Positions 1-64,000 of a stretch of 64,000 bases of DNA are shown one piece after another. Source of the stretch: Bacteroidia bacterium. Lineage in GTDB: Bacteria > Bacteroidota > Bacteroidia > Bacteroidales > VadinHA17. A program made the position numbers and the translations under genes. Position 1 is the first letter of the stretch, and each line of letters begins with the position of its first letter. The stretch is from contig JAPLDX010000090.1 in assembly GCA_026391215.1 (NCBI GenBank), positions 37,222 through 101,221 on the forward strand, in the 5' to 3' direction. Under the pieces are notes generated by a model that saw nothing but the letters and a program-made list of their open reading frames with translations, was not told the DNA's origin and did not search any database.

Positions 1-535
1 CAAATTGTACAGCAATTTTCCCTGTCAGGAACGGATCTTCACCATAGGTTTCCTGCCCTCTTCCCCAGCGTGGATCCCTGAAAAGATTAATATTAGGAGA
101 CCAGAACGTCAGACCCTGGTAAATCCTTCTGGAATTATTCCTTACAAATTCATGATGCTTGGCTCGGGCTTCATCTGAAATAGCAGTGGCTACTCTGAAT
201 ATCAGGTCCTCATCCCATGTAGCGCCCAGTCCAATTGCCTGGGGAAACACTGTTGCCACTCCTGCTCTTGCAACACCATGGAGGCATTCATTCCACCAGT
301 TATAAGCCGGGATGCCCAGTCTTTCTATTGCAGGCGCCGAGTTCATCATCTGGCCGATCTTTTCATCAACCGTCAATCTGCTAACCAGATCATTTACACG
401 TACTTCTATCGACAAATCTGGATTCTGAAAAGGAAGCTCCCAGGTTTGCTGAGCTTTAGCAATCTGGCTGATACAAACCAGTATAAGCAGAGCTATAAGA
501 ACTCTCTTAAGGATCAATTTAATGTTTATCTTCAT
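1..535 (-). CDS. GH3 beta-xylosidase/beta-glucosidase, N-terminal part (runs off window start)
   Basis: Absent from the ORF track; translated by hand from ATG at 535: MKINIKLILKRVLIALLILVCISQIAKAQ (signal peptide)...RLGIPAYNWWNECLHGVARAG.ATVFPQAIGLGATWD...GLTFWSPNINLFRDPRWGRGQETYGEDP, typical GH3 motifs. Confidence 0.93.
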   Translation of the reverse strand, partial: MKINIKLILKRVLIALLILVCISQIAKAQQTWELPFQNPDLSIEVRVNDLVSRLTVDEKIGQMMNSAPAIERLGIPAYNWWNECLHGVARAGVATVFPQAIGLGATWDEDLIFRVATAISDEARAKHHEFVRNNSRRIYQGLTFWSPNINLFRDPRWGRGQETYGEDPFLTGKIAVQF

Positions 536-594
536 GGCGATATTAATGAGGTTTTCTTATTTTTATACCGTTAAGCCGTTGAACCTTTGTGCCG

Positions 595-1296
595 TTATGC
601 CTTGCTTCTCCTATAAATACAGTCTTTCATATCGCAAAGGCTGCAGGTATAAGGGTGTCTTTTTACATTCTTGCCTATACCGATAATTCCGCTGATTGAT
701 TTCATCGGATACATCAGTGCTGAAGACGATAATTTTATTTCGCAAAAGTTATCCGTCAACAGCTGAAACAGTTTATGCTGTTCAGCAACAAGCCAGCCGC
801 AGTATCCCGGGCTGAACCTGTTAGTGATCCCTTTACCCAGGGCGTTTATTTCTCTTTCAAGCTGGTCCTGCATAAGATCTGCAGCTGCCTCAACAGCCTC
901 ACTACCAACAACATCATAGATATAACCTCTCAGCAGATCCCCTTCCTTCATCGATTTCTTACTCCTGGCTCCGATCTCCTCTCCTGCCGTACATAAAAAC
1001 AAAGCTGCTGAATCCGATTTCTTAATCTGGCTGTAAATGATCTTTTTTATTTGGAAGACCAGGCCGTTTATAGTCACAGTTTTTTCGGCTTCGTCAAATG
1101 CAATATCATCAAAAAACCTGTATTCTGCTTTCATTGTACAGATCTCCTCTGCTTCTTTCAGAACCTCTGAAACAAGTTCAGAAATAGTCTCCTGTGACTC
1201 TCCTTCCTTATAACCCATGACACTTTCAACCTGGGAAACAGCGAGTTTCAGATCCTTAAAGTCAAATTGAAAAGTTGATCCGGTCATTAATTCCAT
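595..1296 (-). CDS. Stand-alone AdoMet-dependent reactivation domain of B12-dependent methionine synthase (Met_synt_B12 type)
   Basis: RFSPGYCGW, MYPMKSISGIIGIG and C-terminal CSLCDMKDCIYRR motifs; lies in a corrinoid operon. Confidence 0.88.
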   Translation of the reverse strand: MELMTGSTFQFDFKDLKLAVSQVESVMGYKEGESQETISELVSEVLKEAEEICTMKAEYRFFDDIAFDEAEKTVTINGLVFQIKKIIYSQIKKSDSAALFLCTAGEEIGARSKKSMKEGDLLRGYIYDVVGSEAVEAAADLMQDQLEREINALGKGITNRFSPGYCGWLVAEQHKLFQLLTDNFCEIKLSSSALMYPMKSISGIIGIGKNVKRHPYTCSLCDMKDCIYRRSKA

Positions 1297-1303
1297 TATT
1301 CAT

Positions 1304-1377
1304 CACCCCCCATCCCCCCTGAAGGGGGGCTAAAATGTACTGCTAATTAAGCCCCATTTAGGGGGTTTGGGGGTCAG
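1304..1377. repeat. GC-rich palindromic REP/MITE-like element, copy 1
   Basis: CCCCCCATCCCCCCTGAAGGGGGGCT...AGCCCCATTTAGGGGGTTTGGGGGTCAG: each arm is a small hairpin and the arms are inverted relative to each other; same layout and same GGGGGTCAG end as 8451-8610. Confidence 0.75.
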
Positions 1378-2809
1378 TTAATCCTGATTCTTTTACTATC
1401 CTTTCCACAACATCTTCCCAGCCCAGAGTCATAAGATGTATTCCATTTACTCCTTTCTTCCCTTTGAGTGATTCTATGATTTCCAGCACTATCTGTATTC
1501 CTTCCTCTGCTGCTCCGTCTCCTGCCTTCTCCATACGCTTCAGAACATTCTCCGGTAAAAAGACTCCCGGAACTTTGTCATGAAGGTATCTGGCCACATT
1601 ATAACTTTTCAAAGGTGCGATGCCAACCAATATGAAGACCTTTTTAAGCACATCTCTTTTATCCAGCTCTTCCATCCAATTGCTCAGCCTTGAAGGTTCA
1701 AAAATGATATTTGTCTGGAAGAACTGTGCGCCTGCATTGACTTTTTTATGATCTCTTATAGCTTGCAATTCAGGATCGGATGCAAATGGCGATGTTGCTG
1801 CGCCAAGAAAATACATGGGAGGATATTTTATATTTCTTCCATCAAGATAAATACCTTCATCTCTCATTTTCCTCAGTATCCATAGCATCTGGACAGAATC
1901 TATATCAAGAAGATTCATCTCTGCAGTTGGTGCCGGGCCAACTTTCGGGCTGTCGCCTGTTACGCACAGAATATTTTTCACTCCGAACTGGCTGGAACCT
2001 ATTACTGTGGACTGAAGCCCTATGCGGGTGGTATCGCGGGCAGCTATTTGCAGTACAGGTTCAACATGCAGGTCATTTGCCACCCTGCAGCATGCCAGGC
2101 TCGACATTTTAGGATTTGCTGAAGCAGCGTCAGTAAAATTAATAGCAGTTACATAAGGCCTTACAAGCTCAATATCCCTGATAAGTTTTCCTGAAGCTGC
2201 ACCCAGCGGAGGTATTACCTCCGTGGCAACTATAAATTCACCGTTCCTTAATTTTGTTTCCAGATTTGAAGCAGGTTCCTGATAAGAGGCAGGATGAAAA
2301 TCAGAATCCCCGGCCCACCATTCCGGCTGCCGGATAGTTTTGAAAACAGAATCCCAGGTCCTGTCGCTCTTTTCCTTGTCTCTTGATAAGTATCCACTCA
2401 GAAATGAAACAGTACCAACCTTTCTCACCTGGCGTATCACTTCTCCCCAGGTTTCAGTTCCGACCTTGTTATAGTCGAGAGGGGGTAATACCTCAAGAAG
2501 GGTTTCCTTGCGTCCTGTTTTCAGCGCTCTTTTATAAATGGCGTACCAGATGCAATCACGTGTCTCATCTACGTAACATTTTTTTTCAGGTGTTACTCCT
2601 CCGCAGGGTCCGTTTCTCAATCCTTTAGGACACTCCATCGGACAGATCATGGCTGTCTCCTGCAAGAGGCAATTTCCGCACATTCTGCAGCCAAAAACAG
2701 GTCCTTTGATAATTAGTTCTGTTTTGGCAAGGAGTCTTCGGCCGAATTTTTCCTTCTTAAAGGGATAAAAGGCAGGCTGCCATCTGCGGGAGGGTTTGAT
2801 ACCTGACAT
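1358..2809 (-). CDS. metF: Methylenetetrahydrofolate reductase with fused N-terminal MetV-like Cys-rich domain (MetV-MetF fusion)
   Basis: N-terminal CRMCGNC...CPMECPKGLRNGPCGG...C..C.W cluster; C-terminal MTHFR barrel with ATEVIPP, AINFTD, NILCVTGD, KKVNAGAQFFQTN, GIHLM. Confidence 0.88.
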   Translation of the reverse strand: MSGIKPSRRWQPAFYPFKKEKFGRRLLAKTELIIKGPVFGCRMCGNCLLQETAMICPMECPKGLRNGPCGGVTPEKKCYVDETRDCIWYAIYKRALKTGRKETLLEVLPPLDYNKVGTETWGEVIRQVRKVGTVSFLSGYLSRDKEKSDRTWDSVFKTIRQPEWWAGDSDFHPASYQEPASNLETKLRNGEFIVATEVIPPLGAASGKLIRDIELVRPYVTAINFTDAASANPKMSSLACCRVANDLHVEPVLQIAARDTTRIGLQSTVIGSSQFGVKNILCVTGDSPKVGPAPTAEMNLLDIDSVQMLWILRKMRDEGIYLDGRNIKYPPMYFLGAATSPFASDPELQAIRDHKKVNAGAQFFQTNIIFEPSRLSNWMEELDKRDVLKKVFILVGIAPLKSYNVARYLHDKVPGVFLPENVLKRMEKAGDGAAEEGIQIVLEIIESLKGKKGVNGIHLMTLGWEDVVERIVKESGLTDPQTP

Positions 2810-3648
2810 TATTGCCGGCTCTGGAAATATTCAACAAATCTTACTGCATAGTCATCCCTCCCAAGGACCAGGTCTGTAGCACGTACCATAGCAGTTATTT
2901 TTTCGGGATTGGCGATGGGACATGTCAGCCCGTTATAGATTGACAGAGCCATATATGATGCATTCAATGTCTCCCTGTCGGGTAATCCGAAAGAAATATT
3001 GCTGGCGCCCTGGGTAATATTATGGCCCAGCTTCTGATGCACAAGCCTCATTGTTTCCAGGGTTACCATGCAGGCTTTCTGATCAGCGCTTACTGCCATA
3101 GCCAGAGGGTCAATAATAACATCCTCTGCTTTAATCCCGGCTTTTATAGCTCGTTCAATTATTTTTTCCGCAACTGCTACTCTTTTTACCGGGTCATTCG
3201 TGATTCCTTCCTCGTCCATGCATAATCCTATAATTGCAGCACCATACTCCTTTGCTACCGGCAGAAGAGCTTTCATTGAAGCCTCTTCACCGTTTACTGA
3301 ATTTATAAGACATTTGCCCTCTGCTGCTTTTAGAGCAGCCTCTATGGCTTTTGGATTCGGTGAATCCAGACACAGGGGAACTTCAAATTTATCCTGAAGC
3401 CTTTTTACGGTTTCCGCAAGCAGCTTCACATCATCCACACCGGGAAATCCGACATTCACATCAAGCACATCAGCACCTGCTTTAATCTGACATTCTGCAA
3501 GTTCGAGAACATATTCAAAATTTCCTTCCAGGAGGGTGGAAACCAGCTTTTTCCTCCTGGTTGGATTTATGGATTCACCTATGATAATGACAGGGCCGCT
3601 GGTATCAATTATAACTTCCTTGTACCTCCCCTTAAGAATTGTTTTCAT
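2809..3648 (-). CDS. Pterin-binding methyltetrahydrofolate:corrinoid methyltransferase (MetH pterin domain / AcsE-like)
   Basis: IIGESINPTRRK, GADVLDVNVG, LCLDS, INSVNGE, IIDPL, GASNISFGLP motifs. Confidence 0.9.
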   Translation of the reverse strand: MKTILKGRYKEVIIDTSGPVIIIGESINPTRRKKLVSTLLEGNFEYVLELAECQIKAGADVLDVNVGFPGVDDVKLLAETVKRLQDKFEVPLCLDSPNPKAIEAALKAAEGKCLINSVNGEEASMKALLPVAKEYGAAIIGLCMDEEGITNDPVKRVAVAEKIIERAIKAGIKAEDVIIDPLAMAVSADQKACMVTLETMRLVHQKLGHNITQGASNISFGLPDRETLNASYMALSIYNGLTCPIANPEKITAMVRATDLVLGRDDYAVRFVEYFQSRQ

Positions 3649-3664
3649 TTCGCGTATTTTCCAG

Positions 3665-4333
3665 CTAAGATACTATTTGGTTCAAATAATTTACTGCTCC
3701 CTGCGGGTCGGGAGAATAATAATCTGCTCCTATTTTTTCACAATATTCCTTAGTGACAGGTGCACCACCAACGAGAATTTTAATGCCGGATTTTTTTTCA
3801 CGGATAGCCGTGACGGTTTTCTTCATGTTTTCCATGGTTGTGGTAAGCAAGGCTGAGAGACCTATTACTGCTCCGGGATTTTCATCAATGGCTTTAATGA
3901 ACTTATCTGTCCCTACATCCACTCCAAGGTCTATCACTTCCCATCCTCCTCCCTCGATCATCATAGCCACAAGGTTTTTACCTATATCGTGCAGGTCACC
4001 TGCTACGGTACCGATAATAAATTTCCCTTTCCTCTTGGCTTCTCCTGACTGGAAAAATGGTTTAAGATGTTTCATAGCGCTGCTCATAGATTTAGCTGCC
4101 ATTAACATCTGGGGCACATAAATTTCCTTCCTGCTGAATTTGTCCCCGACAATTGCCATTGCAGGAATCAACGCCTTTTCAAGAATATCACCAGGCTTCA
4201 TTCCATCGTCGATGGCCTTCCTTGTCAGTTCATCGGCTCCATCCTGGCCTTTCATATCTGGTGGATAAGGAGATGCTTTATCTATTTTACCAAATTCAAC
4301 ACAACTGGAAATCTTACTTAAAATATCATCCAT
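3665..4333 (-). CDS. Corrinoid (B12-binding) protein, MtbC/MttC-like
   Basis: Cap domain plus GTVAGDLHDIGKNLV (DxHxxG), SALLTTTM and VGGAPVT motifs. Confidence 0.93.
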   Translation of the reverse strand: MDDILSKISSCVEFGKIDKASPYPPDMKGQDGADELTRKAIDDGMKPGDILEKALIPAMAIVGDKFSRKEIYVPQMLMAAKSMSSAMKHLKPFFQSGEAKRKGKFIIGTVAGDLHDIGKNLVAMMIEGGGWEVIDLGVDVGTDKFIKAIDENPGAVIGLSALLTTTMENMKKTVTAIREKKSGIKILVGGAPVTKEYCEKIGADYYSPDPQGAVNYLNQIVS

Positions 4334-4398
4334 AGATTATCTGTATTTGAAAAAGACAAAATTATGATAATAGATCAGTGTTTACTTTGATTCTGTAT

Positions 4399-4406
4399 CA
4401 AATTTA
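4399..4406 (-). promoter_or_regulatory. Bacteroidota housekeeping -7 promoter motif (TAAATTTG) for the corrinoid operon
   Basis: Matches TAnnTTTG about 65 nt upstream of the start at 4333; an alternative TAATTTTG lies at 4357-4364. Confidence 0.45.
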
Positions 4407-4421
4407 GTAATTAATTTAATT

Positions 4422-4437
4422 TTGCAACCGATTGCAA
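4422..4437. promoter_or_regulatory. LacI/GalR-family operator-like palindrome TTGCAACCGATTGCAA
   Basis: Fits the TGnAAnCGnTTnCA consensus with central CG; lies in the divergent intergenic region and overlaps a + strand TAATTTTG (4417-4424). Confidence 0.65.
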
Positions 4438-4522
4438 TTATTTTTTTAAGATTTTTATACTGTAAGTTGATTATCTTTATTACAATAGCATATATTTTAC
4501 AAAAGGGTAAATTCTGTTATAT

Positions 4523-6046
4523 ATGAAATACTTTGTGATTTTGGCTTTAAGCTGTTTCTTCAGCCTTGCTTCCGCTCAGAACATGGATACAGGAATCTTT
4601 CAGAACAGTAAAGATATCGGGAATCCTAAGAATCCCGGTTCTGCACTCTATGATGCAGCAGACCAAACCTATACCCTGAAAGGTTCAGGCTATAACATAT
4701 GGTTTGAGAGAGATGAATTCCACTTCCTCTATAATGAAATAAAAGGGGACTTTATCATGACTGCCAATTTTAAATTTACAGGCGATGGCAGTAACCCACA
4801 CAGAAAGACCGGATGGATGCTGCGTGCATCGACAAATGATGATTCGCCGCATATCTCGGCCGTCCTTCATGGTGACGGTCTGACAGTGATGCAATGGAGA
4901 GACTTCGCCGGAGCTCCAATGAAAGATCCCGAAGACGAGGTGTTTGCAAAAGGATCCGGCTATGAAATCATCCAGATAGAACGTGCCGGCAAGATTATTT
5001 TCATGAGGGCAGCACACCAGGGAGAGCCACTTGAAACAATCGGATCATACGAAATGATGAACCTTCCTGATGAGATTATAGCAGGACCTTTCATCTGCTC
5101 CCATGATTCTGATATTGTTGAAGAAGCAACTATATGGAACGTCCGCATTGATAAACCTGTCGGAGATAACCTTAATCCCGGCAGAGAAGGTTCTTCCGGA
5201 TGTCGTCTTGAAACGATGGATGTCTTTGACGGCAAGAGAACTATTATATTTGAGAAGGCAGGCAGGTTTGAAGCTCCAAACTGGATGCCCGATGGCAAAA
5301 AGCTCCTTTTTAATATGGATGGACTGCTGTATAAAATACCGGTGACCGGAGGAGAAATTGAAAAGCTAAATACTGGTTTTGCCGACAGGAACAATAATGA
5401 TCATGGCATTTCATTCAATGGTAAATTACTGGCTATCAGTCATCAGCGCGAAGGTTTGCCAGGAGGTGGCTCAACAGTTTATGTTCTTCCGCTTAAGGGA
5501 GGCACTCCCCGCATGGTAACTGAAAACACTCCCTCATACTGGCATGGATGGGCACCAAATAATAAAGAGGTGGTATATGTTGCCCAGCGGAATGGTAAAA
5601 ATATCTATAACATTTACAGGAATTCAATAAAGGGAGGCAAAGAGGTTGCTCTTACCGACATCGGGCCCGGTGAGCATGTGGATGGATGTGAATATTCTCC
5701 TGACGGTAAATATATTTATTATAATGGCAGCCATACCGGGAACATGCAGATCTGGCGCATGAAACCTGACGGTACGGGCAGAGAACAGCTTACTTTCGAT
5801 GAATATAGAAACTGGTTCCCCCATATTTCAACCGATGGCAAATGGATAGCTTTCATTTCATTCCCTCCTGATATAGAAAAAAACAGCCACCCTTCGTACA
5901 AACGGGTCATGCTCAGGCTGATGCCTGTGACAGGAGGTCAGCCAAAGGTTATTGCATATCTTTACGGCGGACAGGGAACAATTAACGTTCCCTCCTGGTC
6001 CCCCGACAGCAGACATATTGCATTTGTCAGTAATTCAGGGAAATAG
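4523..6046 (+). CDS. Secreted TolB-like PD40 beta-propeller protein with N-terminal beta-sandwich domain
   Basis: Signal peptide; FEAPNWMPDG, YWHGWAPN, EYSPDGKYIY, WFPHISTDGKW, NVPSWSPDS repeats. Confidence 0.85.
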   Translation: MKYFVILALSCFFSLASAQNMDTGIFQNSKDIGNPKNPGSALYDAADQTYTLKGSGYNIWFERDEFHFLYNEIKGDFIMTANFKFTGDGSNPHRKTGWMLRASTNDDSPHISAVLHGDGLTVMQWRDFAGAPMKDPEDEVFAKGSGYEIIQIERAGKIIFMRAAHQGEPLETIGSYEMMNLPDEIIAGPFICSHDSDIVEEATIWNVRIDKPVGDNLNPGREGSSGCRLETMDVFDGKRTIIFEKAGRFEAPNWMPDGKKLLFNMDGLLYKIPVTGGEIEKLNTGFADRNNNDHGISFNGKLLAISHQREGLPGGGSTVYVLPLKGGTPRMVTENTPSYWHGWAPNNKEVVYVAQRNGKNIYNIYRNSIKGGKEVALTDIGPGEHVDGCEYSPDGKYIYYNGSHTGNMQIWRMKPDGTGREQLTFDEYRNWFPHISTDGKWIAFISFPPDIEKNSHPSYKRVMLRLMPVTGGQPKVIAYLYGGQGTINVPSWSPDSRHIAFVSNSGK

Positions 6047-6120
6047 ACAGCAGATAATCATATATTGAATAAAAACTTCGTGAATATAAAAAAAGAATTT
6101 ACTTTGCTTCGGGTAAACTA

Positions 6121-6843
6121 TTGCTAATGATATTCTCAGGTCTCTATACAATTCTTACAGTACCCGTTTACGGAATACTATATGTCTTTACTGCATTAGG
6201 GGTCCTTATGGCCATGTTTTTATCGATAATAAATGCCAAAAGACCGGTATTCTTCCTGTCACGGATATGGGCCAAATCGGTATTTCTCCTTATGGGAAAA
6301 TCCATACATGTCACCGGCAGGGAGAATATAAATAAAAAAGATAAATACATACTGATAGCAAATCATGCCAGCCTTTTTGATATAGTGGCAATTATGTCAG
6401 TTTACCCTGAGGTTTCATGGTTCGGACATGAACGTCTTTTAAAGGTACCGGTATTAAGCAGTTTCCTGAAAATGACAGATTATGTTCCATTCAGGGATCC
6501 AACGGTCACAAACACACGCCATATGCTTGAACAGCTGATGGATAGAGCAAACAACAGGTCGGTGGCTTTGTTCCCGGAAGGCACAAGAACTACAAGTGGC
6601 AAGATCAATCCATTTTTCAGAGGCTTTATTTACTTATTCCGGTCCAGGGAAATAGGCCTATTGCCTGTCACTCTAAATGGTTTTTATGATTTCAAGCCAA
6701 AAACAAGGTTCTACATCAATTTCGGGAAAAGGCTTGAAGTGATAATCCATAAACCTATACCAAGGGAAGATCTTATAGATAAAGATGACAACGAGATAGT
6801 TGAAACAGTTAAAACTGTAATAGAATCAGCATATCATAAATGA
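6121..6843 (+). CDS. plsC: Lysophospholipid acyltransferase (1-acyl-sn-glycerol-3-phosphate acyltransferase-like)
   Basis: ANHASLFD (NHx4D) and FPEGTRT motifs; N-terminal TM segment. Confidence 0.85.
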   Translation: MLMIFSGLYTILTVPVYGILYVFTALGVLMAMFLSIINAKRPVFFLSRIWAKSVFLLMGKSIHVTGRENINKKDKYILIANHASLFDIVAIMSVYPEVSWFGHERLLKVPVLSSFLKMTDYVPFRDPTVTNTRHMLEQLMDRANNRSVALFPEGTRTTSGKINPFFRGFIYLFRSREIGLLPVTLNGFYDFKPKTRFYINFGKRLEVIIHKPIPREDLIDKDDNEIVETVKTVIESAYHK

Positions 6844-7790
6844 AAGAATCAAAACAAATGGCAGAAGAAAAAAAAGAAAAGTGGGTTTTTATAGTTAATC
6901 CGATAGCGGGAAATGGATTTGCTTTATCCTTCGTTCCTGTAATAGAGAAGAAGATAAAGGAATTTAATATTGACGCGGAAATCCTCATGACAGAAAGGCC
7001 GGGGCATGCTTCAGAGCTTTCAAAGAGTTCCGCAGAAAAAGGTGCCAGGTATATTATCGGGGTTGGCGGCGATGGAACGATTAATGAAATCGCCAGGCCT
7101 CTTATAAATAATAAGGAAGTTATCGTCGGTATTGTTCCGGCCGGAACTGGCAATGATTATGGGCAGATACCCGGATTCCCAAACCGGTTCAATGATAATG
7201 ACTGGGAGATATTTTTCAGGAAAAACATTATCTCCCAGGATGTGGGAATCGTAAATGGCACAATTTTTCTGAACGGACTGGGAATTGGCTTTGATGCCGA
7301 AGTTGCAGCCCAGAACTATACCGAAGGAGGTAAAGTCAAAAAAGGAGGGGGTGATAAATACATCTGGCATATTGTGAAAACACTTCTGCTTTTCAGGGAA
7401 AAAAGGATGTTAGTCATAAGCAACGGGGAACGTCATGAAACCGAATGCTTTATGAATACAATTTCTATCGGAAGACGGTTTGCCGGCAGCTTTTTTTTAA
7501 CCCCAAAAGCAATAGCCAATGATGGCTTGCTGGATGTCTGCTCAATTAAAAAATTAAATCTTTTTCACAGGTTCAGACTATTGCTGATGGTCCCGAAGGG
7601 CAATCATATTACTGACAAAAGGGTTAATTATTTTCAAACTTCATCCATTGACCTTGAATTCCCCAAAGAGGTCCCATATCATGTTGATGGTGAAATGTAT
7701 TATGCCAGAATATTCAAAATCAGGATTATCAAGGGAGGACTTAATATAATTTACAATCCTGACGGCAACCATTTCTTTAAAAGGACCTGA
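6840..7790 (+). CDS. Diacylglycerol/lipid kinase family protein (DagK/YegS)
   Basis: IVNPIAG, GGDGTINE, PAGTGND, GIGFDA and VDGE motifs. Confidence 0.9.
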   Translation: MKESKQMAEEKKEKWVFIVNPIAGNGFALSFVPVIEKKIKEFNIDAEILMTERPGHASELSKSSAEKGARYIIGVGGDGTINEIARPLINNKEVIVGIVPAGTGNDYGQIPGFPNRFNDNDWEIFFRKNIISQDVGIVNGTIFLNGLGIGFDAEVAAQNYTEGGKVKKGGGDKYIWHIVKTLLLFREKRMLVISNGERHETECFMNTISIGRRFAGSFFLTPKAIANDGLLDVCSIKKLNLFHRFRLLLMVPKGNHITDKRVNYFQTSSIDLEFPKEVPYHVDGEMYYARIFKIRIIKGGLNIIYNPDGNHFFKRT

Positions 7791-7791
7791 T

Positions 7792-8448
7792 GTGAACAGC
7801 TATATTGCTTTCTTTGACATGGACCGGACCATAACAAAAGCGGTCAGCGGCAATGTGCTTGCATTGACTGCATACAGGAAAGGGCTGATGTCAAATTCTG
7901 ACATGCTTTATGCTATATGGCTTCTGTTAGGTTATAAGTTATCCTTTAAGGATCCTCAAAAGATAATATATGAGATGGCTGGATGGGTTAAGGGCATTCC
8001 CGAAAAGACATTGAATGACCTTTCTGTTGAAATCACACATAAAACTCTCCTGCCTGCTGTATATCCTGATGCTATTTCCGAAATCAGAATGCACTCTGAA
8101 AATAAGGCAAGGACAGTAATCCTTTCATCCTCTCCTGCTCCTGTCTGCCGTGAAATGTCAAAAGCACTGGGCATTGATGATTTCGTTTGTTCTGAACTTG
8201 AAGTAGCAGACGGTGTTCTTACGGGACGCTCCCTGAGACCTCTCTGTTTCGGCTCCGAAAAAGTCATCAGGATGAAAGAGTATTGTGAAATAAATAACAC
8301 TGATCCCGGCAAGTGCTGGTACTATGGAGATTCAATAGCCGATTTCCCGGCTCTATCTGTAGTCGGCCATCCGGTTTGTGTCAATCCCGACAGGAAACTG
8401 CTTATAAAAGCCAGGGAGAACAGATGGAAAATATGTTACTGGGAGTAA
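7792..8448 (+). CDS. HAD-IB family hydrolase (phosphoserine phosphatase-like, possibly lipid phosphatase)
   Basis: FFDMDRT motif I, YGDSIAD motif IV, VNPDRKL. Confidence 0.85.
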   Translation: MNSYIAFFDMDRTITKAVSGNVLALTAYRKGLMSNSDMLYAIWLLLGYKLSFKDPQKIIYEMAGWVKGIPEKTLNDLSVEITHKTLLPAVYPDAISEIRMHSENKARTVILSSSPAPVCREMSKALGIDDFVCSELEVADGVLTGRSLRPLCFGSEKVIRMKEYCEINNTDPGKCWYYGDSIADFPALSVVGHPVCVNPDRKLLIKARENRWKICYWE

Positions 8449-8450
8449 AT

Positions 8451-8610
8451 ACCCCCGGTCACACTAAAGTGTGACCTGCCCCCTAAAGGGGGCTTAATCT
8501 CTTGTATTACAGTGTATTAGATAATGGTTTATAGCCCCCCTGTAGGGGGGTCGGGTGGGTCGGGCTCAGGTGGGATTGGGGGGTCGGGCTCAGGTGGGAT
8601 TGGGGGTCAG
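8451..8610. repeat. GC-rich palindromic REP/MITE-like element, copy 2, with nested hairpin and 24-bp tandem duplication
   Basis: CCCCCTAAAGGGGGCTT...AGCCCCCCTGTAGGGGGG arms; GGTCACACT-AA-AGTGTGACC hairpin at 8457-8476; GGGTCGGGCTCAGGTGGGATTGGG twice (8557-8580, 8581-8604); ends GGGGGTCAG. Confidence 0.78.
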
Positions 8611-8621
8611 ACGAAATTGAT

Positions 8622-8629
8622 TAATTTTG
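8622..8629 (+). promoter_or_regulatory. -7 promoter motif TAATTTTG for the peptidase gene
   Basis: TAnnTTTG about 43 nt upstream of the ATG at 8672. Confidence 0.5.
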
Positions 8630-8671
8630 ATAATTATACTGTTTGAAAAATCTATTTAAACCATATTACCT

Positions 8672-10783
8672 ATGAAAAAGTACTTTATTATTTTACCGGC
8701 GCTGATTATCCTTTGCGCATGCACTGGCGGCAACAAGGAAAAAATCACTTATCCTGTGACCCGGGCCGGCAACGTCGTTGATACCATTTTCGGAACTCCG
8801 GTTCCTGATCCGTACAGGTGGCTCGAGGATGACATTTCGGAAGAAACCGCTGCCTGGGTAAAGGAGCAGAACCTTGTCACTTTCGGCTATCTGGAAAAGA
8901 TCCCTTACAGGGAACAGATCAAAGAACGCCTGACAAAGATGTATAACTATGAAAAATACGGTATTCCTCATAAGGAAGATGATTATACTTATTTTTCAAA
9001 AAATGACGGTCTTCAAAATCAGTATGTTATCTACCGGCAAAAAGAGGGAGCAGAACTTGAAGTTTTTCTCGATCCGAATTCATTCTCTGCTGACGGTACG
9101 ACATCCCTGGGTGAGATGGGTTTTTCAAAGGATGGAAGCCTCGTTGCCTGGTCAATTTCTGAAGGCGGATCAGACTGGCGCAAGATAATAGTGATGGATG
9201 CCCCTGCAAAAAAGATTATCGGGGATACACTAACCGATATCAAGTTCACCGGTATCTCCTGGCAGGGCAATGACGGATTTTACTATTCCAGCTACGACAA
9301 GCCAAAAGGGAGTGAACTCTCGGCAATGACAGATCACCATAAGCTCTATTATCATAAGCTGGGAACAAAACAATCTGAAGACAAGGTAGTATTCGGAGCT
9401 GATAAAGTAAGAAGATATGTCGGAGGCTATGTTACTGAAGATGAAAGGTATCTTGTCGTTACTGCTTCTGTATCCACAACAGGAAATGAATTGTATATAA
9501 AGGATCTGACAAAGAAAAACAGTGATTTTCAAACTGTTGTGGGCAATTTTGACAGCGACAGCTATATTATTGACAACGACGGATCAAAACTCTACATAGC
9601 TACAAATCTGAATGCACCAAATGCAAAGATCATAACTGTGGATGCTGCAAAACCCGGTACTGAAAACTGGGTCGATTTCATTCCTGAAACAGAAAATGTG
9701 CTTAATCCATCGACCGGAGCCGGATTTTTCTTTGCCAGCTACCTTAAGGATGCCATTTCATATGTCAAACAATATGATAAAGCTGGTCAGTTTGTCCGCG
9801 ACATCACACTACCGGGACCAGGAAGTGCCGACGGATTCAATGCGAAAAAGGAAGATACTGAAATCTATTATTCATTTACAAATTATACCATCCCTTCGAC
9901 AATCTATAAAATGAATCCACTCAGCGGAGATGCCGGGATTTACAAAAAACCTTCAGTAGCATTCAATGGTGATGATTATGAATCAATCCAGGTTTTTTAT
10001 GAATCAAAAGACGGAACACGTATCCCTATGATAATCACCTTCAGAAAAAACACTCCGCTTAATGGAAAGAATCCTGCTATGCTATACGGTTACGGTGGAT
10101 TTAATTCAAGCATGACACCAGGATTCAGCATTACCAATGCCTTATGGCTTGACATGGGAGGAATTTATGCAGTACCCAATATCAGGGGAGGTGGCGAATA
10201 CGGTGAAAAATGGCATCTCGCAGGAACAAAAATGAATAAGCAGAATGTGTACGATGATTTTATAGCTGCTGCTGAATACCTTATTATTAATAAGTATACA
10301 TCGCCTGATTTTCTGGTAGTAAGAGGCGGTTCAAACGGAGGACTGCTTGTTGGCGCAGTAATGACACAAAGACCTGAACTTTTTAAAGTGGCTCTTCCGG
10401 CTGTCGGAGTTATGGACATGCTCAGGTATCATAAATTTACTGCCGGAGCAGGCTGGGCTTACGATTACGGAACTGCTGACGAAAGCCCTGAAATGTTTAA
10501 CTATATCCTGAAATACTCTCCTGTTCAAAATGTCAGGGAGGGCACTGAATACCCTGCTACTCTTGTAACAACAGGCGATCATGATGACAGAGTAGTACCG
10601 GCACATTCATTCAAGTTTGCAGCCCATCTGCAGGCAAAACAGGCTGGTTCCGCTCCCGTCCTGATCCGGATCGAAACAAAAGCAGGACATAGTGCCGGCA
10701 CCCCTGTAAGCAAAATCATTGAGCAGTATACCGATATCTACAGCTTCACACTCTGGAACATGGGGATAAAGGAGCTGAAATGA
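8672..10783 (+). CDS. Prolyl oligopeptidase (S9A), lipoprotein
   Basis: DPYRWLED, GGSNGGLL (catalytic Ser), DHDDRVVPAHS, AGH; Cys after the hydrophobic leader. Confidence 0.95.
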   Translation: MKKYFIILPALIILCACTGGNKEKITYPVTRAGNVVDTIFGTPVPDPYRWLEDDISEETAAWVKEQNLVTFGYLEKIPYREQIKERLTKMYNYEKYGIPHKEDDYTYFSKNDGLQNQYVIYRQKEGAELEVFLDPNSFSADGTTSLGEMGFSKDGSLVAWSISEGGSDWRKIIVMDAPAKKIIGDTLTDIKFTGISWQGNDGFYYSSYDKPKGSELSAMTDHHKLYYHKLGTKQSEDKVVFGADKVRRYVGGYVTEDERYLVVTASVSTTGNELYIKDLTKKNSDFQTVVGNFDSDSYIIDNDGSKLYIATNLNAPNAKIITVDAAKPGTENWVDFIPETENVLNPSTGAGFFFASYLKDAISYVKQYDKAGQFVRDITLPGPGSADGFNAKKEDTEIYYSFTNYTIPSTIYKMNPLSGDAGIYKKPSVAFNGDDYESIQVFYESKDGTRIPMIITFRKNTPLNGKNPAMLYGYGGFNSSMTPGFSITNALWLDMGGIYAVPNIRGGGEYGEKWHLAGTKMNKQNVYDDFIAAAEYLIINKYTSPDFLVVRGGSNGGLLVGAVMTQRPELFKVALPAVGVMDMLRYHKFTAGAGWAYDYGTADESPEMFNYILKYSPVQNVREGTEYPATLVTTGDHDDRVVPAHSFKFAAHLQAKQAGSAPVLIRIETKAGHSAGTPVSKIIEQYTDIYSFTLWNMGIKELK

Positions 10784-10793
10784 AACAACTATC

Positions 10794-11975
10794 ATGACAG
10801 ATAAAATAATCCGAAGCGGGATTGCCGGTTCAGGTTATGCTGCAAGGTTTCATTATGATGCCCTGCAGCGGCTTTATTCTGTTAAAGTAAAAATAACCGG
10901 TGCATACTCCCCTACTTCTCAAAGACTTAAGCTGTTCACTGAAGAACGCCACCTGAAAGCTTTCAGCAATCTTGAGTCTCTGATTGATGAATCAGATGTC
11001 ATTCATGTCTGTACTCCCCCTTCAGCCCATGAACCGATAGTAATTGAAGCTCTTAAGCAAAATAAACATGTTATCGTTGAAAAGCCTTTGACCGGATATT
11101 TCGGGGATGATAGCGATAATTTTAATGGAGATACTTTCCCGCGTGAGAAGGGACTTGAACAGGCTCTGTCCAGTGTAAAAAGAATGATTGGTGCAGAAAA
11201 GAAGAGCCGCGGAAAGATCATGTATGCTGAGAACTGGATATATGCCCCGGCCGTAATAAAGGAAAGCGACATCCTGCGGAAGACAAAAGCCCAGATCCTG
11301 TGGATGCACGGTGAGGAATCTCATTCCGGCTCACATTCATTAAATTACGGACAATGGAAATTCTCAGGAGGAGGTTCAATGATCGGCAAGGGATGCCATC
11401 CCCTCACGGCAGCATTATATTTTAAACAGGTTGAAGGTAAGGCTCGTGATGGCAAGCCGGTAAGACCTGCAGCTGTATCAGCCCGTACTCATGCTGTTAC
11501 CCGTATGCCGGGATATATGGATGAAGGTCATCTCAGAACTACCTATAAAGATATTGAAGACTTTGCAGCCATTCATATCATTTTTGAAGACGGCACATTT
11601 GCTGATATTTTTGCCAGCGAGCTGGTGCTTGGAGGAGTACATAACTGGATAGAGGTAAACACCAATAACCACAGGACCATCTGCAATATAAGCCCTAACG
11701 ATGCTATGCAGAGCTATACTCCCGATGAGAAGCATTTTAAAGACGTTTATACTGTTGAAAAGACAGAAACAAAACAGGGATGGTCGTCCGTCTCTCCTGA
11801 TGAAAGCTGGTTTACGGGTTATCAGCACGAGATGGAGGCTTTTTACCGTTCTGCTGCTTTCGGTGAAGCAGTTGAAAGCAACAGCAGTTTAGCAGCTGAT
11901 GCAATAGCAACTATTTATGCAGGTTACCTGTCGGCTGAAAGAAAAGGATCAGAGGTACCAGTTACACTACTTTAA
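10794..11975 (+). CDS. Gfo/Idh/MocA family oxidoreductase (cytoplasmic)
   Basis: GIAGSGYAA Rossmann start, HVCTPP, VEKP, GGGSMIGKGCH. Confidence 0.88.
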   Translation: MTDKIIRSGIAGSGYAARFHYDALQRLYSVKVKITGAYSPTSQRLKLFTEERHLKAFSNLESLIDESDVIHVCTPPSAHEPIVIEALKQNKHVIVEKPLTGYFGDDSDNFNGDTFPREKGLEQALSSVKRMIGAEKKSRGKIMYAENWIYAPAVIKESDILRKTKAQILWMHGEESHSGSHSLNYGQWKFSGGGSMIGKGCHPLTAALYFKQVEGKARDGKPVRPAAVSARTHAVTRMPGYMDEGHLRTTYKDIEDFAAIHIIFEDGTFADIFASELVLGGVHNWIEVNTNNHRTICNISPNDAMQSYTPDEKHFKDVYTVEKTETKQGWSSVSPDESWFTGYQHEMEAFYRSAAFGEAVESNSSLAADAIATIYAGYLSAERKGSEVPVTLL

Positions 11976-14488
11976 TCTATAATAAAGTCTTTGACAGTAA
12001 TCTCACCAAAGGTTACATCGAGGAAAGGCTTGCCATTTTTCATTCCGGCATTTCCAAAACCTGTGGCTGTTGAAATAAATGAAGTATAATCACCTGTTCC
12101 CGAATTTAAATACATTACCTGATCGACTGCATCGTACCTGATCCCTGAAAGAGCCTGGAGCATTGCATAGCTCGATAGCGCTCTTGCATACCAGTTACCG
12201 CATTCGTACTCATTGAAAGGATTCCGGATCCTTCCGTCATACCTGTCGCGGGCTATCCTTACTATTTCCAGTCCTTTTTCCGATTCGCCCATCATCATAA
12301 GATGAGAGGCTACCTGGTACTCAATACCTGTCCACACTTCATCACTGTAAACGAAGGGAAGTGACAACTTTCCTCCCTTTGGCCAACTGCAAAGCAACAG
12401 TCCTCCCTCATTCCCAAGTGCATATGAAGGGCGCTGAGGATTTGAATGATCTGAAAGATCCCTGCGTAAATTATATTTATATACTGATTTCAGGTGACTT
12501 GCCACTTTAAAGGAATCGACAACATCACTAAGGCCGCATACCTCCCCTATCCATGCACCCAGGATACCATCAGAAAGACATCCTGTGCCATACTGATATT
12601 TTGGACCTTCCTTCTGAAGTAGTGCCCTGGCTTCTTCTGAATAATCCGACGACCATGATCCTTCAGAAGCTTTTACAGGATCCGGAGAACTTAGTCCCTC
12701 CCATTTTATCTTCTGTATGAAATATTCACCATCAAACAGTTCCGATTCTAACGTCTTCCTCCCTTTTGAATAAAGTAATTCATATTTTGAAACATCAGCA
12801 CCAAGGTATTTGCCCATTTCCGCTATAGCTTTCAGGGCTCCCAGGTAGAAGCTTGTACACATCCCATCCGGTCCCCAGAATTCTATGTCGTAAGTGTTAT
12901 GGTGTGGTTCTTCCAGTGTTCCGGTAGAACGGGGATCCCATGTCTTAATGCAATAATCCATGCTTTCTACCACTTTTGGATACAGCTTTTTAAGCCATTC
13001 GGCATTGCCGCTGATATGCCAGTCGCGGTATACTTTCATGATCCCTCCCAGCTGACCATCTGATGCAGCATAAAAAGTAGTTGCGACAGGACGGATCGGC
13101 AAAGCTGATCTGAATGTCTGATGTCCTTCCATATCCTGGCTCGGGAGAAATTCCGTCTCACGCAGGGTTCTCTCAAGTGAAGGGAAAAGATGAGGGATTG
13201 CCTGGGCATAATTCCATACATGGGTGCAGGAGCCGGCACAACAGCCTGAATTATCACCGCATCCCTCCCAGTTCCATAATTTTCCGTCACGCTGACGAAG
13301 AATCGTCGGTGATTTTAAAATTGTAAGGTTAGCAGCTACTGCTTCAATCACTTCAGGAGGATGGGTTGTATTGTAAAATGCATTGCAGAACAATTCGGAT
13401 TTCCCCAGAAGATCACTGTAATTTGTTTTCCAGTAATCTGCAACTTCATTTATCCCGGGAAATTTCGCTGAATACCATGGTTTATAATAGGGATCCTTGC
13501 AGGTACAATCAGTGTCGGTGCACTCCTCATCATCGGGCTCCTTTGAATCCTGGCCGTACTTCATATTAGTGTTTGGTACATACCAGGCCATCATGATCCT
13601 TATTACTTTTGACTCTCCCGGATTTAATGATAATGGCACATAAAGTGATGCACCCGGCGCATCATCCTCAACAGGCGATGTGTTCCTGGTTTCTCCTCTC
13701 AGAATTGTATTCCACGTCATGGTCATCGGGTCCCACCATCCTCCCCTGAACCAGCAATGGTCCACAATAGCTTCAGGCTCTGTGGTATATATTGCAAAAT
13801 CGCCCTGCTTCTCCGGATTTTCCTTGTTCCCCTCCTCAGACAGGATGAATCCTCCTGCAATGGGTTTTACTGAAGCTTTCCCGCCGGATTGGCTCATAAA
13901 ATTTTTGGTATTGTAAGAAAATACACATTCCAGAACTGAACTGCCGGTGTTTTTAAATGAATATTCCAGTGCTCCCACTGGCAAGCTTGAATTATCGGCA
14001 TCAGTAGGAATAAAAGGGCTCCATCCTTTTATCTGGACATTGAGCGGAATATCATTGTCATTCAGCTCAATGCCGGCAAATGGGAATCTTGCATGGAATG
14101 TCGCATTTTTAAATCTTGGAAGTCCATAGGTTGCTCCTGCGGAACCGTTCCCCGAACCAGGTTGTCCAAAGCGCTTCCAGTCCGGGACCTGGCCTTCAAG
14201 GACTTTTGTACCGTTTTCAATTCCCTTGACCGAAATGGCTGCGAATATGCACGGCTCATTGAAAACCTCAGGCTTGTTTCTTACCGACATGTGAGAAATT
14301 GCACCGGTCCCTTCCAGACAAAACATTCCTGCTCCCAATCCTCCGATCGGGAAAGCTATCCTGTTGAGGTATTCTCCTGAATATGTTCCGTTATACTCAT
14401 GTTTCGGATTATCGATTGTACCTTTTTTTTCAGCACAGGAGGTTAATAGCAATCCTCCGGATACTAATAGTACTAAGATCTTATTCAT
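11972..14488 (-). CDS. GH116 glycosidase, lipoprotein
   Basis: IAFPIGGLGAG, WEG...GCCAGSCTHVWNYAQ, HHNTYDIE, DEVWTGIEY, RNPFNEYECG.WYAR; LTSC lipobox. Confidence 0.9.
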   Translation of the reverse strand: MNKILVLLVSGGLLLTSCAEKKGTIDNPKHEYNGTYSGEYLNRIAFPIGGLGAGMFCLEGTGAISHMSVRNKPEVFNEPCIFAAISVKGIENGTKVLEGQVPDWKRFGQPGSGNGSAGATYGLPRFKNATFHARFPFAGIELNDNDIPLNVQIKGWSPFIPTDADNSSLPVGALEYSFKNTGSSVLECVFSYNTKNFMSQSGGKASVKPIAGGFILSEEGNKENPEKQGDFAIYTTEPEAIVDHCWFRGGWWDPMTMTWNTILRGETRNTSPVEDDAPGASLYVPLSLNPGESKVIRIMMAWYVPNTNMKYGQDSKEPDDEECTDTDCTCKDPYYKPWYSAKFPGINEVADYWKTNYSDLLGKSELFCNAFYNTTHPPEVIEAVAANLTILKSPTILRQRDGKLWNWEGCGDNSGCCAGSCTHVWNYAQAIPHLFPSLERTLRETEFLPSQDMEGHQTFRSALPIRPVATTFYAASDGQLGGIMKVYRDWHISGNAEWLKKLYPKVVESMDYCIKTWDPRSTGTLEEPHHNTYDIEFWGPDGMCTSFYLGALKAIAEMGKYLGADVSKYELLYSKGRKTLESELFDGEYFIQKIKWEGLSSPDPVKASEGSWSSDYSEEARALLQKEGPKYQYGTGCLSDGILGAWIGEVCGLSDVVDSFKVASHLKSVYKYNLRRDLSDHSNPQRPSYALGNEGGLLLCSWPKGGKLSLPFVYSDEVWTGIEYQVASHLMMMGESEKGLEIVRIARDRYDGRIRNPFNEYECGNWYARALSSYAMLQALSGIRYDAVDQVMYLNSGTGDYTSFISTATGFGNAGMKNGKPFLDVTFGEITVKDFIID

Positions 14489-14508
14489 AAAAATATCATT
14501 AAATGGTA

Positions 14509-15405
14509 CTAGCTCTCCAATATTTTAACCAGTCTGTCACACAAGTCTTTAAGTCCCTCTGGAGTATCTCCTCCCGGCTGCTCAATTGTAGCCCATCCAT
14601 TATACCCGATCCCGTCAAGGGCTTTCATGACTTTTGTCCAGTTCACATCACCTTCAGTCAATTTAACTTCAAAACCAGCAGATTTGCCCTGTTTGTCCGC
14701 AATCTTGCGACTATATTCCTTGATATGAACTTTGGCTATCCTTTTCTCCAGGATTTTGATCCACTGTTCTGGCCAACCATAAGCAAGGATATTGCCACAG
14801 TCAAAATAAAAACCTACAAAAGGACTCCCGAACTGATCGACATAAGAAGCCGCTTCCATCGGACTTAGCAGGAAATTATTCCAGACATTTTCCACTCCAA
14901 TCTTTACATTGAGTTTTTCAGCAAGTGGTATAGCTTTCTTTAACTCATCTGACGATCTGTTCCAGCACTCATCATAGCTGACAGTGTCATTTACTCTTCC
15001 GGGTACAAGCAGAACCGTATCTGCTCCATAGACCTGTGAATCTTCAATTGCAACTTTCAGTGCCTCCACACCTTTTTCTCTCACTTGAGGATCCGGATCA
15101 GACAGAGGGAATTTCCAATGCATTTCGTCGCAAACACTGGGTATCGATAAACCTGTCGCATCACGCGCTTTAAGTACTTCGTTCCTGTCAAGATGACTCA
15201 TTACTTCAATCCCGTCGAAACCGGCGGCTTTTGCAGACTGGAATTTTTCATAAATGGTTTTGCCAACACCATTGCTCCCCCACATTATTCCTTTTTTTAT
15301 ACTTCTCACGGGAGGAAGAAGTTTTCCTGAGAGACCATGAAAAGGCGCAATTGAAAACGCTGCAGAAGCCATCATGGTTCCTTTTGTGAATTGCCTTCTA
15401 TTCAT
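14509..15405 (-). CDS. Tat-exported sugar phosphate isomerase/epimerase-family (xylose-isomerase-like TIM barrel) protein
   Basis: MNRRQF Tat motif; ENVWNNFLLSP, FDCGN, HIKE metal ligands. Confidence 0.88.
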   Translation of the reverse strand: MNRRQFTKGTMMASAAFSIAPFHGLSGKLLPPVRSIKKGIMWGSNGVGKTIYEKFQSAKAAGFDGIEVMSHLDRNEVLKARDATGLSIPSVCDEMHWKFPLSDPDPQVREKGVEALKVAIEDSQVYGADTVLLVPGRVNDTVSYDECWNRSSDELKKAIPLAEKLNVKIGVENVWNNFLLSPMEAASYVDQFGSPFVGFYFDCGNILAYGWPEQWIKILEKRIAKVHIKEYSRKIADKQGKSAGFEVKLTEGDVNWTKVMKALDGIGYNGWATIEQPGGDTPEGLKDLCDRLVKILES

Positions 15406-15432
15406 AAATAACTTATTTTGAGCATTATAATG

Positions 15433-16788
15433 TTAAACATTTGATTCTGTCCCGATTATCGGAATCACCTCCGGAATACCAGGGACGGGGCCAAATGCAT
15501 ATGTTTTCGGACCGAGATACAGGTCTGAATTCATTACCTCCTCCCATGTCACGTCTTTTCCCGAATATGCTGACATACGTCCCATAATTGTAATAAGGGA
15601 GGAGTTCACCTGAGCTTCAGCATCGTTAACTACGTTGCCCGTACGGATCCCTGTTATCAGATTAATATGTTCCTGAACATAAGGATCAGTTACCTTCCAG
15701 GTTTCATCAGCCGATCCCTCTTCTGGTGTTGGATATTTCCATATCTCCTCTCCTTTCAGGTTATATAATATCCCCTTTGCGTCAGCAAATCCATTGGTGC
15801 CCACTATAAACTGTTTTGTAAGATTACTGCAGCCGGTGATCTGTCGTGCAGCACAATGGGTATGCATGCCGTTGTCATAAATATATTCTATGCTGAAGAA
15901 GTCATACTGGTCACCAGTCACCCTTCTCTGGCGTCCGCCCCAGCCGATAGCCTTTACAGGGATCTTTCCAAGATACCAGTTCATCACATCAATTTCATGA
16001 ATGAACTGCTCAACAATATGATCACCTGAAAGCCAGCAGAAATTCGCCCAGTTTCTGAGCATATACTCCATATCGGTCCATCCGGGTTTTCGTTTTATAA
16101 CCCAGAGTGAACCGCCATTGCGGATAATATGAGCGCTGACGATATCCCCTATTTCACCGTTCATTACTCTCCTCTTTGTTTCCATGAAATCTTTCTGAAC
16201 CCTCCTGATCGTTCCGCTGACCAGGCATAATCCCTTTTCCTTTGCTCTTTCAATGGAAACCATCACTGAACGAGCCCCTACAGGATCGACTGCACATGGT
16301 TTTTCAAGGAATATATGTTTGCCCGCTTCGACCGCTGCTGCAATATGGACAGGACGGAAATGAGGAGGTGTGCATAGAAGCACAACATCAACGCCTGAGT
16401 CAATTACTTTCTGATAGCTGTCAAATCCAGTGAAGCATTTTTCATCAGCTATTTCAATGTTCCTTTCCTTTTTAAGCTGCTCCCGGCATTGATCAAGTCT
16501 GTCCCTGAAAACATCTCCAAGGGCAGTTATCTGAAGGTTTGGACCTGCATCCACGAAGTTAACTGCAGCTCCCGTACCTCTACCTCCACATCCTACGAGC
16601 CCCGCTTTAAGGACTGGTCCGTCTGGAGCCTGTGTCAGAAGAGCAGGAAGCTTTTCTTCCTCTTTCTTTGGTTCTGTTCCTTTGCATGAACTGATGATTC
16701 CCATTGAGCCTAATGCAGCCGCAGCCATAGTAGTGTTCGAGATAAATTTTCTGCGGCCGATTTTCTTGTGTGAAGTCTCTTTTTTCAT
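15433..16788 (-). CDS. Tat-exported Gfo/Idh/MocA oxidoreductase (lipoprotein)
   Basis: Start moved to 16788 (MKKETSHKKIGRRKF...SSC); GLVGCGGRGTGA, TPPHFR, EKP, SGDHIVEQFIH. Confidence 0.9.
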   Translation of the reverse strand: MKKETSHKKIGRRKFISNTTMAAAALGSMGIISSCKGTEPKKEEEKLPALLTQAPDGPVLKAGLVGCGGRGTGAAVNFVDAGPNLQITALGDVFRDRLDQCREQLKKERNIEIADEKCFTGFDSYQKVIDSGVDVVLLCTPPHFRPVHIAAAVEAGKHIFLEKPCAVDPVGARSVMVSIERAKEKGLCLVSGTIRRVQKDFMETKRRVMNGEIGDIVSAHIIRNGGSLWVIKRKPGWTDMEYMLRNWANFCWLSGDHIVEQFIHEIDVMNWYLGKIPVKAIGWGGRQRRVTGDQYDFFSIEYIYDNGMHTHCAARQITGCSNLTKQFIVGTNGFADAKGILYNLKGEEIWKYPTPEEGSADETWKVTDPYVQEHINLITGIRTGNVVNDAEAQVNSSLITIMGRMSAYSGKDVTWEEVMNSDLYLGPKTYAFGPVPGIPEVIPIIGTESNV

Positions 16789-16810
16789 AAAAGCTTTTTT
16801 AGCGTAATTA

Positions 16811-18001
16811 TTAATAAACTTCAAGTTCCCGCCATGAGGGCATAGCAGGATATTTAGCATGAGGTTCGGTCTGGTACCAGTAGCACACCGATGCAATGTC
16901 AGATTTCTGTGCCAGGTATCTTCCTCCCTGACGCCATCCAAGGTCCTGAATGGTAATTTTCAGGTCTTTATCAAATCTGACAGGATCCATAATGTGCCAG
17001 CGGTACATTCCGAAGCGCTGCATCACGTTATAATGCCCGTCGCCCCTGATAACCTGGTGAAGACCTGTATAGGGAGTGCTGAACTCTGTATAATTGACTT
17101 CTTCGACACCTGCTGCATTTTTTAGTCTTGTGTCAAAATCATAGGAGCCGCAGAAATAATCTTCTGTGCCAGTGCCGCAAATTGTCGGGAATTTTGTATC
17201 GCCGTCCAAAAAGAATTTTATTTCTCCTTCACCCCACCAACCGTTGTTGTTCACCCCTAAAGCCAGATAGACACCTACATACTGGCCTTTCCCCTTGATA
17301 CCATCCGCGATAGTATAATCAGAGGTTGTATTTGGATTTGCCCTCCGGAACTGGGTATGGAAATATGCTGCGTCAGCCGGTACTTCAGTAAGTGTATAGT
17401 CTATCTGGTAGTAAAGGGTCATTCTGTCCTCATCTCCTGTATTTGTCATTGTAATTTTGCATTTCTTTCTGAACGGCATTGCCCAGTAGCAGTTGAAAGC
17501 GCTTCCCGGATTGACACATATGGCCAGCGATGTAAGTGGAGCGTAACTTCCCCATCCCATTGCGAAAAAATCACCTACAGGACATTCAACTGAAGGTTCA
17601 GTTTCTCCATCCCAATAGATGCGGAGTATGTTATAACGCCATTTGCCAGCAGGGGTCATCCAGATATGCTGGATCGCTCCCGGGCCCTCAATATCTGCAA
17701 GTGTAAATGTTTCTCCGGGCATTATCCTGACATACGGATTCACTTTCCAGCCCTGTCCGAGATCGCGGGCTGCATTGTATGCATTTGCCACATTGGGCTT
17801 ATCCTTGTCGGCAACAGGATCAGCCATCCCTGCTTTGCCTTTCTCGCCGGTAAAGTTTTCAGGGCTTATGGACCGCGTTTTTGCATCGGATAACCTGTAG
17901 AGGTTACCCATGTTCATGTCGAGACCATTGAATTTGCTCTGCGCGAATGCAAATAATGGCAGAAAACAGAATACTGAAATAACTACAAGAAGCCTTTTCA
18001 T
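16811..18001 (-). CDS. GH172 (DUF2961) glycosidase
   Basis: RSISPENFTGEKG, GPGAIQHIWMT, WWGEGE, GTGTEDYF, YRWHIMDP; signal peptide from MKRLLVV at 18001. Confidence 0.9.
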   Translation of the reverse strand: MKRLLVVISVFCFLPLFAFAQSKFNGLDMNMGNLYRLSDAKTRSISPENFTGEKGKAGMADPVADKDKPNVANAYNAARDLGQGWKVNPYVRIMPGETFTLADIEGPGAIQHIWMTPAGKWRYNILRIYWDGETEPSVECPVGDFFAMGWGSYAPLTSLAICVNPGSAFNCYWAMPFRKKCKITMTNTGDEDRMTLYYQIDYTLTEVPADAAYFHTQFRRANPNTTSDYTIADGIKGKGQYVGVYLALGVNNNGWWGEGEIKFFLDGDTKFPTICGTGTEDYFCGSYDFDTRLKNAAGVEEVNYTEFSTPYTGLHQVIRGDGHYNVMQRFGMYRWHIMDPVRFDKDLKITIQDLGWRQGGRYLAQKSDIASVCYWYQTEPHAKYPAMPSWRELEVY

Positions 18002-18085
18002 ATTATTAAGTTTAGATTTAGTAATCATTACAATCTAAAATTAATAAATAGACAGGAATTGCAGGGTATATTTTGAATGAATCTG

Positions 18086-18119
18086 AAAAAAAACAGGGGC
18101 GCTGTATGCAACGCCCCTG
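18086..18119 (-). terminator. Rho-independent terminator
   Basis: CAGGGGCG...CGCCCCTG stem followed by a T8 tract on the - strand, just downstream of the 18157 gene. Confidence 0.8.
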
Positions 18120-18156
18120 CTTTGTGCTATTTGAAGTTATTATCCAAATTTGGTTA

Positions 18157-18627
18157 TTACCAGATATACCTTATTGACAAAGCACCACCATCACCCCAGA
18201 AATGTGAATAGCCGATAAAATTGAATGCAGGCTTCCAGTCTAAGCTTATATTGATCGGGAGCTCCGTAAAATTGTATTCCAGTCCGAGGATCCCGTCAAC
18301 ACCAACCACAGTATATCCTGTCCCTGCAGTACCCCAACTGGTATTATCACCATTATAAAAACCTACGTGTGCCCCTATTCCATAATACCAGTTAAGCCTG
18401 TCAACATCGAAAGCGCGGTTATGTATTTCATATAATCCGGTTATTTCAAAACCGCTCCACCTGGTTGATCCTAAAAGTTCAACAGCAGTTTTGTCACCAA
18501 GAAAGTGCTTGAATGTAAGACCATTATACAAACCGCCTCTTAATCCGATACCATTTCTATAATCCTGAGCCCCGGCGACAGCTGTAAACAATACAGCAAT
18601 TGTAATTATAGCTAAAAACTTTTTCAT
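18157..18627 (-). CDS. Small outer-membrane beta-barrel protein
   Basis: Signal peptide, amphipathic strands (GIGLRGG, GLTFKHF, GLEYNF, ISLDWKP), ends SIRYIW; TATTTTTG -7 motif at 18651-18658. Confidence 0.75.
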   Translation of the reverse strand: MKKFLAIITIAVLFTAVAGAQDYRNGIGLRGGLYNGLTFKHFLGDKTAVELLGSTRWSGFEITGLYEIHNRAFDVDRLNWYYGIGAHVGFYNGDNTSWGTAGTGYTVVGVDGILGLEYNFTELPINISLDWKPAFNFIGYSHFWGDGGALSIRYIW

Positions 18628-18770
18628 AGTAAATAATTATGATTAAGCCACAAAAATAACAAAATTTAAACAAACTAAATTTTTTAAAACCTAATGAGAG
18701 ATTTTTTGATCTGCTTTGTTGGGATTGTATAATGATTTTTTTTGTAAATTACTGTTAGAAATATTACTGA

Positions 18771-19286
18771 TTGAAGAGACAATCTATAATTAAGAAAATC
18801 CCATTATTTCTGTCATTCCTGATATTCATGAATTATTCAGGCAATGCTCAATTCTCATTTAAATTGCAGACAGGGATCAGCTATATCGAGCACTTTTCAA
18901 CAGGAATAACTTTCAGCTTTTCAGAGAGACATAACTTATCGCTGCTGTACGGTTCAAATTTCTTTATTAAGCCCAGGGACTTTTCATGTCTCATGCTTCA
19001 GTACGATTTTCTGTTCAGTAAACTGGATTTTGCAGGAATAATCCCCGCAATCGGCATTAAGGGAGGATATTCAGTTTATACCAATAGCTATTACAAGTGG
19101 AACCTGTCTTCTTTTGTACCATTCACCGGACTCAGGTATAAGGCTGGTAATAAATTAGAAATCGATCTGGATATTGGAACAGCAATATCCATTGAACATT
19201 CTGTAAAAAGGATTTCATACGGGGAAATAGGAATGTACAAAGAGTATCTGCCGGAGTTTAAACTAGGCTTAAAATATAAACTTTGA
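18771..19286 (+). CDS. Hypothetical secreted / outer-membrane beta-barrel protein
   Basis: Signal peptide ending AQ; alternating beta strands; ends LGLKYKL. Confidence 0.55.
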   Translation: MKRQSIIKKIPLFLSFLIFMNYSGNAQFSFKLQTGISYIEHFSTGITFSFSERHNLSLLYGSNFFIKPRDFSCLMLQYDFLFSKLDFAGIIPAIGIKGGYSVYTNSYYKWNLSSFVPFTGLRYKAGNKLEIDLDIGTAISIEHSVKRISYGEIGMYKEYLPEFKLGLKYKL

Positions 19287-19293
19287 AAATAAT

Positions 19294-20142
19294 TTGAAAA
19301 GGATCCTGATACTAATATTGATAATTGAGATTGTTGCTTCTTTATCGTGCGACAGGGTGGAATATTATCCTGATAACCCGGTTGTTTTCGACAAAACCAA
19401 TCTGTTAGCTCATAAAGGAGGCGGCGATTATGACGCAGGAAATACAATTGATGGCTGTATACTTGGATTTAATCTCTTCGACGGTATTGAATGCGATATT
19501 CAAACGAGCTCTGAGAACACATTATGGTTGAGCCATTCCCCGTATCTGCCATCATGCGGCTCTTTTGAAGAAGAATGTTTTGTCTTACTGGATGACCAGA
19601 CGATAATTGAAATTGATTCATGCCTGGGAAGAGATATTAACTATACAAAGCTGGAGACAGTATTTCAGTATATGAGCAATAATTATCCCGGTAAATTTAT
19701 TTCTCTTGACACTAAAGCCTGGACACCATGCGGGATATCAGGCATCAATCTGATAAGAACTATGAATTTGATCGGCCAGGCAATAATTGATCTGACTTTA
19801 AAATATCATCTCGAAAACCGGGTAATGGTTGAATCAGAAAACGGGGATTTTCTTTACTATATAAAAATGAATGCAGATTATATTGATACATACCTTACCT
19901 CTTTCGGGGATTTTGAACTTGGTGTTTCAAGGGCATTGGATGCCGGGTTCTCCGGCATTTCCTTTGCCTACAGGGTAAAGGAAGAAATAACAAATGAACA
20001 AATAGAACTTATCCACCGGAAAGGTCTTAAAATACAGCTTTGGACTGTCAATGATTCTACTGATATTGAAGAGGCTAAAGCAATGAATCCCGATTATATC
20101 CAAACAGACAATCTGGATTACATAACTGGCAACAACCGCTGA
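19294..20142 (+). CDS. Glycerophosphodiester phosphodiesterase family lipoprotein
   Basis: LAHKGG, GIECDIQ, LSH, WTVND, IQTD; SLSC lipobox. Confidence 0.85.
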   Translation: MKRILILILIIEIVASLSCDRVEYYPDNPVVFDKTNLLAHKGGGDYDAGNTIDGCILGFNLFDGIECDIQTSSENTLWLSHSPYLPSCGSFEEECFVLLDDQTIIEIDSCLGRDINYTKLETVFQYMSNNYPGKFISLDTKAWTPCGISGINLIRTMNLIGQAIIDLTLKYHLENRVMVESENGDFLYYIKMNADYIDTYLTSFGDFELGVSRALDAGFSGISFAYRVKEEITNEQIELIHRKGLKIQLWTVNDSTDIEEAKAMNPDYIQTDNLDYITGNNR

Positions 20143-20149
20143 AAAGATC

Positions 20150-20740
20150 TTACACTGTTGCCAGAACTTCTTTTCCAAATGCCATACACTCAGGTCTTTT
20201 GAGGTTGTCATAGTCCTTCATCCCGGGGAATGACTGCATCTGTTTGCGGACATCCGGTTCCATCAGCCCGAATGTGATCCTTCCCAGGAAAACCTTTGAT
20301 AGCACATTGCTTACTCCACAGATCCTGGCCAGGTGATTTTCAATGAATGCTGCTGTCTGTTCCGGTCCGACTGGCTGCATCATATTGCCGCAGACAGCGA
20401 AATAGCCGCGGATTTTACTTTTAAGCATATCCTTGTTCTTCTCAAGATACTCATGCAGGAGCTGTGATGTTACCCCGGCCCGTATGGCTCCCCCTATCAC
20501 AATATGTTCATATCCCGACAGATCGGGATTTTCCCGAACGTCGAATACATTAGCTATTCCATCCATCCCCTCGGAGATCCAGAGAGCCGCATCACGTGTT
20601 GAACCGCACCATGTTGCATACAATACAGCCCACTTTTTATCAGAAGGCATGGGATAATATTCAAGCGGAAAAGCTTTTTTGGGAATCAAAAGTGCACTCA
20701 TACCCAATAATCCTGTTTTGAAAAAGATTCTTTTATTCAT
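20150..20740 (-). CDS. Flavodoxin-domain protein (HemG-like long-chain flavodoxin)
   Basis: VLYATWCGSTRD, IVIGGAIRAG, FAVCG; start moved to MNKRIFFKTG at 20740. Confidence 0.75.
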   Translation of the reverse strand: MNKRIFFKTGLLGMSALLIPKKAFPLEYYPMPSDKKWAVLYATWCGSTRDAALWISEGMDGIANVFDVRENPDLSGYEHIVIGGAIRAGVTSQLLHEYLEKNKDMLKSKIRGYFAVCGNMMQPVGPEQTAAFIENHLARICGVSNVLSKVFLGRITFGLMEPDVRKQMQSFPGMKDYDNLKRPECMAFGKEVLATV

Positions 20741-20807
20741 TATAATAAAATAATGGTTTCTTATACAAATATAGCTACAGGAATGCAGACGGCAAAAAGA
20801 ATGTTTT

Positions 20808-21569
20808 TTACTGATTGTCAATCAATTTCCTTAGTTCGGATGTTGTTATTGTGACAATATTCTTTATGTCAGCTGCGCCAAGTTCCTGTTTATAATTGGA
20901 AATATACTCCATACCAGAAGAATCTATTTTGCCGTTTTGCAGATTGAGCTTCATGACCCTGAACGGATCAGAGCAGAAAAGAAATATTTCATTTTCATTT
21001 TCCCAGCTTATATATACCGGCGTTATTTCAACAGGATACCTTGTTATTGATGTTTTAATGGAATAATCTTCAACCGTCAATATTTTATTACTGCAGTAAG
21101 CTATCTGTGAGCCTGTTATCGCAAGTGTCGGGGAAGCCTCTTCATTTGAATACTTCAGAATTTTACCTGAATCAATATTATACAGATATATTCCATTTAT
21201 CGAATCAGGCAGATTAATATTCACTATGCCAATGGCAATATCAGAATTGTTCTTCTCAATACGTGTTTTGTACCTTACAGGCCAGCCATACACATCTCCA
21301 AGTCTGGCTGCCAGGACAGTTTTTTTGTTGATACTGTCTGTCTTAAAAAGTCCAAAAATCTGCCTGATCTCCTTTGTCTGCCCTCCGTCAGGAAACCGGC
21401 TGATACCTTTTGGATTGCGATATTCTCTTACCTGAGCAAGGTAATAGCATGAAGAGCCAACCATTACTCCTCCGGATGATTTCTCAAAAGAATAGATCAG
21501 TTCCATGTGATAACATGAACTTAGTATTAACATAGTTATTATTGCCAGAATGCTGATCTTGATATTCAT
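20808..21569 (-). CDS. Hypothetical lipoprotein
   Basis: LSSC lipobox; PKGISRFPDGG; TolB-like strands in the C-terminal part. Confidence 0.6.
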   Translation of the reverse strand: MNIKISILAIITMLILSSCYHMELIYSFEKSSGGVMVGSSCYYLAQVREYRNPKGISRFPDGGQTKEIRQIFGLFKTDSINKKTVLAARLGDVYGWPVRYKTRIEKNNSDIAIGIVNINLPDSINGIYLYNIDSGKILKYSNEEASPTLAITGSQIAYCSNKILTVEDYSIKTSITRYPVEITPVYISWENENEIFLFCSDPFRVMKLNLQNGKIDSSGMEYISNYKQELGAADIKNIVTITTSELRKLIDNQ

Positions 21570-21700
21570 TTGCCAACCACGTTTATCATCAGATTCTCCT
21601 TATTTTAACTGCTTAAATATAAATTTACTACATTGTTTTTAAATTTCTTTGTAAATTGATGTCAGTTTCAAAAATTAAATATTTAATCAGGAGGCTAATC

Positions 21701-23146
21701 ATGAAAAGAAATCTTTCCTTTTTTCTTTCACTATTACTTCTTTTAACAAGTTCGTGCAGTAATAAAGGCAAAATGATCATAACAAGCGTGTATGAAGGGG
21801 ATAATGGAAAAGCTGTTTATTTTGACACTGAGGAGAAGAAGGGAAATCTCTTCATTTCTGACAACCTGCATCTTTATACAATTCTTGACAAGACTGATGG
21901 TAATACATGGATAATTGTAGAACAGGCACCTGCAGTTGTTGGAGAAGGCCGTGTTGAAACAGAGCTTCAGCTTTGGAATATTCCTGAATCAAGGCAAATT
22001 GATCCTCCTTATTCGCTCTATGGAAGCAGTTTTGAGAAGAAGGACGGTAAGGATTGCCTTGTAATTTCTACCGGAGACGGCACAAAAGAGATTATAGTTT
22101 CGCTGGCTGATCTGCTTTCAGGAACTTTACCTGAAAAAGCGGAAAGTGCTGAAGCAGAACAGGAGATACAGGATGAAACAGGCAAGGAATCAGGTACGGA
22201 AAGTACACCTGAAACAGGACTCCAGACTGTCGTTCTCCTGAAGCTTGGCACAAAGGAAAATGAGATTGGTCAGGGGATGGTGGATAAACAGCTTGAAGGC
22301 GGAAGATTCATTTATGCTGTGCCTTCTTTCGCTGCCTTTGAAAACAGGCTTTATATTGTTGATGCCATTAATTTCAGAGTGCTCGTTTATGATTATTCCG
22401 GCAATTTTGTGAGAAAAATAAGCTATCCCGAAAAATCTGAAGACGGATCCGTGAATGTGGTAATGGATATTTGTGTTGATAAGGGAGTATTGTACCTCGC
22501 TGCAACCTATTCAAATTTAGTTTATGTAGTAGATTCTGAAACTGAGGATATAATTGAGATCATTACCGGATCCGATACAGAAAAAGGGAAATTCAAATAT
22601 CTGGATATTCTCGCACTTGATCATGAGAAAAACCTCTTAATATCTGATTATGAGTACAATATCCTTTATGTTTACAAAAGGGACGTGGATGGCATGCATC
22701 TTTTAAGAGGCTTTCCCTATACAGAGAAAGATCAGCTTGTATTTGATACTGAGGGAAAAAACTATTCAGCTGCATCAAACGGACAGGAAGTGACAGTATC
22801 TGATTCACAGGGAAATGTTGTCGGCAGTTTTATGTACAAATTTCCATCTGGTAATTCGCATATAATTGATATTGACGACAATAATGTCATTTATATCCAG
22901 ACTTTTGAATCCGAGTCACCTGGTGCCCAGGTAGATGAAGGTTCATACCTTAAAGTCATGCAACAGGATGGCACTATTCTGAATGATTATCCCGTACCCG
23001 TGTGGCCGGGAGGACCAATGACAAAATATATTGTTGTGGATGAACAGGGAAATATTTTTGTTGCTGAATATGATTTTACAGGATCAGCTGATACTGAATC
23101 ACAGGATATTCCTCCAACAGGATTGTTGATCAGGAAAGCAGATTAA
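21701..23146 (+). CDS. Lipoprotein with acidic linker and NHL-like beta-propeller
   Basis: MKRNLSF...TSSC; LYIVDAINFRVLVYDYSG and IVVDEQGNIFVAE NHL-like repeats; AGGAGG just upstream of ATG 21701. Confidence 0.7.
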   Translation: MKRNLSFFLSLLLLLTSSCSNKGKMIITSVYEGDNGKAVYFDTEEKKGNLFISDNLHLYTILDKTDGNTWIIVEQAPAVVGEGRVETELQLWNIPESRQIDPPYSLYGSSFEKKDGKDCLVISTGDGTKEIIVSLADLLSGTLPEKAESAEAEQEIQDETGKESGTESTPETGLQTVVLLKLGTKENEIGQGMVDKQLEGGRFIYAVPSFAAFENRLYIVDAINFRVLVYDYSGNFVRKISYPEKSEDGSVNVVMDICVDKGVLYLAATYSNLVYVVDSETEDIIEIITGSDTEKGKFKYLDILALDHEKNLLISDYEYNILYVYKRDVDGMHLLRGFPYTEKDQLVFDTEGKNYSAASNGQEVTVSDSQGNVVGSFMYKFPSGNSHIIDIDDNNVIYIQTFESESPGAQVDEGSYLKVMQQDGTILNDYPVPVWPGGPMTKYIVVDEQGNIFVAEYDFTGSADTESQDIPPTGLLIRKAD

Positions 23147-23149
23147 GAA

Positions 23150-23815
23150 ATGAAAACAAAAGTACTCTCATTTCTTTATTTCCTCACCGGGATCTTATTT
23201 ATTGTACTGGAGGATCATTCTTCTTCCCTGACAGAGCATATCCTTAAAGCTCTCATCATACCATGGCTTATTATCATATTCATAATAAACCTCAAGCCAT
23301 TTGCCAACTGTCTTAACATCCTCATGTTAGCCGGCCTTCTTTTTTCATGGGCCGGAGACATTATCCTGCAGTTTTCATTTGTTCCGGGACTTCTCTGTTT
23401 CCTGATAGCGCATGTAATGTATCTTGTCGCTTTCTTCCTGACACCGGGCAAAAATGTGATATTCACAAGTCAGTTTTATCTGCTGATTATCTTATTACTG
23501 TACGGTGCAGGACTGATATATTATTTATATGGCGATCTTGGAGATATGCGTCTGCCTGTTTTGATATATGCCATAGTGATCCTTACTATGCTTGCGGGGG
23601 CAATTAACAGGATGGAAAAAGTAAACAGGATCAGTTACTGGCTTGTCCTTACAGGAGCAATTTTATTTGTTCTCTCCGATTCAGCTATTGCTGTCCATAA
23701 GTTCAGCTGGGATTTCAATTATTCAGGTGTTGCGATAATGTCAACATATATTGCTGCACAATACCTGATTACAACAGGATTCATAAAACAATATTCCCTG
23801 AACACAAATTCCTGA
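23150..23815 (+). CDS. yhhN: YhhN-family lysoplasmalogenase
   Basis: GLLFSWAGD, FLIAHVMY, GAILFVLSD, TYIAAQYLI; multiple TM helices. Confidence 0.9.
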   Translation: MKTKVLSFLYFLTGILFIVLEDHSSSLTEHILKALIIPWLIIIFIINLKPFANCLNILMLAGLLFSWAGDIILQFSFVPGLLCFLIAHVMYLVAFFLTPGKNVIFTSQFYLLIILLLYGAGLIYYLYGDLGDMRLPVLIYAIVILTMLAGAINRMEKVNRISYWLVLTGAILFVLSDSAIAVHKFSWDFNYSGVAIMSTYIAAQYLITTGFIKQYSLNTNS

Positions 23816-23871
23816 AAAAATTTAAAATATTTCCGCTACCATTTCGTCTATGGTGGTAAAGATCCTTTGAA

Positions 23872-24432
23872 ATGAGTCCAAAAGAATCGGAAAGAATAAC
23901 AGCTGCCTATAAAGACGAACATAAGCGTTTGCTCGGCTATATCAGGAACCGGATTTCCGACAGGGTTCAGGCTGAGGATATCCTGCAGGATGTCTTTTAT
24001 CAGCTTACCGTAGGATTCAATGATATAAGGAGAATTGGAAATCTGACAGCCTGGCTCTATAAGGTCGCAGACAACCGTATTACTGATCAATACCGCAAGA
24101 GAAGGCCGGTGATACTCAATTTTAACGATAATATATCGGATGGAGAAGAAGGTCCGCTGACTCTCGAAGAAATTTTGCCGTCGATGGGAACAACGCCTGC
24201 CGACGAAGAGTTGAAGGAGATGATATGGGAAACCATTGAAGAGTCGCTGTCAAAATTACCTGAAGAGCAGAGAAGTGTGTTCATTGAAAATGAGTTTGAG
24301 GAAAAAAGCTTCCGGGAGATATCTGAAAGAACCGGCGTGGGAGTAAATACCCTCATCTCGCGTAAACGTTATGCGGTACTTTCTCTCCGTGAGAATCTGG
24401 CAGAATTGTATAAACTATTAAAAAATAATTAG
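23872..24432 (+). CDS. ECF RNA polymerase sigma factor
   Basis: AEDILQDVF, WLYKVADNRITD (region 2); LPEEQR...SFREIS...GVNTLISRKRYA (region 4). Confidence 0.92.
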   Translation: MSPKESERITAAYKDEHKRLLGYIRNRISDRVQAEDILQDVFYQLTVGFNDIRRIGNLTAWLYKVADNRITDQYRKRRPVILNFNDNISDGEEGPLTLEEILPSMGTTPADEELKEMIWETIEESLSKLPEEQRSVFIENEFEEKSFREISERTGVGVNTLISRKRYAVLSLRENLAELYKLLKNN

Positions 24433-24433
24433 T

Positions 24434-24739
24434 ATGAAAAAAGTGTTAAATGTTTTGAAGTACATTGGTTTCGGTATCCTCGGTATTGGTTTCATGATAG
24501 CTTTGACTTTCGGTATACAGGCTCTCTGGAACTGGCTGATACCTGCACTGTTCAATGGCCCTGAACTTACATTCTGGCAAACAGTCGGATTATTTATCCT
24601 GTCAAAGATCCTTCTCACTGGTGTTGCTCCCGGCGGATCAGATAAAAATGATAGTAAAAAGTGGAAGAAAAAGTACCAGGAGAAATGCAAACAGAAGGAA
24701 GCAGAAAGCCAAATCATTACAACTGCTGAACAGGTATAA
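24434..24739 (+). CDS. Small membrane protein co-transcribed with the ECF sigma factor
   Basis: TM segments with LWNWLIPALF...TFWQTVGLFILSKILL; starts 1 nt after the sigma stop codon. Confidence 0.75.
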   Translation: MKKVLNVLKYIGFGILGIGFMIALTFGIQALWNWLIPALFNGPELTFWQTVGLFILSKILLTGVAPGGSDKNDSKKWKKKYQEKCKQKEAESQIITTAEQV

Positions 24740-24771
24740 ACTTATTAATTAAGAAACAGTAGTTTTCTTTT

Positions 24772-24810
24772 GTCCCGCAGATCATTGATCTTGCGGGACT
24801 TTGTTTTTTT
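24772..24810 (+). terminator. Rho-independent terminator
   Basis: GTCCCGCAGATCA..GATCTTGCGGGAC stem followed by TTTGTTTTTTT. Confidence 0.8.
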
Positions 24811-24858
24811 CCTTATCTTTAATGTACAAGTTCGATAAGGAAACACATAAATAAGAAA

Positions 24859-27216
24859 ATGAACAGGGCAACTATTTTATTATTGTTCATTTTAATTAAT
24901 CATGTTATTTATTCTCAGGATCTGACTCAAAACATCAGAGGGAAAGTGGTTGATTCCCAAACCGAAGCTCCGCTGTTTGGCGCTGTATTAATAATCAGAA
25001 ATTCAGATCCGGTACTGGGTACCAGGACTGATGTTGACGGGAATTTTGTGATTGAAAAAGTACCTGTCGGAAGACAGACTGTTGAGGTGAGCCATATTGG
25101 CTATTTGTCATATGCCATGGAGAATATTTTTATCACCTCAAACAAGGAGACATACCTGAATTTAAAACTCGAAGAATCAGTAACTTCATTGAGTGAGGTA
25201 TTAATAACGAGTAAGCTGAAGAAGGATCAGCCGTTAAATCAGAATGCTGCAGTATCTGCCAGGACATTTTCAATAGAAGAAACCGAAAAGTATTCCGGAA
25301 GTATAGGCGATCCAGCAAGGATGGCTTCGAATTTCGCAGGAATAGCCACTATCTGCGACCAGCGAAATGATATTGTAATTCGCGGAAATTCCCCTCTTGG
25401 AGTGTTGTGGCGGCTGGATGGAATTGATATACCAAATCCAAATCATTTTTCATCCTTTGGCGCAAGCGGAGGTCCGATAAGTATTTTGAATAATAATCTT
25501 CTCACCAATTCCGATTTTTTCACGGGTGCTTTCCCGGCAGAATATGGGAATGCCCTTAGCGGGGTTTTCGATCTCAAAATGCGGTCAGCAAGCAACCTGA
25601 AATACGAATTTGTCACCCAGGTTGGAATGAATGGTTTTGAAATCGGTGCTGAAGGCCCTATAATAAATAACAAATCTTCCTTTCTGATAAATTACAGATA
25701 CTCAACGCTTGCCATTGTTGATGCAATGGGCTTTAAGGTAGGAATAGATGCTATCCCTTACTATCAGGATGCTTCATTTAAAATTACTTCAAATAATACA
25801 AAATTCGGGAAATTCTCACTTATAGGGATAGGCGGTTACAGCTATGACCATGAGTTTGACTCTAAGAAAGACACATCGCAGCTTAAAAACGGAAGCGGAG
25901 AAGATTTTACCTTCGGATCGGGAATGGGATCAGTCGGATTAATTCATAAGCTGCTGATTAATAACAGAATCAATATCGAAAACATAATCAGCCTTTCATA
26001 TACAATAAGCCACATTTCTGAAGATAATTTTACCATCCAGGATCCGGTACCTGCAATATATTACCGTCAGAAATCGGATGAGAAAGGCATTAATTTTTCA
26101 ACAAATATCCGGTATAAGCCGGATCCAAGAAACGCATTCCAGGCTGGCATTAGTTTTCAGATGCTCAAATTTCAATTCGCCGATAGCGTAAAATCCGGAA
26201 ATGATTTTATAGTAAACCTCGACCAGAAAGGAACTTATGATCTTTTGAAATCTTTTGTTCAATGGCAGCATAAATTCTCTGATAATTTACTCGTTTACAG
26301 CGGATTCAATTTTATGCTTTTTACGTTTAACAACAAATCTTCTGCTGAGCCGAGGCTTGGGCTGAAGTGGAGTTTTAATCCAAGACATTCTGTAAATATA
26401 GGATTCGGATTACACAGCCAGCTTATTCCCCGGATGTTTTATGTAGTTGAAAGTGAAATAAATCCTGGCGAATATGATCCGATGAATCAGAAACTTGGCT
26501 TCTCGAAAAGCCTGCATTCAGTTATTGGCTACAACTTTCTGATATCAGAGAATCTGCGATTGAAATTTGAAACATATTTTCAGCATTTGTATGAAATCCC
26601 CGTAAAGAAAGGGAATCCAGTTTATTCAATCATAAACTTTGGCGATAGTTATTTTGACCAGCTCCCGATCATTGATAGTCTCGTAAATAAAGGGACAGGT
26701 AAAAATTACGGAATAGAATTAACCCTGGAAAAATTCCTCGATAAAGGTTATTATGCTCTTTTTACAGGGTCCCTGTTCGAATCAAAATATAAAGGCTATG
26801 ATGGTATTGAAAGAAATAGTGCCTTCAACGGAAATTTCATACTTAATACCCTTGCCGGGAAGGAATTTAAAATTGGGAAATACAATTATCTCAGCCTGAA
26901 TTTTAAAGTAACCTATGCAGGGAGCCTGAGATATGTGCCATATGATATTGAACAAATCGCGACAGACTATTATGTGAGGCATTTTGACTGGAGCAGGGCT
27001 TATCAGGACCGCAGAAAGGACTATTTCAGGCTTAATGGACGTTTTGGATATAAGCTTATCAAAGAGAAATTCAGTGCCGAACTTGCTATTGATTTTATGA
27101 ATATGACAAATCACAAGGATATCTTTACAGAATATTTTAATTCAAAAACCGGAGAAATGGAATACTCTTATCAGTTTCCTTTCCTGCCAATCGGATTTCT
27201 AAGGTTTCAGTTTTAA
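24859..27216 (+). CDS. TonB-dependent receptor with N-terminal CarboxypepD_reg-like domain
   Basis: IRGKVVD...RTDVDGNF; plug NDIVIRGNSP...LDGIDIPNPNHF; FPAEYGNALSG; terminal RFQF. Confidence 0.9.
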   Translation: MNRATILLLFILINHVIYSQDLTQNIRGKVVDSQTEAPLFGAVLIIRNSDPVLGTRTDVDGNFVIEKVPVGRQTVEVSHIGYLSYAMENIFITSNKETYLNLKLEESVTSLSEVLITSKLKKDQPLNQNAAVSARTFSIEETEKYSGSIGDPARMASNFAGIATICDQRNDIVIRGNSPLGVLWRLDGIDIPNPNHFSSFGASGGPISILNNNLLTNSDFFTGAFPAEYGNALSGVFDLKMRSASNLKYEFVTQVGMNGFEIGAEGPIINNKSSFLINYRYSTLAIVDAMGFKVGIDAIPYYQDASFKITSNNTKFGKFSLIGIGGYSYDHEFDSKKDTSQLKNGSGEDFTFGSGMGSVGLIHKLLINNRINIENIISLSYTISHISEDNFTIQDPVPAIYYRQKSDEKGINFSTNIRYKPDPRNAFQAGISFQMLKFQFADSVKSGNDFIVNLDQKGTYDLLKSFVQWQHKFSDNLLVYSGFNFMLFTFNNKSSAEPRLGLKWSFNPRHSVNIGFGLHSQLIPRMFYVVESEINPGEYDPMNQKLGFSKSLHSVIGYNFLISENLRLKFETYFQHLYEIPVKKGNPVYSIINFGDSYFDQLPIIDSLVNKGTGKNYGIELTLEKFLDKGYYALFTGSLFESKYKGYDGIERNSAFNGNFILNTLAGKEFKIGKYNYLSLNFKVTYAGSLRYVPYDIEQIATDYYVRHFDWSRAYQDRRKDYFRLNGRFGYKLIKEKFSAELAIDFMNMTNHKDIFTEYFNSKTGEMEYSYQFPFLPIGFLRFQF

Positions 27217-27318
27217 GCTTGTGAAATGACAATCTTTTGACAAAAACTAATAGTTTTTGACGAATGGCTGTTTATTTTTCAAAAAATATCTCACTTTTGC
27301 ATAATATTTCTTCCCGTT

Positions 27319-27777
27319 ATGGCAGAAACGAAGAATTTACTGGTAGAAGGAACCTCAAAGACCCCACAGATTGATCTTAATCAATATACCGGAGAACTGA
27401 TATTATCCGGCAGGTCAATTCCCGAGAATGTGGCCAAAATCTATGACCCTGTCCTGGCCTGGATCGGAGAATATATAAAATCCCCGCACAAGACTACTAA
27501 TCTTCGTCTTAATCTCGAATATTTCAATACTGCATCATCAATATGGATTGCCAAGATAATAAAGATTCTAAGTACCATAGATAAGCCGGATTATGTCTTT
27601 TTCATCCACCTGTACATTGATATTGAAGATACGGACACCCTGGACCAGGATGATATAAAAGGCATTATGGGTTCCCTGATAGATAATATCAGCGAACCGT
27701 TACTGAGTGTAGGTATCAGGATCTATGGCCTTGATGAGAATGGCAAGATCGTCAAGGAATCACAGATATTTATCTGA
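27319..27777 (+). CDS. siaC: SiaC-family regulatory phosphoprotein (DUF1987)
   Basis: TSKTPQI, LSGRSIPEN, LEYFNTASS (phospho-Thr motif). Confidence 0.85.
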   Translation: MAETKNLLVEGTSKTPQIDLNQYTGELILSGRSIPENVAKIYDPVLAWIGEYIKSPHKTTNLRLNLEYFNTASSIWIAKIIKILSTIDKPDYVFFIHLYIDIEDTDTLDQDDIKGIMGSLIDNISEPLLSVGIRIYGLDENGKIVKESQIFI

Positions 27778-27868
27778 TCAATTCCCTTTCAGAAATACCT
27801 TCATACTTTTTTTCTTACAGGTTTTAAAGTACCTTTATTAGCCCGTTACTATAAACAGGGTTTTCAAA

Positions 27869-29302
27869 ATGGAAAGTGGCTATAAAGGCTTTAAAGGAAC
27901 ATATTTTTACATCGCTGTTGCAGGGATCTTCCTGATAATCATTAGCCCTTCATTGCTTTCTGAGGGTATGTTTATGGATGGCATGATGTACGCTACAATG
28001 TCGAAGAATCTGGCAAACGGACTGGGGACTTTCTGGCAATCACATTTTTCGGAAATAATATTCCCTTCATTTATTAACCATCCGCCCCTGGCAATAGGAC
28101 TGGAAAGCACTTTTTTCAGAATTTTTGGCGACAGCAGGTTTGTTGAGCGGTTTTATTCTCTTTTTGCAATACTGCTGACAGGTTTAATAATAGTAAAAAT
28201 CTGGAAATCGCTGGGCAGGAAATCATCTACAGGCTGGCTGCCCCTGCTTTTCTGGATCGCAATGCCTTCAGTCACGTGGGCTTCCGTAAATAATATGCTG
28301 GAAAATACAATGGGGATATTTATATGTCTTTCAGTCTTATTTTTCATTAAAAGCCAGAAAAACAACAGGATACTTTTTCTCTTCCTGAGTGGATTCATGC
28401 TGTCTTTTGGTTTTCTGACAAAGGGTTTTGTTACATTTTTTCCTCTTTCTTTCCCATTCTTCTATTGGTTGTTTACAAGGAAATGCACATTCTGGTCTGT
28501 AGTAAGCGATACACTATTAATTCTGTTTTCATCAGCACTCCCGTTGGTCCTGTTGTTTTTATTTATCCCGGGATACAGAGAAACCCTGCCTGACTATCTT
28601 ACTGTAACATTTGGACTTATTGCTAATGAAGCAACAAAAGCCTCACGGTTTTATATTGTCTTCAGGCTTTTAATGGAATTGCTGCCTCTTTTGGGGATGA
28701 TCATGATATTCCTACTCTATTGCCGGAAAAAGAAACTTCCTTTAAACCAGTTAAGTAGTAACCTTCATCTTGCCTCTTCGTTTCTTTGTCTGGGATTATC
28801 CGGTGTTCTTCCAATAATGATAACCAGGGTTCAAAGCGGGTACTACCTGCTGACAAGTTTGCCTTTCTTTGCTATTTCGCTGAGCCTGATGATCATACCA
28901 CATGTTGAAACATTGATGGAAAGGATAAATTCTAATCCATTTTACTATAAGCTTTTAACAATCTCAGGAATAACTTTGCTCTCAACAGGAATAATCCTGT
29001 CTGTCTGTTTTTCGGGACATATAAACAGGAATAAGGATATGATTAAAGATATGAGAGTTATTACAGCTGAGCTGCCAGAAGGCATCACTGTAAATATTTT
29101 GCCCGACATGTGGACCGATTGGAATCTTCATACTTGCTATGCCAGGTATAAGAACATAAGTCTTGACCCTGATTTGAATAACAAGCACGGATATCTGCTC
29201 ATAAGGAATTCATTAAATTCCGACACTCTTAATAATGGATTTGAGAAAATTGAACTTAAAACAACAGAATTTGAATTATTCAGAAGAAAGATGCCTGAAT
29301 AG
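27869..29302 (+). CDS. ArnT/PMT-like (GT-C) membrane glycosyltransferase
   Basis: GMFMDGMMYA, HPPL, NNMLE, FLTKGF motifs; many TM helices. Confidence 0.82.
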   Translation: MESGYKGFKGTYFYIAVAGIFLIIISPSLLSEGMFMDGMMYATMSKNLANGLGTFWQSHFSEIIFPSFINHPPLAIGLESTFFRIFGDSRFVERFYSLFAILLTGLIIVKIWKSLGRKSSTGWLPLLFWIAMPSVTWASVNNMLENTMGIFICLSVLFFIKSQKNNRILFLFLSGFMLSFGFLTKGFVTFFPLSFPFFYWLFTRKCTFWSVVSDTLLILFSSALPLVLLFLFIPGYRETLPDYLTVTFGLIANEATKASRFYIVFRLLMELLPLLGMIMIFLLYCRKKKLPLNQLSSNLHLASSFLCLGLSGVLPIMITRVQSGYYLLTSLPFFAISLSLMIIPHVETLMERINSNPFYYKLLTISGITLLSTGIILSVCFSGHINRNKDMIKDMRVITAELPEGITVNILPDMWTDWNLHTCYARYKNISLDPDLNNKHGYLLIRNSLNSDTLNNGFEKIELKTTEFELFRRKMPE

Positions 29303-29325
29303 CAAAATAAACTAATCATATTGAT

Positions 29326-30291
29326 ATGAGGATACTTATAACAGGAGTTGCTGGGTTCATAGGATCTAATCTTGCCGGTAAATTGCTTGAGGCAGGATAT
29401 GAAGTGATTGGCGTTGATAATTTCAGCTTTGGATTTGAGAGGAATATCAGCAGATTCAGGAAATTAAATAAGTTTACTTTTATTGAAGGGGATATCAGGG
29501 ATTCGAACTGTCTTAAAAATCATAAATCAGATGTGATTGTACATCTTGCTTCCCAGAAGATCCCGCGATATACAAACGCATTCCGGACATTGGATGATAA
29601 TAATAATACCCTTCAGAAAATTGTTCAAAAATGTATCTCTGATAAATCCAGGATAATCTATGCATCCACTTCCGATGTGTATGGCAAGAATACGAAACTT
29701 CCATTTTCTGAAACTTCGGACCTTGTTCTCGGACCTACAACAATAAAGAGGTGGGCATATGCAATATCGAAAATCTATGGAGAACAGTATATTATTGCGA
29801 GCCATGAGGAATTTGGATTGGATTATACAATTGGGAGATTTTTCGGAGCCTACGGTCCAAACCAGAATCCAACATGGTGGGGTGGTCCTCAGTCTGTTTT
29901 CATAAACAAAGCCCTTCAGAAAGAAGAGATGGAAATTCATGGCGACGGCAGTCAGACCAGGACATTCACATATGTTGAAGATACTGTTAACGCTGTCACC
30001 CGATTTATTTCTGATCCAAAATCTGATAACCAGATCTTTAATGTCGGGGCCACTCAAGAATGTGAGATTTCGATCATCGATCTGGCCAGACTTATATGGA
30101 AGCAAATAAATGGAGATAAATTAAATCCCCGGTTAAAGTTTATTCCCTATTCTGATTTTGGCAAATATGAAGATGTAATGGCAAGGATCCCTGATATAAG
30201 CAAATTAAAGGAGTTTTTTAATTTTGAGCCTGCCTGGTCACTGGAAGAAGGCTTAAAGAAAACAATCGCCTGGCAGCGTGAAATAAAATGA
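29326..30291 (+). CDS. NAD-dependent nucleotide-sugar epimerase/decarboxylase (UDP-glucuronate decarboxylase-like)
   Basis: TGVAGFIGS, ASTSDVYG, RWAYAISK (YxxxK), GDGSQTRTF. Confidence 0.85.
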   Translation: MRILITGVAGFIGSNLAGKLLEAGYEVIGVDNFSFGFERNISRFRKLNKFTFIEGDIRDSNCLKNHKSDVIVHLASQKIPRYTNAFRTLDDNNNTLQKIVQKCISDKSRIIYASTSDVYGKNTKLPFSETSDLVLGPTTIKRWAYAISKIYGEQYIIASHEEFGLDYTIGRFFGAYGPNQNPTWWGGPQSVFINKALQKEEMEIHGDGSQTRTFTYVEDTVNAVTRFISDPKSDNQIFNVGATQECEISIIDLARLIWKQINGDKLNPRLKFIPYSDFGKYEDVMARIPDISKLKEFFNFEPAWSLEEGLKKTIAWQREIK

Positions 30292-31022
30292 ATCTGTATT
30301 TCCTTATACCGGTATTCAACGAATCTGTTAATCTGGATTTATTATCAGAAAGCCTTCAAAAGGTGCTTCCGGAGAAAAAAAAATTCTACCTCTTTGTTGA
30401 TGATAAATCCACAGATGACACCATCAGGAAAATTCACGCCTTATTTCAATCAAAACCTTATCATATTATTGAAAAAGAAAAAAACCAGGGGCCGGGTGAT
30501 TCTTTTAATCTTGGATTTGAATGGATACTGGAACATTCTGAGGATGACAGGGATCTGATTATAACTCTTGAAGCGGACAATACTTCCGATATTGATCTTT
30601 TACCAACTATGATTAGTATTTCAGGATTAAACTACAGTCTGGTTCTTGCATCTGTCTATGTACAGGGCGGTGGATTTGAAAAGTCTTCGTTTTTAAGGAA
30701 GCTCATATCCTTTTTTGCCAATATTTTTCTACGTCTTATCTTTAATATCAAAGTTCAGACTTTAAGCTCTTTTTACAGGGTATATCAGATAAGCTTAATT
30801 AAAAGGATCAGGCAAAATTACACTTCAATAATTTCAGAAAAAGGATTTGTCTGCATGTTTGAGATACTATTAAAAGCAATCCGGTCAGATGCAAGTATTA
30901 TCGAAGTACCCATGATACTTAAATCTCAGAAACGAAAGGATAAATCCAAAATGAGGATCCTTAAGACTATGGGTCAGTATATCGGATATGTATTTAAGCT
31001 GGGATTCAAAGGTATCAGTTAG
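30288..31022 (+). CDS. GT2 polyprenyl-phosphate glycosyltransferase (DPM1/ArnC-like)
   Basis: IPVFNE, VDDKSTDDT, NQGPG, LEAD. Confidence 0.85.
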   Translation: MNLYFLIPVFNESVNLDLLSESLQKVLPEKKKFYLFVDDKSTDDTIRKIHALFQSKPYHIIEKEKNQGPGDSFNLGFEWILEHSEDDRDLIITLEADNTSDIDLLPTMISISGLNYSLVLASVYVQGGGFEKSSFLRKLISFFANIFLRLIFNIKVQTLSSFYRVYQISLIKRIRQNYTSIISEKGFVCMFEILLKAIRSDASIIEVPMILKSQKRKDKSKMRILKTMGQYIGYVFKLGFKGIS

Positions 31023-31177
31023 AATTATACCAGTAGAGCTTCTTATATAGGAATTCATTGACAATTTTCTTACAATTTGTAATCAAATCCCGCAGATTAT
31101 TAATCTTTAAGGATTGGATAACTTATTTATTTCACTTGAATGTGCAGCTGATTAATGTTGAATTAATTATAATCACC

Positions 31178-31185
31178 TAATTTTG
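31178..31185 (+). promoter_or_regulatory. -7 promoter motif TAATTTTG for the receiver-YaiO operon
   Basis: TAnnTTTG about 48 nt upstream of the ATG at 31233. Confidence 0.5.
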
Positions 31186-31232
31186 AATAATAAAACAGGA
31201 TTATATTTCACAGATTTTAATATATCCATTTT

Positions 31233-31607
31233 ATGTTGAAAGATAATTTAAGTATTTATATTATCTCAGAAGATCTTGTATTTATCAGGTTAATCGAACT
31301 ATTATTCAATAATAAATTACCTGAACCTCAAATTGAAAGAATATCCTCATTTATTGAGCTGAAAAAAAAGCAGTTCAATCGACCTCCAGATATAATTATA
31401 CTGGATGATTTTATAATCGGAGCAGCCAGCGTTGAAGTAATAACATTCTTAAGGTTTAATAGAAGACTGGAATGTCCAGTTTATTTTTTCTGTGAAAGTG
31501 TTTCGGATCTTGTAATTAAAGCAATAGAGAGAGGAGCTAATCATTACTATACAAAACCATTTAAGCCCCTGTCAGTTGTTGATGAAATTGTCGACAACCT
31601 GAAATAA
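31233..31607 (+). CDS. Single-domain response regulator receiver (atypical)
   Basis: PDIIILDD, GANHYYTKPF; acidic pocket degenerate (ISED) and the usual beta4 Thr/Ser not evident. Confidence 0.75.
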   Translation: MLKDNLSIYIISEDLVFIRLIELLFNNKLPEPQIERISSFIELKKKQFNRPPDIIILDDFIIGAASVEVITFLRFNRRLECPVYFFCESVSDLVIKAIERGANHYYTKPFKPLSVVDEIVDNLK

Positions 31608-31610
31608 TAA

Positions 31611-32873
31611 ATGAAAAAACTATCGCCCTTGAAACAAAAATTTTACATAATTACCACCGTTCAGCTTTTATTGACACTTAATCTTTTTTCGCAGGTTAAT
31701 GCGGATTCTTTATTCAGGATCGCTATTGAGCAATCCCGAAAAAATGATTATGAAGGCGCGCTTCTGAATGCAAAACGAGTATTAGGTATCAATCCTTCAA
31801 GGTGTGATGTTTATGTTTTTATTGCCAATGTTTTTGCATGGCAAAAGAATAGCGACTCGTCAAAACACTACATAAATAAAGCCTATAATTTAAATCCTCG
31901 CAGTTCTGAATTATATGATGCCTGGCTAAATGTATTATTATGGAACGGAGAATATGATGAACTTCTGATAACGACAGATATTGCAGTTAGCAATGGCTAT
32001 AATAATGATTACAATATCCTGATCAAGAGACTGATTGCTTATAAATACCTTGGAGAATACTCAAAAGCTTCAGAGCTGTTCGCGGACAGTGAAAATAAGA
32101 TTTTACTGGAGTTAGTCCAGATTAAGAATCTGTATCGCGAAATACTATTACAACAAAAACAGAACATTCTGACAGCCTATTATTCTCTTGATTATCTTCC
32201 TGAGAATAATCCTGCGGCGCAGCACATGGCCTTTATTGATTATGCATTTAAGATAAAACAAAACAGCCTGCTTCTAAGATTGAATTATGCCAACAGATTT
32301 ACCAAAAATGACCTGCAGGTGGAATCAGATTATTATCATATGTTAAAAAACAGCAGGTATTTCTATTTAAACTATGGTTATTCACTATATTATGATCTAT
32401 TCCCAAAACACAGAGCAGGGCTGGAATACTATTCCTCGCTGAAGAAAGGTTTTGAGGCTTCGCTTGGAGGCAGATATTTGTATTTTCCTGATTCTCATAT
32501 AGGTATAATAACCGGTTCTGTAGCAAAGTACATAAATTCAATCTGGATCTCCCTAAGACCTTATTACGCTTTTGCTAAACCGGGAAATTCTGTCGCACTG
32601 ATAGCTGATGTCCGCATATACGGGAAGCTTCCCCTCTCCTATTGGAACCTGGAACTGGGTTATGGTAATTCTCCGGATGAAAGATTCATACTAAATCAGA
32701 CGGATAATTATTTCCAGCTGGACTCTTACCGTTTCAAGCTGGGCAAAAACCTGTTGATAGGAAAGGCCGACGAATTAAAGATATCAGCAGGTTATGCATA
32801 TGAGGAATTTGTAACTGATGATTACATTAACCGGTATATCATGCAAATAATTTACAGACACAGGATAAAATGA
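31611..32873 (+). CDS. yaiO: TPR plus YaiO-family outer-membrane beta-barrel protein
   Basis: Signal peptide, TPR helices, then RLNYANRF, YLNYGYS, LFPKHR.GLEY, GYGNSPD. Confidence 0.82.
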   Translation: MKKLSPLKQKFYIITTVQLLLTLNLFSQVNADSLFRIAIEQSRKNDYEGALLNAKRVLGINPSRCDVYVFIANVFAWQKNSDSSKHYINKAYNLNPRSSELYDAWLNVLLWNGEYDELLITTDIAVSNGYNNDYNILIKRLIAYKYLGEYSKASELFADSENKILLELVQIKNLYREILLQQKQNILTAYYSLDYLPENNPAAQHMAFIDYAFKIKQNSLLLRLNYANRFTKNDLQVESDYYHMLKNSRYFYLNYGYSLYYDLFPKHRAGLEYYSSLKKGFEASLGGRYLYFPDSHIGIITGSVAKYINSIWISLRPYYAFAKPGNSVALIADVRIYGKLPLSYWNLELGYGNSPDERFILNQTDNYFQLDSYRFKLGKNLLIGKADELKISAGYAYEEFVTDDYINRYIMQIIYRHRIK

Positions 32874-34099
32874 AATATGTGATTATAAATAATCTGCGTT
32901 ATTACCTTCCCAGAATAATTATTCTTCTCATCTGTTTATTCTTGTTTTATTTTGTCTATCATCTTTCCTTTTATCATATACACATAGGGGGAAACAATAT
33001 CTATAATCATTTATACCCTTTCGAAAGTAAGACAGAATGGTGGTTTTACGTTCTTGTGTATATTATTATCATTTCAGTCTTAAGTGTATTTGTGCTGCTT
33101 TTATTGAGTTTCTATTTCGATTATAAAGGCAGCAGGTCTGGGGCGATAAACAGAAAGTATGAATTGATATTTTCTGAAAAAATTATCGGGTACATATATT
33201 CTGACCGTTTAAAAGAATCCGGCTTGACAAAGGAACCTGGCAGTTTCTTAAAGAAGAAATTAAGGAACAAACTGGTGATTGTGTCTTTTTTCTCCGTAAT
33301 TATCAGGATCCAGGAGATTATTGATGAAGACCTGAGCGATAAATTCAAATTACTATTCGGGCAACTTGGGCTTGAAAAGAAAATCAAATGGTTCCTTCAA
33401 TCCAGAAAAATGAGCGAAAAGATCATTGCACTTCAGATAATTTCCTGTCTGAAAATAAAGGGATACAGGAAGATAATCGTAGAATACGCAGGAAGTAGAA
33501 ATTATGTATTACGTACAGTTGCCATGTCAACGCTCATAAGGCTGTCAAAGACGGATCATCTTAATGTAATGTTGGAGCATGAGCATTATATTTCAAAGAT
33601 GGATATCAATGTAATCATTAATGAAGTTGAAAAGAATAGGAAAGCCGATATTGAATACCTAAGTCTGATTAGATCCAAATCCCCTCGTATTATTGCTATC
33701 GGGCTACTGCTGATTCAGGTCAGGAATAAAGCCGAATACAAGGAAATGATCAGGCCACTGCTTGAAATCAATGATGCATTCCTTCATGAGGTAGCATGGG
33801 AAGCTTTCGCCTTCTTTGCAGGAACGGACGAGGATTTAAAATTTATGATTGAAAGATTCGATAGCGAGACTTTCAATTATAAGAAACTGATATTAAAGTC
33901 TTTAACCTCTTTTAAACAAAATACAGAAATATCTGATTTTGTAGACAGGGTAATAAAAAATGAGAGCATTCTATTAAAGATTGAAGCACTCACGATCCTT
34001 TTTGCAAACAATGTGGAGCGTTTCCTTTCTTATAAAGGATCCGACGACAGGAATATTGCTGCTGCATATAATGAACTGGTTGATTTGAACTTAGGCTAA
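32870..34099 (+). CDS. Membrane-anchored HEAT-repeat protein
   Basis: Two N-terminal TM segments followed by an all-helical repeat region; located between YaiO and GT2. Confidence 0.7.
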   Translation: MKYVIINNLRYYLPRIIILLICLFLFYFVYHLSFYHIHIGGNNIYNHLYPFESKTEWWFYVLVYIIIISVLSVFVLLLLSFYFDYKGSRSGAINRKYELIFSEKIIGYIYSDRLKESGLTKEPGSFLKKKLRNKLVIVSFFSVIIRIQEIIDEDLSDKFKLLFGQLGLEKKIKWFLQSRKMSEKIIALQIISCLKIKGYRKIIVEYAGSRNYVLRTVAMSTLIRLSKTDHLNVMLEHEHYISKMDINVIINEVEKNRKADIEYLSLIRSKSPRIIAIGLLLIQVRNKAEYKEMIRPLLEINDAFLHEVAWEAFAFFAGTDEDLKFMIERFDSETFNYKKLILKSLTSFKQNTEISDFVDRVIKNESILLKIEALTILFANNVERFLSYKGSDDRNIAAAYNELVDLNLG

Positions 34100-34104
34100 A
34101 TGAT

Positions 34105-35547
34105 ATGAATATGTCGGATATCGTCAATTATGTTTTTAATTTTTTCTTCCTGGTTTATGCCCTGGCACTGTATTTTTCATATATTTTTATCGGCATTTTG
34201 TCGGCATTTGAACTAAGATTCTACGAAAATAAAAACAGATATTTTAATTATAAGTCTATACTTGGTTATAAGAAACTCCCAACCATCTCAATTATCGCCC
34301 CTGCATATAATGAGGAAAAAACTATAGTTCAAAATATCCGCAGCCTGCTTTCACTTTATTACCCGGAGGTGGAAGTGATCATTGTAAACGATGGCAGTAA
34401 AGACAATACTCTGCAGACAATTATTGAGCATTATGAACTGAATAAGGTTGAAATGGCTGTTGAGAATAAAGTCAAATCAGCCCGGATTCGAGGCATCTAT
34501 AAATCATTTAACAGCGCATATTCTAATCTTATTGTTCTTGATAAGGAGAATGGAGGAAAGGCTGACGCTCTGAATGCAGGCATTAATGTGTCGAGGAGCG
34601 ATCTGTTCCTTACAATTGATGTTGATTGTATTATTGAACAGGATGCCATTTTACGGATGGTAAAACCCTTTCTGGAAGAAGAAGGTGGAAGAAAAGTAAT
34701 TGCATCGGGAGGAGTAGTGCGCATTGCCAACTCCTGTGAAATAAAGGATGGTATAATTCTAAAAGTCAACTACCCTAAAAATATTTGGGCTAAGTTCCAG
34801 GTTCTGGAATACTTCAGGGCATTTACCCTGGGAAGAATGGCATGGAGCAAAGCAAACGGATTACTGATCATATCGGGAGCTTTTGGCCTATTTGACAGGG
34901 ATATTGTCGTTTCCGCCGGAGGTTATGATGCCAGTAGTGTGGGCGAAGATCTGGAACTGGTGGTACGCATGCGCAGATACATGCATGAAAATAAAATAAA
35001 CAAATATAAAGTAGCCTTTATTCCTGATCCCTTATGCTGGACTGAAGTACCATCGACTTTTAAAATACTTTTCAGACAGCGCAACAGGTGGACAAGAGGG
35101 GCAATAGATACTATCAGAAAACACAGGAAGATGTTCTTAAATCCAAAATATGGCCGGATCGGAATGATAAGTTTTCCTTACTGGGTCTTGTTTGAATGGC
35201 TGGCTCCGATACTGGAATTTATAGGATTTATTTATTTCATAATAATGGTCGTTTTGGGAAGAATTGATGTAGAAGTTTTCTTAATAGTAATTTTATTCGT
35301 TTTTTCTTTCTCACTGGCATTCTCTACATTTGCATTATTCTATGAATCATATATTTTCAAAAAATACAAAGGATATAAATTTATTTTTCAGGCTATCTTT
35401 GTCGCAATGGCAGAAATGATTTTTTATCACCCGCTGAATGTTCTCTTTTCCCTTTCCGGAAATTATGATTTCTTTATTAAAAAAAATACAAAGGGATGGG
35501 GTGTTATGACCCGCACCGCTTTTGACAGTAAATCCAAAAAGCCGTGA
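34105..35547 (+). CDS. Processive GT2 polysaccharide synthase (PgaC/IcaA/NfrB-like)
   Basis: IAPAYNE, VNDGSKD, KENGGKADALNAG, DVD, GEDLE, QRNRW; flanking TM helices. Confidence 0.9.
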   Translation: MNMSDIVNYVFNFFFLVYALALYFSYIFIGILSAFELRFYENKNRYFNYKSILGYKKLPTISIIAPAYNEEKTIVQNIRSLLSLYYPEVEVIIVNDGSKDNTLQTIIEHYELNKVEMAVENKVKSARIRGIYKSFNSAYSNLIVLDKENGGKADALNAGINVSRSDLFLTIDVDCIIEQDAILRMVKPFLEEEGGRKVIASGGVVRIANSCEIKDGIILKVNYPKNIWAKFQVLEYFRAFTLGRMAWSKANGLLIISGAFGLFDRDIVVSAGGYDASSVGEDLELVVRMRRYMHENKINKYKVAFIPDPLCWTEVPSTFKILFRQRNRWTRGAIDTIRKHRKMFLNPKYGRIGMISFPYWVLFEWLAPILEFIGFIYFIIMVVLGRIDVEVFLIVILFVFSFSLAFSTFALFYESYIFKKYKGYKFIFQAIFVAMAEMIFYHPLNVLFSLSGNYDFFIKKNTKGWGVMTRTAFDSKSKKP

Positions 35548-35984
35548 AAAAAGATCCCAATCTGAAAATAAGTGCTGAAGATTATTTATTTAACATCATG
35601 ATTGTTGATGAACAACATCAACGATTCATCGGAATCTATAATAATATCATAAAATTATCAGAAGATAAACCGAACGTTACTAATGATAAAATATGTCGGG
35701 TCCTTAATGAATTGTCAGAGTACCTGAAATATCATTTCAAGACCGAAGAGCGACTTATGATGCTGGCAGATTACCCGGATATTGATAAGCATATAAAAGA
35801 GCATATTTTTTTTATAAACAAAATAGATGAGTTCATTTTAGCCAATAAATATAAGAACCCTGTTCTGCTGGATAATATGCTTGCTTTCTCCAGAAAGTGG
35901 TTCTTATCTCACATAATGCAGACCGACGCAAAATACATAGATATTTTAAAGGCTTATATCGACCATCATCCTGATACAAAATAG
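35544..35984 (+). CDS. Bacteriohemerythrin
   Basis: DEQH, HFKTEE, HIKEH, WFLSHIMQTD: full di-iron ligand set; GTG start overlaps the GT2 stop. Confidence 0.88.
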   Translation: MKKDPNLKISAEDYLFNIMIVDEQHQRFIGIYNNIIKLSEDKPNVTNDKICRVLNELSEYLKYHFKTEERLMMLADYPDIDKHIKEHIFFINKIDEFILANKYKNPVLLDNMLAFSRKWFLSHIMQTDAKYIDILKAYIDHHPDTK

Positions 35985-36108
35985 CTGAATAAAGAATAAT
36001 TGATTGTGAAAGTAAGTGCGAATCTCACCATGCACCCTTTGGGTATTATATGCAAGCGAGGCCTTGAGAGGTAAATACCACAGCAATAATTTATGACTGA
36101 ATTTTATT

Positions 36109-36116
36109 TATATTTG
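36109..36116 (+). promoter_or_regulatory. -7 promoter motif TATATTTG for the symporter/phosphorylase operon
   Basis: TAnnTTTG about 80 nt upstream of the GTG at 36198. Confidence 0.5.
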
Positions 36117-36197
36117 AGTTAAGGTAGGATATCTGAAGAAATCAGGCTTTTTACAAAAATTCAATTCTCATTTCAGCAACCATTAAAACCGAAAAAT

Positions 36198-37805
36198 GTG
36201 GAAAAACTAGTCTTAAAAGAAAAAATCGGGTATGCACTTGGAGACGGTGCAGCAAATATCGCCTGGCGCGGTGTGGCTACTTTCTTATTTATATTTTATA
36301 CCGACGTTTTTGGAATAAATCCTGCCGCCGTGGGAGTACTCATGTTAATTGCCCGATTCGGCGATGGGATTGTCGACATTATAATGGGTATTATCTGTGA
36401 CAGGACAAATTCTAAATATGGCAAATTCCGTCCATGGATATTATGGACAGCCGTTCCTTTGGGAATAACATTATCGCTGCTATTTACATCTCCTAACCTG
36501 GGTCCGACAGGGAAAATAGTTTATGCCTATGCTACCTATCTGACATTTTTCATTATGTACACCGCGAATAATATACCATATGGCGCATTGATGGCTGTTA
36601 TGACCGGCGACGATAAAGAACGCACAAGCCTGGGATCATATCGTATGGTTGGCGCATTTACAGGAGGCATGGTGGTTCAGGGGGCCTTGCTGTTTTTAGT
36701 CGTGCATTTTGGCAATATCAATCCAACTATTGATCTGCAAAAACTTGATGCACAAAAATATGAAGTAACAGTATCGACCAACAAGGATGTCAAAAATGTA
36801 AATATCAAAACCAAAGATGGAATAGCGATGTTTACCTGGGCTGATCCAGGGATGGCCGACAGTATAAATGTCCCCACTCAAGGTAAAAGCTTTTCGATGG
36901 AAGCGCAAAAAGAATACTCTTTCATCGTTTCCGGTGAAAAAAACCTCGAGACCAAAAACATAACCATAATTGACCAGAAGAAAGGCTATAGTAATTCCAT
37001 TTATCTTTTATCAATATTTCTGTCTCTGTTCCTGATAGTGACTTTCGCTACGACAAAGGAACGAGTGCAACCTCCCAAAGAACAAAAAACAAATTTGGGT
37101 AAGGACCTGAAAGATCTGATCAAAAACAAGCCCTGGATCATTCTCCTTATCATCGGATTGCTGTTCAATGTCTACAATTCGATCAAACAAGGCATTGTGG
37201 TAATCTATTTCACCCATTACCTGCACAACCAGTTATTGGCTGCATCTTATATGGTTGGATTAATGCTGGCTTCAATTGCAGGCGCCATGATAACATCTCC
37301 CCTGGGCAAACGCCTGGGCAAACGGAATCTGTTCATTTATGCTCTTATCTTTTCCGGTATTGTAAATGCACTGCTTGCTTTCTGCAATGCGAATAATATA
37401 ACAGGAATCTTCATAATCGGTATAATTTCGGAGTTTGGAGCTGCAATATTCCCGACTCTCTTCTTTGCAATGCTTGGTGATGCTGCCGATTACTCGGAAT
37501 TCAAGAATGGACGAAGAGCTACAGGACTTGTTTATTCCGCCGGCTCTTTTGCAACCAAATTCGGAGGAGGCATAGCCGGTGCAATTATTGGATTTGTGCT
37601 TGCAGCATTTAATTACAATGGGCAGGATACTATTTCTATACAAGGCGCAGTTCCGGGCATAATAATGCTCATGAGTTGGATACCGACAATTATTGCATTG
37701 ATCGCAGCCGGTGTGATGACACTCTATCCATTGAACCAAAAGAGAATGGATGAAATTACAATTGAACTTAACAATAGAAGAGCCAAAGCTCAACTAAGTC
37801 AGTAA
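36198..37805 (+). CDS. GPH-family (MelB-like) sugar:cation symporter with a ~90-aa extracytoplasmic insertion
   Basis: KEKIGYALGD, DRTNSKYGKFRPW, NIPYGAL, DAADYSEFKNGRRATG. Confidence 0.92.
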   Translation: MEKLVLKEKIGYALGDGAANIAWRGVATFLFIFYTDVFGINPAAVGVLMLIARFGDGIVDIIMGIICDRTNSKYGKFRPWILWTAVPLGITLSLLFTSPNLGPTGKIVYAYATYLTFFIMYTANNIPYGALMAVMTGDDKERTSLGSYRMVGAFTGGMVVQGALLFLVVHFGNINPTIDLQKLDAQKYEVTVSTNKDVKNVNIKTKDGIAMFTWADPGMADSINVPTQGKSFSMEAQKEYSFIVSGEKNLETKNITIIDQKKGYSNSIYLLSIFLSLFLIVTFATTKERVQPPKEQKTNLGKDLKDLIKNKPWIILLIIGLLFNVYNSIKQGIVVIYFTHYLHNQLLAASYMVGLMLASIAGAMITSPLGKRLGKRNLFIYALIFSGIVNALLAFCNANNITGIFIIGIISEFGAAIFPTLFFAMLGDAADYSEFKNGRRATGLVYSAGSFATKFGGGIAGAIIGFVLAAFNYNGQDTISIQGAVPGIIMLMSWIPTIIALIAAGVMTLYPLNQKRMDEITIELNNRRAKAQLSQ

Positions 37806-37834
37806 TAATCAGGACAAAATAAAAAATTAAAAAA

Positions 37835-40272
37835 ATGAAATACGGTTACTTTGATGATAAAAAAAGGGAATATGTAATTACTAATCCGCGTACTCCATGG
37901 CCCTGGATCAATTACCTGGGAACTGAAGACTTTTTCTCTCTCATATCAAACTCCGCCGGCGGTTATTCTTTTTGTAAGGATGCCAAATTCCGCCGGATCA
38001 CACGCTACAGGTACAATAATGTCCCGATGGACAGCGGAGGAAAATACTTCTATTTAAAGGATGGCGACACTATCTGGTCACCAGGATGGAAACCCTGCAA
38101 GACCGGGCTCGACAGTTATGAATGCCGCCATGGGATGAACTATACAGTTATAAAAGGTGAAAAAAACGAGGTTTCAGCAAGCGTTCTGTATTTTGTACCC
38201 CTGAAAACCTGGGCTGAGGTGCAGAAACTCACACTTACAAATAATTCAAAAACAACCAAAAAGCTTAAGGTTTTTTCGTTTGTCGAATGGTGCCTGTGGA
38301 ACGCTGCCAGCGATATGGAAAACTTCCAGAGAAATTTTTCTACAGGGGAAGTGGAAATCCAGGGTTCAGTCATCTATCATAAGACCGAATATAAAGAAAG
38401 GCGCAATCATTATGCCTTCTACTCTGTAAATGTGCCTGTTCAGGGATTTGATACTGACCGTGAGTCTTTCTTTGGCTTATATAATGGTTTTGATGAACCT
38501 CAGGTTGTCTCTGAAGGCAAACCTCATAACTCAGAAGCCCACGGCTGGTCTCCGATTGCTTCACACTATATTGAAGTGGAACTTAAGCCCGGAGAATCAA
38601 AAGATTTTATATTCGTATTAGGTTATGTTGAAAATAAAGAGGATGAGAAATGGGAATCCAAAAATATAATCAACAAGAAGAAGGCAAAAGATACAATAGC
38701 AAAGTTTGATACTGCCGCTAAAGTTGATGCTGCGCTGGCCGATCTGCGAAAATACTGGGATAATCTGCTGAGCATTTACACAGTTAAATCAGGTGACGAC
38801 AAACTTGATCGCATGGTAAACATCTGGAATCAGTACCAGTGCATGATTACTTTCTGCTTCTCCCGTTCGACTTCATTCTTTGAATCAGGAATAGGCCGCG
38901 GCATAGGCTTCCGTGACTCCAATCAGGATCTTATAGGTTTTGTTCATCAGATTCCTGAAAGAGCAAGGGAGAGGATCATTGACATAGCTTCAACCCAGTT
39001 CCCTGATGGCGGATGTTACCATCAGTACCAGCCACTTACAAAAAGAGGAAATAATGACATTGGCGGAGGTTTTAATGATGATCCTTTGTGGCTCATCCTT
39101 GGAACTATAAGTTATATAAAGGAAACCGGTGATTTTGGCATCCTTGATGAAATGGTTCCTTTTGACAATGATGCATCAGTTGCCCGTACATTGTTTGATC
39201 ATTTGACTGTTTCATTCGATCATGTTGTAAATAATCTTGGGCCGCATGGACTTCCTCTTTCCGGACGTGCCGACTGGAACGACTGCCTGAATCTGAATTG
39301 CTTCTCAAATGATCCGGATGAATCATTCCAGACCACTGAGAATAAAACAGAAGGATCTAAAGCTGAATCTGTTATGATAGCAGGTTTGTTTGTAGTTTAT
39401 GGCCGCGATTATGTTGATCTCTGCAAAAAGCTGGGAAAGAATGATGAGGCTTTGCGTGGTCAGAACAATGTGGATGCTATGGTCAGAACAATTAAGGAAA
39501 GTGGCTGGGACGGGGAATGGTTTATCCGTGCTTATGATTTTTTCGGTCATAAAGTCGGTAGCAATGAAAATCAGGAAGGCAAGATCTTTATTGAATCTCA
39601 GGGAATGTGTACCATGGCAGGGATTGGAAAGGAAGAAGGTCTTTGCACAAAAGCGCTGAATGCAGTAAAAGAACGTCTTGATTGTCAGCATGGCATCGTA
39701 TTGAATAACCCTGCATTCACCAGGTATTATATTGAATACGGCGAAATATCATCATATCCTGCAGGCTACAAAGAAAATGAAGTGTTTTCTGCCACAATAA
39801 TCCCTGGATCATGATTGGCGAAACTGTTGTTGGCAATGGTGATCGTGCATGGGAGTATTACAGGAAGATATGTCCTTCGTACCTTGAAGAAATAAGCGAT
39901 CTGCATAAGACCGAACCTTATGTATATGCTCAGATGATTGCAGGGAAAGATGCTTTCAAGCCCGGTGAAGCTAAGAATTCCTGGCTGACAGGTACCGCCT
40001 CGTGGAATTTCTATGCTATCACGCAGTATATATTAGGTATTCGCCCTGATTTCGATGGACTTTTAATTGATCCGTGCATTCCTTCCTCGTGGAAAGGATT
40101 TGAGGCAACCCGGAAATTCAGAGGTGCCACTTATCTCATTGAAGTCGTAAATCCTGATGGCAAATCCAAGGGAGTACAGAAAGTAACAGTTGATGGCAAA
40201 CTGCATAAATCAAATCTGATACCTGTTTTTGGAGATGGTAAAGAACATAAAGTGAATATTATCCTTGGATAG
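37835..40272 (+). pseudogene. GH94 cellobiose phosphorylase-like gene, split by a 1-nt frameshift at about 39780 (real or sequencing error)
   Basis: [41 protein letters not shown]; GYKEN continues in another frame as (G/A)[14 protein letters not shown]...SWLTGTASW. Confidence 0.88.
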
Positions 40273-40285
40273 ATGATCATTTAGT

Positions 40286-40324
40286 AAAAAGAAGGGCATC
40301 TCAGTTACACCGGGATGCCCTTTT
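40286..40324. terminator. Bidirectional Rho-independent terminator
   Basis: AAAAAGAAGGGCATC...GATGCCCTTTT between convergent genes. Confidence 0.8.
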
Positions 40325-40346
40325 AATTAATTAAGATTATAAAAGT

Positions 40347-41984
40347 TTATGCAGGCATATCAGGTAATTTGAAACCGTTCAGGTATTCATGCTTTACCAT
40401 TGATGCTACAAATTCCTTTACATTCTTGGAACTCGGATCTTCCCTTGGTCCAAAACCACCAGGACCGGCGGCAGGCGCCTGACCACGGCCCGAAGCTGCA
40501 CCGCCTGCAGTTTTTGCAGCAGCGCTTGCAGCAGCCATCATTTTACCTATATCAAACATCTCCGACCAGGTAGATACTTTCTCTGTATCTGATATATTTG
40601 TAAACTGCATATTTTCACCGTCCCAATCCAATATCCTGTTGAGTTTTTGCAACCGTACGCCCAGGACACCCATCAATACCATTTCGTTGAAAGGACCTGC
40701 TTCACCGAAGTGGGATGCTGTCTTATCGCGAAGTTCAGGGTCTTTACATGCGTTAACCCAATCCATATAATGGTTATTATCAGGAATTACCCTTAAAACC
40801 TCGGGTGATTTCGGGGTCCTTCCCGAAAGAAGGTATGCATCTGAACCATGGCTTCCTAAAATTAGTGTATCTTTTGTACCATAAAGAGCGCAGCCTTCGC
40901 CCTGCCATGTTTTTCCTTCAGGAAGCACTCCCGGGATCATTGGGCGGAATCCGCCATCGTACCAGGTTACTTCAACTTCAGGAAGTGCCATGTATGGAAG
41001 GTTCGGACGTGCAGGGAACGTCATTTTTACTATCTGGGCATGAGGACATGCGTCTTTCTTAAGTGTTGTCGACTGACCCTCAACTTTGACAGGATATCCC
41101 AGCTTCAGTACTTTAAATACCGGGTGCATATTGTGGCAAGCCATGTCACCGAAAGCGCCAGTTCCGAAGTCCCACCATCCGCGGAAATTCCAGGGAGTAT
41201 AGGCATTATTGTAGGGGCGGAAAGGCATGTGGGCTATCCAAAGGTTCCAATCCATAGTCTTAGGTACTTTCTGGACATCGGTAGGAGTATCCAGACCCTG
41301 AGGCCAGATAGGACGACTTGACCATACAGCTACCTTACGTACCTCCCCTATTTCACCTGCCCATGCCCAAGCACATGCCTGGCGGACACCCGGACCGGAA
41401 GAACCCTGGTTGCCCATCTGAGTGGCTACACCCGATTTTTTAGCCAGCCTGGTCAGGAGGCGCGATTCGTAAATTGAATGAGTTAGTGGTTTTTCAACAT
41501 ACACGTGCTTGCCAAGAGTCATGGCAGTTGCTGCAGGATTGGCATGACTGTGGTCAGCAGTTGCAACAACCATAGCGTCAATTGATTTTGACATTTCATC
41601 ATACATAACCCTCCAGTCTTTATACCGTTTGGCACTGGGATATTTTTCAAAAGTGCCAAGTACAGGACCGTAGCCCCAGTCAACGTCACAGACAGCTACC
41701 AGCTTTTCAGTACCTGGTTTGGCAGCCATGCCAAACATGCCCGGGGATGCTGCTGCAACTTCCGGTTTGCAAATACTGCCGATATCACCGGAACCCTGGC
41801 TGCCGGCACCAACCAGTGCGACATTAAGAGTATCGCTTGGAGCCTGATATCCAAGTTTTTTGCCCATGGCAACACCCGGGATAATAGTAAATACAGCAGA
41901 CGCTGCAGTTGTGGTTCTCAGAAAGCTCCTCCGGGTGAAGGTCTTGCCTCCTGTACCTTTTTTGTTAACATTTTCCTTGTCCAT
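40347..41984 (-). CDS. Tat-exported Gfo/Idh/MocA oxidoreductase (glycoside 3-dehydrogenase-like)
   Basis: TRRSFL Tat motif; VATADHSH, VYVEKPLTH, ATQMGNQG, FRGWWDFGTGAFGDMACH. Confidence 0.9.
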   Translation of the reverse strand: MDKENVNKKGTGGKTFTRRSFLRTTTAASAVFTIIPGVAMGKKLGYQAPSDTLNVALVGAGSQGSGDIGSICKPEVAAASPGMFGMAAKPGTEKLVAVCDVDWGYGPVLGTFEKYPSAKRYKDWRVMYDEMSKSIDAMVVATADHSHANPAATAMTLGKHVYVEKPLTHSIYESRLLTRLAKKSGVATQMGNQGSSGPGVRQACAWAWAGEIGEVRKVAVWSSRPIWPQGLDTPTDVQKVPKTMDWNLWIAHMPFRPYNNAYTPWNFRGWWDFGTGAFGDMACHNMHPVFKVLKLGYPVKVEGQSTTLKKDACPHAQIVKMTFPARPNLPYMALPEVEVTWYDGGFRPMIPGVLPEGKTWQGEGCALYGTKDTLILGSHGSDAYLLSGRTPKSPEVLRVIPDNNHYMDWVNACKDPELRDKTASHFGEAGPFNEMVLMGVLGVRLQKLNRILDWDGENMQFTNISDTEKVSTWSEMFDIGKMMAAASAAAKTAGGAASGRGQAPAAGPGGFGPREDPSSKNVKEFVASMVKHEYLNGFKLPDMPA

Positions 41985-42225
41985 GCTGATTAAATTAAAG
42001 ATTTGATTATCCTGAATTGTGCAATTTATTTCCTGATAAATTACTTCTAAAAGTAATTACAAAAAGGAACATTTGTACTAATATGAAAAAGAAAATATTT
42101 CGATTGTTTAAGAAATTAAGTTATCAGATACCTCTTCTGTTCACAAGGACTTATTTCAGCAGAATTTCTATTGCAGATCCATAATTTAGCTCTAACTTAA
42201 CCTCACTTTCATAAAAAATTGTACT

Positions 42226-44449
42226 ATGAAACGGATACTTACAATCTTAATCTTCCTTCTTGTCGGTGCAACATCTTTTGCCCAGAAAGATAAAAACACA
42301 GACAAGGAGAAAACGCAGGATAACAAGATCACTCCAGGTGCTTCTGGAGTTAAAAGAAGCATTGGATACAAGTTTAGCTCAATATCTGAGGACAAGGATC
42401 CGGGTGATGGAATATTCAGGTATAACAACGTGAATGTAACTTCTGTGTCCTGGATCTATATTGATAAAAATGACATAAAAGGAGAGGATCAGACCAACTG
42501 GTACAAGACCTGGAATGAAACTACGGGAGCCACTGGCAGAGGGCAGCTGGTTCTTGTGGCATTAAGGGGAGATAATGTAAACGTTTTCAATATAACTGAT
42601 GTTTTCATAGATGGCAACGGGTACTGGAAGTTCCCGGTGAAGTATGTGTCAGGCAAATTGCCTGTAAATGATTCAGTATATTTCAGTCACTGCGGTTCCG
42701 GCTGCTGAAGTAGTTACAGAAGTTGCTGTTGTTGCAGAGGCTCCGATAGTTGAGGTAGTTACAGAACCTCCTGTAGTTGAGGTAGTCACTGCGGTTCCGG
42801 CTGCTGAAGTAGTTACAGAAGTTGCAGTAGTCACAGAGGCTCCGGTAGTTGAAGTGGTCACTGAGGTTCCTGCTGCTGAAGTAGTTGCAGAAGTTGCAGT
42901 AGTCACAGAGGCTCCGGTAGTTGAAGTGGTCACTGAGGTTCCGGCTGCTGAAGTAGTTGCAGAAGTTGCAGTAGTCACAGAGGCTCCGGTAGTTGAAGTG
43001 GTCACTGAAGTTCCGGCTGCGGAAGAAGTTGTTGTAATTGCGGAAGCGCCTGTTGTCGAAGCGGCTCCTGCTGTTCCTGCAACGGAAGAAGTTGTAGTAA
43101 TTGCGGAAGCGCCTGTTGTCGAAGCGGCTCCTGCTGTTCCTGCAGCGGAAGAAGTTGTAGTAGCTGCAGAAGTCCTTGTTGTCGAAGCGGCTCCTGCTGT
43201 TCCTGCAACGGAAGAAGTTGTTGTAATTGCGGAAGCGCCTGTTGTTGAAGCGGCTCCTGCTGTTCCTGCAGCGGAAGAAGTTGTAGTAGCTGCGGAAGCC
43301 CCGGTTGTTGAGGCGGCTCCTGCTGTTCCTGCAGCAGAAGAAGTTGTAGTAGCTGCAGAAGCCCCTGTTGTTGAAGCAGCTCCTGCTGTTCCTGCAGCGG
43401 AAGAAGTTGTTGTAATTGAGGAAGCGCCTGTTGTTGAAGCGGCTCCTGCTGTTCCTGCAACGGAAGAAGTTGTTGTAATTGCGGAAGCGCCTGTTGTCGA
43501 AGCGGCTCCTGCTGTTCCTGCAGCAGAAGAAATTGTGGTAATTGCGGAAGCCCCAGTTGTTGAGGCGGCTCCTGCTGTTCCTGCCGCAGAAGAAGTTGTA
43601 GTAGCAGAAGCTCCTGTTGTTGAAGCAGTTCCTGAGGTTCCTGCAATTGAAAAGGTTGAAGAAGTTGCAGTAGTAACGGAAGCTCCTGTCACAAAACCTG
43701 CTCCTGACACTAAAGAGACAACAGTAGCCCCTGGTCCGCCAAGAATTACAGAAACAAAACCTGCACAGGAAACAAAAGAAACGACAGTGGCTCAGGGTCC
43801 TCCGAGAGTTACTGAGACTAAACCTGTCCAGGGAACTCAAGGGACTACAGTCTCCCAGGGTACTCAGAGAGCTCCTGTGACTCAACCTGCCCGGGAGACA
43901 AGGGTAAATGAAGCTCCTGTAACCCAGAATTACTATGGATCGACGAGTGTCAGCCGCAGAAAATGTTATCGCGGTATAATTGAGATGGGTTATGCTTTGC
44001 GTGTCAGTGAATACGGAATGAACAACTTCAGGTTTAACTTCATTAATGGTTTTAATATAGGTCATACCTCAATAGGACTTGGAATTGGTGTCCGAAAATA
44101 TTATGACAAACCAGCAAATCATCCGGACTGGCATCTTGTCTCAAGCGATGTCCAGATACCGGTTTTCCTTGATATAAGAACGACATTTTCATCAAAGAAG
44201 GTCACACCATACTTAGGAATTGGAATTGGTAATTCAACAGGCTTTGATACTGATACTGTGAAAAACAATCCTGAAGGGTTATACTTTCATGCTACAGGCG
44301 GGATCTGGTTTAATATCTCCGACAGATTTGCAGTGTTTGGTGGCTTTGCATATGAATTGCAAAGACTGGAATATGCCAAATTTTCTGATGAGATCCCTTA
44401 TAAGAAATTTACCAACTCAATAAGTCTCAATATCGGCATTGCATTTTAG
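42226..44449 (+). CDS. Surface protein: signal peptide, globular head, V/A/E/P repeat stalk, C-terminal outer-membrane beta-barrel; frameshifted at about 42685
   Basis: ORF 42226-42708 has a signal peptide and ends where the repeats begin; ORF 42668-44449 has no signal peptide, carries the repeats and a barrel ending LNIGIAF. Confidence 0.7.
42686..43012 (+). repeat. 72-bp coding tandem repeat (about 4 copies, VTEVPAAEVVAEVAVVTEAPVVEV)
   Basis: GTCACTGAGGTTCC recurs at 42857 and 42929, 72 nt apart; first copy has an extra partial unit. Confidence 0.9.
43013..43639 (+). repeat. 63-bp coding tandem repeat (9 full copies plus one 60-bp copy, PAAEEVVVIAEAPVVEAAPAV)
   Basis: Counted directly from the translation; differences between units are mostly synonymous. 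Confidence 0.93.
43694..43888 (+). repeat. Degenerate 63-bp Thr/Pro-rich repeat (about 3 copies, KPAQETKETTVAQGPPRVTET)
   Basis: Visible in the translation between the acidic stalk and the barrel. Confidence 0.75.
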
Positions 44450-44482
44450 AATAATATTAACCAATAAAATCAGGAAAATAGC

Positions 44483-45520
44483 TTAATGTTCATGCCGATG
44501 ATGCAGATCAGGATAATGTTTATGGATATGTTCAATTTCTTTATGCTCATGCAGATGTGAATGTTTCAGAGTTTTATCTTCATCCCCCTCATGAATATGG
44601 TCATGATGGTCATCATCGTGACTATGCAGATGTATATGAACCATGCCCTTATGGTAATGCGTATGCCCATGTGAGGCTATATTAGTAAATACTATCCCTA
44701 GTACCAGGATTGAAAAGGAAATCATAACTATCAGAGTTAAAGGCTCTCCAAGGAATATCCAGGCTGCAAATATCCCCCAGAACGGAGCTGTACTAAATAG
44801 TATCTGACCTCTTGTTGCTCCTAAATTTTGTGCTGAAGTAACATAGAGAACTATACTGATACCGTATGAAAAGACACCAATTAAAAGAGCTGCAGGAATA
44901 TAGTTTAACTGAATTTGCCAGTTACTTAAAAACATGCCTATCGTTAAATTTGTAATACCTCCGAAAACACCTTTTACAAACGTTATTGTCTGGGGTGAAA
45001 CTCCATCTATTATTGCAGAAAAATGATTATCAAATCCCCAGGAAATGCATGCTAATAATATGAAGATTGCAGAAATAATACCACTTGATGTTTCCTGAGA
45101 GGAAATAATAACTCCCGCACACAGAGTTAACAATATTCCAACTATTGCATAACGATCCAAATGATCTTTAAATAACAAAACTCCAAAGATTGCAGTAGCT
45201 ACAAGTTCCATATTCAGCCATATGGATACAGACATGGCATTAGCGGTTTTTAAACCAATCATTAAAAACAGAGGACCCAGTATTCCACCAAAGAGGATAA
45301 CTCCGCCTAAATACCTCTTCTTACTTGTTTGCCTTAATGCTTTAATCTCAGCTTTTCTGTTTTTTATTATATAGGGAAGAAATGCTAATGCCGCACCCAG
45401 ATATAACAATCCCGCCAAATGGAAACTATTGAGCTGAGATAATATGATTTTACTCAATGGAGTTGCCACACCAAAAAGTAAGCCTGCAAATAATCCAATT
45501 AAGATCGATCTTATTTTCAT
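44483..45520 (-). CDS. DMT/EamA-family transporter with His-rich C-terminal tail
   Basis: About 10 TM helices, CISWGFDNH, GVFSYGISI, STAPFWG; tail HGHTHYH...HKHYPDLHHRHEH; start moved to 45520. Confidence 0.88.
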   Translation of the reverse strand: MKIRSILIGLFAGLLFGVATPLSKIILSQLNSFHLAGLLYLGAALAFLPYIIKNRKAEIKALRQTSKKRYLGGVILFGGILGPLFLMIGLKTANAMSVSIWLNMELVATAIFGVLLFKDHLDRYAIVGILLTLCAGVIISSQETSSGIISAIFILLACISWGFDNHFSAIIDGVSPQTITFVKGVFGGITNLTIGMFLSNWQIQLNYIPAALLIGVFSYGISIVLYVTSAQNLGATRGQILFSTAPFWGIFAAWIFLGEPLTLIVMISFSILVLGIVFTNIASHGHTHYHKGMVHIHLHSHDDDHHDHIHEGDEDKTLKHSHLHEHKEIEHIHKHYPDLHHRHEH

Positions 45521-45521
45521 A

Positions 45522-46196
45522 CTATTTGATTCCGCGCACAAAAGAGAGCACCGGAAGCCCCAGAACACGGAACTTTGCCTGAGAAATCTCTATTTGAGAA
45601 AAACCCGATGATTCCATTATAGGTTGTAATTCTTTTAAATCATGTTTTAACATAAATCCTAAAAATAACTTTAAGATCCTCCTTGACATAGGACGTTGCG
45701 GTAAAGCTAGATCAAGCACCAAAAATCTTCCCTGGGGTTTGAGAACACGATAAATTTCTTCAATTCCCTTATTTCTTACCTTTTCAGACATATGGAAAAT
45801 CATGAAACTGCACATTACAACATCAAAATTCTCATTCGGAAAGGGAATATCTTCAATGTTCCCTAGTTGAAATGTGATATCCAATTTGGCCTGTGCGGCC
45901 TTTTTCTGGCTGGCTTCAATCATTACGGGGATGATATCAATCCCGAAAACACTGCCAGTCGGACCTGCCTGTCGTTTTGCTGCAAGAGTTAATGTACCGG
46001 TAGCACATCCAACTTCAAGGACACAATCTCCCGGTTTTACCAGTGCCAGGTTTATAGTCATTCTTCGCAGAGCATCTTCCCGGCCTAAGGTTATTCTTTT
46101 CATGTATTTGTCATAAGAATTCACCATTTGTTCCATTTGATTTTTAATGGTGATGTCTTCATCAGTGCTGTTTTGATTTGATCTGTTCTCAGTCAT
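45522..46196 (-). CDS. Class I SAM-dependent methyltransferase (UbiE-like)
   Basis: VLEVGCATG, GIDI, FDVV, RVLKPQG. Confidence 0.88.
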   Translation of the reverse strand: MTENRSNQNSTDEDITIKNQMEQMVNSYDKYMKRITLGREDALRRMTINLALVKPGDCVLEVGCATGTLTLAAKRQAGPTGSVFGIDIIPVMIEASQKKAAQAKLDITFQLGNIEDIPFPNENFDVVMCSFMIFHMSEKVRNKGIEEIYRVLKPQGRFLVLDLALPQRPMSRRILKLFLGFMLKHDLKELQPIMESSGFSQIEISQAKFRVLGLPVLSFVRGIK

Positions 46197-46283
46197 TGCG
46201 TACTCCTTTCCTGATTTTTTTACACTCCAAATTTTTGCTGGTGTTTGTAATGCCTTGTTGCGTTTTTCAAAATCTATTTATAA

Positions 46284-46515
46284 ATGTATTATATATTTTT
46301 GCTCTCTCACATACCCTTTTAGTAATTATCGTCCTGGGGCAGAATGATCGTGAAACATGGCAACCGTCGGAATTAATATAGAAAGAGCTCACTTTCCTGC
46401 CTTCATGACTGGAAAACAAATATTAGATACAATCGAAAAAACTGATTATAAGCTGGAACGAATTGAAACTTTATTACCAGGAGATGATATTTACATCTAT
46501 AAAGTTAAGGATTAG
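46284..46515 (+). pseudogene. Internally deleted remnant, probably of a secreted SAM methyltransferase
   Basis: Hydrophobic leader + GQNDRETWQPSE followed closely, in another frame, by MTGKQILDTIEKTDYKLERIETLLPGDDIYIYKVKD*; these resemble the two ends of that family. Confidence 0.4.
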
Positions 46516-46570
46516 TAAAGTTATTAAAAAAAAGCTTCCAGAAGTAGTATTCCTCTTATAATGAGATCAA

Positions 46571-46866
46571 TTATTGTTTGGTGCCTTCATATTCAACATA
46601 GATATATCCGGAATATTTTGAATCGGCAATTATCTTCATCATTTTGACGTAATCAACTCTTGTCTCGTTTCCGTCTGTGTCAAAATTAACAGTCTTAGTA
46701 ATTCCGGGGAAGTCGAGATTGGTAGTTTTCCCCTTTGACAATGAGAAGTGTAACGACCATTCAGCAAGAGAAATATTAAATCTCCGTTCCTGACCGGATA
46801 AATTAATACTGACAAGCTCTGCGAACAGGATTGTGATTATAAGGTGAATATTTGGAATTTTTTCAT
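46571..46866 (-). pseudogene. Internally deleted sugar phosphate isomerase/epimerase (TIM barrel) remnant
   Basis: Hand translation: MKKFQIFT-(frameshift)-LIITILFAELVSINLSGQERRFNISLAEWSLHFSLSKGKTTNLDFPGITK fused in frame to TVNFDTDGNETRVDYVKMMKIIADSKYSGYIYVEYEGTKQ*. Confidence 0.75.
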
Positions 46867-46889
46867 TAAATTGCCTAAACCCAACTTCT

Positions 46890-46982
46890 ATGAAAACAGT
46901 TACAATAGGTATATTTTGCTATTTATTATCAAGTAGTTTTATCTATTCTCAGGGAAAGTTAGAAGCAGATTTAATGGCATGA
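46890..46982 (+). pseudogene. 30-aa signal-peptide-only ORF (probable truncated gene)
   Basis: MKTVTIGIFCYLLSSSFIYSQGKLEADLMA*; stop codon overlaps the next ATG (ATGA). Confidence 0.35.
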
Positions 46983-47722
46983 TATTTAGAAAATTACAAT
47001 CCGGAACAGTCAATTTATATGTGATTATCCTTCTCATGATTTTAGGATTCTCATCCCTGCCAAGTGTTTCACAGAGTCATAAAACCATAGACCTCGAAGA
47101 AATACCTCAGAAGAAAATCCGCAAATACCTGGTATCGAGATCATTTGATCAGATGAATGACTTTTCTTCCATTCATGCCAGTTGGAAAAAGGACATCGAT
47201 GCATCAGATTATAATGTCATTGAAAAAACATTTTATCTGAAAAATAAACTTTCGAATGTCTGGGATTTCTACAGGCATATTAATCCCGTTAAAATGTGCA
47301 ACGGTCGATCTATCCAGTTTGGATTACTGATATCAAAGCCTACAAACTCTGTTATATACACGAATAATCCCTATTTACCTGAAATTGATACTGGTCAGGT
47401 TTATTTTCTCAACATAAGACTGATGAAAGGACTATTCAATATTCCAGTCGCATTTGAGATTATCAATATTGACCAGAAACAACAAATAGTAGAGTTTAGT
47501 TATATCGATAATAATAAATCGCTGGGGAAACAGACCATACAGTTTTTTGATAATGGAGAGGGTCGCACAAAAATTGTCCATCGGAGTTATTTTAAAAGCG
47601 AATCTTCGCTTCGTGACAATTTACTTTACCCCCATTTTCATAAAAAATTCATTAAGGATTTCCATAGAAATATAAAGCAACTTATTAAAAGTAATAAGCT
47701 TACTTTCCCCATTTTAAATTAA
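46979..47722 (+). CDS. Hypothetical secreted protein (possible SRPBCC-like fold)
   Basis: 247-aa ORF with N-terminal hydrophobic segment; no confident family. Confidence 0.6.
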   Translation: MIFRKLQSGTVNLYVIILLMILGFSSLPSVSQSHKTIDLEEIPQKKIRKYLVSRSFDQMNDFSSIHASWKKDIDASDYNVIEKTFYLKNKLSNVWDFYRHINPVKMCNGRSIQFGLLISKPTNSVIYTNNPYLPEIDTGQVYFLNIRLMKGLFNIPVAFEIINIDQKQQIVEFSYIDNNKSLGKQTIQFFDNGEGRTKIVHRSYFKSESSLRDNLLYPHFHKKFIKDFHRNIKQLIKSNKLTFPILN

Positions 47723-47781
47723 TGTGAATAAAAAGGTATAGTCATGCAAATGGGAAAGTTAAATAAGAAAAATACAATTTT

Positions 47782-47883
47782 AAAAAAGTAACTATTGTTA
47801 TTTTCAGTCTGCTCTTCTTACTGACTGGAGAAGGTCTTTCAATGACTACACAACAGGATATCAAAGGCGCTAAGGATCATCCT
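47782..47883 (+). pseudogene. 5' remnant of an OmpA/DUF4892-type exported protein gene
   Basis: KKVTIVIFSLLFLLTGEGLSMTTQQDIKGAKDHP: signal peptide plus D..G.KDHP N-terminal motif; no start codon, truncated. Confidence 0.45.
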
Positions 47884-47910
47884 GGCAGATCCAGCCGATG
47901 TATTAAGCTT

Positions 47911-50355
47911 TCAAAAGCCGGAAAGAAAAACTTTCAGGGAAACAATTCCTGAATTCAACCACGGGGCCGAAAAGGTAATACTGACTTCGCCCTCCTCTCC
48001 TGTCGTTTGCAGATATGCTAGCATTCTTCCGTTATAAACCCGATGTAAATTATCACGATAGCTGGTCATATCGGTGTTGTTTGCACTTTCCAGCCCTAAG
48101 AGCCGGGCAGGCCCTGAAATTGTACAGGTAACCATATCATCTGCCAGCAAAACAGGAACTCCGTCCTGATCGACTATCTGAATGGTAATCTGAACTAAAT
48201 CCTTGTCCCCCGATAATACGGTTTTATCAGGTGTGGCAATAATTGTATTTGGCCGGCCGGATGTCTGAACCGAGTACCGTGCAATTTCCTTCCCTTCCTT
48301 CAACCCGGTCACTTCTAATTTACCGGGCTTGTAGGGTATATCCCAGTAAATAATTCCAACATTATCATCATGATTTTTTGGTTGTCCCACAGGCATGCCG
48401 TTAAGGATCAGCTGAGATTGCGGGCAATTTGTATAACAAACCACACGAATGGTATCTCCGTCGGAATAATTCCAGATGGGAAGAGCTGAATCTGACAATA
48501 TAGGACGGCTTCTTTTGGTCAGCAGGTAGGTACCAATATAAGTCATTGGGCTTTCCAGCCACATCGACATCCGGTAATACCCTCTCGGTTTAATGAATCC
48601 TGCAAGATCTATCATACCAGAATTAAATCCACGTGAAGGCCATGCCAGGGCTTCTCCAAGATAATCAAATCCGGTCCAGATGAATTGACCAAAAATATAA
48701 TCATTATCACGGACAGCCTTCCACATAGAATAACCATGACCATTTTCACTTCCATATAATATTCTGTCCGGAAATTTTTTATGATCGATTGCATAACGGT
48801 TTTCAGTGTAGTTGTATCCTACCACATCAAGGTACTTTGGATAATCAGTTTCATTGGTCATAATAACACCTGCAAGAGCACCTGTGACAGGACGCGAAGT
48901 ATCAATAGCGCGTACAACCTCCGAAAGCCTTTTCCCTATAGGTCCAAGACGTTCAGCGCTCGGCTTTTTCGGATCATAGCCTCCATAGACCGGCTGATTG
49001 AATTCGCTTCCATTTAATATCGGATGCGAATAGGGATCGTTTGGATAATCGACTTCATTTCCCAGGCTCCACATCACTACTGCCGGATGATTCCTGTCGC
49101 GAAGGACCATCGATGCAAGGTCCCTGTCGCTCCATTCCTCAAAAAAATCAAATGTGCCCTGGAAGCCGGGGTCTCCCACATTCCATCCCGAAAGCCATTT
49201 ATTCTTGGGAAATTCAAATTCATCGAACGCCTCGTCTATGACCAGGAATCCGAATTCATCACACAGATCATATAAATCGGGTGCCTGTAAATTGTGACTC
49301 ATACGGATGGCGTTACAGCCCAGAGATTTCAATGTTCTTAAACGGCGTTCCCAAACCTGACGCGGAACTGCCGAACCAAGCACTCCTGCATCATGATGAA
49401 TACAAACTCCCTTCATCTTCATCCATTTTCCGTTCAGGGCAAATCCTTTATCGGGATCGAACTGCAGCGTACGGATCCCGGTTTTACAAACTGATTCATC
49501 AACTATTTTTCCATTGACTGACAAAACTGTTTTCAGCTGGTACAGATATGGATCCTCCACATTCCATAAGTGCGGATTCTTTATGGTCAGATCGGAAGTA
49601 AACTTAACTATGGAGGCAGCCGGTAATTTCTTTTTTTGAGATTTCTGAGCTACTATTTTCCCTGACAGATCTATCCATTGCATTACTACTTGAGTTTCAG
49701 CTTCAGCTCCTGTTTCATTTTTTACATCAGCATCTACCTGAATCACTGCTGACTTATCAGTTAACTGCCGGGTCTTATAGGTTACACCCCACATGTCAAA
49801 GTGCAGCGGACTGGATGTTACCAGCCAGACATTTCTGTAAATGCCGGAACCAGTATACCATCGTGAATCGGCGGATTGACTGTGATCCACACGGACAGCA
49901 AGAATATTTGTGCCTCTGTATTTCAGATAGGGTGTCAGGTCATACGAAAATGAAACATAACCGTTAGGCCGGTATCCCAGCAATTGTCCGTTTATGTATA
50001 CAGAACTGCGGTTATATACGCCCTCAAAATATACAAATACTTTCCTGCCATTATAGTCGGCAGGTATTTTCAGCTCTGTACGGTACCAGGCTATACCACC
50101 GGGTAAATATCCTGTACAGCTGGCCAGGGAAGGACTTAACCATCCTTCTATGCTCCAGTCATGGGGTAAATCCAGTCTCCTCCAGGACTTATCGTCAAAC
50201 TCAGATTTAAAGGCATCTGCTTCATCTTTCAACTGAAACATCCAGCCGTCATTTATCAGTTCAGCTTTCCCAAAAGAAATCTGAGCATTTAAGGAAAGCG
50301 ATACGAAGAGCAGTAGGCTTGAGAAAAACAATAACAGGCAGTGATTAAATTTCAT
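47911..50355 (-). CDS. GH2 beta-galactosidase-like glycosidase
   Basis: LPHDWSIE, SRWYTGSGIYRNV, KGVCIHHDAG, RDRNHPAVVMWSLGNE; TAATTTTG -7 motif at 50395-50402. Confidence 0.93.
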   Translation of the reverse strand: MKFNHCLLLFFSSLLLFVSLSLNAQISFGKAELINDGWMFQLKDEADAFKSEFDDKSWRRLDLPHDWSIEGWLSPSLASCTGYLPGGIAWYRTELKIPADYNGRKVFVYFEGVYNRSSVYINGQLLGYRPNGYVSFSYDLTPYLKYRGTNILAVRVDHSQSADSRWYTGSGIYRNVWLVTSSPLHFDMWGVTYKTRQLTDKSAVIQVDADVKNETGAEAETQVVMQWIDLSGKIVAQKSQKKKLPAASIVKFTSDLTIKNPHLWNVEDPYLYQLKTVLSVNGKIVDESVCKTGIRTLQFDPDKGFALNGKWMKMKGVCIHHDAGVLGSAVPRQVWERRLRTLKSLGCNAIRMSHNLQAPDLYDLCDEFGFLVIDEAFDEFEFPKNKWLSGWNVGDPGFQGTFDFFEEWSDRDLASMVLRDRNHPAVVMWSLGNEVDYPNDPYSHPILNGSEFNQPVYGGYDPKKPSAERLGPIGKRLSEVVRAIDTSRPVTGALAGVIMTNETDYPKYLDVVGYNYTENRYAIDHKKFPDRILYGSENGHGYSMWKAVRDNDYIFGQFIWTGFDYLGEALAWPSRGFNSGMIDLAGFIKPRGYYRMSMWLESPMTYIGTYLLTKRSRPILSDSALPIWNYSDGDTIRVVCYTNCPQSQLILNGMPVGQPKNHDDNVGIIYWDIPYKPGKLEVTGLKEGKEIARYSVQTSGRPNTIIATPDKTVLSGDKDLVQITIQIVDQDGVPVLLADDMVTCTISGPARLLGLESANNTDMTSYRDNLHRVYNGRMLAYLQTTGEEGEVSITFSAPWLNSGIVSLKVFLSGF

Positions 50356-50472
50356 ATAAATGGATCATTTATGTTTTAATAAAACTACAGGATACAAAAT
50401 TATGCAAGAGAAATGAAAATAGTTATTTTATTTTAATTATCAGGTAGCTAAAGTTGTGTGAACTAAAAAAAC

Positions 50473-50559
50473 TTCATTCTTTATTAAAACAAGTTCAGAC
50501 CTGATTTTTACTGTTTCACTTATTTTCTCCAACCTGTCACTTTGCTTTAAGTATATTTG
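50473..50559 (+). promoter_or_regulatory. LytTR-type direct-repeat array and -7 promoter
   Basis: TTCA at 50473, 50494, 50515 and GTCA at 50536 (exact 21-nt period), then TATATTTG at 50552-50559. Confidence 0.6.
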
Positions 50560-50632
50560 TAACAAAATTAATATTACTGGTAAAAATGCAAGTTGGTATG
50601 ATATTGGATTAGTACAGTTGACCTTGATTTAA

Positions 50633-51685
50633 ATGCAGACAAATCTAAAGAAACAATATTTTTATATAGTCCTGTTATTAGCACTGGCAATTGCTATTAC
50701 AATCAATTTCCCAATGGTTATGAATTACCTTTTTGGAGAAGAAGGTGGTCGTATTGATACTAGATTCATGCCAAGTTTTACTCATCTTGGAGCGGAGCTT
50801 CTGATAACCTATATTGTAGCTCTTCTGATGTTTACATTAAATTTTTTCATTTTAAATCCTGCTGAAAGACACGGACGATTAAAAATATTGAATATTATTC
50901 TGGCGATTGTTCTGACCGTGATTTCCGTATTTATTCTAAATGAGCTGTTATATTCAGTTAAAAATATGATAGATACAGGACCTAGGCCAAGAGGTCACAG
51001 GGACGAATTTGATTATACTAACTTTTATGTTTCTGGCCTCGTTGTTGGTTGTGTCCTGATAATCCGACTGATCTTTCAGAAACAGACCATTATACTGGAG
51101 AATGAAGCTTTAAAACGGGAGGCACTTCAAAGTCAGTTTGAATCACTTAAGAATCAATTAAGCCCGCATTTTCTATTCAATTCCCTTACTGCTCTCAAAA
51201 TTTTAATCAACGAAGCTCCTGATACTGCTCAGAATTATATTAACAGCCTTTCTAAAGCGCTTCGATATACTTTGCAGAGCAATGAAAAACAGCTTGTTAC
51301 CCTTAAAGAGGAGATGGATTTTATGGAATCTTATCTTTTCCTGATAAGGATGAGGTTTGATTCCAACCTTTCGGTAAACACAAGTATTGATGAGAACTAT
51401 CTTTCACACAGATTGCCTCCTCTTACAATCCAGACCCTGGTGGAGAATGCCATCAAACATAATGAGATCAGTAAACTTAGACCTCTCAGAATCGATATTT
51501 CGACCACTGAAAATGAAGGCCTTTTTGTAATAAATAATATCCAGAAGAAACTCTCTGAGGAGGAGGGTACCGGAATAGGTCTGACAAACCTGTCAAAACA
51601 GTATCAATTACTTTTTGGGAAAGATATCACTATCAGCATTGAAAATAATCAATTCAAAGTGGAAATACCTTTAATTAAGCAGTGA
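50633..51685 (+). CDS. LytS/YehU-type sensor histidine kinase
   Basis: 4 TM helices; LKNQLSPHFLFNSL, QTLVENAIKHN, GTGIGLTNL. Confidence 0.93.
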   Translation: MQTNLKKQYFYIVLLLALAIAITINFPMVMNYLFGEEGGRIDTRFMPSFTHLGAELLITYIVALLMFTLNFFILNPAERHGRLKILNIILAIVLTVISVFILNELLYSVKNMIDTGPRPRGHRDEFDYTNFYVSGLVVGCVLIIRLIFQKQTIILENEALKREALQSQFESLKNQLSPHFLFNSLTALKILINEAPDTAQNYINSLSKALRYTLQSNEKQLVTLKEEMDFMESYLFLIRMRFDSNLSVNTSIDENYLSHRLPPLTIQTLVENAIKHNEISKLRPLRIDISTTENEGLFVINNIQKKLSEEEGTGIGLTNLSKQYQLLFGKDITISIENNQFKVEIPLIKQ

Positions 51686-51688
51686 GGG

Positions 51689-52486
51689 ATGAAGGCACTA
51701 ATTATTGAAGATGAAATTCTTGCTTCAAAACATTTACTGAATATTCTGCAAGAAATCGAAGATATTTCAGTAATCACTGTTATTGAATCAATTGCTCAAA
51801 CAATTGATTGGTTTGCAAAAAATATGCAGCCGGATATCGTTTTCATGGATATTCATCTGTCTGATGGTTCGGCATTTGAAATTTTCAAACATATAAATAT
51901 CACTTGCCCGATTATTTTTACCACTGCTTATGATGAATATGCTTTGAAAGCTTTCAAAGTGAACAGCATTGATTATCTACTGAAGCCAATAGAAGTACCG
52001 GATGTACAGGCAGCATTGAAAAAACTGAAAGGACTTTCAAATACAGAAACTATGCAGTCTGCCATTAATAGCCTGATTTCATCCTTCAGAAAGGCATCAA
52101 AATATAAAACACATTTTCTGATTCCTTCAAAAGGAGACAAATTAATACCTGTTCAGACAAGTGACCTGGCTTGTTTTTATATTGATGCCGGCATTGTTAA
52201 GGCTTTTACATTTGAAGACAGGACTTTCCGGTTTGACTATACACTTGATGAACTTGAAGATTTATTGAATCCTGAAGATTTTTTTCGTGCCAACCGTCAG
52301 TATATCATTTCAAGAAAAGCAATAAAGGATATAGATATCTGGTTTACAAACCGTTTATCAGTGAATCTGAAAATAACTGTTCCTGAAAGAATACTGATCA
52401 GTAAAGCCAGAATCTCAGAATTTAAGATATGGCACGGGGGTCAAACAGGTTTTTCTGTCAAATTCTATAACAATTTTATACAATGA
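51689..52486 (+). CDS. LytTR response regulator
   Basis: IIEDE, FMDIHL, FTTAYDEYAL, YLLKP, FFRANRQYII. Confidence 0.94.
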   Translation: MKALIIEDEILASKHLLNILQEIEDISVITVIESIAQTIDWFAKNMQPDIVFMDIHLSDGSAFEIFKHINITCPIIFTTAYDEYALKAFKVNSIDYLLKPIEVPDVQAALKKLKGLSNTETMQSAINSLISSFRKASKYKTHFLIPSKGDKLIPVQTSDLACFYIDAGIVKAFTFEDRTFRFDYTLDELEDLLNPEDFFRANRQYIISRKAIKDIDIWFTNRLSVNLKITVPERILISKARISEFKIWHGGQTGFSVKFYNNFIQ

Positions 52487-53805
52487 AAAAGAACATTCTT
52501 ACAACACTATCATGCCTTTTTCTGATAGCATCTATTTCACAGACTGTAATTGCACAGGAAAAGGTACCAACATCCGATACATTAAGAAAAGGAGCAGTCA
52601 AAATATTTCTTGATTGTCAAAGCTGTGATATGAATTATATACGGCAGCAGATCACATTTGTAAACTTTGTCAGAGATGTAAAAGAAGCTCAGGTTTTTAT
52701 CCTCATAACACAACAGAATGCCGGTAGCGGAGGATCGCAATATACTTTTACCTTCCAGGGGCTGGATACATTTAAAGGTATGAATGATACACTGGTTTAC
52801 ACCAGCAGTCCTGACGAGACAAGTACAATCGTTAGAGAGAAGGTAACAAATATGCTGAAAATGGGATTAATGAAATATGTAGCCAGGACACCGGTTTTCA
52901 GCGAGATTGAAATCAGACACAATTCGGAAATGGAACAGGAACAAGTCGTTGACAAATGGAATAACTGGGTGTTTACACTTTCAACAGAACCCCAATTCCA
53001 GTCAGAAGAATCAAATAAACAACTTAATTTAATGAATGGAATAAATATCACAAAAGTCACGCCGGATATAAAACTTGAAATTGAACTTGATCAGTTCTAT
53101 AACCAAAGGAGGGTCATTGAGGACGAAGTATTTGATACCACCTATAAAACGAATGAATTTCGAGGTGATAACCTGTTTGTTAAGAGCCTTGGTGATCATT
53201 GGTCAGCCGGTGCTAAATGGAATATCATATCTTCGACAAGAGAAAATTATGATTTCAGGACTGACTTTCTTCCATCAATTGAATACGATCTTTTCCCATA
53301 TTCTGAGGCAACCCACAGGCAATTAAGATTTTTATATAGCGTTGGACTACAGTACAATAACTATATAGATTCCACTATTTATAATCAGGTTAAGGAAACT
53401 CTTTTCAAACAGGAACTTAATATTGCTTTCCAGATACAGGAAAAGTGGGGTTCTGTAAATCTGGCTTTATTGGGTTCAGCCTATTTTAATGATTTATCAA
53501 AAAATCGTCTTGAATTAATTAGTTCTCTTAATCTTAGGATCTTCAAAGGCTTAACATTACAGATTAACGGAAGCGTAGCTTATCTTAATGACCAGATAAA
53601 TCTGAAAAAGGGTGGAATATCTGATGCCGACAGATTATTGCAGCTCAGGGAACTTTCAACGCAGTACAGAATTCAGGGAGGGATAGGGTTAACCTACACA
53701 TTTGGTTCAATTTACAATAATGTTGTTAATCCAAGATTTGGATTCGGAGGTGGAGGCGGAGGCGGAGGTGAAAGTGATGAATATAACAACCAGAACTACG
53801 ATTAA
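52483..53805 (+). CDS. Outer-membrane beta-barrel protein with N-terminal CxxC domain
   Basis: Signal peptide; FLDCQSCD; DKWNNWVF; YTFGSIYNNVVNPRF followed by a Gly-rich tail. Confidence 0.7.
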   Translation: MKKNILTTLSCLFLIASISQTVIAQEKVPTSDTLRKGAVKIFLDCQSCDMNYIRQQITFVNFVRDVKEAQVFILITQQNAGSGGSQYTFTFQGLDTFKGMNDTLVYTSSPDETSTIVREKVTNMLKMGLMKYVARTPVFSEIEIRHNSEMEQEQVVDKWNNWVFTLSTEPQFQSEESNKQLNLMNGINITKVTPDIKLEIELDQFYNQRRVIEDEVFDTTYKTNEFRGDNLFVKSLGDHWSAGAKWNIISSTRENYDFRTDFLPSIEYDLFPYSEATHRQLRFLYSVGLQYNNYIDSTIYNQVKETLFKQELNIAFQIQEKWGSVNLALLGSAYFNDLSKNRLELISSLNLRIFKGLTLQINGSVAYLNDQINLKKGGISDADRLLQLRELSTQYRIQGGIGLTYTFGSIYNNVVNPRFGFGGGGGGGGESDEYNNQNYD

Positions 53806-53987
53806 AAATGCACGATCCCATTAAATGGGAATGATTTCTGCCTGGTTTTCAACGATTACAGGGGCTATCTAACGGATTAATATTTTGTAAATCACGTTAA
53901 TGTTCGGTTAATGCCTGCAATAAGCGGAATAATATTTATGTGCATGAGGTCTATTTGATAAGTATATTATTCTTGTAATTATTTAAA

Positions 53988-54443
53988 ATGAACGTTTACA
54001 AATTTTTTCTCAGCCTTTCTCTCACAATTGTTATGCTTTTGTTGATGGATCCAAGATCATTTTACGGCCTCTCATTTCATGAATGGGCAGGATTGATAAT
54101 AGGACTCTTCTTTATCCTGCACAAAATTCTGAACTGGGGCTGGATAAAGAAAGTCACAATGAGTTTTTTCAGGAAATGCTCCGGGAAAGCCAGGTTAAAT
54201 TATGTTCTGGATGTTTTGTTGTTGGCAGGTATCACCCTTATGATACTGAGCGGAATATCAATTTCCAGGACTATTGATTTTTCATGGCTCAATCTGGGCG
54301 GATCACCGATGTTCTGGAGAGTTATGCACACCAGTTCTTCCTATATAACACTTGCATTATTCGGCATCCATCTGGGATTACACTGGAACTGGATATTACA
54401 GAGGTTACATATTAAAAAGGTAAAAAATGGTAAAGAAAATTAG
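53988..54443 (+). CDS. DUF4405-type cytochrome b-like membrane protein
   Basis: HEWAG...LHKILNW.W and WRVMH...IHLGLHWNWI paired His motifs. Confidence 0.75.
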   Translation: MNVYKFFLSLSLTIVMLLLMDPRSFYGLSFHEWAGLIIGLFFILHKILNWGWIKKVTMSFFRKCSGKARLNYVLDVLLLAGITLMILSGISISRTIDFSWLNLGGSPMFWRVMHTSSSYITLALFGIHLGLHWNWILQRLHIKKVKNGKEN

Positions 54444-54852
54444 CTTCTTGATATTTTCAGTTGCAATCCTGGTCATCGGCGTAATATCATTCAATAAACT
54501 AAGCTACGGGGATAGAAGCACCAGAATATTCAGCTTCAGCTCAGATGCCCCTTTCGAGGGAAGAATGGGCAGAGGTCCGGAAGGCAGGGAAGAGTTTGTC
54601 CGGCCAGAAATGCGTGAACTCCCTGACAGCTTAAGGCAGCAGTTTGGACCACAGGATGGGGAGAGGATGGGAAGAGGCCATGATGAAGGAGGATTGAGAA
54701 ATGTTGAAGACCGGGGAAGAGCGGAATTCCCGGGAGGCAAAAAAATAAATATCCGGAATGTGAAATGGTTTCTTGCTGTATTTGCATTATTTACTGTGCT
54801 GGCAATATATATTGATAAAGCATATTGTTTGATCCGGAAACGAAAACTATAA
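54427..54852 (+). CDS. Two-TM membrane protein with Gly/Arg/Glu-rich loop
   Basis: Hydrophobic ends flanking GRMGRGPEGREE..GERMGRGHDEGG. Confidence 0.6.
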   Translation: MVKKISFLIFSVAILVIGVISFNKLSYGDRSTRIFSFSSDAPFEGRMGRGPEGREEFVRPEMRELPDSLRQQFGPQDGERMGRGHDEGGLRNVEDRGRAEFPGGKKINIRNVKWFLAVFALFTVLAIYIDKAYCLIRKRKL

Positions 54853-54855
54853 TCA

Positions 54856-56313
54856 ATGTTTAAAGAAATAATGATTTCATTGGCGCTTACAGCTGTGTTT
54901 TTCCTTGCATGGGAGACCGCAGGAGGCCAGACCAAAGATCCTTTGCTGTTCCCCAGGGATAACTTTACAGTGGAAACCAAAACAGTGAAGACCTCTGCGG
55001 GTGAAAAGAAAGTCACCTACCGCTCATATATGCACATTCCGTATGTTGCGAATCCCGTTGACAAAGATTTTGAGAGCATGAATGTCAGCGTTCCTTTTGA
55101 GGTAGATGGTGTAGTCATCGATGCCATAAACGCTCCTATTCTCTTTGTTATTGGCGTTGGAGGATATATGTCGGTGAACAATATGCGCGGCGGTTTTGGT
55201 GGCCCCCCTGCCAGTGGTAACAGAGTAAGCAGCAACACGGATCTGGCCCTGGCAGCCGGATATGTTGTAGTGTCACCTGGATGCCGCGGACGAGACAACA
55301 AAGCAACTGACGGAACATATTATGGTAAGGCACCTGCCGCCATTGTTGACCTGAAGGCAGCTGTCCGCTACATACGACACAACAAGGGTGTTATCCCCGG
55401 CAATGTCAATTGGATCTTCTCGACGGGTGTCAGCGCTGGAGGAGCGTTGTCCGCACTTCTTGGTTCTTCAGGCAACAGCCAGTTATATGACTCATATCTT
55501 AAGGAGATTGGTGCTGCCGATGCTAAAGACAACATCTTTGGCAGTGCATGCTTCTGTCCGATCACCGATCTGGAGCACGCCGATGGGGCTTATGAGTGGA
55601 TGTACGGTACCATTCCTGGGAGATCCGGACTGGTGGATCAGGAGCTTTCAAAACAACTGAAAGCCTTTTATGCTGAGTATCAGGCTTCTCTGAACCTTCA
55701 GGGGAAAAATAACTTCGGAACCATCACAGCTGATAATTACGATAAGTACCTCCTGCAGTATTACCTGATCCCATCAGCAAATAAATACTTGAGAGGTTTG
55801 TCAGATGAAAAGCGCAACGAATACCTGGTAAATAACAAATGGATCACATGGACTGCTGTCGGTGCTGCGTTTACCTTTGCAGATTATGTTGCACATGTCG
55901 GCAGAATGAAAAATCTTCCGGCTTTTGACGATTTTGACATGAGGCAACCAGAGCCAATTTTGTTTGGCAACAAGACTACAAATGCCAGCCATTTTACAAA
56001 CTTTAGCCTGCAGCAAAGCACTGGTGATAAGAATGCAGAAATTGACAACGACCTGAAAACGGCGGTGAACATGATGAATGCAATGTACTTTATAGGTCAG
56101 AACATCAGCGACTGTGTCCAATACTGGTGGCTACGGCAGGGCACTTCTGATAACCACACATCACAAACAGTAATTGCCAACCTGGCGACAAGCCTGGAGA
56201 ACAGGAACAAGGTTGTGAATACGTTTCTGTACTGGGATGCAGGGCATGGTGCAGATGAGGATGCGGAAGATTTCATCACCTGGATCGGCAATGTCACCGG
56301 TTTCTTTAAATAA
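54856..56313 (+). CDS. Subtype B tannase-like alpha/beta hydrolase (secreted esterase)
   Basis: YVANPVD, GKAPAAIVDLKAAVRYIR, GVSAGG nucleophile elbow, CPITDLEHAD.AYEW, WDAGH. Confidence 0.85.
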   Translation: MFKEIMISLALTAVFFLAWETAGGQTKDPLLFPRDNFTVETKTVKTSAGEKKVTYRSYMHIPYVANPVDKDFESMNVSVPFEVDGVVIDAINAPILFVIGVGGYMSVNNMRGGFGGPPASGNRVSSNTDLALAAGYVVVSPGCRGRDNKATDGTYYGKAPAAIVDLKAAVRYIRHNKGVIPGNVNWIFSTGVSAGGALSALLGSSGNSQLYDSYLKEIGAADAKDNIFGSACFCPITDLEHADGAYEWMYGTIPGRSGLVDQELSKQLKAFYAEYQASLNLQGKNNFGTITADNYDKYLLQYYLIPSANKYLRGLSDEKRNEYLVNNKWITWTAVGAAFTFADYVAHVGRMKNLPAFDDFDMRQPEPILFGNKTTNASHFTNFSLQQSTGDKNAEIDNDLKTAVNMMNAMYFIGQNISDCVQYWWLRQGTSDNHTSQTVIANLATSLENRNKVVNTFLYWDAGHGADEDAEDFITWIGNVTGFFK

Positions 56314-56341
56314 TTGCCTTTTTCATCAATTTATTATGGAA

Positions 56342-57643
56342 TCACTGAGCAACTTTGACACACATTAACCGGCTTTGATCCCGGATCAGGAGCTTGCCAT
56401 TGGAAAGTGCCAAAGGAGCCCAGTTTTGAGCTGCGAATCTTTGGTCTGCCATTGTCTCTGCCTTAAGAATGTCAGCTGCAGCGACTGGTTTAAAGGCTGC
56501 AGGATCAGGTTCGATGAGATATAATTTTGTCATACCGTCAGTTGCTAGCAATAATCCATTCGAGATAATCATGCCTCCTTTGTCAAATCCTGGAGCCCTC
56601 ATGGTCTTCCATTTTACCTGGCCGTCAATGCTCATACAGACAAGTCCGTCTTTTCTTTCGTTGGTTGAATACTGAGCATAAAAATGGCCATTGTAGAGAA
56701 CAGGAGGTTGTGTATGAGCTCCAAAGTCAGCATTCTTATAAAGTTCTGCAACATTATAGGTTCCGTCAGCCTTCTTAGTAATTTTTATCATAGCTGCGCC
56801 GGCCTCATAACCACCGGTGATAAGTGCCCTGCCGTCGCCGGCATCAACTGCAGACGGAACCGGGATTCCGCATTGCCAGTTTGTATATTCCCAGAGGATC
56901 TTCCCCGTAAGCGGATCTAATCCAACCACTTTACCTCCGCTGGCGCTTGATCCCCAGCCTGCTGAAGCAGTTATCATTACAACGTGGCTCTCGGTTCCTG
57001 CTTTTACGATTGAAGGGCTGACATAACCGACAGGACCGAGTGAAGGAGTTTTCCATTTAACATTACCATTTAGCTTATCATAAGCAACAACACCTGCCTC
57101 AGGTGTCTGTGAAGCCACTATTACCAGATCGCCGTAAACCAGGGGACACTGAGTGATTGCCCATCGTGGAATTCGGTCTCCTCCGAAATCCTTCCAGATG
57201 TTCTTGTTCCATAGAGGCTTGTGTGTATTAATATCAATGCAGTAAAAGTCTCCGTAAGGTCCGCATGAGTAAATCCGGTTGCCATCAACAGCTGGGACAC
57301 TTCGCGAGCCGGGGAACTGAACGGCCCCAGGAGCATTATAGCTGAAACTCCAGAGCTCTTTTCCGGTCGAAAGATCAATACAAAGCATCATGTCGCCGAC
57401 CTCGTCATTCCTGTCAAGAATATAGACCTTACCATCAATGACTACAGGACCGCCAAAGCCTATGCCCAGATCAGCTGACCATAAAACCTCCGGCCCATTT
57501 TTCGGCCAGGTTCGTAAAAGATCTTTCTGGTCCGAAATACTGTTCCTGTTGGGTCCGAGATACTGAGGCCAGTTCTGGGCACAGACATTCGTCAGGCTGA
57601 CTAATGAGACAACCGCTGTAACAAACATTTTACTTTGTTTCAT
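56342..57643 (-). CDS. PQQ-like (BamB-type) beta-propeller repeat protein
   Basis: NWPQYLGPNRN, TGKELWS, GNVKWK, WAPLALSNGKLLIRD; start moved to MKQSKMF at 57643. Confidence 0.85.
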   Translation of the reverse strand: MKQSKMFVTAVVSLVSLTNVCAQNWPQYLGPNRNSISDQKDLLRTWPKNGPEVLWSADLGIGFGGPVVIDGKVYILDRNDEVGDMMLCIDLSTGKELWSFSYNAPGAVQFPGSRSVPAVDGNRIYSCGPYGDFYCIDINTHKPLWNKNIWKDFGGDRIPRWAITQCPLVYGDLVIVASQTPEAGVVAYDKLNGNVKWKTPSLGPVGYVSPSIVKAGTESHVVMITASAGWGSSASGGKVVGLDPLTGKILWEYTNWQCGIPVPSAVDAGDGRALITGGYEAGAAMIKITKKADGTYNVAELYKNADFGAHTQPPVLYNGHFYAQYSTNERKDGLVCMSIDGQVKWKTMRAPGFDKGGMIISNGLLLATDGMTKLYLIEPDPAAFKPVAAADILKAETMADQRFAAQNWAPLALSNGKLLIRDQSRLMCVKVAQ

Positions 57644-57774
57644 TTTTATTACTCTTTTCTTTTTATCTAGTAAGATATTATTCAATTGACAACTAAAACA
57701 TTGATCATATTCCAAGTTTGCGTTTAATCATATCTGCGAATTTTAAATATTTCTGAATTTAAATCTCAAAATGA

Positions 57775-58551
57775 CTATTTTTCAAGATATTCTTTATTGA
57801 AAGAATATGTCAGACTAACATTCCAGAGAAACTCATTACCGGCAGCGATGTTTGTCTTAATTGGCTGGTTAATCATTGCAGAAACTGAAACCGGGAAATT
57901 CCTTCTGGCAAAAGTCAGTGTCGAGTTGATATAAGATCCATCAATGTTATCCATATTCAGATAATAGACCTGGGCATTGAACCTCATGTAAAGCTGATCT
58001 GAAATCCTTATATTTGAGAAGCTTCCTCTTACAGAAATCATCGTATTATTTTTGGTCAGCTCCTTTTCTATGCCATAAGAGTAAAGCAAATATGTGCCAA
58101 TACTTATATCTTTATTCAGGAAATAACTGGGAGCCAGCTCCCCGGCAAGGTAGCGGCGCACCACCATATGTTCTTCTGTAACTCCGTCAATCAGAAATGA
58201 ATAGGTTTTAAATGAAAGCGCCGGATGTGCACCAAGGTTAATGCGAAACTTGTCGGTTTGCAGCAGTTTATACCTCCACCAGAAAAGGAAAGACCAGGGT
58301 TTTCCTTCAAGAGCAAATCTTAATGACGGCTCAAAACTGAGCTTTCTTTTTCCCATTGACAGGTCAAAAATAGCTGCAGGCTTGCCCAGTGATAAGTTAG
58401 GTACCATGGAAATCCCTTTATTGGTAATTGTGACAGCTCCTCCAAAATAACCTGGAACCTTTGTACTATCTGCCGTTTGCGAAAATACCAAATGAGAAAG
58501 ACTGATAATGATAAGAAGCAGTAATGATTTTTTGATAAAGTTTTTTAACAT
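57775..58551 (-). CDS. Hypothetical outer-membrane beta-barrel protein
   Basis: Signal peptide; amphipathic strands; WNVSLTYSF near the C-terminus. Confidence 0.6.
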   Translation of the reverse strand: MLKNFIKKSLLLLIIISLSHLVFSQTADSTKVPGYFGGAVTITNKGISMVPNLSLGKPAAIFDLSMGKRKLSFEPSLRFALEGKPWSFLFWWRYKLLQTDKFRINLGAHPALSFKTYSFLIDGVTEEHMVVRRYLAGELAPSYFLNKDISIGTYLLYSYGIEKELTKNNTMISVRGSFSNIRISDQLYMRFNAQVYYLNMDNIDGSYINSTLTFARRNFPVSVSAMINQPIKTNIAAGNEFLWNVSLTYSFNKEYLEK

Positions 58552-58722
58552 CAGCTTGCAGATTAAATGTTTTCAATCTGCAAAATAAATTGAATTACTA
58601 ATTTCTTTGTAACAAATTTCAATTAAATCATCCGAACATTTCCAGCATATTCTTTAACTTTAAAAGATATTATGAAAAATATCTGCGGAAAACAGTTATG
58701 ACATTTTCAAAAATTTAAAAAT

Positions 58723-61239
58723 ATGAAGAAGCTGACATTATTTGGAATTATTCTGGCACTCTGCCTGGTATTAACCGAAAACTCAGGATGTAAAAAGTCT
58801 GACGCAAAGGAATTGTCAGGAACAATATCTTTTGACCAGGGATGGCGATTTCTGAAAGATAATCCATCGGATGCCGAGAATCCTGCTTTCGATGATACGA
58901 ACTGGAGAATCATTGATTTGCCACACGACTGGAGTATAGAAGACCTGCCGGGACAAGGCAGTGATAGTGTCATAGGTCCCTTCACAAAATCTGCCATCCA
59001 TAAAATGTCTACCGGATATGCCATCGGAGGCACTGCGTGGTACAGGAAGAGCTTCACCATAAACAAGAAGGATCAGGATAAGATTGCCTGCCTGCAGTTC
59101 GATGGTGTTTATATGAATTCTGATGTGTGGGTAAATGGAAAACATGTTGGCAATCATCCATACGGCTATACTTCCTTTTATTACGATATTACAGGATATC
59201 TGAATCCGGCAGGAGAGACCAATACCGTAGCCGTGCAGGTTAAAAATGAAGGCAGGAATACACGCTGGTATTCAGGTTCGGGCATATACAGGCATACCTG
59301 GCTTACTCTGGCGAATCCTGTCCATATCGGTATCTGGGGAGTTTATGTCACAACGCCTGAGGTTTCAGAGAAAAATGCAAAAGTTGAAATTATAACAAAT
59401 GTTACAAATTCAAAAAACGAGGATTCTCCGGTTACGCTTATGATTAAGTTAATTGATCCTTCAGGTCTGACAGTCGGAACCGCAACCATGGAGTCATTGA
59501 TACCTGCAGGAAAATCTACTGAAATAAAACAGAGTATCCCAATAGAGAATCCTGCACTCTGGTCAGTTGAGAATCCAAATCTTTATCAGGCTCAGGTAGA
59601 TGTATTTGTAAATAGTAAAAAAACAGATAATCTTAAAACTACTTTTGGGGTCCGCAGCATTCACTTTGATGCCCAAACTGGATTTACCCTGAATGGAAAG
59701 AGCGTTGAGTTAAAAGGAGGATGTTTTCATCATGACAATGGTCCGTTAGGTTCTGCAGCCATTGACCGGGCTGAGGAACGGAAGATAGAATTGCTGAAAA
59801 AAGCCGGATTCAATGCCATCAGGTGCAGTCATAATCCGCCCTCACCTTATCTTCTCGACGTATGTGACCGGCTGGGAATGCTGGTGATAGATGAGTTTGT
59901 AGATATGTGGGAAAGGCCAAAGGTATCTCCTGAAGATTATTCGAAATACATCAAGGCTCACTGGAAAGATGATCTGGCTTCCATCCTGCTTCGTGACCGC
60001 AATCATCCTTCGGTGATCATGTGGAGCATAGGGAATGAAATTATGGAAGCACCTGATACTTCCGGGCTGAGAATAGCTGGTCAGCTTGCTGCTGAAGTGC
60101 GCAGGCTCGATCCTACACGGGCGGTCACTGAAGCCATGGTCGATTTTGGATCTTTTGCAGGTGATAATACTGGATGGGATAAACAGACACCACACATGAA
60201 CCTGCTGGATGTTATCGGATACAACTATGGTTTCAACAAATATCAGGAAGATCATAAAAAATATCCCGAAAGGATCATATATGCTTCCGAATCCATGCCC
60301 CCGCTTTCTTTGGAAAACTGGCAAGCCAATGAAGAGCTGCCCTATGTGTTCGGCAACTTCACCTGGACAGCCATGGATTACCTGGGAGAAGCCGGAGTAG
60401 GATTGCCACGACTGATTGATATCCCAACCGGAAAGCCCGGCACAGGTTCAAATCCCATGGCTTTCATAGGACAGTTCTTCAGTCCCGATTCATGGCCGAT
60501 ATTCAATAATTTCCAGGGAGACCTTGACCTTATTGGTAACCCTAAAACGCCATATTATTACCAGCATGTGGTTTGGAGAGATAGTAAAATTGAAATTCTT
60601 GTACACCGGCCCATTCCTGAGGGCAAGACAGAGATCGTCAGTCTGTGGGGATTCCCCGATGAGCTGAAAAGCTGGAACTGGGAAGGCCATGAAGGGAAAA
60701 AGATGCAGGTTCATGTATATACCAGAAGTCAGCTTGTAAAGCTTGAATTAAATGGTAAGGTAATTGGTGAACAGAGCGTTGATGAAACCAAATCCATTAC
60801 AGCCACATTTGAGGTTCCTTTTGAAGCAGGGACACTTACAGCCCGTTGTTTTGACAATGGAGTGGAAACAGCATCGCAGACAATAAAAACCGTTGGTAAA
60901 CCGGCGGCCATCAAGGTAACCGCCGATCGATCCACTATCAAAACTAGCCGGAATGACCTGTCCTATGTGATGGTGGAAATACTTGATGCTGAAGGCAATG
61001 TAGTTCCCAATGCCGATGATATATTGGTGAACTTTGAAATAAGCGGCAACGGTGAAATTGCCGGTGTAGGCAGTGGCAGTCCAACAGATATGTCGAGTTT
61101 TCAGCAACCCCGCAAAAAAACCTGGCAGGGAAGATGCCTGGTCATCGTACGGCCAAAAGGAGAAGCAGGTAAGATTTTACTTACAGCAAGAGCAGAAGGA
61201 TTAAAAGATGCCGTCGCCGAGATTGTTACCCAGAACTAA
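58723..61239 (+). CDS. GH2 beta-galactosidase-like glycosidase (probable lipoprotein)
   Basis: LPHDWSIE, RWYSGSGIYRH, KGGCFHHDNG, RDRNHPSVIMWSIGNE, WTAMDYLGEAG. Confidence 0.93.
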   Translation: MKKLTLFGIILALCLVLTENSGCKKSDAKELSGTISFDQGWRFLKDNPSDAENPAFDDTNWRIIDLPHDWSIEDLPGQGSDSVIGPFTKSAIHKMSTGYAIGGTAWYRKSFTINKKDQDKIACLQFDGVYMNSDVWVNGKHVGNHPYGYTSFYYDITGYLNPAGETNTVAVQVKNEGRNTRWYSGSGIYRHTWLTLANPVHIGIWGVYVTTPEVSEKNAKVEIITNVTNSKNEDSPVTLMIKLIDPSGLTVGTATMESLIPAGKSTEIKQSIPIENPALWSVENPNLYQAQVDVFVNSKKTDNLKTTFGVRSIHFDAQTGFTLNGKSVELKGGCFHHDNGPLGSAAIDRAEERKIELLKKAGFNAIRCSHNPPSPYLLDVCDRLGMLVIDEFVDMWERPKVSPEDYSKYIKAHWKDDLASILLRDRNHPSVIMWSIGNEIMEAPDTSGLRIAGQLAAEVRRLDPTRAVTEAMVDFGSFAGDNTGWDKQTPHMNLLDVIGYNYGFNKYQEDHKKYPERIIYASESMPPLSLENWQANEELPYVFGNFTWTAMDYLGEAGVGLPRLIDIPTGKPGTGSNPMAFIGQFFSPDSWPIFNNFQGDLDLIGNPKTPYYYQHVVWRDSKIEILVHRPIPEGKTEIVSLWGFPDELKSWNWEGHEGKKMQVHVYTRSQLVKLELNGKVIGEQSVDETKSITATFEVPFEAGTLTARCFDNGVETASQTIKTVGKPAAIKVTADRSTIKTSRNDLSYVMVEILDAEGNVVPNADDILVNFEISGNGEIAGVGSGSPTDMSSFQQPRKKTWQGRCLVIVRPKGEAGKILLTARAEGLKDAVAEIVTQN

Positions 61240-61290
61240 TTTTCTTTCAATTATTTACGTATTTTCGGATTTGATACCTGAATAAAGACC

Positions 61291-62808
61291 ATGATCAATT
61301 TCAAGATTGATTTTATTCATCCTCTCAAGACCTGCTGGAACAAGATATCACAGAAAGGACTGAAGGATGAAATGGCTATCAGCGAACAAAAGAAATTAGT
61401 ACTTACTAATCAGGTAAGTATCCTGATGTTCCTGTTTATTTTTATCTACATAACAATTTTAACAATTTTTAATTTAGTTAAATCTCAGTTTAGCTTCCTG
61501 ATATACCCCTTGTCTTTTTCTATCCTGCTGATTCCGTATATGAACAGCAAGGGATTTTTCCGTTTAACATCTTTCATGATTTCCGTAAGTATTCCGGTTG
61601 CCGTCCTGATCTTTTCATCACTCACCAAGAAGAGTTTTCACGACAGTATTGACATTATTTACTTTTTTATACCAAGATTGCTTCTTCTGGGGGCACTTGT
61701 AATACCATTGATACTTATAGATATAAGTCACAAGGCAAACTTGATTTTAGCTGTCCTTATAAACCTGGCAGCGCTTATATTTTATGATTTTGTGATGGGT
61801 CTTTTCGGAGTTGGTTTTGGCAGCCTGCCTGTCACAGTCGGGAAATATCATTTTATTAATATTTTTATTTTCCTGCCATATTTTCTGATTTTATTTGGAA
61901 TTGCCTTTTTATTAAACATTAATATTAAGTATGAAAAGCGTGTGCAGGAGCTTATGGAAGATCTTAAGGAAAAGAATTCTGAGCTTGAAGGGCAAAAGAA
62001 CTATATTGAAAAGATACATCTTGAAATCACGGACAGTATTAATTATGCAAACCGGATACAGAATGCCGTCCTGCCTGATCACTCACTCCTGAGCCAGTAT
62101 TTCAGGGATTATTTTATCCTGTTCAAACCCCGGAATGTTGTAAGCGGAGATTTTTACTGGTTCTCAGGAGTTGGCAACAAAATTATATTTTGTGTTGCAG
62201 ACTGTACAGGCCATGGTGTTCCGGGAGCATTTATGAGCATGCTGGGAATTTCTTTCCTTCGTGAAATAATTACTAAGGAGCATTTGAATGAACCTTCAGA
62301 AATCCTCAATAAACTCAGGGATGAAATTATTATCGCACTTAATCAAAAGGGATTGCAGAGTGATCAGAAAGATGGGATGGATATCTCATTATTTTCTTTG
62401 GATATTCTACCACAAAAAAATGATTCAGGTGAGTTTTACGAATTTCTATGGGCAGGAGCCAATAATCCGTGCTGGATCGTAAAAAAAAGCAATTTAGAAG
62501 AACTCCTACCTGACAAAATGCCTGTTGGCATACATGACCACATGGACAGGTTTAAGACTATTAAAGTCCAGCTTAAAAAAGGTGATAAGATATATATGTT
62601 CACTGACGGATACAGGGACCAGTTTGGTGGCCCTTCCTCAAAAAAGTTCATGTCAAAACATCTTAAGGAATTGATCAATGAAAACTCTTCTAAATGTATG
62701 GTGAATCAAAAAGAGATTCTTGAACAAAAAATTGAGGAGTGGAGACTTGGATTCGGGATAAAACATGAACAAACTGATGATATAACGATAGCGGGGCTGG
62801 AGATTTAG
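61291..62808 (+). CDS. Membrane-bound SpoIIE/PP2C Ser/Thr phosphatase (SiaA/RsbU-like)
   Basis: About 6 TM helices, coiled coil, VSGDFYW, ADCTGHGVPGAFMS, DGMD, FTDGYRDQFGG, QTDDIT. Confidence 0.92.
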   Translation: MINFKIDFIHPLKTCWNKISQKGLKDEMAISEQKKLVLTNQVSILMFLFIFIYITILTIFNLVKSQFSFLIYPLSFSILLIPYMNSKGFFRLTSFMISVSIPVAVLIFSSLTKKSFHDSIDIIYFFIPRLLLLGALVIPLILIDISHKANLILAVLINLAALIFYDFVMGLFGVGFGSLPVTVGKYHFINIFIFLPYFLILFGIAFLLNINIKYEKRVQELMEDLKEKNSELEGQKNYIEKIHLEITDSINYANRIQNAVLPDHSLLSQYFRDYFILFKPRNVVSGDFYWFSGVGNKIIFCVADCTGHGVPGAFMSMLGISFLREIITKEHLNEPSEILNKLRDEIIIALNQKGLQSDQKDGMDISLFSLDILPQKNDSGEFYEFLWAGANNPCWIVKKSNLEELLPDKMPVGIHDHMDRFKTIKVQLKKGDKIYMFTDGYRDQFGGPSSKKFMSKHLKELINENSSKCMVNQKEILEQKIEEWRLGFGIKHEQTDDITIAGLEI

Positions 62809-62839
62809 TATTTTTGTAATATAATATATCAAAATTTAA

Positions 62840-63475
62840 GTGAAGATAAAATCTCTTTCCATACCTTATTTTTTTGTTGATTCCTTGCCCAATATCTTAA
62901 ATACTGATTGCAGGGAACTGCTTCGGTGTTGTGAAATCAGTGCAAATGCATCAGACATTTTCGTATGGTTAAAACAGCTGCGGATTGCACCTTACAGTTA
63001 TGATTTTATTGACAACAGATGCAGAAAATCACCTGATTATATAATTGAAAACCAGCCACCCCTAAAAGTCAACACACACTACCTGTTATCGTTTCATATA
63101 TTCGAATTCTTGGAAAATTCTTTTATAGCATGTCGTATCTGTGAACCCATTAATCAACCGCTTAACTTTTATATGAAGGATCTGTATATTGAATACAGGA
63201 TTGAAGAACAAGGAACTAAGGCTAAATTATGGTGTAAGATAAAAGGTTATTATAATAGCGATTTATCTTCAAAAGGATTCTATTTTATTTTTTCTATTCT
63301 TAATAAAATAATGATGACAAGGCAGCTAAAGAACATTAAAAAGTTATCTGAGCTATTAAATGCCAGAAAAGTTGTGACAAGAATCCATGATTTAAAAAGT
63401 TACCATCCTGAATCAGGAATATACTGGTGGTTCTTTTGCCGTCATCATAATTGCAAAGGATTAATAAATAATTAA
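62840..63475 (+). CDS. Hypothetical protein (SRPBCC-like)
   Basis: WLKQLRIAPYSYDFIDN...KSP and MMTRQLKNIKKLSE motifs, as I recall from SRPBCC-like hypothetical proteins. Confidence 0.5.
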   Translation: MKIKSLSIPYFFVDSLPNILNTDCRELLRCCEISANASDIFVWLKQLRIAPYSYDFIDNRCRKSPDYIIENQPPLKVNTHYLLSFHIFEFLENSFIACRICEPINQPLNFYMKDLYIEYRIEEQGTKAKLWCKIKGYYNSDLSSKGFYFIFSILNKIMMTRQLKNIKKLSELLNARKVVTRIHDLKSYHPESGIYWWFFCRHHNCKGLINN

Positions 63476-63493
63476 AACACAAATAAACTTTGA

Positions 63494-64000
63494 CTATTGA
63501 TTTTGCATGTCGCGATAAGCAGCTTCCATAAGCAGGAAAAAAGCCTGTCCTTCTGTCGCTGTTCCGGACTTATTAAAGTCTGGTGCTCCGCATACACCCT
63601 GTACAAGACCAAACGAATCAACTTTACTGTATGCTGCTTTGCGCATTTTCAAACCATATTTTAAATATGAGTTGTCAAGCCAGCCGCCTTTCACTCCACG
63701 GAAAATAGTATATGCAAGCATCTGTGCAGTATTTGTCTCGACAAAAGTTGAAGGATCATCCAGAATGTCATGGAAGAGGCCGTCTTCTCTCTGGTATTTC
63801 AGGCAACCATCAAGGACTTCCTTAATATAACCTGCAATAATTTTTTTTTCATCTGTCATTGAATCGGGAAGTGATCTTATTACTCTTGTCATTCCAGCTG
63901 CAGCCCATCCGTTTCCAACACCCCAGAAAAGCTTCCTTTCATATTTCTGACGATCCTGATCCCAGATATGATAATAAAGTTTCTTTCCCGGATCAAGCAG
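63494..64000 (-). CDS. GH105/GH88 unsaturated glycuronyl hydrolase, C-terminal part (runs off window end)
   Basis: Frame open to the window edge: LYYHIWD...FWGVGNGWAAAG, YQREDGLFH, FVETNTAQM, GQAFFL. Confidence 0.85.
   Translation of the reverse strand: MLDPGKKLYYHIWDQDRQKYERKLFWGVGNGWAAAGMTRVIRSLPDSMTDEKKIIAGYIKEVLDGCLKYQREDGLFHDILDDPSTFVETNTAQMLAYTIFRGVKGGWLDNSYLKYGLKMRKAAYSKVDSFGLVQGVCGAPDFNKSGTATEGQAFFLLMEAAYRDMQNQ

Follow-up and report, generated by a model that had tools for sequence, protein, structure and literature searches.

A Bacteroidales corrinoid methyl-transfer operon beside a GH3 xylosidase-like gene is a candidate folate-side half of a distributed sugar O-demethylase

The three-component O-demethylases of acetogens and Desulfitobacterium combine a substrate methyltransferase of the UroD superfamily (MT1, such as OdmB or VdmB), a corrinoid protein and a methyl-tetrahydrofolate-forming methyltransferase (MT2) with an activating enzyme, an ATP-dependent protein of the RACE/RamA type. 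The O-demethylases known so far use aryl methyl ethers, which offer better leaving groups; for the aliphatic methyl ethers of sugars we know of no biochemical precedent of corrinoid-dependent demethylation. Methionine synthase (MetH), including the split form of Thermotoga maritima (TM0268 plus the activation domain TM0269, PDB 1j6r), has folate, cap/B12 and activation modules homologous to the proteins described here. The abstract of PMC12478193 describes a core in Ruegeria, an aerobic, marine system essential for methionine synthesis, whose carrier and folate methyltransferase serve substrate-specific methyltransferases encoded apart, with an MT1 of the MttB family for a quaternary amine. 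Type 1 mlp clusters of non-methanogens, as presented in parts of a preprint by Kountz and Balskus (PMC10418091), pair UroD-superfamily methyltransferases with a methylotroph-type corrinoid protein and were proposed to serve methyl-sulfur or methyl-selenide metabolism. According to sections of PMC6292453, the cytochrome P450 6-O-methyl-D-galactose demethylases of the marine Bacteroidota Zobellia and Formosa unshield a methylated glycan sugar by oxygen-dependent hydroxylation, with release of formaldehyde.

In the window, by which we mean the whole 64,000-nt stretch of DNA analyzed, four tightly packed minus-strand genes encode a corrinoid protein, a methyl-THF:corrinoid methyltransferase, a MetV-MetF fusion and a stand-alone MetH-activation-domain protein (ACT). 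From sequence comparisons and predicted structures, we read these genes as the folate-side half of a distributed three-component, oxygen-independent corrinoid demethylase that would act on methylated glycan sugars, and we put the probability of this reading at roughly 0.55. As in the acetogen and Desulfitobacterium O-demethylases, there are a separate cap and Rossmann carrier, a pterin-binding MT2 and MT1 candidates of the UroD/MtaA fold, and the methyl group would pass to THF. Unlike those systems, the host is an uncultured, anaerobic and saccharolytic member of the Bacteroidales, the MT1 lies outside the operon, a methylenetetrahydrofolate reductase (MTHFR) lies inside it, the regulon is of a LacI xylan type, and the presumed substrates are sugar (alkyl) methyl ethers. 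Unlike MetH, the operon has no homocysteine module and its regulation is of a sugar type. It shares with the Ruegeria core the separate encoding of substrate-specific enzymes, but here MttB is absent and a complete MetH is present. The presumed task is the same as that of the P450 demethylases, whose enzymes are unrelated; the methyl group would here be conserved on folate, without oxygen. The features are as follows.

2..535, minus strand: secreted GH3 beta-xylosidase-like protein, N-terminal part (PF00933); the remainder lies left of the window
595..1296, minus strand: MetH-activation-domain protein (ACT), presumed AdoMet-dependent reactivase, 233 aa (PF02965, 36.6 bits; cut-off 25)
1358..2809, minus strand: MetV-MetF fusion, 483 aa (PF12225, 87.7 bits; PF02219, 104.8 bits)
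2809..3648, minus strand: pterin-binding methyltransferase, MT2 role (methyl-corrinoid <-> tetrahydrofolate), 279 aa (PF00809, 103 bits)
3665..4333, minus strand: corrinoid (B12) carrier protein, 222 aa, cap and Rossmann domain
4423..4436, no strand assigned: LacI-family-type operator palindrome, TGCAACCGATTGCA, in the 189-nt divergent intergenic region
4523..6046, plus strand: secreted, divergent TolB-like (PD40) beta-propeller protein (PF07676)

The corrinoid protein matches PF02310 (93.6 bits) and PF02607 (66.8 bits) and carries a DxHxxG-type loop, GDLHDIGKN. Its best NCBIfam models are those of methylotrophic corrinoid proteins, MtgC_2 (186.5 bits) and TIGR02370 (177.2 bits), both below cut-off, with the MetH model behind them at 130.7 bits; it is 57-66% identical (41% in one row) to carriers that adjoin UroD-fold methyltransferases in other Bacteroidales. 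The MT2 scores 271 bits against NF005719 (cut-off 259), and among solved structures it is closest to 4o0q, presumably the MT2 of the D. hafniense O-demethylase, to 2yck/2yci (MeTr) and to 1q7m, the Thermotoga MetH folate domain. The MetV-MetF fusion joins a cysteine-rich MetV-like N-terminal part (PF12225, residues 37-113) to an MTHFR (PF02219, residues 184-476), and is a further MTHFR besides the housekeeping metF on contig C105. The corrinoid and MT2 genes are 16 nt apart, the MT2 stop and MetV-MetF start overlap as TAATG, and gaps of 61 nt and 59 nt separate MetV-MetF from ACT and ACT from GH3. These matches and spacings confirm the layout drawn in the initial annotation, with four co-oriented, packed genes, a secreted GH3 after them and a LacI-type operator upstream. 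The full-length GH3 protein has 742 aa and a signal-peptide-like N terminus; its N-terminal 178 aa score 237 bits with the Xyl3A xylosidase model, and the portion left of the window contains PF01915 and Fn3-like domains. A CE15 glucuronoyl esterase gene (PF22244, 97.6 bits) follows 6 nt after it. No terminator-like site was found in the 59-nt ACT-GH3 gap, and we infer that GH3 and CE15 are co-transcribed with the methyl-transfer operon.

The activator differs in protein family from that of the O-demethylases of acetogens and Desulfitobacterium. A profile built from 17 ACT homologues matched only 1j6r (TM0269) among PDB sequences, and the predicted ACT model (pLDDT 83) has the same protein as its top fold match (E 1e-11, TM 0.83 on target), followed by MetH reactivation domains. 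ACT retains the aligned RxxPGY stretch of TM0269, presumably the AdoMet-binding motif, as RFSPGY. Five cysteines are invariant (Cys166, Cys185, Cys218, Cys221 and Cys226), including a C-terminal CxxCxxxxC that the aligned part of TM0269 lacks. Since neither a RACE/RamA-type activator nor RACo was found in the genome, the MetH-activation-type protein would fill the activator role, in line with the earlier proposal that a SAM-dependent reactivase replaces the ATP-dependent RACE.

Every part of the module is MetH-like, and one alternative is a split second methionine synthase, in which MetVF would make methyl-THF, MT2 would load the corrinoid protein, ACT would be the reactivation domain, and a separate thiol methyltransferase, either a ~340-aa MtaA-like protein or the Hcy domain of MetH, would methylate homocysteine. 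With its MTHFR the operon resembles the metH-metF pairing on C105, related clusters have a stand-alone PF02574 homocysteine methyltransferase next to the same carrier and ACT families, and the abstract of PMC12478193 describes a Ruegeria core shared between methionine synthesis and demethylation. The genome, however, has a hom-metH-metF locus on C105 with a full-length, five-module metH that includes its own activation domain (PF02965, 356 bits). A single in-frame TAA in this metH reads TAC (Tyr; third base C) in contigs of 4/4 runs. Its PF02574 module is the only one in the genome, and a PF02574 search found no stand-alone homocysteine methyltransferase; thus, by its sequence, the operon does not serve as methionine synthase of the cell. 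The initial annotation had said as much, noting that the window holds no homocysteine-binding module, and had suggested looking for a separate intact metH, which is present. A xylan-type LacI operator and xylan synteny are also unexpected for methionine synthesis, and the related PF02574-bearing clusters lack the pterin MT2 and have UROD420, a member of the ~420-aa UroD/MtaA-fold family, as would be expected if methyl-THF were not the donor. We consider a second synthase rather improbable.

The demethylase reading requires a substrate-side methyltransferase, which was correctly placed outside the window by the earlier note. Left of the window, where the note suggested looking, there is none among the genes; CE15 follows GH3 there. 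MtaB, MttB and any other methyl-donor enzyme family were likewise not found in the genome, which has four genes of the UroD family, each with a better score for MtaA/CmuA than for HemE. Two of them, UROD1 (C130, 424 aa) and UROD2 (C133, 417 aa), are good candidates for the missing enzyme. Each adjoins a sugar-porter MFS gene, the XylE-like one beside UROD2 passing the sugar-porter family cut-off, and their surroundings contain GH78, GH88, heparinase-II/III-like lyase, GH2 and GFO genes. The UROD2 model (pLDDT 91) has MtaA, 4ay7, as its top fold match, and an HxC motif is invariant in 23 family members. Both lie on contigs other than the operon's, and neither has the operator: eight relaxed matches occur genome-wide, none of them on C130 or C133. 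In loci L116-L125 of other Bacteroidales, UROD420 homologues adjoin genes orthologous to those for the corrinoid protein and ACT. The order is UxaC-MFS-UROD-CORR-ACT with a divergent LacI in L119, and UROD-CORR-PF02574-ACT in L122 and L125, where homocysteine would be the acceptor and UROD therefore the donor side. In L018, UROD lies two genes upstream of a CORR-MT2-MetVF-ACT cluster, and in L085 a sugar porter directly follows ACT.

A predicted complex of the corrinoid protein with UROD2 scored 0.79, compared with 0.00 for the best of three controls; of 157 solved complexes 116 attained that mark, as did 2 of 215 mismatched pairs. Runs agreed in at least 97% of contacts, partner pLDDT was at least 90, and the predicted interface includes the DxHxxG loop of the carrier (residues 111-117). 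This modeled pass may reflect family likeness, related carrier-methyltransferase complexes being among the solved structures. Across 401 genomes of the order, ACT occurs in 68 and UROD420 in 42, 33 of which also have ACT, leaving nine UROD420 genomes without ACT and 35 ACT genomes without UROD420 at E 1e-30. A UroD-family gene is present in 66 of the 68 ACT genomes vs. 75 of 333 others, and ACT is within ~4 kb of one in 31 of the 68. These overlaps, like those with GH115 below, are hand counts from tables, and they overstate independence, since genomes of a single order are kin.

The putative regulation of the operon points toward xylan. The exact 14-mer operator pattern occurs twice in the 3.39-Mb genome by pattern search (a repeat search did not list the palindrome), the second copy, at C18:4270, lying upstream of an MFS_2 transporter/GH3 (xyloside-transporter) operon. 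Copies with one mismatch, at C10:24790 and 24812, lie between a LacI gene and a xylose/xylan locus with xylB, xylA-like, SusC/SusD, GFO and DUF6807 genes. Of 69 related loci, 16 carry the exact operator in the 300 nt upstream of the corrinoid gene, vs. 0 coding control stretches. A LacI-family repressor of the xylose/xylan regulon thus presumably controls the operon, which would be made when xylan products are present. The synteny survey that had been suggested shows xylose/xylan genes to be widespread neighbors: among 79 related loci with ACT (corrinoid gene in 72, MT2 in 69, MetVF in 59), 56 have xylA, xylB, GH3, CE15 or GH115 within 10 kb (xylB 38, xylA 36, GH115 16, GH3 13, CE15 3). A UROD420 gene is within 10 kb in only one of these 79 xylan-type loci.

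The leading candidate for the substrate is 4-O-methylglucuronate, from side chains of glucuronoxylan or arabinogalactan; other O-methyl sugars or cyclitols are possible. GH115 genes occur in 75 genomes, 35 of which have ACT, vs. 33 of 326 genomes without GH115, and this genome encodes UxaC, KduI, UxaE, a hexuronate-type MFS and formate-THF ligase for downstream steps. However, the genome has no alpha-glucuronidase: GH67 was not found, all that is left of GH115 is a 44-aa relic, and sampled members of the host genus lack GH115. Release of 4-O-methylglucuronate from xylan by known enzymes would therefore be beyond this organism. The catabolic sugar O-demethylation of the initial annotation is upheld in part: all the checks run from its suggestions agree with it, among them the separate metH, the MT1 candidates outside the window and the xylan synteny. 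The missing GH67, the GH115 relic, the MT1 candidates' lack of the operator and the absence of an MT1 left of the window count against 4-O-methylglucuronate specifically in this organism. With the same machinery and direction, the donors could instead be methoxylated aromatics freed with xylan, such as ferulate from feruloylated arabinoxylan or lignin fragments freed by CE15. This chemistry has precedent, as the UroD-superfamily MT1 enzymes of corrinoid O-demethylases (OdmB, VdmB) act on phenyl methyl ethers, according to parts of PMC10418091 and PMC3727330. By record titles, relatives come from fens, sediments and digesters. CE15 esterases, one of which lies downstream of the operon, act at lignin-carbohydrate bonds. 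Yet the MT1 candidates adjoin sugar-porter-family transporters, that of UROD2 being closest to XylE; one genome has its candidates with glucuronate isomerase and a hexuronate-type MFS amid glycoside hydrolases; and the loci examined showed neither a transporter for aromatic acids nor a gene of aromatic catabolism. Aromatic donors are thus unlikely.

For a sugar demethylase, the cytoplasmic UROD1 or UROD2 would transfer the methyl group of an imported O-methylated sugar to Co(I) of the corrinoid protein, and MT2 would pass it to tetrahydrofolate. MetV-MetF would oxidize methyl-THF to methylene-THF, keeping folate from being trapped, and the C1 unit would go to biosynthesis or formate. ACT would restore accidentally oxidized Co(II) by reductive methylation with AdoMet, and a metal or Fe-S center bound by the five invariant cysteines may provide the electron. 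If correct, a B12 methyl relay switched on with xylan/xylose genes would carry out an as yet undescribed reaction, the oxygen-independent removal of methyl groups from plant sugars. The flow from sugar to folate is what we consider probable here. Methyl-THF oxidation is energetically awkward, so the presence of MetVF in the operon is just as compatible with the reductive direction, the one from which MetVF-type reductases are best known. Both MT2 and MetVF being reversible in principle, methylene-THF could be reduced and its methyl group passed via the corrinoid protein to a small molecule or thiol during growth on xylan, as a methylation or an electron sink. Some related Bacteroidales clusters do contain ~340-aa or 455-aa MtaA-like, thioredoxin-fused UroD proteins and CobW-type chaperones, a content resembling the thiol or selenide methyl-transfer clusters in parts of PMC10418091. 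The same parts do not describe the ~420-aa sugar-porter-linked family or the folate/MetVF branch for Type 1 mlp clusters, and the word "Bacteroid" is absent from the main text. Against synthesis, none of the 79 loci links an enzyme for the acceptor side to the operon, and the PF02574 variants place UROD420 on the donor side. Methylation of a sugar hydroxyl from methyl-Co(III) is also chemically unlikely, and we regard the synthetic direction as very improbable.

The TolB-like protein is a conserved neighbor whose membership in the system is, from sequence, putative. The operator also occurs at loci without it (e.g. L064, L069, L071 and L074), and homologues are present in 37 of the 79 related loci, as a rule just upstream and divergent.

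Four closely spaced minus-strand genes of the window encode a corrinoid carrier (CORR), a methyl-THF:corrinoid methyltransferase (MT2), a MetV-MetF fusion (MetVF) and a MetH-activation-domain protein (ACT), and a GH3 gene follows them. Together they make up a corrinoid methyl-transfer operon that is real, conserved and sugar-regulated, a variant of three-component corrinoid methyltransferase systems. Most likely, at a probability of roughly 55%, it provides the folate-side half of a demethylase that acts on methylated glycan sugars and needs no oxygen. The window (G000:C10:37222-101221; C numbers denote contigs of this genome, L numbers extracted loci) belongs to an assembly of 3.39 Mb in 135 contigs that is 98.9% complete. 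The features are:

4333..3665, minus strand: CORR, 222 aa, with PF02310 and PF02607
3648..2809, minus strand: MT2, pterin-binding methyltransferase, 279 aa, with PF00809 (103 bits) and NF005719 (271 bits, cut-off 259)
2809..1358, minus strand: MetVF, 483 aa, with PF12225 and PF02219 in one protein
1296..595, minus strand: ACT, 233 aa, with PF02965 (36.6 bits)
from 535, leaving the window, minus strand: GH3, 742 aa in all, with PF00933
4423-4436: operator TGCAACCGATTGCA, in the 189-nt divergent region upstream of CORR

From CORR to GH3, successive genes are separated by 16 nt, a TAATG overlap, 61 nt and 59 nt, and no terminator-like sites were found between the operon genes. GH3 has a signal-peptide-like N terminus and is followed after 6 nt by a CE15 glucuronoyl esterase gene (PF22244). 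CORR, whose best NCBIfam matches are MtgC_2, TIGR02370 and MtbC (all under equivalog/subfamily cut-offs), is predicted to be a stand-alone corrinoid protein of the MtaC/MtbC/MtgC type. Its GDLHDIGKN loop, which we take to be the DxHxxG-type motif of the B12 module, is invariant in 10 carriers. MT2, being above the NF005719 cut-off, is the predicted step passing the methyl group to THF; it also matches region 330-592 of TIGR02082 (metH) at 148.7 bits. MetVF is a putative MetVF-type methylenetetrahydrofolate reductase that joins the MetF catalytic domain to a Cys-rich MetV part. The spacer between MetVF and ACT (window 1297-1357) holds a G+C-rich hairpin (CCCCCC-TTCA-GGGGGG plus flanks), repeated at ~30 other places on many contigs at 78-100% identity and thus REP-like, with a fold energy no better than that of shuffles (z -0.7).

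ACT belongs to a family of 1589 proteins (E up to 0.001, of 1917 candidates), mostly from Bacteroidales MAGs and named at source as hypothetical, 'activation domain' or 'methionine synthase'. A profile of 17 homologues found a single PDB sequence match, TM0269 (1j6r), a stand-alone Thermotoga activation domain. The same structure was the best fold match (E 1e-11) of the ACT model (pLDDT 83), followed by MetH reactivation domains. RFSPGY of ACT aligns with RISPGY of TM0269, presumably the RxxxGY AdoMet motif. Five cysteines are invariant, three of them in a C-terminal CxxCxxxxC of low model confidence; our guess is that they make a metal or Fe-S site for electron input. A search of the genome for a RACE/RamA (RACo)-type ATP-dependent activase returned no PF14574 match. 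The initial annotation had proposed that a SAM-type reactivase stands in for the RACE protein, and the missing PF14574 and the MetH-activation-type protein in the operon both agree with it, the AdoMet role being putative.

Such a gene set might be read as a split methionine synthase. The pterin module, the B12 cap and Rossmann parts and the reactivation domain of MetH are all present in the operon, and the homocysteine Zn module (PF02574) is missing. The sole PF02574 match in the genome lies inside a full-length, five-module metH (G000:C105:41195-44836; L005:2196-5837), which shares its contig with hom and metF. PF02965 matches twice genome-wide, in the activation domain of this metH and in ACT. 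The assembled metH carries one in-frame TAA, at a conserved Tyr codon (L005:3324-3326). In the contigs from all four public runs, the base in third position (place 3326) is C, giving TAC, and we therefore take metH to be intact in the population. An error of assembly or consensus, or else a rare variant, probably accounts for the TAA. We rejected a metH pseudogene replaced by the operon, since none of the four runs shows the stop in its contigs. The earlier view that the operon is not a methionine synthase thus holds up: metH is present, no second PF02574 module was found in the genome, and by its gene content the operon does not appear to serve as the cell's methionine synthase.

The operator, a 14-bp palindrome of the TGNAANCGNTTNCA type that we take to agree with the LacI-family pattern, was detected by reading and pattern search; the repeat search did not list it. 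The exact pattern TGCAANCGNTTGCA has two copies genome-wide, the window site and C18:4270, the latter ~77 nt upstream of an operon of an MFS_2 transporter (glycoside-pentoside-hexuronide type) and GH3. Two one-mismatch copies (C10:24790 and 24812) are found 17 kb to the left of the window. On one side of them is a LacI-family gene, with xylB and a xylA-like gene after it, and on the other a divergent set of DUF6807, SusC, SusD, GFO/IDH/MocA oxidoreductase (GFO) and DUF6807 genes. These copies at xylose/xylan genes tie the operon to the xylose/xylan regulon, and the nearby LacI protein is the candidate binder. Gene calls, domain matches and this shared operator bear out what had been noticed at first, an operon preceded by a LacI-type operator. 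An exact operator also occurs within 300 nt upstream of CORR in 16 of 69 related loci (none in coding control stretches). Further relaxed or one-mismatch matches fall on C11, C38, C50, C73, C119 and at C10:79797; the one at C119:10405, inside a DnaE-like gene, was taken as chance. Between the LacI and DUF6807 genes, a 44-aa stretch (C10:24970-25101; L004:7671-7802) is 64% identical to the GH115 C terminus of relatives, which carry the whole gene at the same place, and looks like the relic of a lost GH115 alpha-glucuronidase.

The association with xylose and xylan genes extends to other genomes. A scan of GTDB species genomes gave at least 593 confirmed ACT stretches, the best 80 of which were taken with 10-kb flanks. 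ORF and BLAST labelling recovered ACT in 79 of the 80 (it was missed in L035); several locus contigs are short, so that the following counts, all out of 79, are lower bounds. CORR was present in 72 loci, MT2 in 69 and MetVF in 59, together with xylB (38), xylA (36), GFO (35), a DUF6807 gene (DUF6807b, 30), GH115 (16), GH3 (13), CE15 (3) and LacI (18). At least one of xylA, xylB, GH3, CE15 and GH115 occurs in 56 of the 79 loci, which is the outcome of the synteny survey that the initial annotation had called for. Very often xylB and xylA follow ACT on the same strand. GH115 and CE15 are families of xylan alpha-glucuronidases and glucuronoyl esterases, respectively.

The substrate-side methyltransferase (MT1) had been placed outside the window, and no candidate was found in it or within 20 kb to its left. 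The divergent PD40 gene (window 4523-6046, plus strand) encodes a secreted protein of 507 aa, in which ~220 uncharacterised N-terminal residues precede a TolB-like PD40 propeller, and has homologues in 37 of the 79 related loci. It was rejected as MT1 for its signal-peptide-like N terminus and because several operator-bearing loci lack it. Elsewhere, the genome has four UroD-family genes, all scoring higher with MtaA/CmuA models than with HemE and all under cut-offs. Two of them, 59% identical to each other, sit among sugar genes. UROD1 (424 aa, C130) stands in the order GH78, 3-keto-disaccharide-hydrolase-like, GFO, sugar-porter MFS, UROD1, xylose-isomerase-like TIM barrel, convergent with GH88, GH116-like, DUF2961 and heparinase-II/III-like lyase genes. 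Next after UROD2 (417 aa, C133) come a XylE-like sugar porter (TIGR00879, 357 bits, cut-off 238), a DUF5107-TPR protein and GH2. A sequence search of the PDB with UROD2 gave no match at E 0.01; a fold search with its model (pLDDT 91) found the relatives, first the corrinoid:CoM methyltransferase MtaA (4ay7), then uroporphyrinogen decarboxylases. An HxC motif (His309, Cys311) is invariant in 23 members of the ~420-aa family (UROD420), whose source names are only 'methyltransferase', 'URO-D' and 'hypothetical'.

Two further loci hold related genes. C130 also carries, on the minus strand (C130:12025-12708, L006), a second corrinoid protein of 227 aa that is 75% identical to CORR (76% in DNA). It stands alone and adjoins a 422-aa multi-pass membrane protein without a Pfam family, asnA and an ECF sigma/FecR/SusC set. 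The fourth UroD/MtaA-like gene (344 aa; L103:6168-8608, C38) precedes, by 11 nt, the gene of an oxidoreductase whose C-terminal domain is PF16490, the two lying next to a glycine-cleavage P protein gene.

ACT and the UroD-fold proteins were looked for in a sample of 401 genomes of the order, with overlaps counted by hand from tables. The system is widespread: ACT occurs in 68 of the 401 genomes, and the UroD-fold family comprises at least 8000 sequence clusters. UROD420 members (E up to 1e-30) were found in 42 genomes, 33 of which have ACT. At E up to 1e-10, 141 genomes have a UroD-family gene, among them 66 of the 68 with ACT and 75 of the 333 others. In 31 of the 68, a UroD-family gene shares the contig with ACT at a distance of no more than ~4 kb. 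Because of these UroD-fold neighbours, and because ACT keeps the RxxPGY stretch, we set aside as less likely the alternative that ACT is itself the substrate methyltransferase, derived from an AdoMet domain. Ten ACT/UroD loci were fetched and labelled; L018 and L085 are given beside them.

Gene order in ACT loci
L119: UxaC, MFS, UROD420, CORR, ACT, DUF309, with a divergent LacI gene
L120: ACT, sugar porter, CORR, UROD420
L121, L123: UROD420, CORR, a 335-336-aa UroD protein, ACT
L122, L125: UROD420, CORR, a stand-alone PF02574 homocysteine methyltransferase, ACT
L116-L118: UROD420, CORR and ACT families with CobW-type proteins; L116 also a UroD-thioredoxin fusion
L018: UROD420 two genes upstream of CORR-MT2-MetVF-ACT
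L085: sugar porter directly after ACT

A homocysteine module can serve on the acceptor side only, which makes UROD420 the donor-side enzyme (MT1) in clusters of the L122 and L125 type. The acceptor module would then differ by genome, being folate, homocysteine or an MtaA-like protein. Window CORR is 57-66% identical to the carriers of these clusters, with one at 41%. The carrier/ACT clusters of L116-L118 also hold UroD-family proteins of ~455 aa (L116:4769-6136, which is the UroD-thioredoxin fusion, L117:5425-6786, L118:62-1423) and CobW-type GTPases (L116:3858-4772, L117:6867-7946, L118:1494-2432), which suggests metal insertion and a thiol-linked acceptor branch.

For a predicted complex of window CORR with UROD2 (alignments of 10 and 23, respectively), the score was 0.79, against 0.00 for the best of three controls. 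Of 157 solved complexes, 116 get to this mark, as do 2 of 215 mismatched pairs; structures of carrier-methyltransferase complexes have been solved, and a close cousin of a true partner passes as well. Docking runs share at least 97% of contacts, partner pLDDT is 90 or higher, and the carrier interface takes in the DxHxxG loop and the cap helix. What the models show is a fit to the docking mode of the family rather than binding.

How might these parts work together? A UROD420 enzyme, from what would be a new and very large family, would act on an aliphatic methyl ether of a sugar, activate it and transfer the methyl group to the corrinoid protein. Folate would then take up and conserve the methyl group, a role that homocysteine would have in other genomes, and the Cys-rich MetH-activation-type reactivase would keep the relay alive in place of an ATP-dependent one. 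Generalized to anaerobic Bacteroidales that would demethylate 4-O-methylglucuronate and other glycan sugars with a ~420-aa UroD-fold MT1, a corrinoid, a folate or homocysteine acceptor and a Cys-rich reactivase, the scheme is tentative, and we hold it somewhat short of even odds. As to direction, a housekeeping metF and formate-THF ligase are present besides MetVF. If catabolism delivered methyl groups to folate, the pool would otherwise be trapped as methyl-THF; that the operon has an MTHFR of its own agrees with the oxidative direction, although MetVF may work reductively.

A sugar as methyl donor is suggested by context, namely the sugar-porter genes, the glycoside hydrolases and the LacI xylan regulon. 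Several observations favour 4-O-methylglucuronate: relatives have GH115 and CE15 as neighbours, the L119 operon includes UxaC and a hexuronate-type MFS, and glucuronate-directed enzymes (GH88, lyase, GH78) surround UROD1. GH115 occurs in 75 of the 401 genomes, and ACT in 35 of these vs. 33 of the 326 without it. This genome has hexuronate catabolism genes (UxaC, KduI, UxaE and an MFS). However, GH67 was not found in it, its GH115 is just the 44-aa relic beside the LacI gene, and no operator copy, strict or relaxed, was found near UROD1 or UROD2. Demethylation of alkyl (sugar) ethers is, to our knowledge, not documented for any corrinoid enzyme. Methoxylated aromatics that are freed along with xylan are a serious alternative as donors, and the UroD superfamily, as the text of PMC10418091 has it, includes the O-demethylases OdmB and VdmB. 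Methanol and methylamines were rejected as unlikely donors for this genome, as it has neither MtaB nor MttB.

Methyl ethers on sugars stand in the way of glycoside hydrolases and of the sugar catabolism that follows, as do those on the 4-O-methylglucuronate found in hardwood xylan and arabinogalactans or on methylated sugars from pectin and algal galactans. The full-text literature, with most subscription journals outside it, returned no cobalamin- or corrinoid-dependent demethylation of sugars, 4-O-methylglucuronate or methyl-galactose. The carbohydrate demethylases found described are oxygen-requiring only, the P450 enzymes that act on 6-O-methylgalactose in marine bacteria, as given in the text of PMC6292453. 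MtaA-like clusters have been proposed for methyl-sulfur or methyl-selenide metabolism in PMC10418091, from whose main text the string 'Bacteroid' is absent (its supplements could list Bacteroidota clusters), and a shared MtgC/MtgD core is described in PMC12478193. If demethylation of glycan sugars is what the operon serves, no carbohydrate demethylase independent of oxygen would have come before it, and corrinoid methyltransferases would gain a new chemistry and anaerobic hemicellulose breakdown a further step. The operon would also link glycan use to the folate, methionine and B12 economy, including the B12 dependence of fibre degraders, and offer a source of oxygen-free demethylation catalysts. 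The named proteins turn the idea into a defined in-vitro test.

Pairs of GFO and DUF6807 genes recur convergent to the operon, on C10 to the left of the window (L004:7847-9106 and 14383-16672) and in 30-35 of the 79 related loci. The nearest NCBIfam model of the paired oxidoreductase is the glycoside 3-dehydrogenase BT_2158 family, under cut-off, and the pairs may form an oxidative glycoside-processing module of the same regulon.

Follow-up and report, generated by a model that had tools for sequence, protein, structure and literature searches.

A single phage-fibre bead on a small outer-membrane barrel in uncultured Bacteroidales: a candidate periplasmic tether

The genome of an uncultured sediment Bacteroidales bacterium holds a gene that appears to combine a domain of phage tail fibres with an outer-membrane β-barrel, which raises the question of whether this combination is a real protein and, if so, on which side of the outer membrane the phage-like domain would lie. 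We examined the gene within a stretch of 64,000 nucleotides (the window, meaning all of the DNA analysed). A preliminary description of this locus had listed a signal sequence, a head, V/A/E/P repeats, a Thr/Pro linker and a barrel ending in Phe, and had read the whole as an autotransporter-like protein that displays its head away from the cell. All of the listed parts were found where that description had placed them. The explanation that we favour overall, by a modest preference, is that the gene is intact and encodes a periplasmic tether, anchored in the outer membrane and carrying a captured phage bead. The features of the gene are as follows.

42226..42282, + strand: signal peptide, residues 1-19 (MKRILTILIFLLVGATSFA, followed by Q), with a predicted signal peptidase I cut before Gln20
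42283..42354, + strand: short spacer rich in Lys, Asp and Thr, of variable length among aligned relatives and with low-to-middling pLDDT
42355..42684, + strand: head, a predicted β-sandwich of ~120 aa, truncated in the window before its last strand
42685..42727, + strand: assembly break with change of frame, located by contig comparison with three sequencing runs
42728..43687, + strand: acidic V/A/E/P repeat stalk, of low complexity and probably disordered or extended
43688..43960, + strand: Thr/Pro/Gln-rich linker of 91 aa, net charge +4, with a 63-nt repeat of ETKETTVAQGPPR-type units
43961..44449, + strand: C-terminal 8-stranded outer-membrane β-barrel (AlphaFold model) and stop codon, 162 aa, ending ...NIGIAF

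The signal sequence consists of MKR, a hydrophobic run and SFA directly before the Gln, and both M1 and Q20 are invariant across 12 aligned family members. Signal cleavage before Gln is the "Q-rule" of Bacteroidota. By a crude criterion, a signal-like N-terminus was present in 52 of 68 family proteins vs 2 of 108 phage-like proteins. The last residues of the spacer, ITPGASGVK (from 42328), are already part of a conserved ITPGASGVKRSIGY stretch, and the head stretch quoted in the preliminary description runs from Y48 to G143 (42367-42654).

A reading frame interrupted at the edge of a repeat

As assembled, the window divides the coding sequence between two ORFs, 42226..42708 (160 aa) and 42668..44449 (593 aa), which lie in different frames; a TAA stands at 42665-42667 in the frame of the second. 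The head of the window is without its conserved last strand, where relatives have YVFxRIAH, and alignment with one relative (L001) revealed the conserved piece that is absent. Contigs from three sequencing runs (X1, X2 and X3) are identical to the window over 201-385 bases and all diverge from it at 42684; beyond this point the X3 contig translates to YVFERIAHQG, and the X1 and X2 contigs rejoin the window at 42728. Judging by record lengths, the gap between 42684 and 42728 would hold 87 letters (29 codons) in the contigs vs 43 in the window, and the 87-letter version would place head and stalk in a single frame. Coverage of positions 42685-42696 by the listed run contigs was zero, and the depths of the bin containing these positions are wholly explained by the two flanking contigs, while 42697-42727 is probably a repeat copy whose true place lies deeper in the gene. 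The three runs belong to one study that may include the source sample and are therefore not independent. No RNA run carrying the locus is listed among the 20 runs.

The contigs of all three runs depart from the window at 42684, continue with the absent piece and, by the inferred letter count, return to it in frame. The split therefore most probably reflects an assembly error within the repeat, and the real gene encodes one polypeptide that is somewhat longer than in the window. The break coincides with the edge of a tandem repeat, a place at which short-read assemblies fail, and L001 carries an N run in the same gene. At least 11 of 16 Bacteroidales-type loci are single ORFs, the remainder being interrupted by contig ends or N runs, and intact relatives of 510-795 aa comprise head, linker and barrel. 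The single protein of the preliminary description is what the intact relatives encode, whereas the window itself has two ORFs in different frames. Alternatively, an out-of-frame deletion could have removed the last part of the head together with the first part of the stalk, leaving a true pseudogene that is dead in this strain. The two frames and the absent YVFxRIAH piece speak for such a gene, as does the splitting of a second gene nearby (GH94), but the run contigs depart from the window at 42684 with the missing piece in hand, none extends over 42685-42696, and the junction falls exactly at the tandem-repeat edge, so that we regard a dead gene as very unlikely.

Programmed +1 frameshifting at 42668-42685 was also considered and was rejected, as the relatives are single ORFs and the run contigs are both longer and different there. 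The nearby GH94 gene is divided between 37835..39814 and 39811..40272, and the genome or its assembly therefore has further frame breaks. If an apparent frameshift can be an artefact within a coding tandem repeat, genes of this type are easily mis-called in metagenome bins, where they would be prone to annotation as pseudogenes or fragments.

The head and its relatives

The proposed kinship of the head with a domain that lies beside collagen-like repeats in phage tail-fibre proteins was borne out by phmmer, tblastn and BFVD structure searches. With phmmer, 1682 cluster representatives matched the head at E<=1e-3 and 470 at E<=1e-10; a single protein could match in as many as 8 stretches, and identities to metagenomic copies rose to about 48%. 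Many of the representatives are collagen-bearing tail-fibre proteins of phages in which the domain is repeated 2-8 times. Searching 50,697 phage records by tblastn gave matches in 4 records, which represent 3 phages and in all cases fibre or collagen proteins (32-41% identity, E 1e-10 to 2e-19). These included a collagen triple helix repeat protein of Actinomycetia phage DSL-LC01 (WJZ48563.1, E 2e-19) and a putative tail fibre of Pelagibacter phage HTVC010P (AGE60292.1, E 1e-10, matched at 3 places in the record). Among 20 head-bearing proteins that were scanned, collagen repeats were present in 4 and PHROG "tail" families in 10.

The head was modelled with AlphaFold in an 85% identical relative (P0061); the model has 8 strands and one helix, with block-mean pLDDT of 73-98 over residues 41-160 of that protein (93-98 in 7 of 12 blocks). 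It gave 51 BFVD matches at E<=1e-3, the top one with an rmsd of 2.3 over 124 columns at 34% identity; the lower rows often have a large rmsd, possibly inflated by the unstructured tail of the model. In the ESM Atlas the clusters nearest to the head are viral (scores 0.91 and 0.90), which we take as leads only. Foldseek against the PDB returned nothing for the head at E<=1e-3, and in VIA-align comparisons with 48,161 chains Z rose no higher than 5.3; 7 rows reached Z>=5 but none Z>=8, an outcome that we judged to be noise. Because no solved relative was found, the fold of the head gives no hint of its function. Some of the VIA-align rows were phage tail parts, found amid unrelated helicases and enzymes. 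No Pfam family matched the head at E<=1; the one exception, to DUF6705, was below threshold and lay over the signal region. The NCBIfam search of the three pieces was uninformative, as was that of head and barrel against PHROGs, and PADLOC defence families were matched neither by the two ORFs nor by two intact relatives.

Bacterial heads and phage copies have motifs in common, including DPGxG, R, N, D and G, and a further 17 positions are at least 90% conserved in the bacterial clade yet not in the phage copies. In 108 phage-like proteins the domain occurs as a tandem shaft bead, in 1-8 copies that are often flanked by G-x-y triplets, without a signal peptide and with more domains downstream. 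The gap between copies was 10 aa or less in 164 of 225 cases, a median of 267.5 residues followed the last copy, and 5 of the 108 proteins ended within 30 aa of it. The earlier suggestion of a "receptor-binding-type" module finds no support in this arrangement, in which the copies are beads of the shaft and few lie near the protein end.

Intact homologues with head and barrel in one polypeptide, which the preliminary description had proposed to look for, proved to be numerous. Judging by its relatives in sequence, with 1682 head cluster representatives at E<=1e-3 and 58 long proteins with the same head, the architecture is not a product of chance. In the tree, 68 barrel-linked heads and 11 fragments form one clade (support 1.0, stem length 0.76) that is nested among phage-like copies. 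The head-barrel proteins are from Bacteroidales and always have a single head, which is 43-76% identical family-wide; the linkers diverge freely. As part of the overall explanation, and with the same modest preference, we suggest that the head goes back to a single capture of the tandem bead domain found in collagen-like tail fibres of phages and has been strongly conserved since. A conserved head with 17 clade-specific positions would fit a fixed endogenous ligand better than a surface engaged in an arms race.

Among 64 other genomes of the genus, 10 carry the gene, an accessory distribution that is odd for a structural tether. No copy was present in 136 genomes from a further 19 genera of the taxonomic family, nor in a sample of 300 genomes of the order. 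The window gene is flanked by genes for GH94, a Gfo/Idh/MocA oxidoreductase, an EamA transporter, a methyltransferase and GH2. A search for a conserved partner gene found no gene cluster common to more than 5 of 17 loci (16 loci and the window). Stand-alone relatives of the barrel were not found among 18 short hits, all 18 being fragments that begin within the linker or barrel; 2 of 59 longer barrel hits also begin within the linker and have no head. No published description of the head-barrel family was found in a literature search that covered journals outside subscription. The family is an undescribed outer-membrane protein family of uncultured Bacteroidales; it has no name and no Pfam model, and its head is without a solved relative found.

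The barrel and the linker

The preliminary description considered the barrel too small for a classical autotransporter, and the structural analysis agrees, with a model of 8 strands whose best structural matches are NspA, OmpW and OmpA. The AlphaFold model of the barrel (mean pLDDT 88.9) has eight long contiguous strands, at 20-31, 38-50, 53-65, 81-92, 98-111, 120-135, 141-157 and 163-178 of the 179-aa query. Foldseek against the PDB gave 30 matches at E<=1e-3, including NspA (E 1.7e-6, TM 0.63/0.72), OmpW (E 2.1e-6), OmpA (E 9.3e-6), the OprF N-domain, Ail and OmpX, and the matches listed are integral outer-membrane proteins or designed transmembrane barrels. Connections are short on the side of the chain ends (2, 5 and 5 residues) and measure 6, 15, 8 and 5 residues on the opposite side. 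One face of the strands holds I12 F8 L7 V5 and the other G13 R5 N5 Y5 with few charges; the first would be the lipid-facing one.

The Pfam family OMP_b-brl (PF13505) matched the barrel with an E of 0.0062 and 17.2 bits, under its curated cut-off of 28.7 bits, and reached E<=0.01 in 3 of 12 family members (best 0.0029). By its predicted fold, although not by the Pfam threshold, the barrel is a member of the small 8-stranded outer-membrane protein class. A whole relative (P0023) scored 0.86 to small outer-membrane barrel clusters in the ESM Atlas, again as leads only, and a whole-family profile searched against PDB sequences gave low-complexity noise only, the best E of 0.0042 being to an unrelated capsid protein. 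The Pfam search of the gene returned no Autotransporter, TbpBBD or lipoprotein C family at E<=1.

NspA (1p4t), OmpW (2f1v, 8qxp), the OmpA transmembrane domain (1bxw), the OprF N-domain (4rlc), Ail and OmpX share with the modelled barrel eight antiparallel strands, a C-terminal Phe, short chain-end turns and a hydrophobic outer face (Foldseek E 1.7e-6 to 1e-3). They differ in that their identity to the barrel is just 9-17% and in that none has a large N-terminal domain with a linker of several hundred residues; in OmpA and OprF the barrel precedes the periplasmic domain, the reverse of the arrangement here. We also considered an "interrupted barrel" of the Hop type, in which the passenger lies between the first barrel strand and the other seven. 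This was rejected, as the eight strands follow one another without interruption in the C-terminal part and the earlier strands are those of the head only.

Measured from 42683, the V/A/E/P repeats extend over 335 aa with a net charge of -66 (V 0.33, A 0.27, E 0.20, P 0.12), built of tandem units of 72 nt (x3.9) and 63 nt (x10.1), and in the P0061 model pLDDT mostly stays <56 over the equivalent residues. The Thr/Pro/Gln linker repeat comprises 63 nt x2.7 at 43691-43861, and similar TT..RR..TQ units are present in relatives. Across the family the linkers are of low complexity, rich in Pro, Val, Ala, Glu and Thr and 65-445 aa long (median 288), with a net charge below -5 in 38, within +/-5 in 25 and above +5 in 6 of 69 proteins scored, a set that includes one (P0156) later found not to belong. 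The "acidic stalk" of the preliminary description is thus an apt name for the window gene, but not for the family as a whole.

Periplasmic tether or surface display

In the mechanism that we propose, the protein would be exported by Sec and cleaved before the invariant Gln, after which its C-terminal 162 residues would fold to an 8-stranded barrel of the OmpX/NspA/OmpW/OmpA type and be inserted into the outer membrane by BAM. The linker and the single N-terminal head would then hang in the periplasm beneath the outer membrane, where a conserved component of the envelope would serve as ligand of the head; peptidoglycan or another glycan is the most plausible candidate. The protein would act as a flexible tether, with its parts in the order of OmpM and in the reverse of that of OmpA. 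Closed, contiguous 8-stranded barrels have both ends in the periplasm in every solved member of the class. Since both chain ends face the periplasm in this barrel class, the linker and head are probably periplasmic, by analogy with the general rule for even-stranded barrels. The choice of peptidoglycan or another glycan as the ligand of the head is a tentative one that may well be wrong. The descriptions "displayed away from the cell" and "autotransporter-like" are not supported, given the periplasmic ends of the 8-stranded class in textbook accounts and the lack of a conserved export partner adjoining the gene. A periplasmic stalk, the state that the preliminary description had named as counting against its own proposal, is the more likely one. 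The long linker, the net charge of -66 and the fast change in repeat number are traits that are also typical of surface stalks.

Alternatively, the small barrel or a helper might export the head and acidic stalk to the cell surface by a new type-V-like route, to serve as an adhesin or phage decoy. The order of N-terminal passenger, long linker and C-terminal barrel is that of autotransporters, the highly charged stalk varies in repeat number between close relatives as do many surface stalks, the head derives from virion fibres, which work outside cells, and a patchy, accessory occurrence is usual for phage-interaction genes. Helicobacter Hop adhesins, reportedly described by Coppens in 2018 as using an 8-stranded "interrupted" barrel, may also be counted in favour of display. 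The lumen of 8-stranded barrels of the NspA, OmpW and OmpA kind is packed, and the present model is closed, contiguous and similar to these, with a Gly-rich, presumably inward face and no spare strand. Display is further disfavoured by the absence of a Pfam autotransporter match at E<=1, of a β-strand ahead of the head that would allow a Hop-like loop insertion, of a transporter gene conserved among the neighbours and of any match to PADLOC defence families. Furthermore, the head is highly conserved and not diversifying, and the phage domain is a bead of the shaft and not of the tip. We therefore think surface display unlikely, and find still less probable its more specific form, an undescribed type-V-like mode in Bacteroidota in which the 8-stranded barrel is the sole anchor of a surface head and stalk that act as a phage decoy, docking site or adhesin.

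A phage-derived conversion gene is a further alternative, in which the fusion would have been born in a prophage and would still serve the phage, for example by masking a receptor or by superinfection exclusion; on this reading it is of less importance where the head lies. A parallel would be lambda Lom, a small barrel protein of the Ail/OmpX-like class whose gene adjoins those for tail fibres, and the barrel of the window gene likewise belongs among small Ail/OmpX-like proteins; the nesting of the head clade inside phage-like copies and the patchy occurrence within the genus would also suit such an origin. There is no phage gene among the flanking genes of the window, however, and none of the 50,697 phage records yielded a barrel-linked copy when searched with the head by tblastn. 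As no gene cluster is common to the 16 related loci, the head-barrel gene does not travel with a prophage, and we hold a conversion gene to be quite unlikely. The barrel could instead be a soluble secretion domain, similar to TbpBBD or lipoprotein C, of a T11SS cargo that is recognised, and then released or displayed, by a Slam-type outer-membrane protein. Known cargo is described in PMC12282271 as having a variable N-terminal effector, in some cases with disordered regions, and an eight-stranded C-terminal barrel, and the gross layout is alike. The differences are that the cargo barrel is soluble and needs Slam, that the same text describes the system for Proteobacteria, and that the barrel here looks membrane-embedded, with an I/F/L/V face vs a Gly-rich face with few charges, as in membrane barrels. 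Neither TbpBBD nor lipoprotein C matched at E<=1, and no TbpB, fHbp or hemophilin chain was among the structural matches listed. A search for SlipAM (PF04575) found no match in this genome, nor in any of 14 control genomes. A secreted cargo is the least credible of these alternatives and has very little chance of being correct.

In this family, a virion fibre module would have been taken once into cellular genomes and joined to a minimal outer-membrane anchor; if the head is periplasmic, this would be a new way to hang a binding module below the outer membrane. To our knowledge, the tethers of this phylum are of the OmpA and Pal types, and we know of no periplasmic role for this phage-fibre domain and of no ligand for it even in phages. 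A periplasmic head would thus offer the first tractable, monomer-encoded context in which to find the ligand of a widespread and unstudied phage "bead". Should the head lie on the surface, export of the passenger would need support from an 8-stranded barrel, and we know of no secretion type that exports a passenger in this way.

Compared with known systems, the protein has the gross order of type Va autotransporters (signal, passenger, linker, barrel), but these have 12 strands vs 8 here and the Autotransporter family was not matched. The residues directly before the barrel have pLDDT <50, so that the model does not predict a helical plug segment. The OmpM stalk is a coiled coil, whereas the stalk of the head-barrel protein is of low complexity. 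OmpM of diderm Firmicutes and other SLH-barrel proteins have a like order, with an N-terminal periplasmic binding module, an extended stalk and a C-terminal barrel, and PMC10628300 and its preprint describe OmpM as a periplasmic SLH region with a β-barrel that tethers the outer membrane. By layout only, this suggests that the head-barrel protein may work like OmpM. The two differ in that OmpM has an SLH domain, for which the head-barrel protein has no Pfam match, and in that OmpM has a porin barrel, belongs to another phylum and has no sequence relation to the 8-stranded, non-porin protein described here. The bead of collagen-like phage tail fibres is homologous to the head and has the same predicted fold, but the head-barrel protein has just one copy of it, which follows a signal peptide and is joined to a membrane barrel. 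Bacterial chromosomal proteins made of phage-fibre-like modules are exemplified by the mosaic adhesive trimer (MAT) fibres of Bdellovibrio (PMC10769870); compared by description, these are long, multi-module fibres of the predator surface, whereas the protein here joins one bead to a membrane barrel.

Gene layout and the break between head and stalk

Within the window, the gene is split over two plus-strand open reading frames with the following parts.

Features of the gene at 42226..44449
ORF 1: 42226..42708, +, 160 aa; signal peptide, spacer, and head
ORF 2: 42668..44449, +, 593 aa; repeats, linker, and barrel, in a different frame from ORF 1
V/A/E/P repeats: first part of ORF 2, +, 335 aa, net charge -66
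Thr/Pro/Gln-rich linker: 43688-43960, +, 91 aa
C-terminal segment (barrel): from 43961, +, 162 aa, terminus ...NIGIAF

ORF 1 runs from a signal peptide (MKRILTILIFLLVGATSFA, followed by Q) through a short charged spacer into the head, and a TAA at 42665-42667 closes the frame of ORF 2. Tandem DNA repeats underlie ORF 2 (72 nt x3.9, 63 nt x10.1, and, within the Thr/Pro-rich linker, 63 nt x2.7); minus-strand ORFs of 345 and 460 aa over them were dismissed as by-products of the repeat. The gene is present once in the 3.39-Mb bin (135 contigs, 98.9% complete). The parts listed in the preliminary description, from signal peptide to barrel, are all present; the frame break had been left unreported.

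The break between the head and stalk frames is most likely an assembly artefact. In relatives the gene is one uninterrupted ORF, with YVFxRIAH after ...NDSVYF and the linker next; in the window, TATTTC (ending at 42684) leads directly into a repeat-unit copy, and the conserved YVFxRIAH piece is absent. Contigs from four runs of one freshwater-sediment study, which possibly include the source sample, were compared with 42300-43100, and runs X1, X2, and X3 each yielded one contig identical to the window through 42684 exactly and diverging after it. Beyond this point the X3 contig translates to YVFERIAHQG, and the X1 and X2 contigs hold 117 further letters, the final 30 of which lie at 42728-42757. 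From the record lengths, we infer 87 letters (29 codons) between 42684 and 42728, versus 43 in the window, an insert that would bring head and stalk into one frame; the contig letters just before 42728 give, in that frame, a stalk-like E/V/A/L/P stretch. By bin depths, 42685-42696 is uncovered in all three runs, and a separate 61-letter contig covers 42697-42757, so that the segment at 42728 has two different predecessors and the true gene thus has more repeat copies than the window. The closest genome relative (locus L001, 8001-10063; head 80% identical) has a run of N within the same coding repeat.

A second frame break lies nearby, in a GH94 gene (cellobiose/chitobiose phosphorylase type; 37835-40272, +) present as overlapping ORFs 37835..39814 and 39811..40272, which span catalytic-domain profile positions 1-334 and 346-420. 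Since this break falls in nonrepetitive sequence, it points to assembly indel errors or a decayed gene.

Phage relatives of the head

The link of the head to a phage tail-fibre domain found beside collagen-like repeats, proposed in the preliminary description, is confirmed by the searches that follow. The head has no Pfam, NCBIfam, or PHROG family match. Searched with phmmer against 1.84 billion cluster representatives, it matched 1682 at E<=1e-3, of which 470 reach <=1e-10 and 61 reach <=1e-30; many of the matched proteins are 1000-1800 aa long and align over 2-8 separate stretches. Among 20 picked matches, Pfam identified collagen triple-helix repeats in 4, DUF2793 in 1, fn3 in 1, and no family in 14, and PHROG gave tail-category families in 10, partly due to the collagen repeats, and none in 6. 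A tblastn search of 50,697 phage records matched four records from three phages, namely a collagen triple helix repeat protein of Actinomycetia phage DSL-LC01 (41% identity, 2e-19), a putative tail fibre of Pelagibacter phage HTVC010P (32%, 1e-10, at three places in the record), and a Caudoviricetes putative tail fibre. For P0061, an 85%-identical relative, AlphaFold (alignment of 86 sequences) models a confident domain of eight strands and one helix at approximately residues 45-160 and leaves the stalk unstructured. Searched against BFVD, this model matched 51 entries at E<=1e-3, for the most part proteins with collagen repeats from uncultured Caudovirales (top match: rmsd 2.3, 124 columns, 34% identity); solved structures gave no convincing match, and the ESM Atlas clusters nearest the head are viral. 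The BFVD matches also include giant-virus proteins with collagen repeats (Marseillevirus LCMAC102, Klosneuvirus, and Indivirus), for which the large rmsd suggests that some of these matches are driven by the model's extended tail.

The receptor-binding role previously proposed for the head finds no support in 108 phage-like proteins, where the domain is a bead of the shaft and not a receptor-binding tip. Successive copies are closely spaced, 164 of the 225 gaps between them being <=10 aa, and at least three G-x-y triplets lie within 25 aa of 192 of the 333 copies. The stretch after the last copy has a median length of 267.5 residues, and only five of the proteins terminate <=30 aa past that copy. 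Signal-like N termini occur in 2 of the 108, versus 52 of 68 family proteins. When 403 domain copies were placed in a FastTree tree rooted on the most distant phage-like copy (copies covering <90 profile positions were left out), the 68 barrel-linked heads and 11 family fragments formed one clade (support 1.0, stem length 0.76) nested among the phage-like copies. This fits a single capture of the head; which way the transfer went hinges on the choice of root and on a hit list in which close relatives are over-represented.

An unnamed head-barrel family

The individual parts are of known kinds, and the head-barrel combination is an unnamed family, no description of which was found in the literature searched. 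The 160-aa ORF matched 58 proteins (291-795 aa, 43-76% identity, E<=1e-3), and the barrel query matched 59 (326-1038 aa), 43 of which were already within the set scored as head plus barrel. Of the 16 new matches, 12 have both parts in their normal places, 2 start within the linker and have no head, and 2 have a family-type signal peptide, the script having kept only a stray head match. Local HMMs matched both parts, with one head each time, in 69 of the 187 proteins fetched by the time of scoring; together with the single-ORF relatives, this confirms the earlier proposal that head and barrel belong to one polypeptide. One of the 69, P0156, is phage-like, and its barrel match is spurious. Linkers in this set are 65-445 aa long (median, 288); 38 have a net charge of <-5, 25 are close to neutral, and 6 are positive. 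Source names are "hypothetical protein" throughout, save "opacity protein-like surface antigen" twice. In short-read bins, members of the family are broken up systematically, as in L001 and in the 18 shorter barrel matches, all of which begin within the linker or barrel on short contigs.

Species-representative genomes held 16 loci with the family, all labelled as Rikenellaceae, Bacteroidales, or Bacteroidetes MAGs. Four other loci, all proteobacterial (Devosia, Mesorhizobium, a Proteobacteria MAG, and Azospirillum), have only a distant head-like domain (26-39% identity), which presumably belongs to prophage or tail-fibre-like genes. Protein P0027, from a MAG labelled Methanosarcina sp., is probably a binning contaminant, since all other labelled members are Bacteroidales. 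The family was absent from all 300 other order genomes sampled and present in 10 of 200 other genomes from the taxonomic family, all within the window's own genus (10/64), with 0 of 136 genomes across 19 other genera.

The barrel and its predicted topology

The barrel model, built from 66 sequences, has eight long strands (mean pLDDT, 88.9), in keeping with the earlier impression of a barrel too small for 12. Foldseek returned 30 matches at E<=1e-3, including NspA (1.7e-6), OmpW, the OmpA transmembrane domain, the OprF N-domain, Ail, and OmpX; a Pfam OMP_b-brl match fell below the family cutoff. Strand connections are of 6, 2, 15, 5, 8, 5, and 5 residues, the shorter ones on the same side as the chain ends, and one strand face is rich in I/F/L/V and the other in Gly with few charges. 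The model thus predicts a small integral outer membrane barrel of the OmpX/NspA/OmpW/OmpA class and not a 12-stranded autotransporter barrel. Nor does it have the appearance of the T11SS cargo barrel, which is soluble (PMC12282271 for the cargo architecture); the Slam family SlipAM (PF04575) had no match in the genome or in any of 14 control genomes.

The surface display previously proposed for head and stalk would be the more remarkable outcome, but it seems unlikely. It is established that both ends of even-stranded outer membrane barrels lie in the periplasm, and only for autotransporters, where a 12-stranded pore contains the linker, is a domain N-terminal to the barrel known to lie elsewhere. 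The eight modeled strands are contiguous, which excludes a Hop-like loop insertion, and no helper gene is conserved near the gene among the related loci compared. Because of these points, and because strong conservation of the head, which has invariant residues specific to its clade, contrasts with a drifting linker, we favor a periplasmic tether anchored in the outer membrane, of which the phage-derived head would be the binding or assembly module. A disordered chain of 200-450 residues is, by our estimate, of the right order for spanning the periplasm; the head ligand, as a guess, may be a glycan such as peptidoglycan. The order of parts is the reverse of that in OmpA, and the layout resembles that of OmpM, the outer membrane tether of diderm Firmicutes (PMC10628300).

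No gene cluster was common to more than 5 of the 17 loci in the gene-neighborhood comparison, and the flanking genes in the window are metabolic or transport genes. A 247-aa protein (46979-47722, +) has a signal-like N terminus and no Pfam family at E<=1e-5. An EamA-family transporter (44483-45568, -) ends in an extremely His-rich tail of ~60 residues (HGHTHYHKGMVHIHLHSHDDDHHDH...), the sequence of which suggests metal binding or metal-linked transport.
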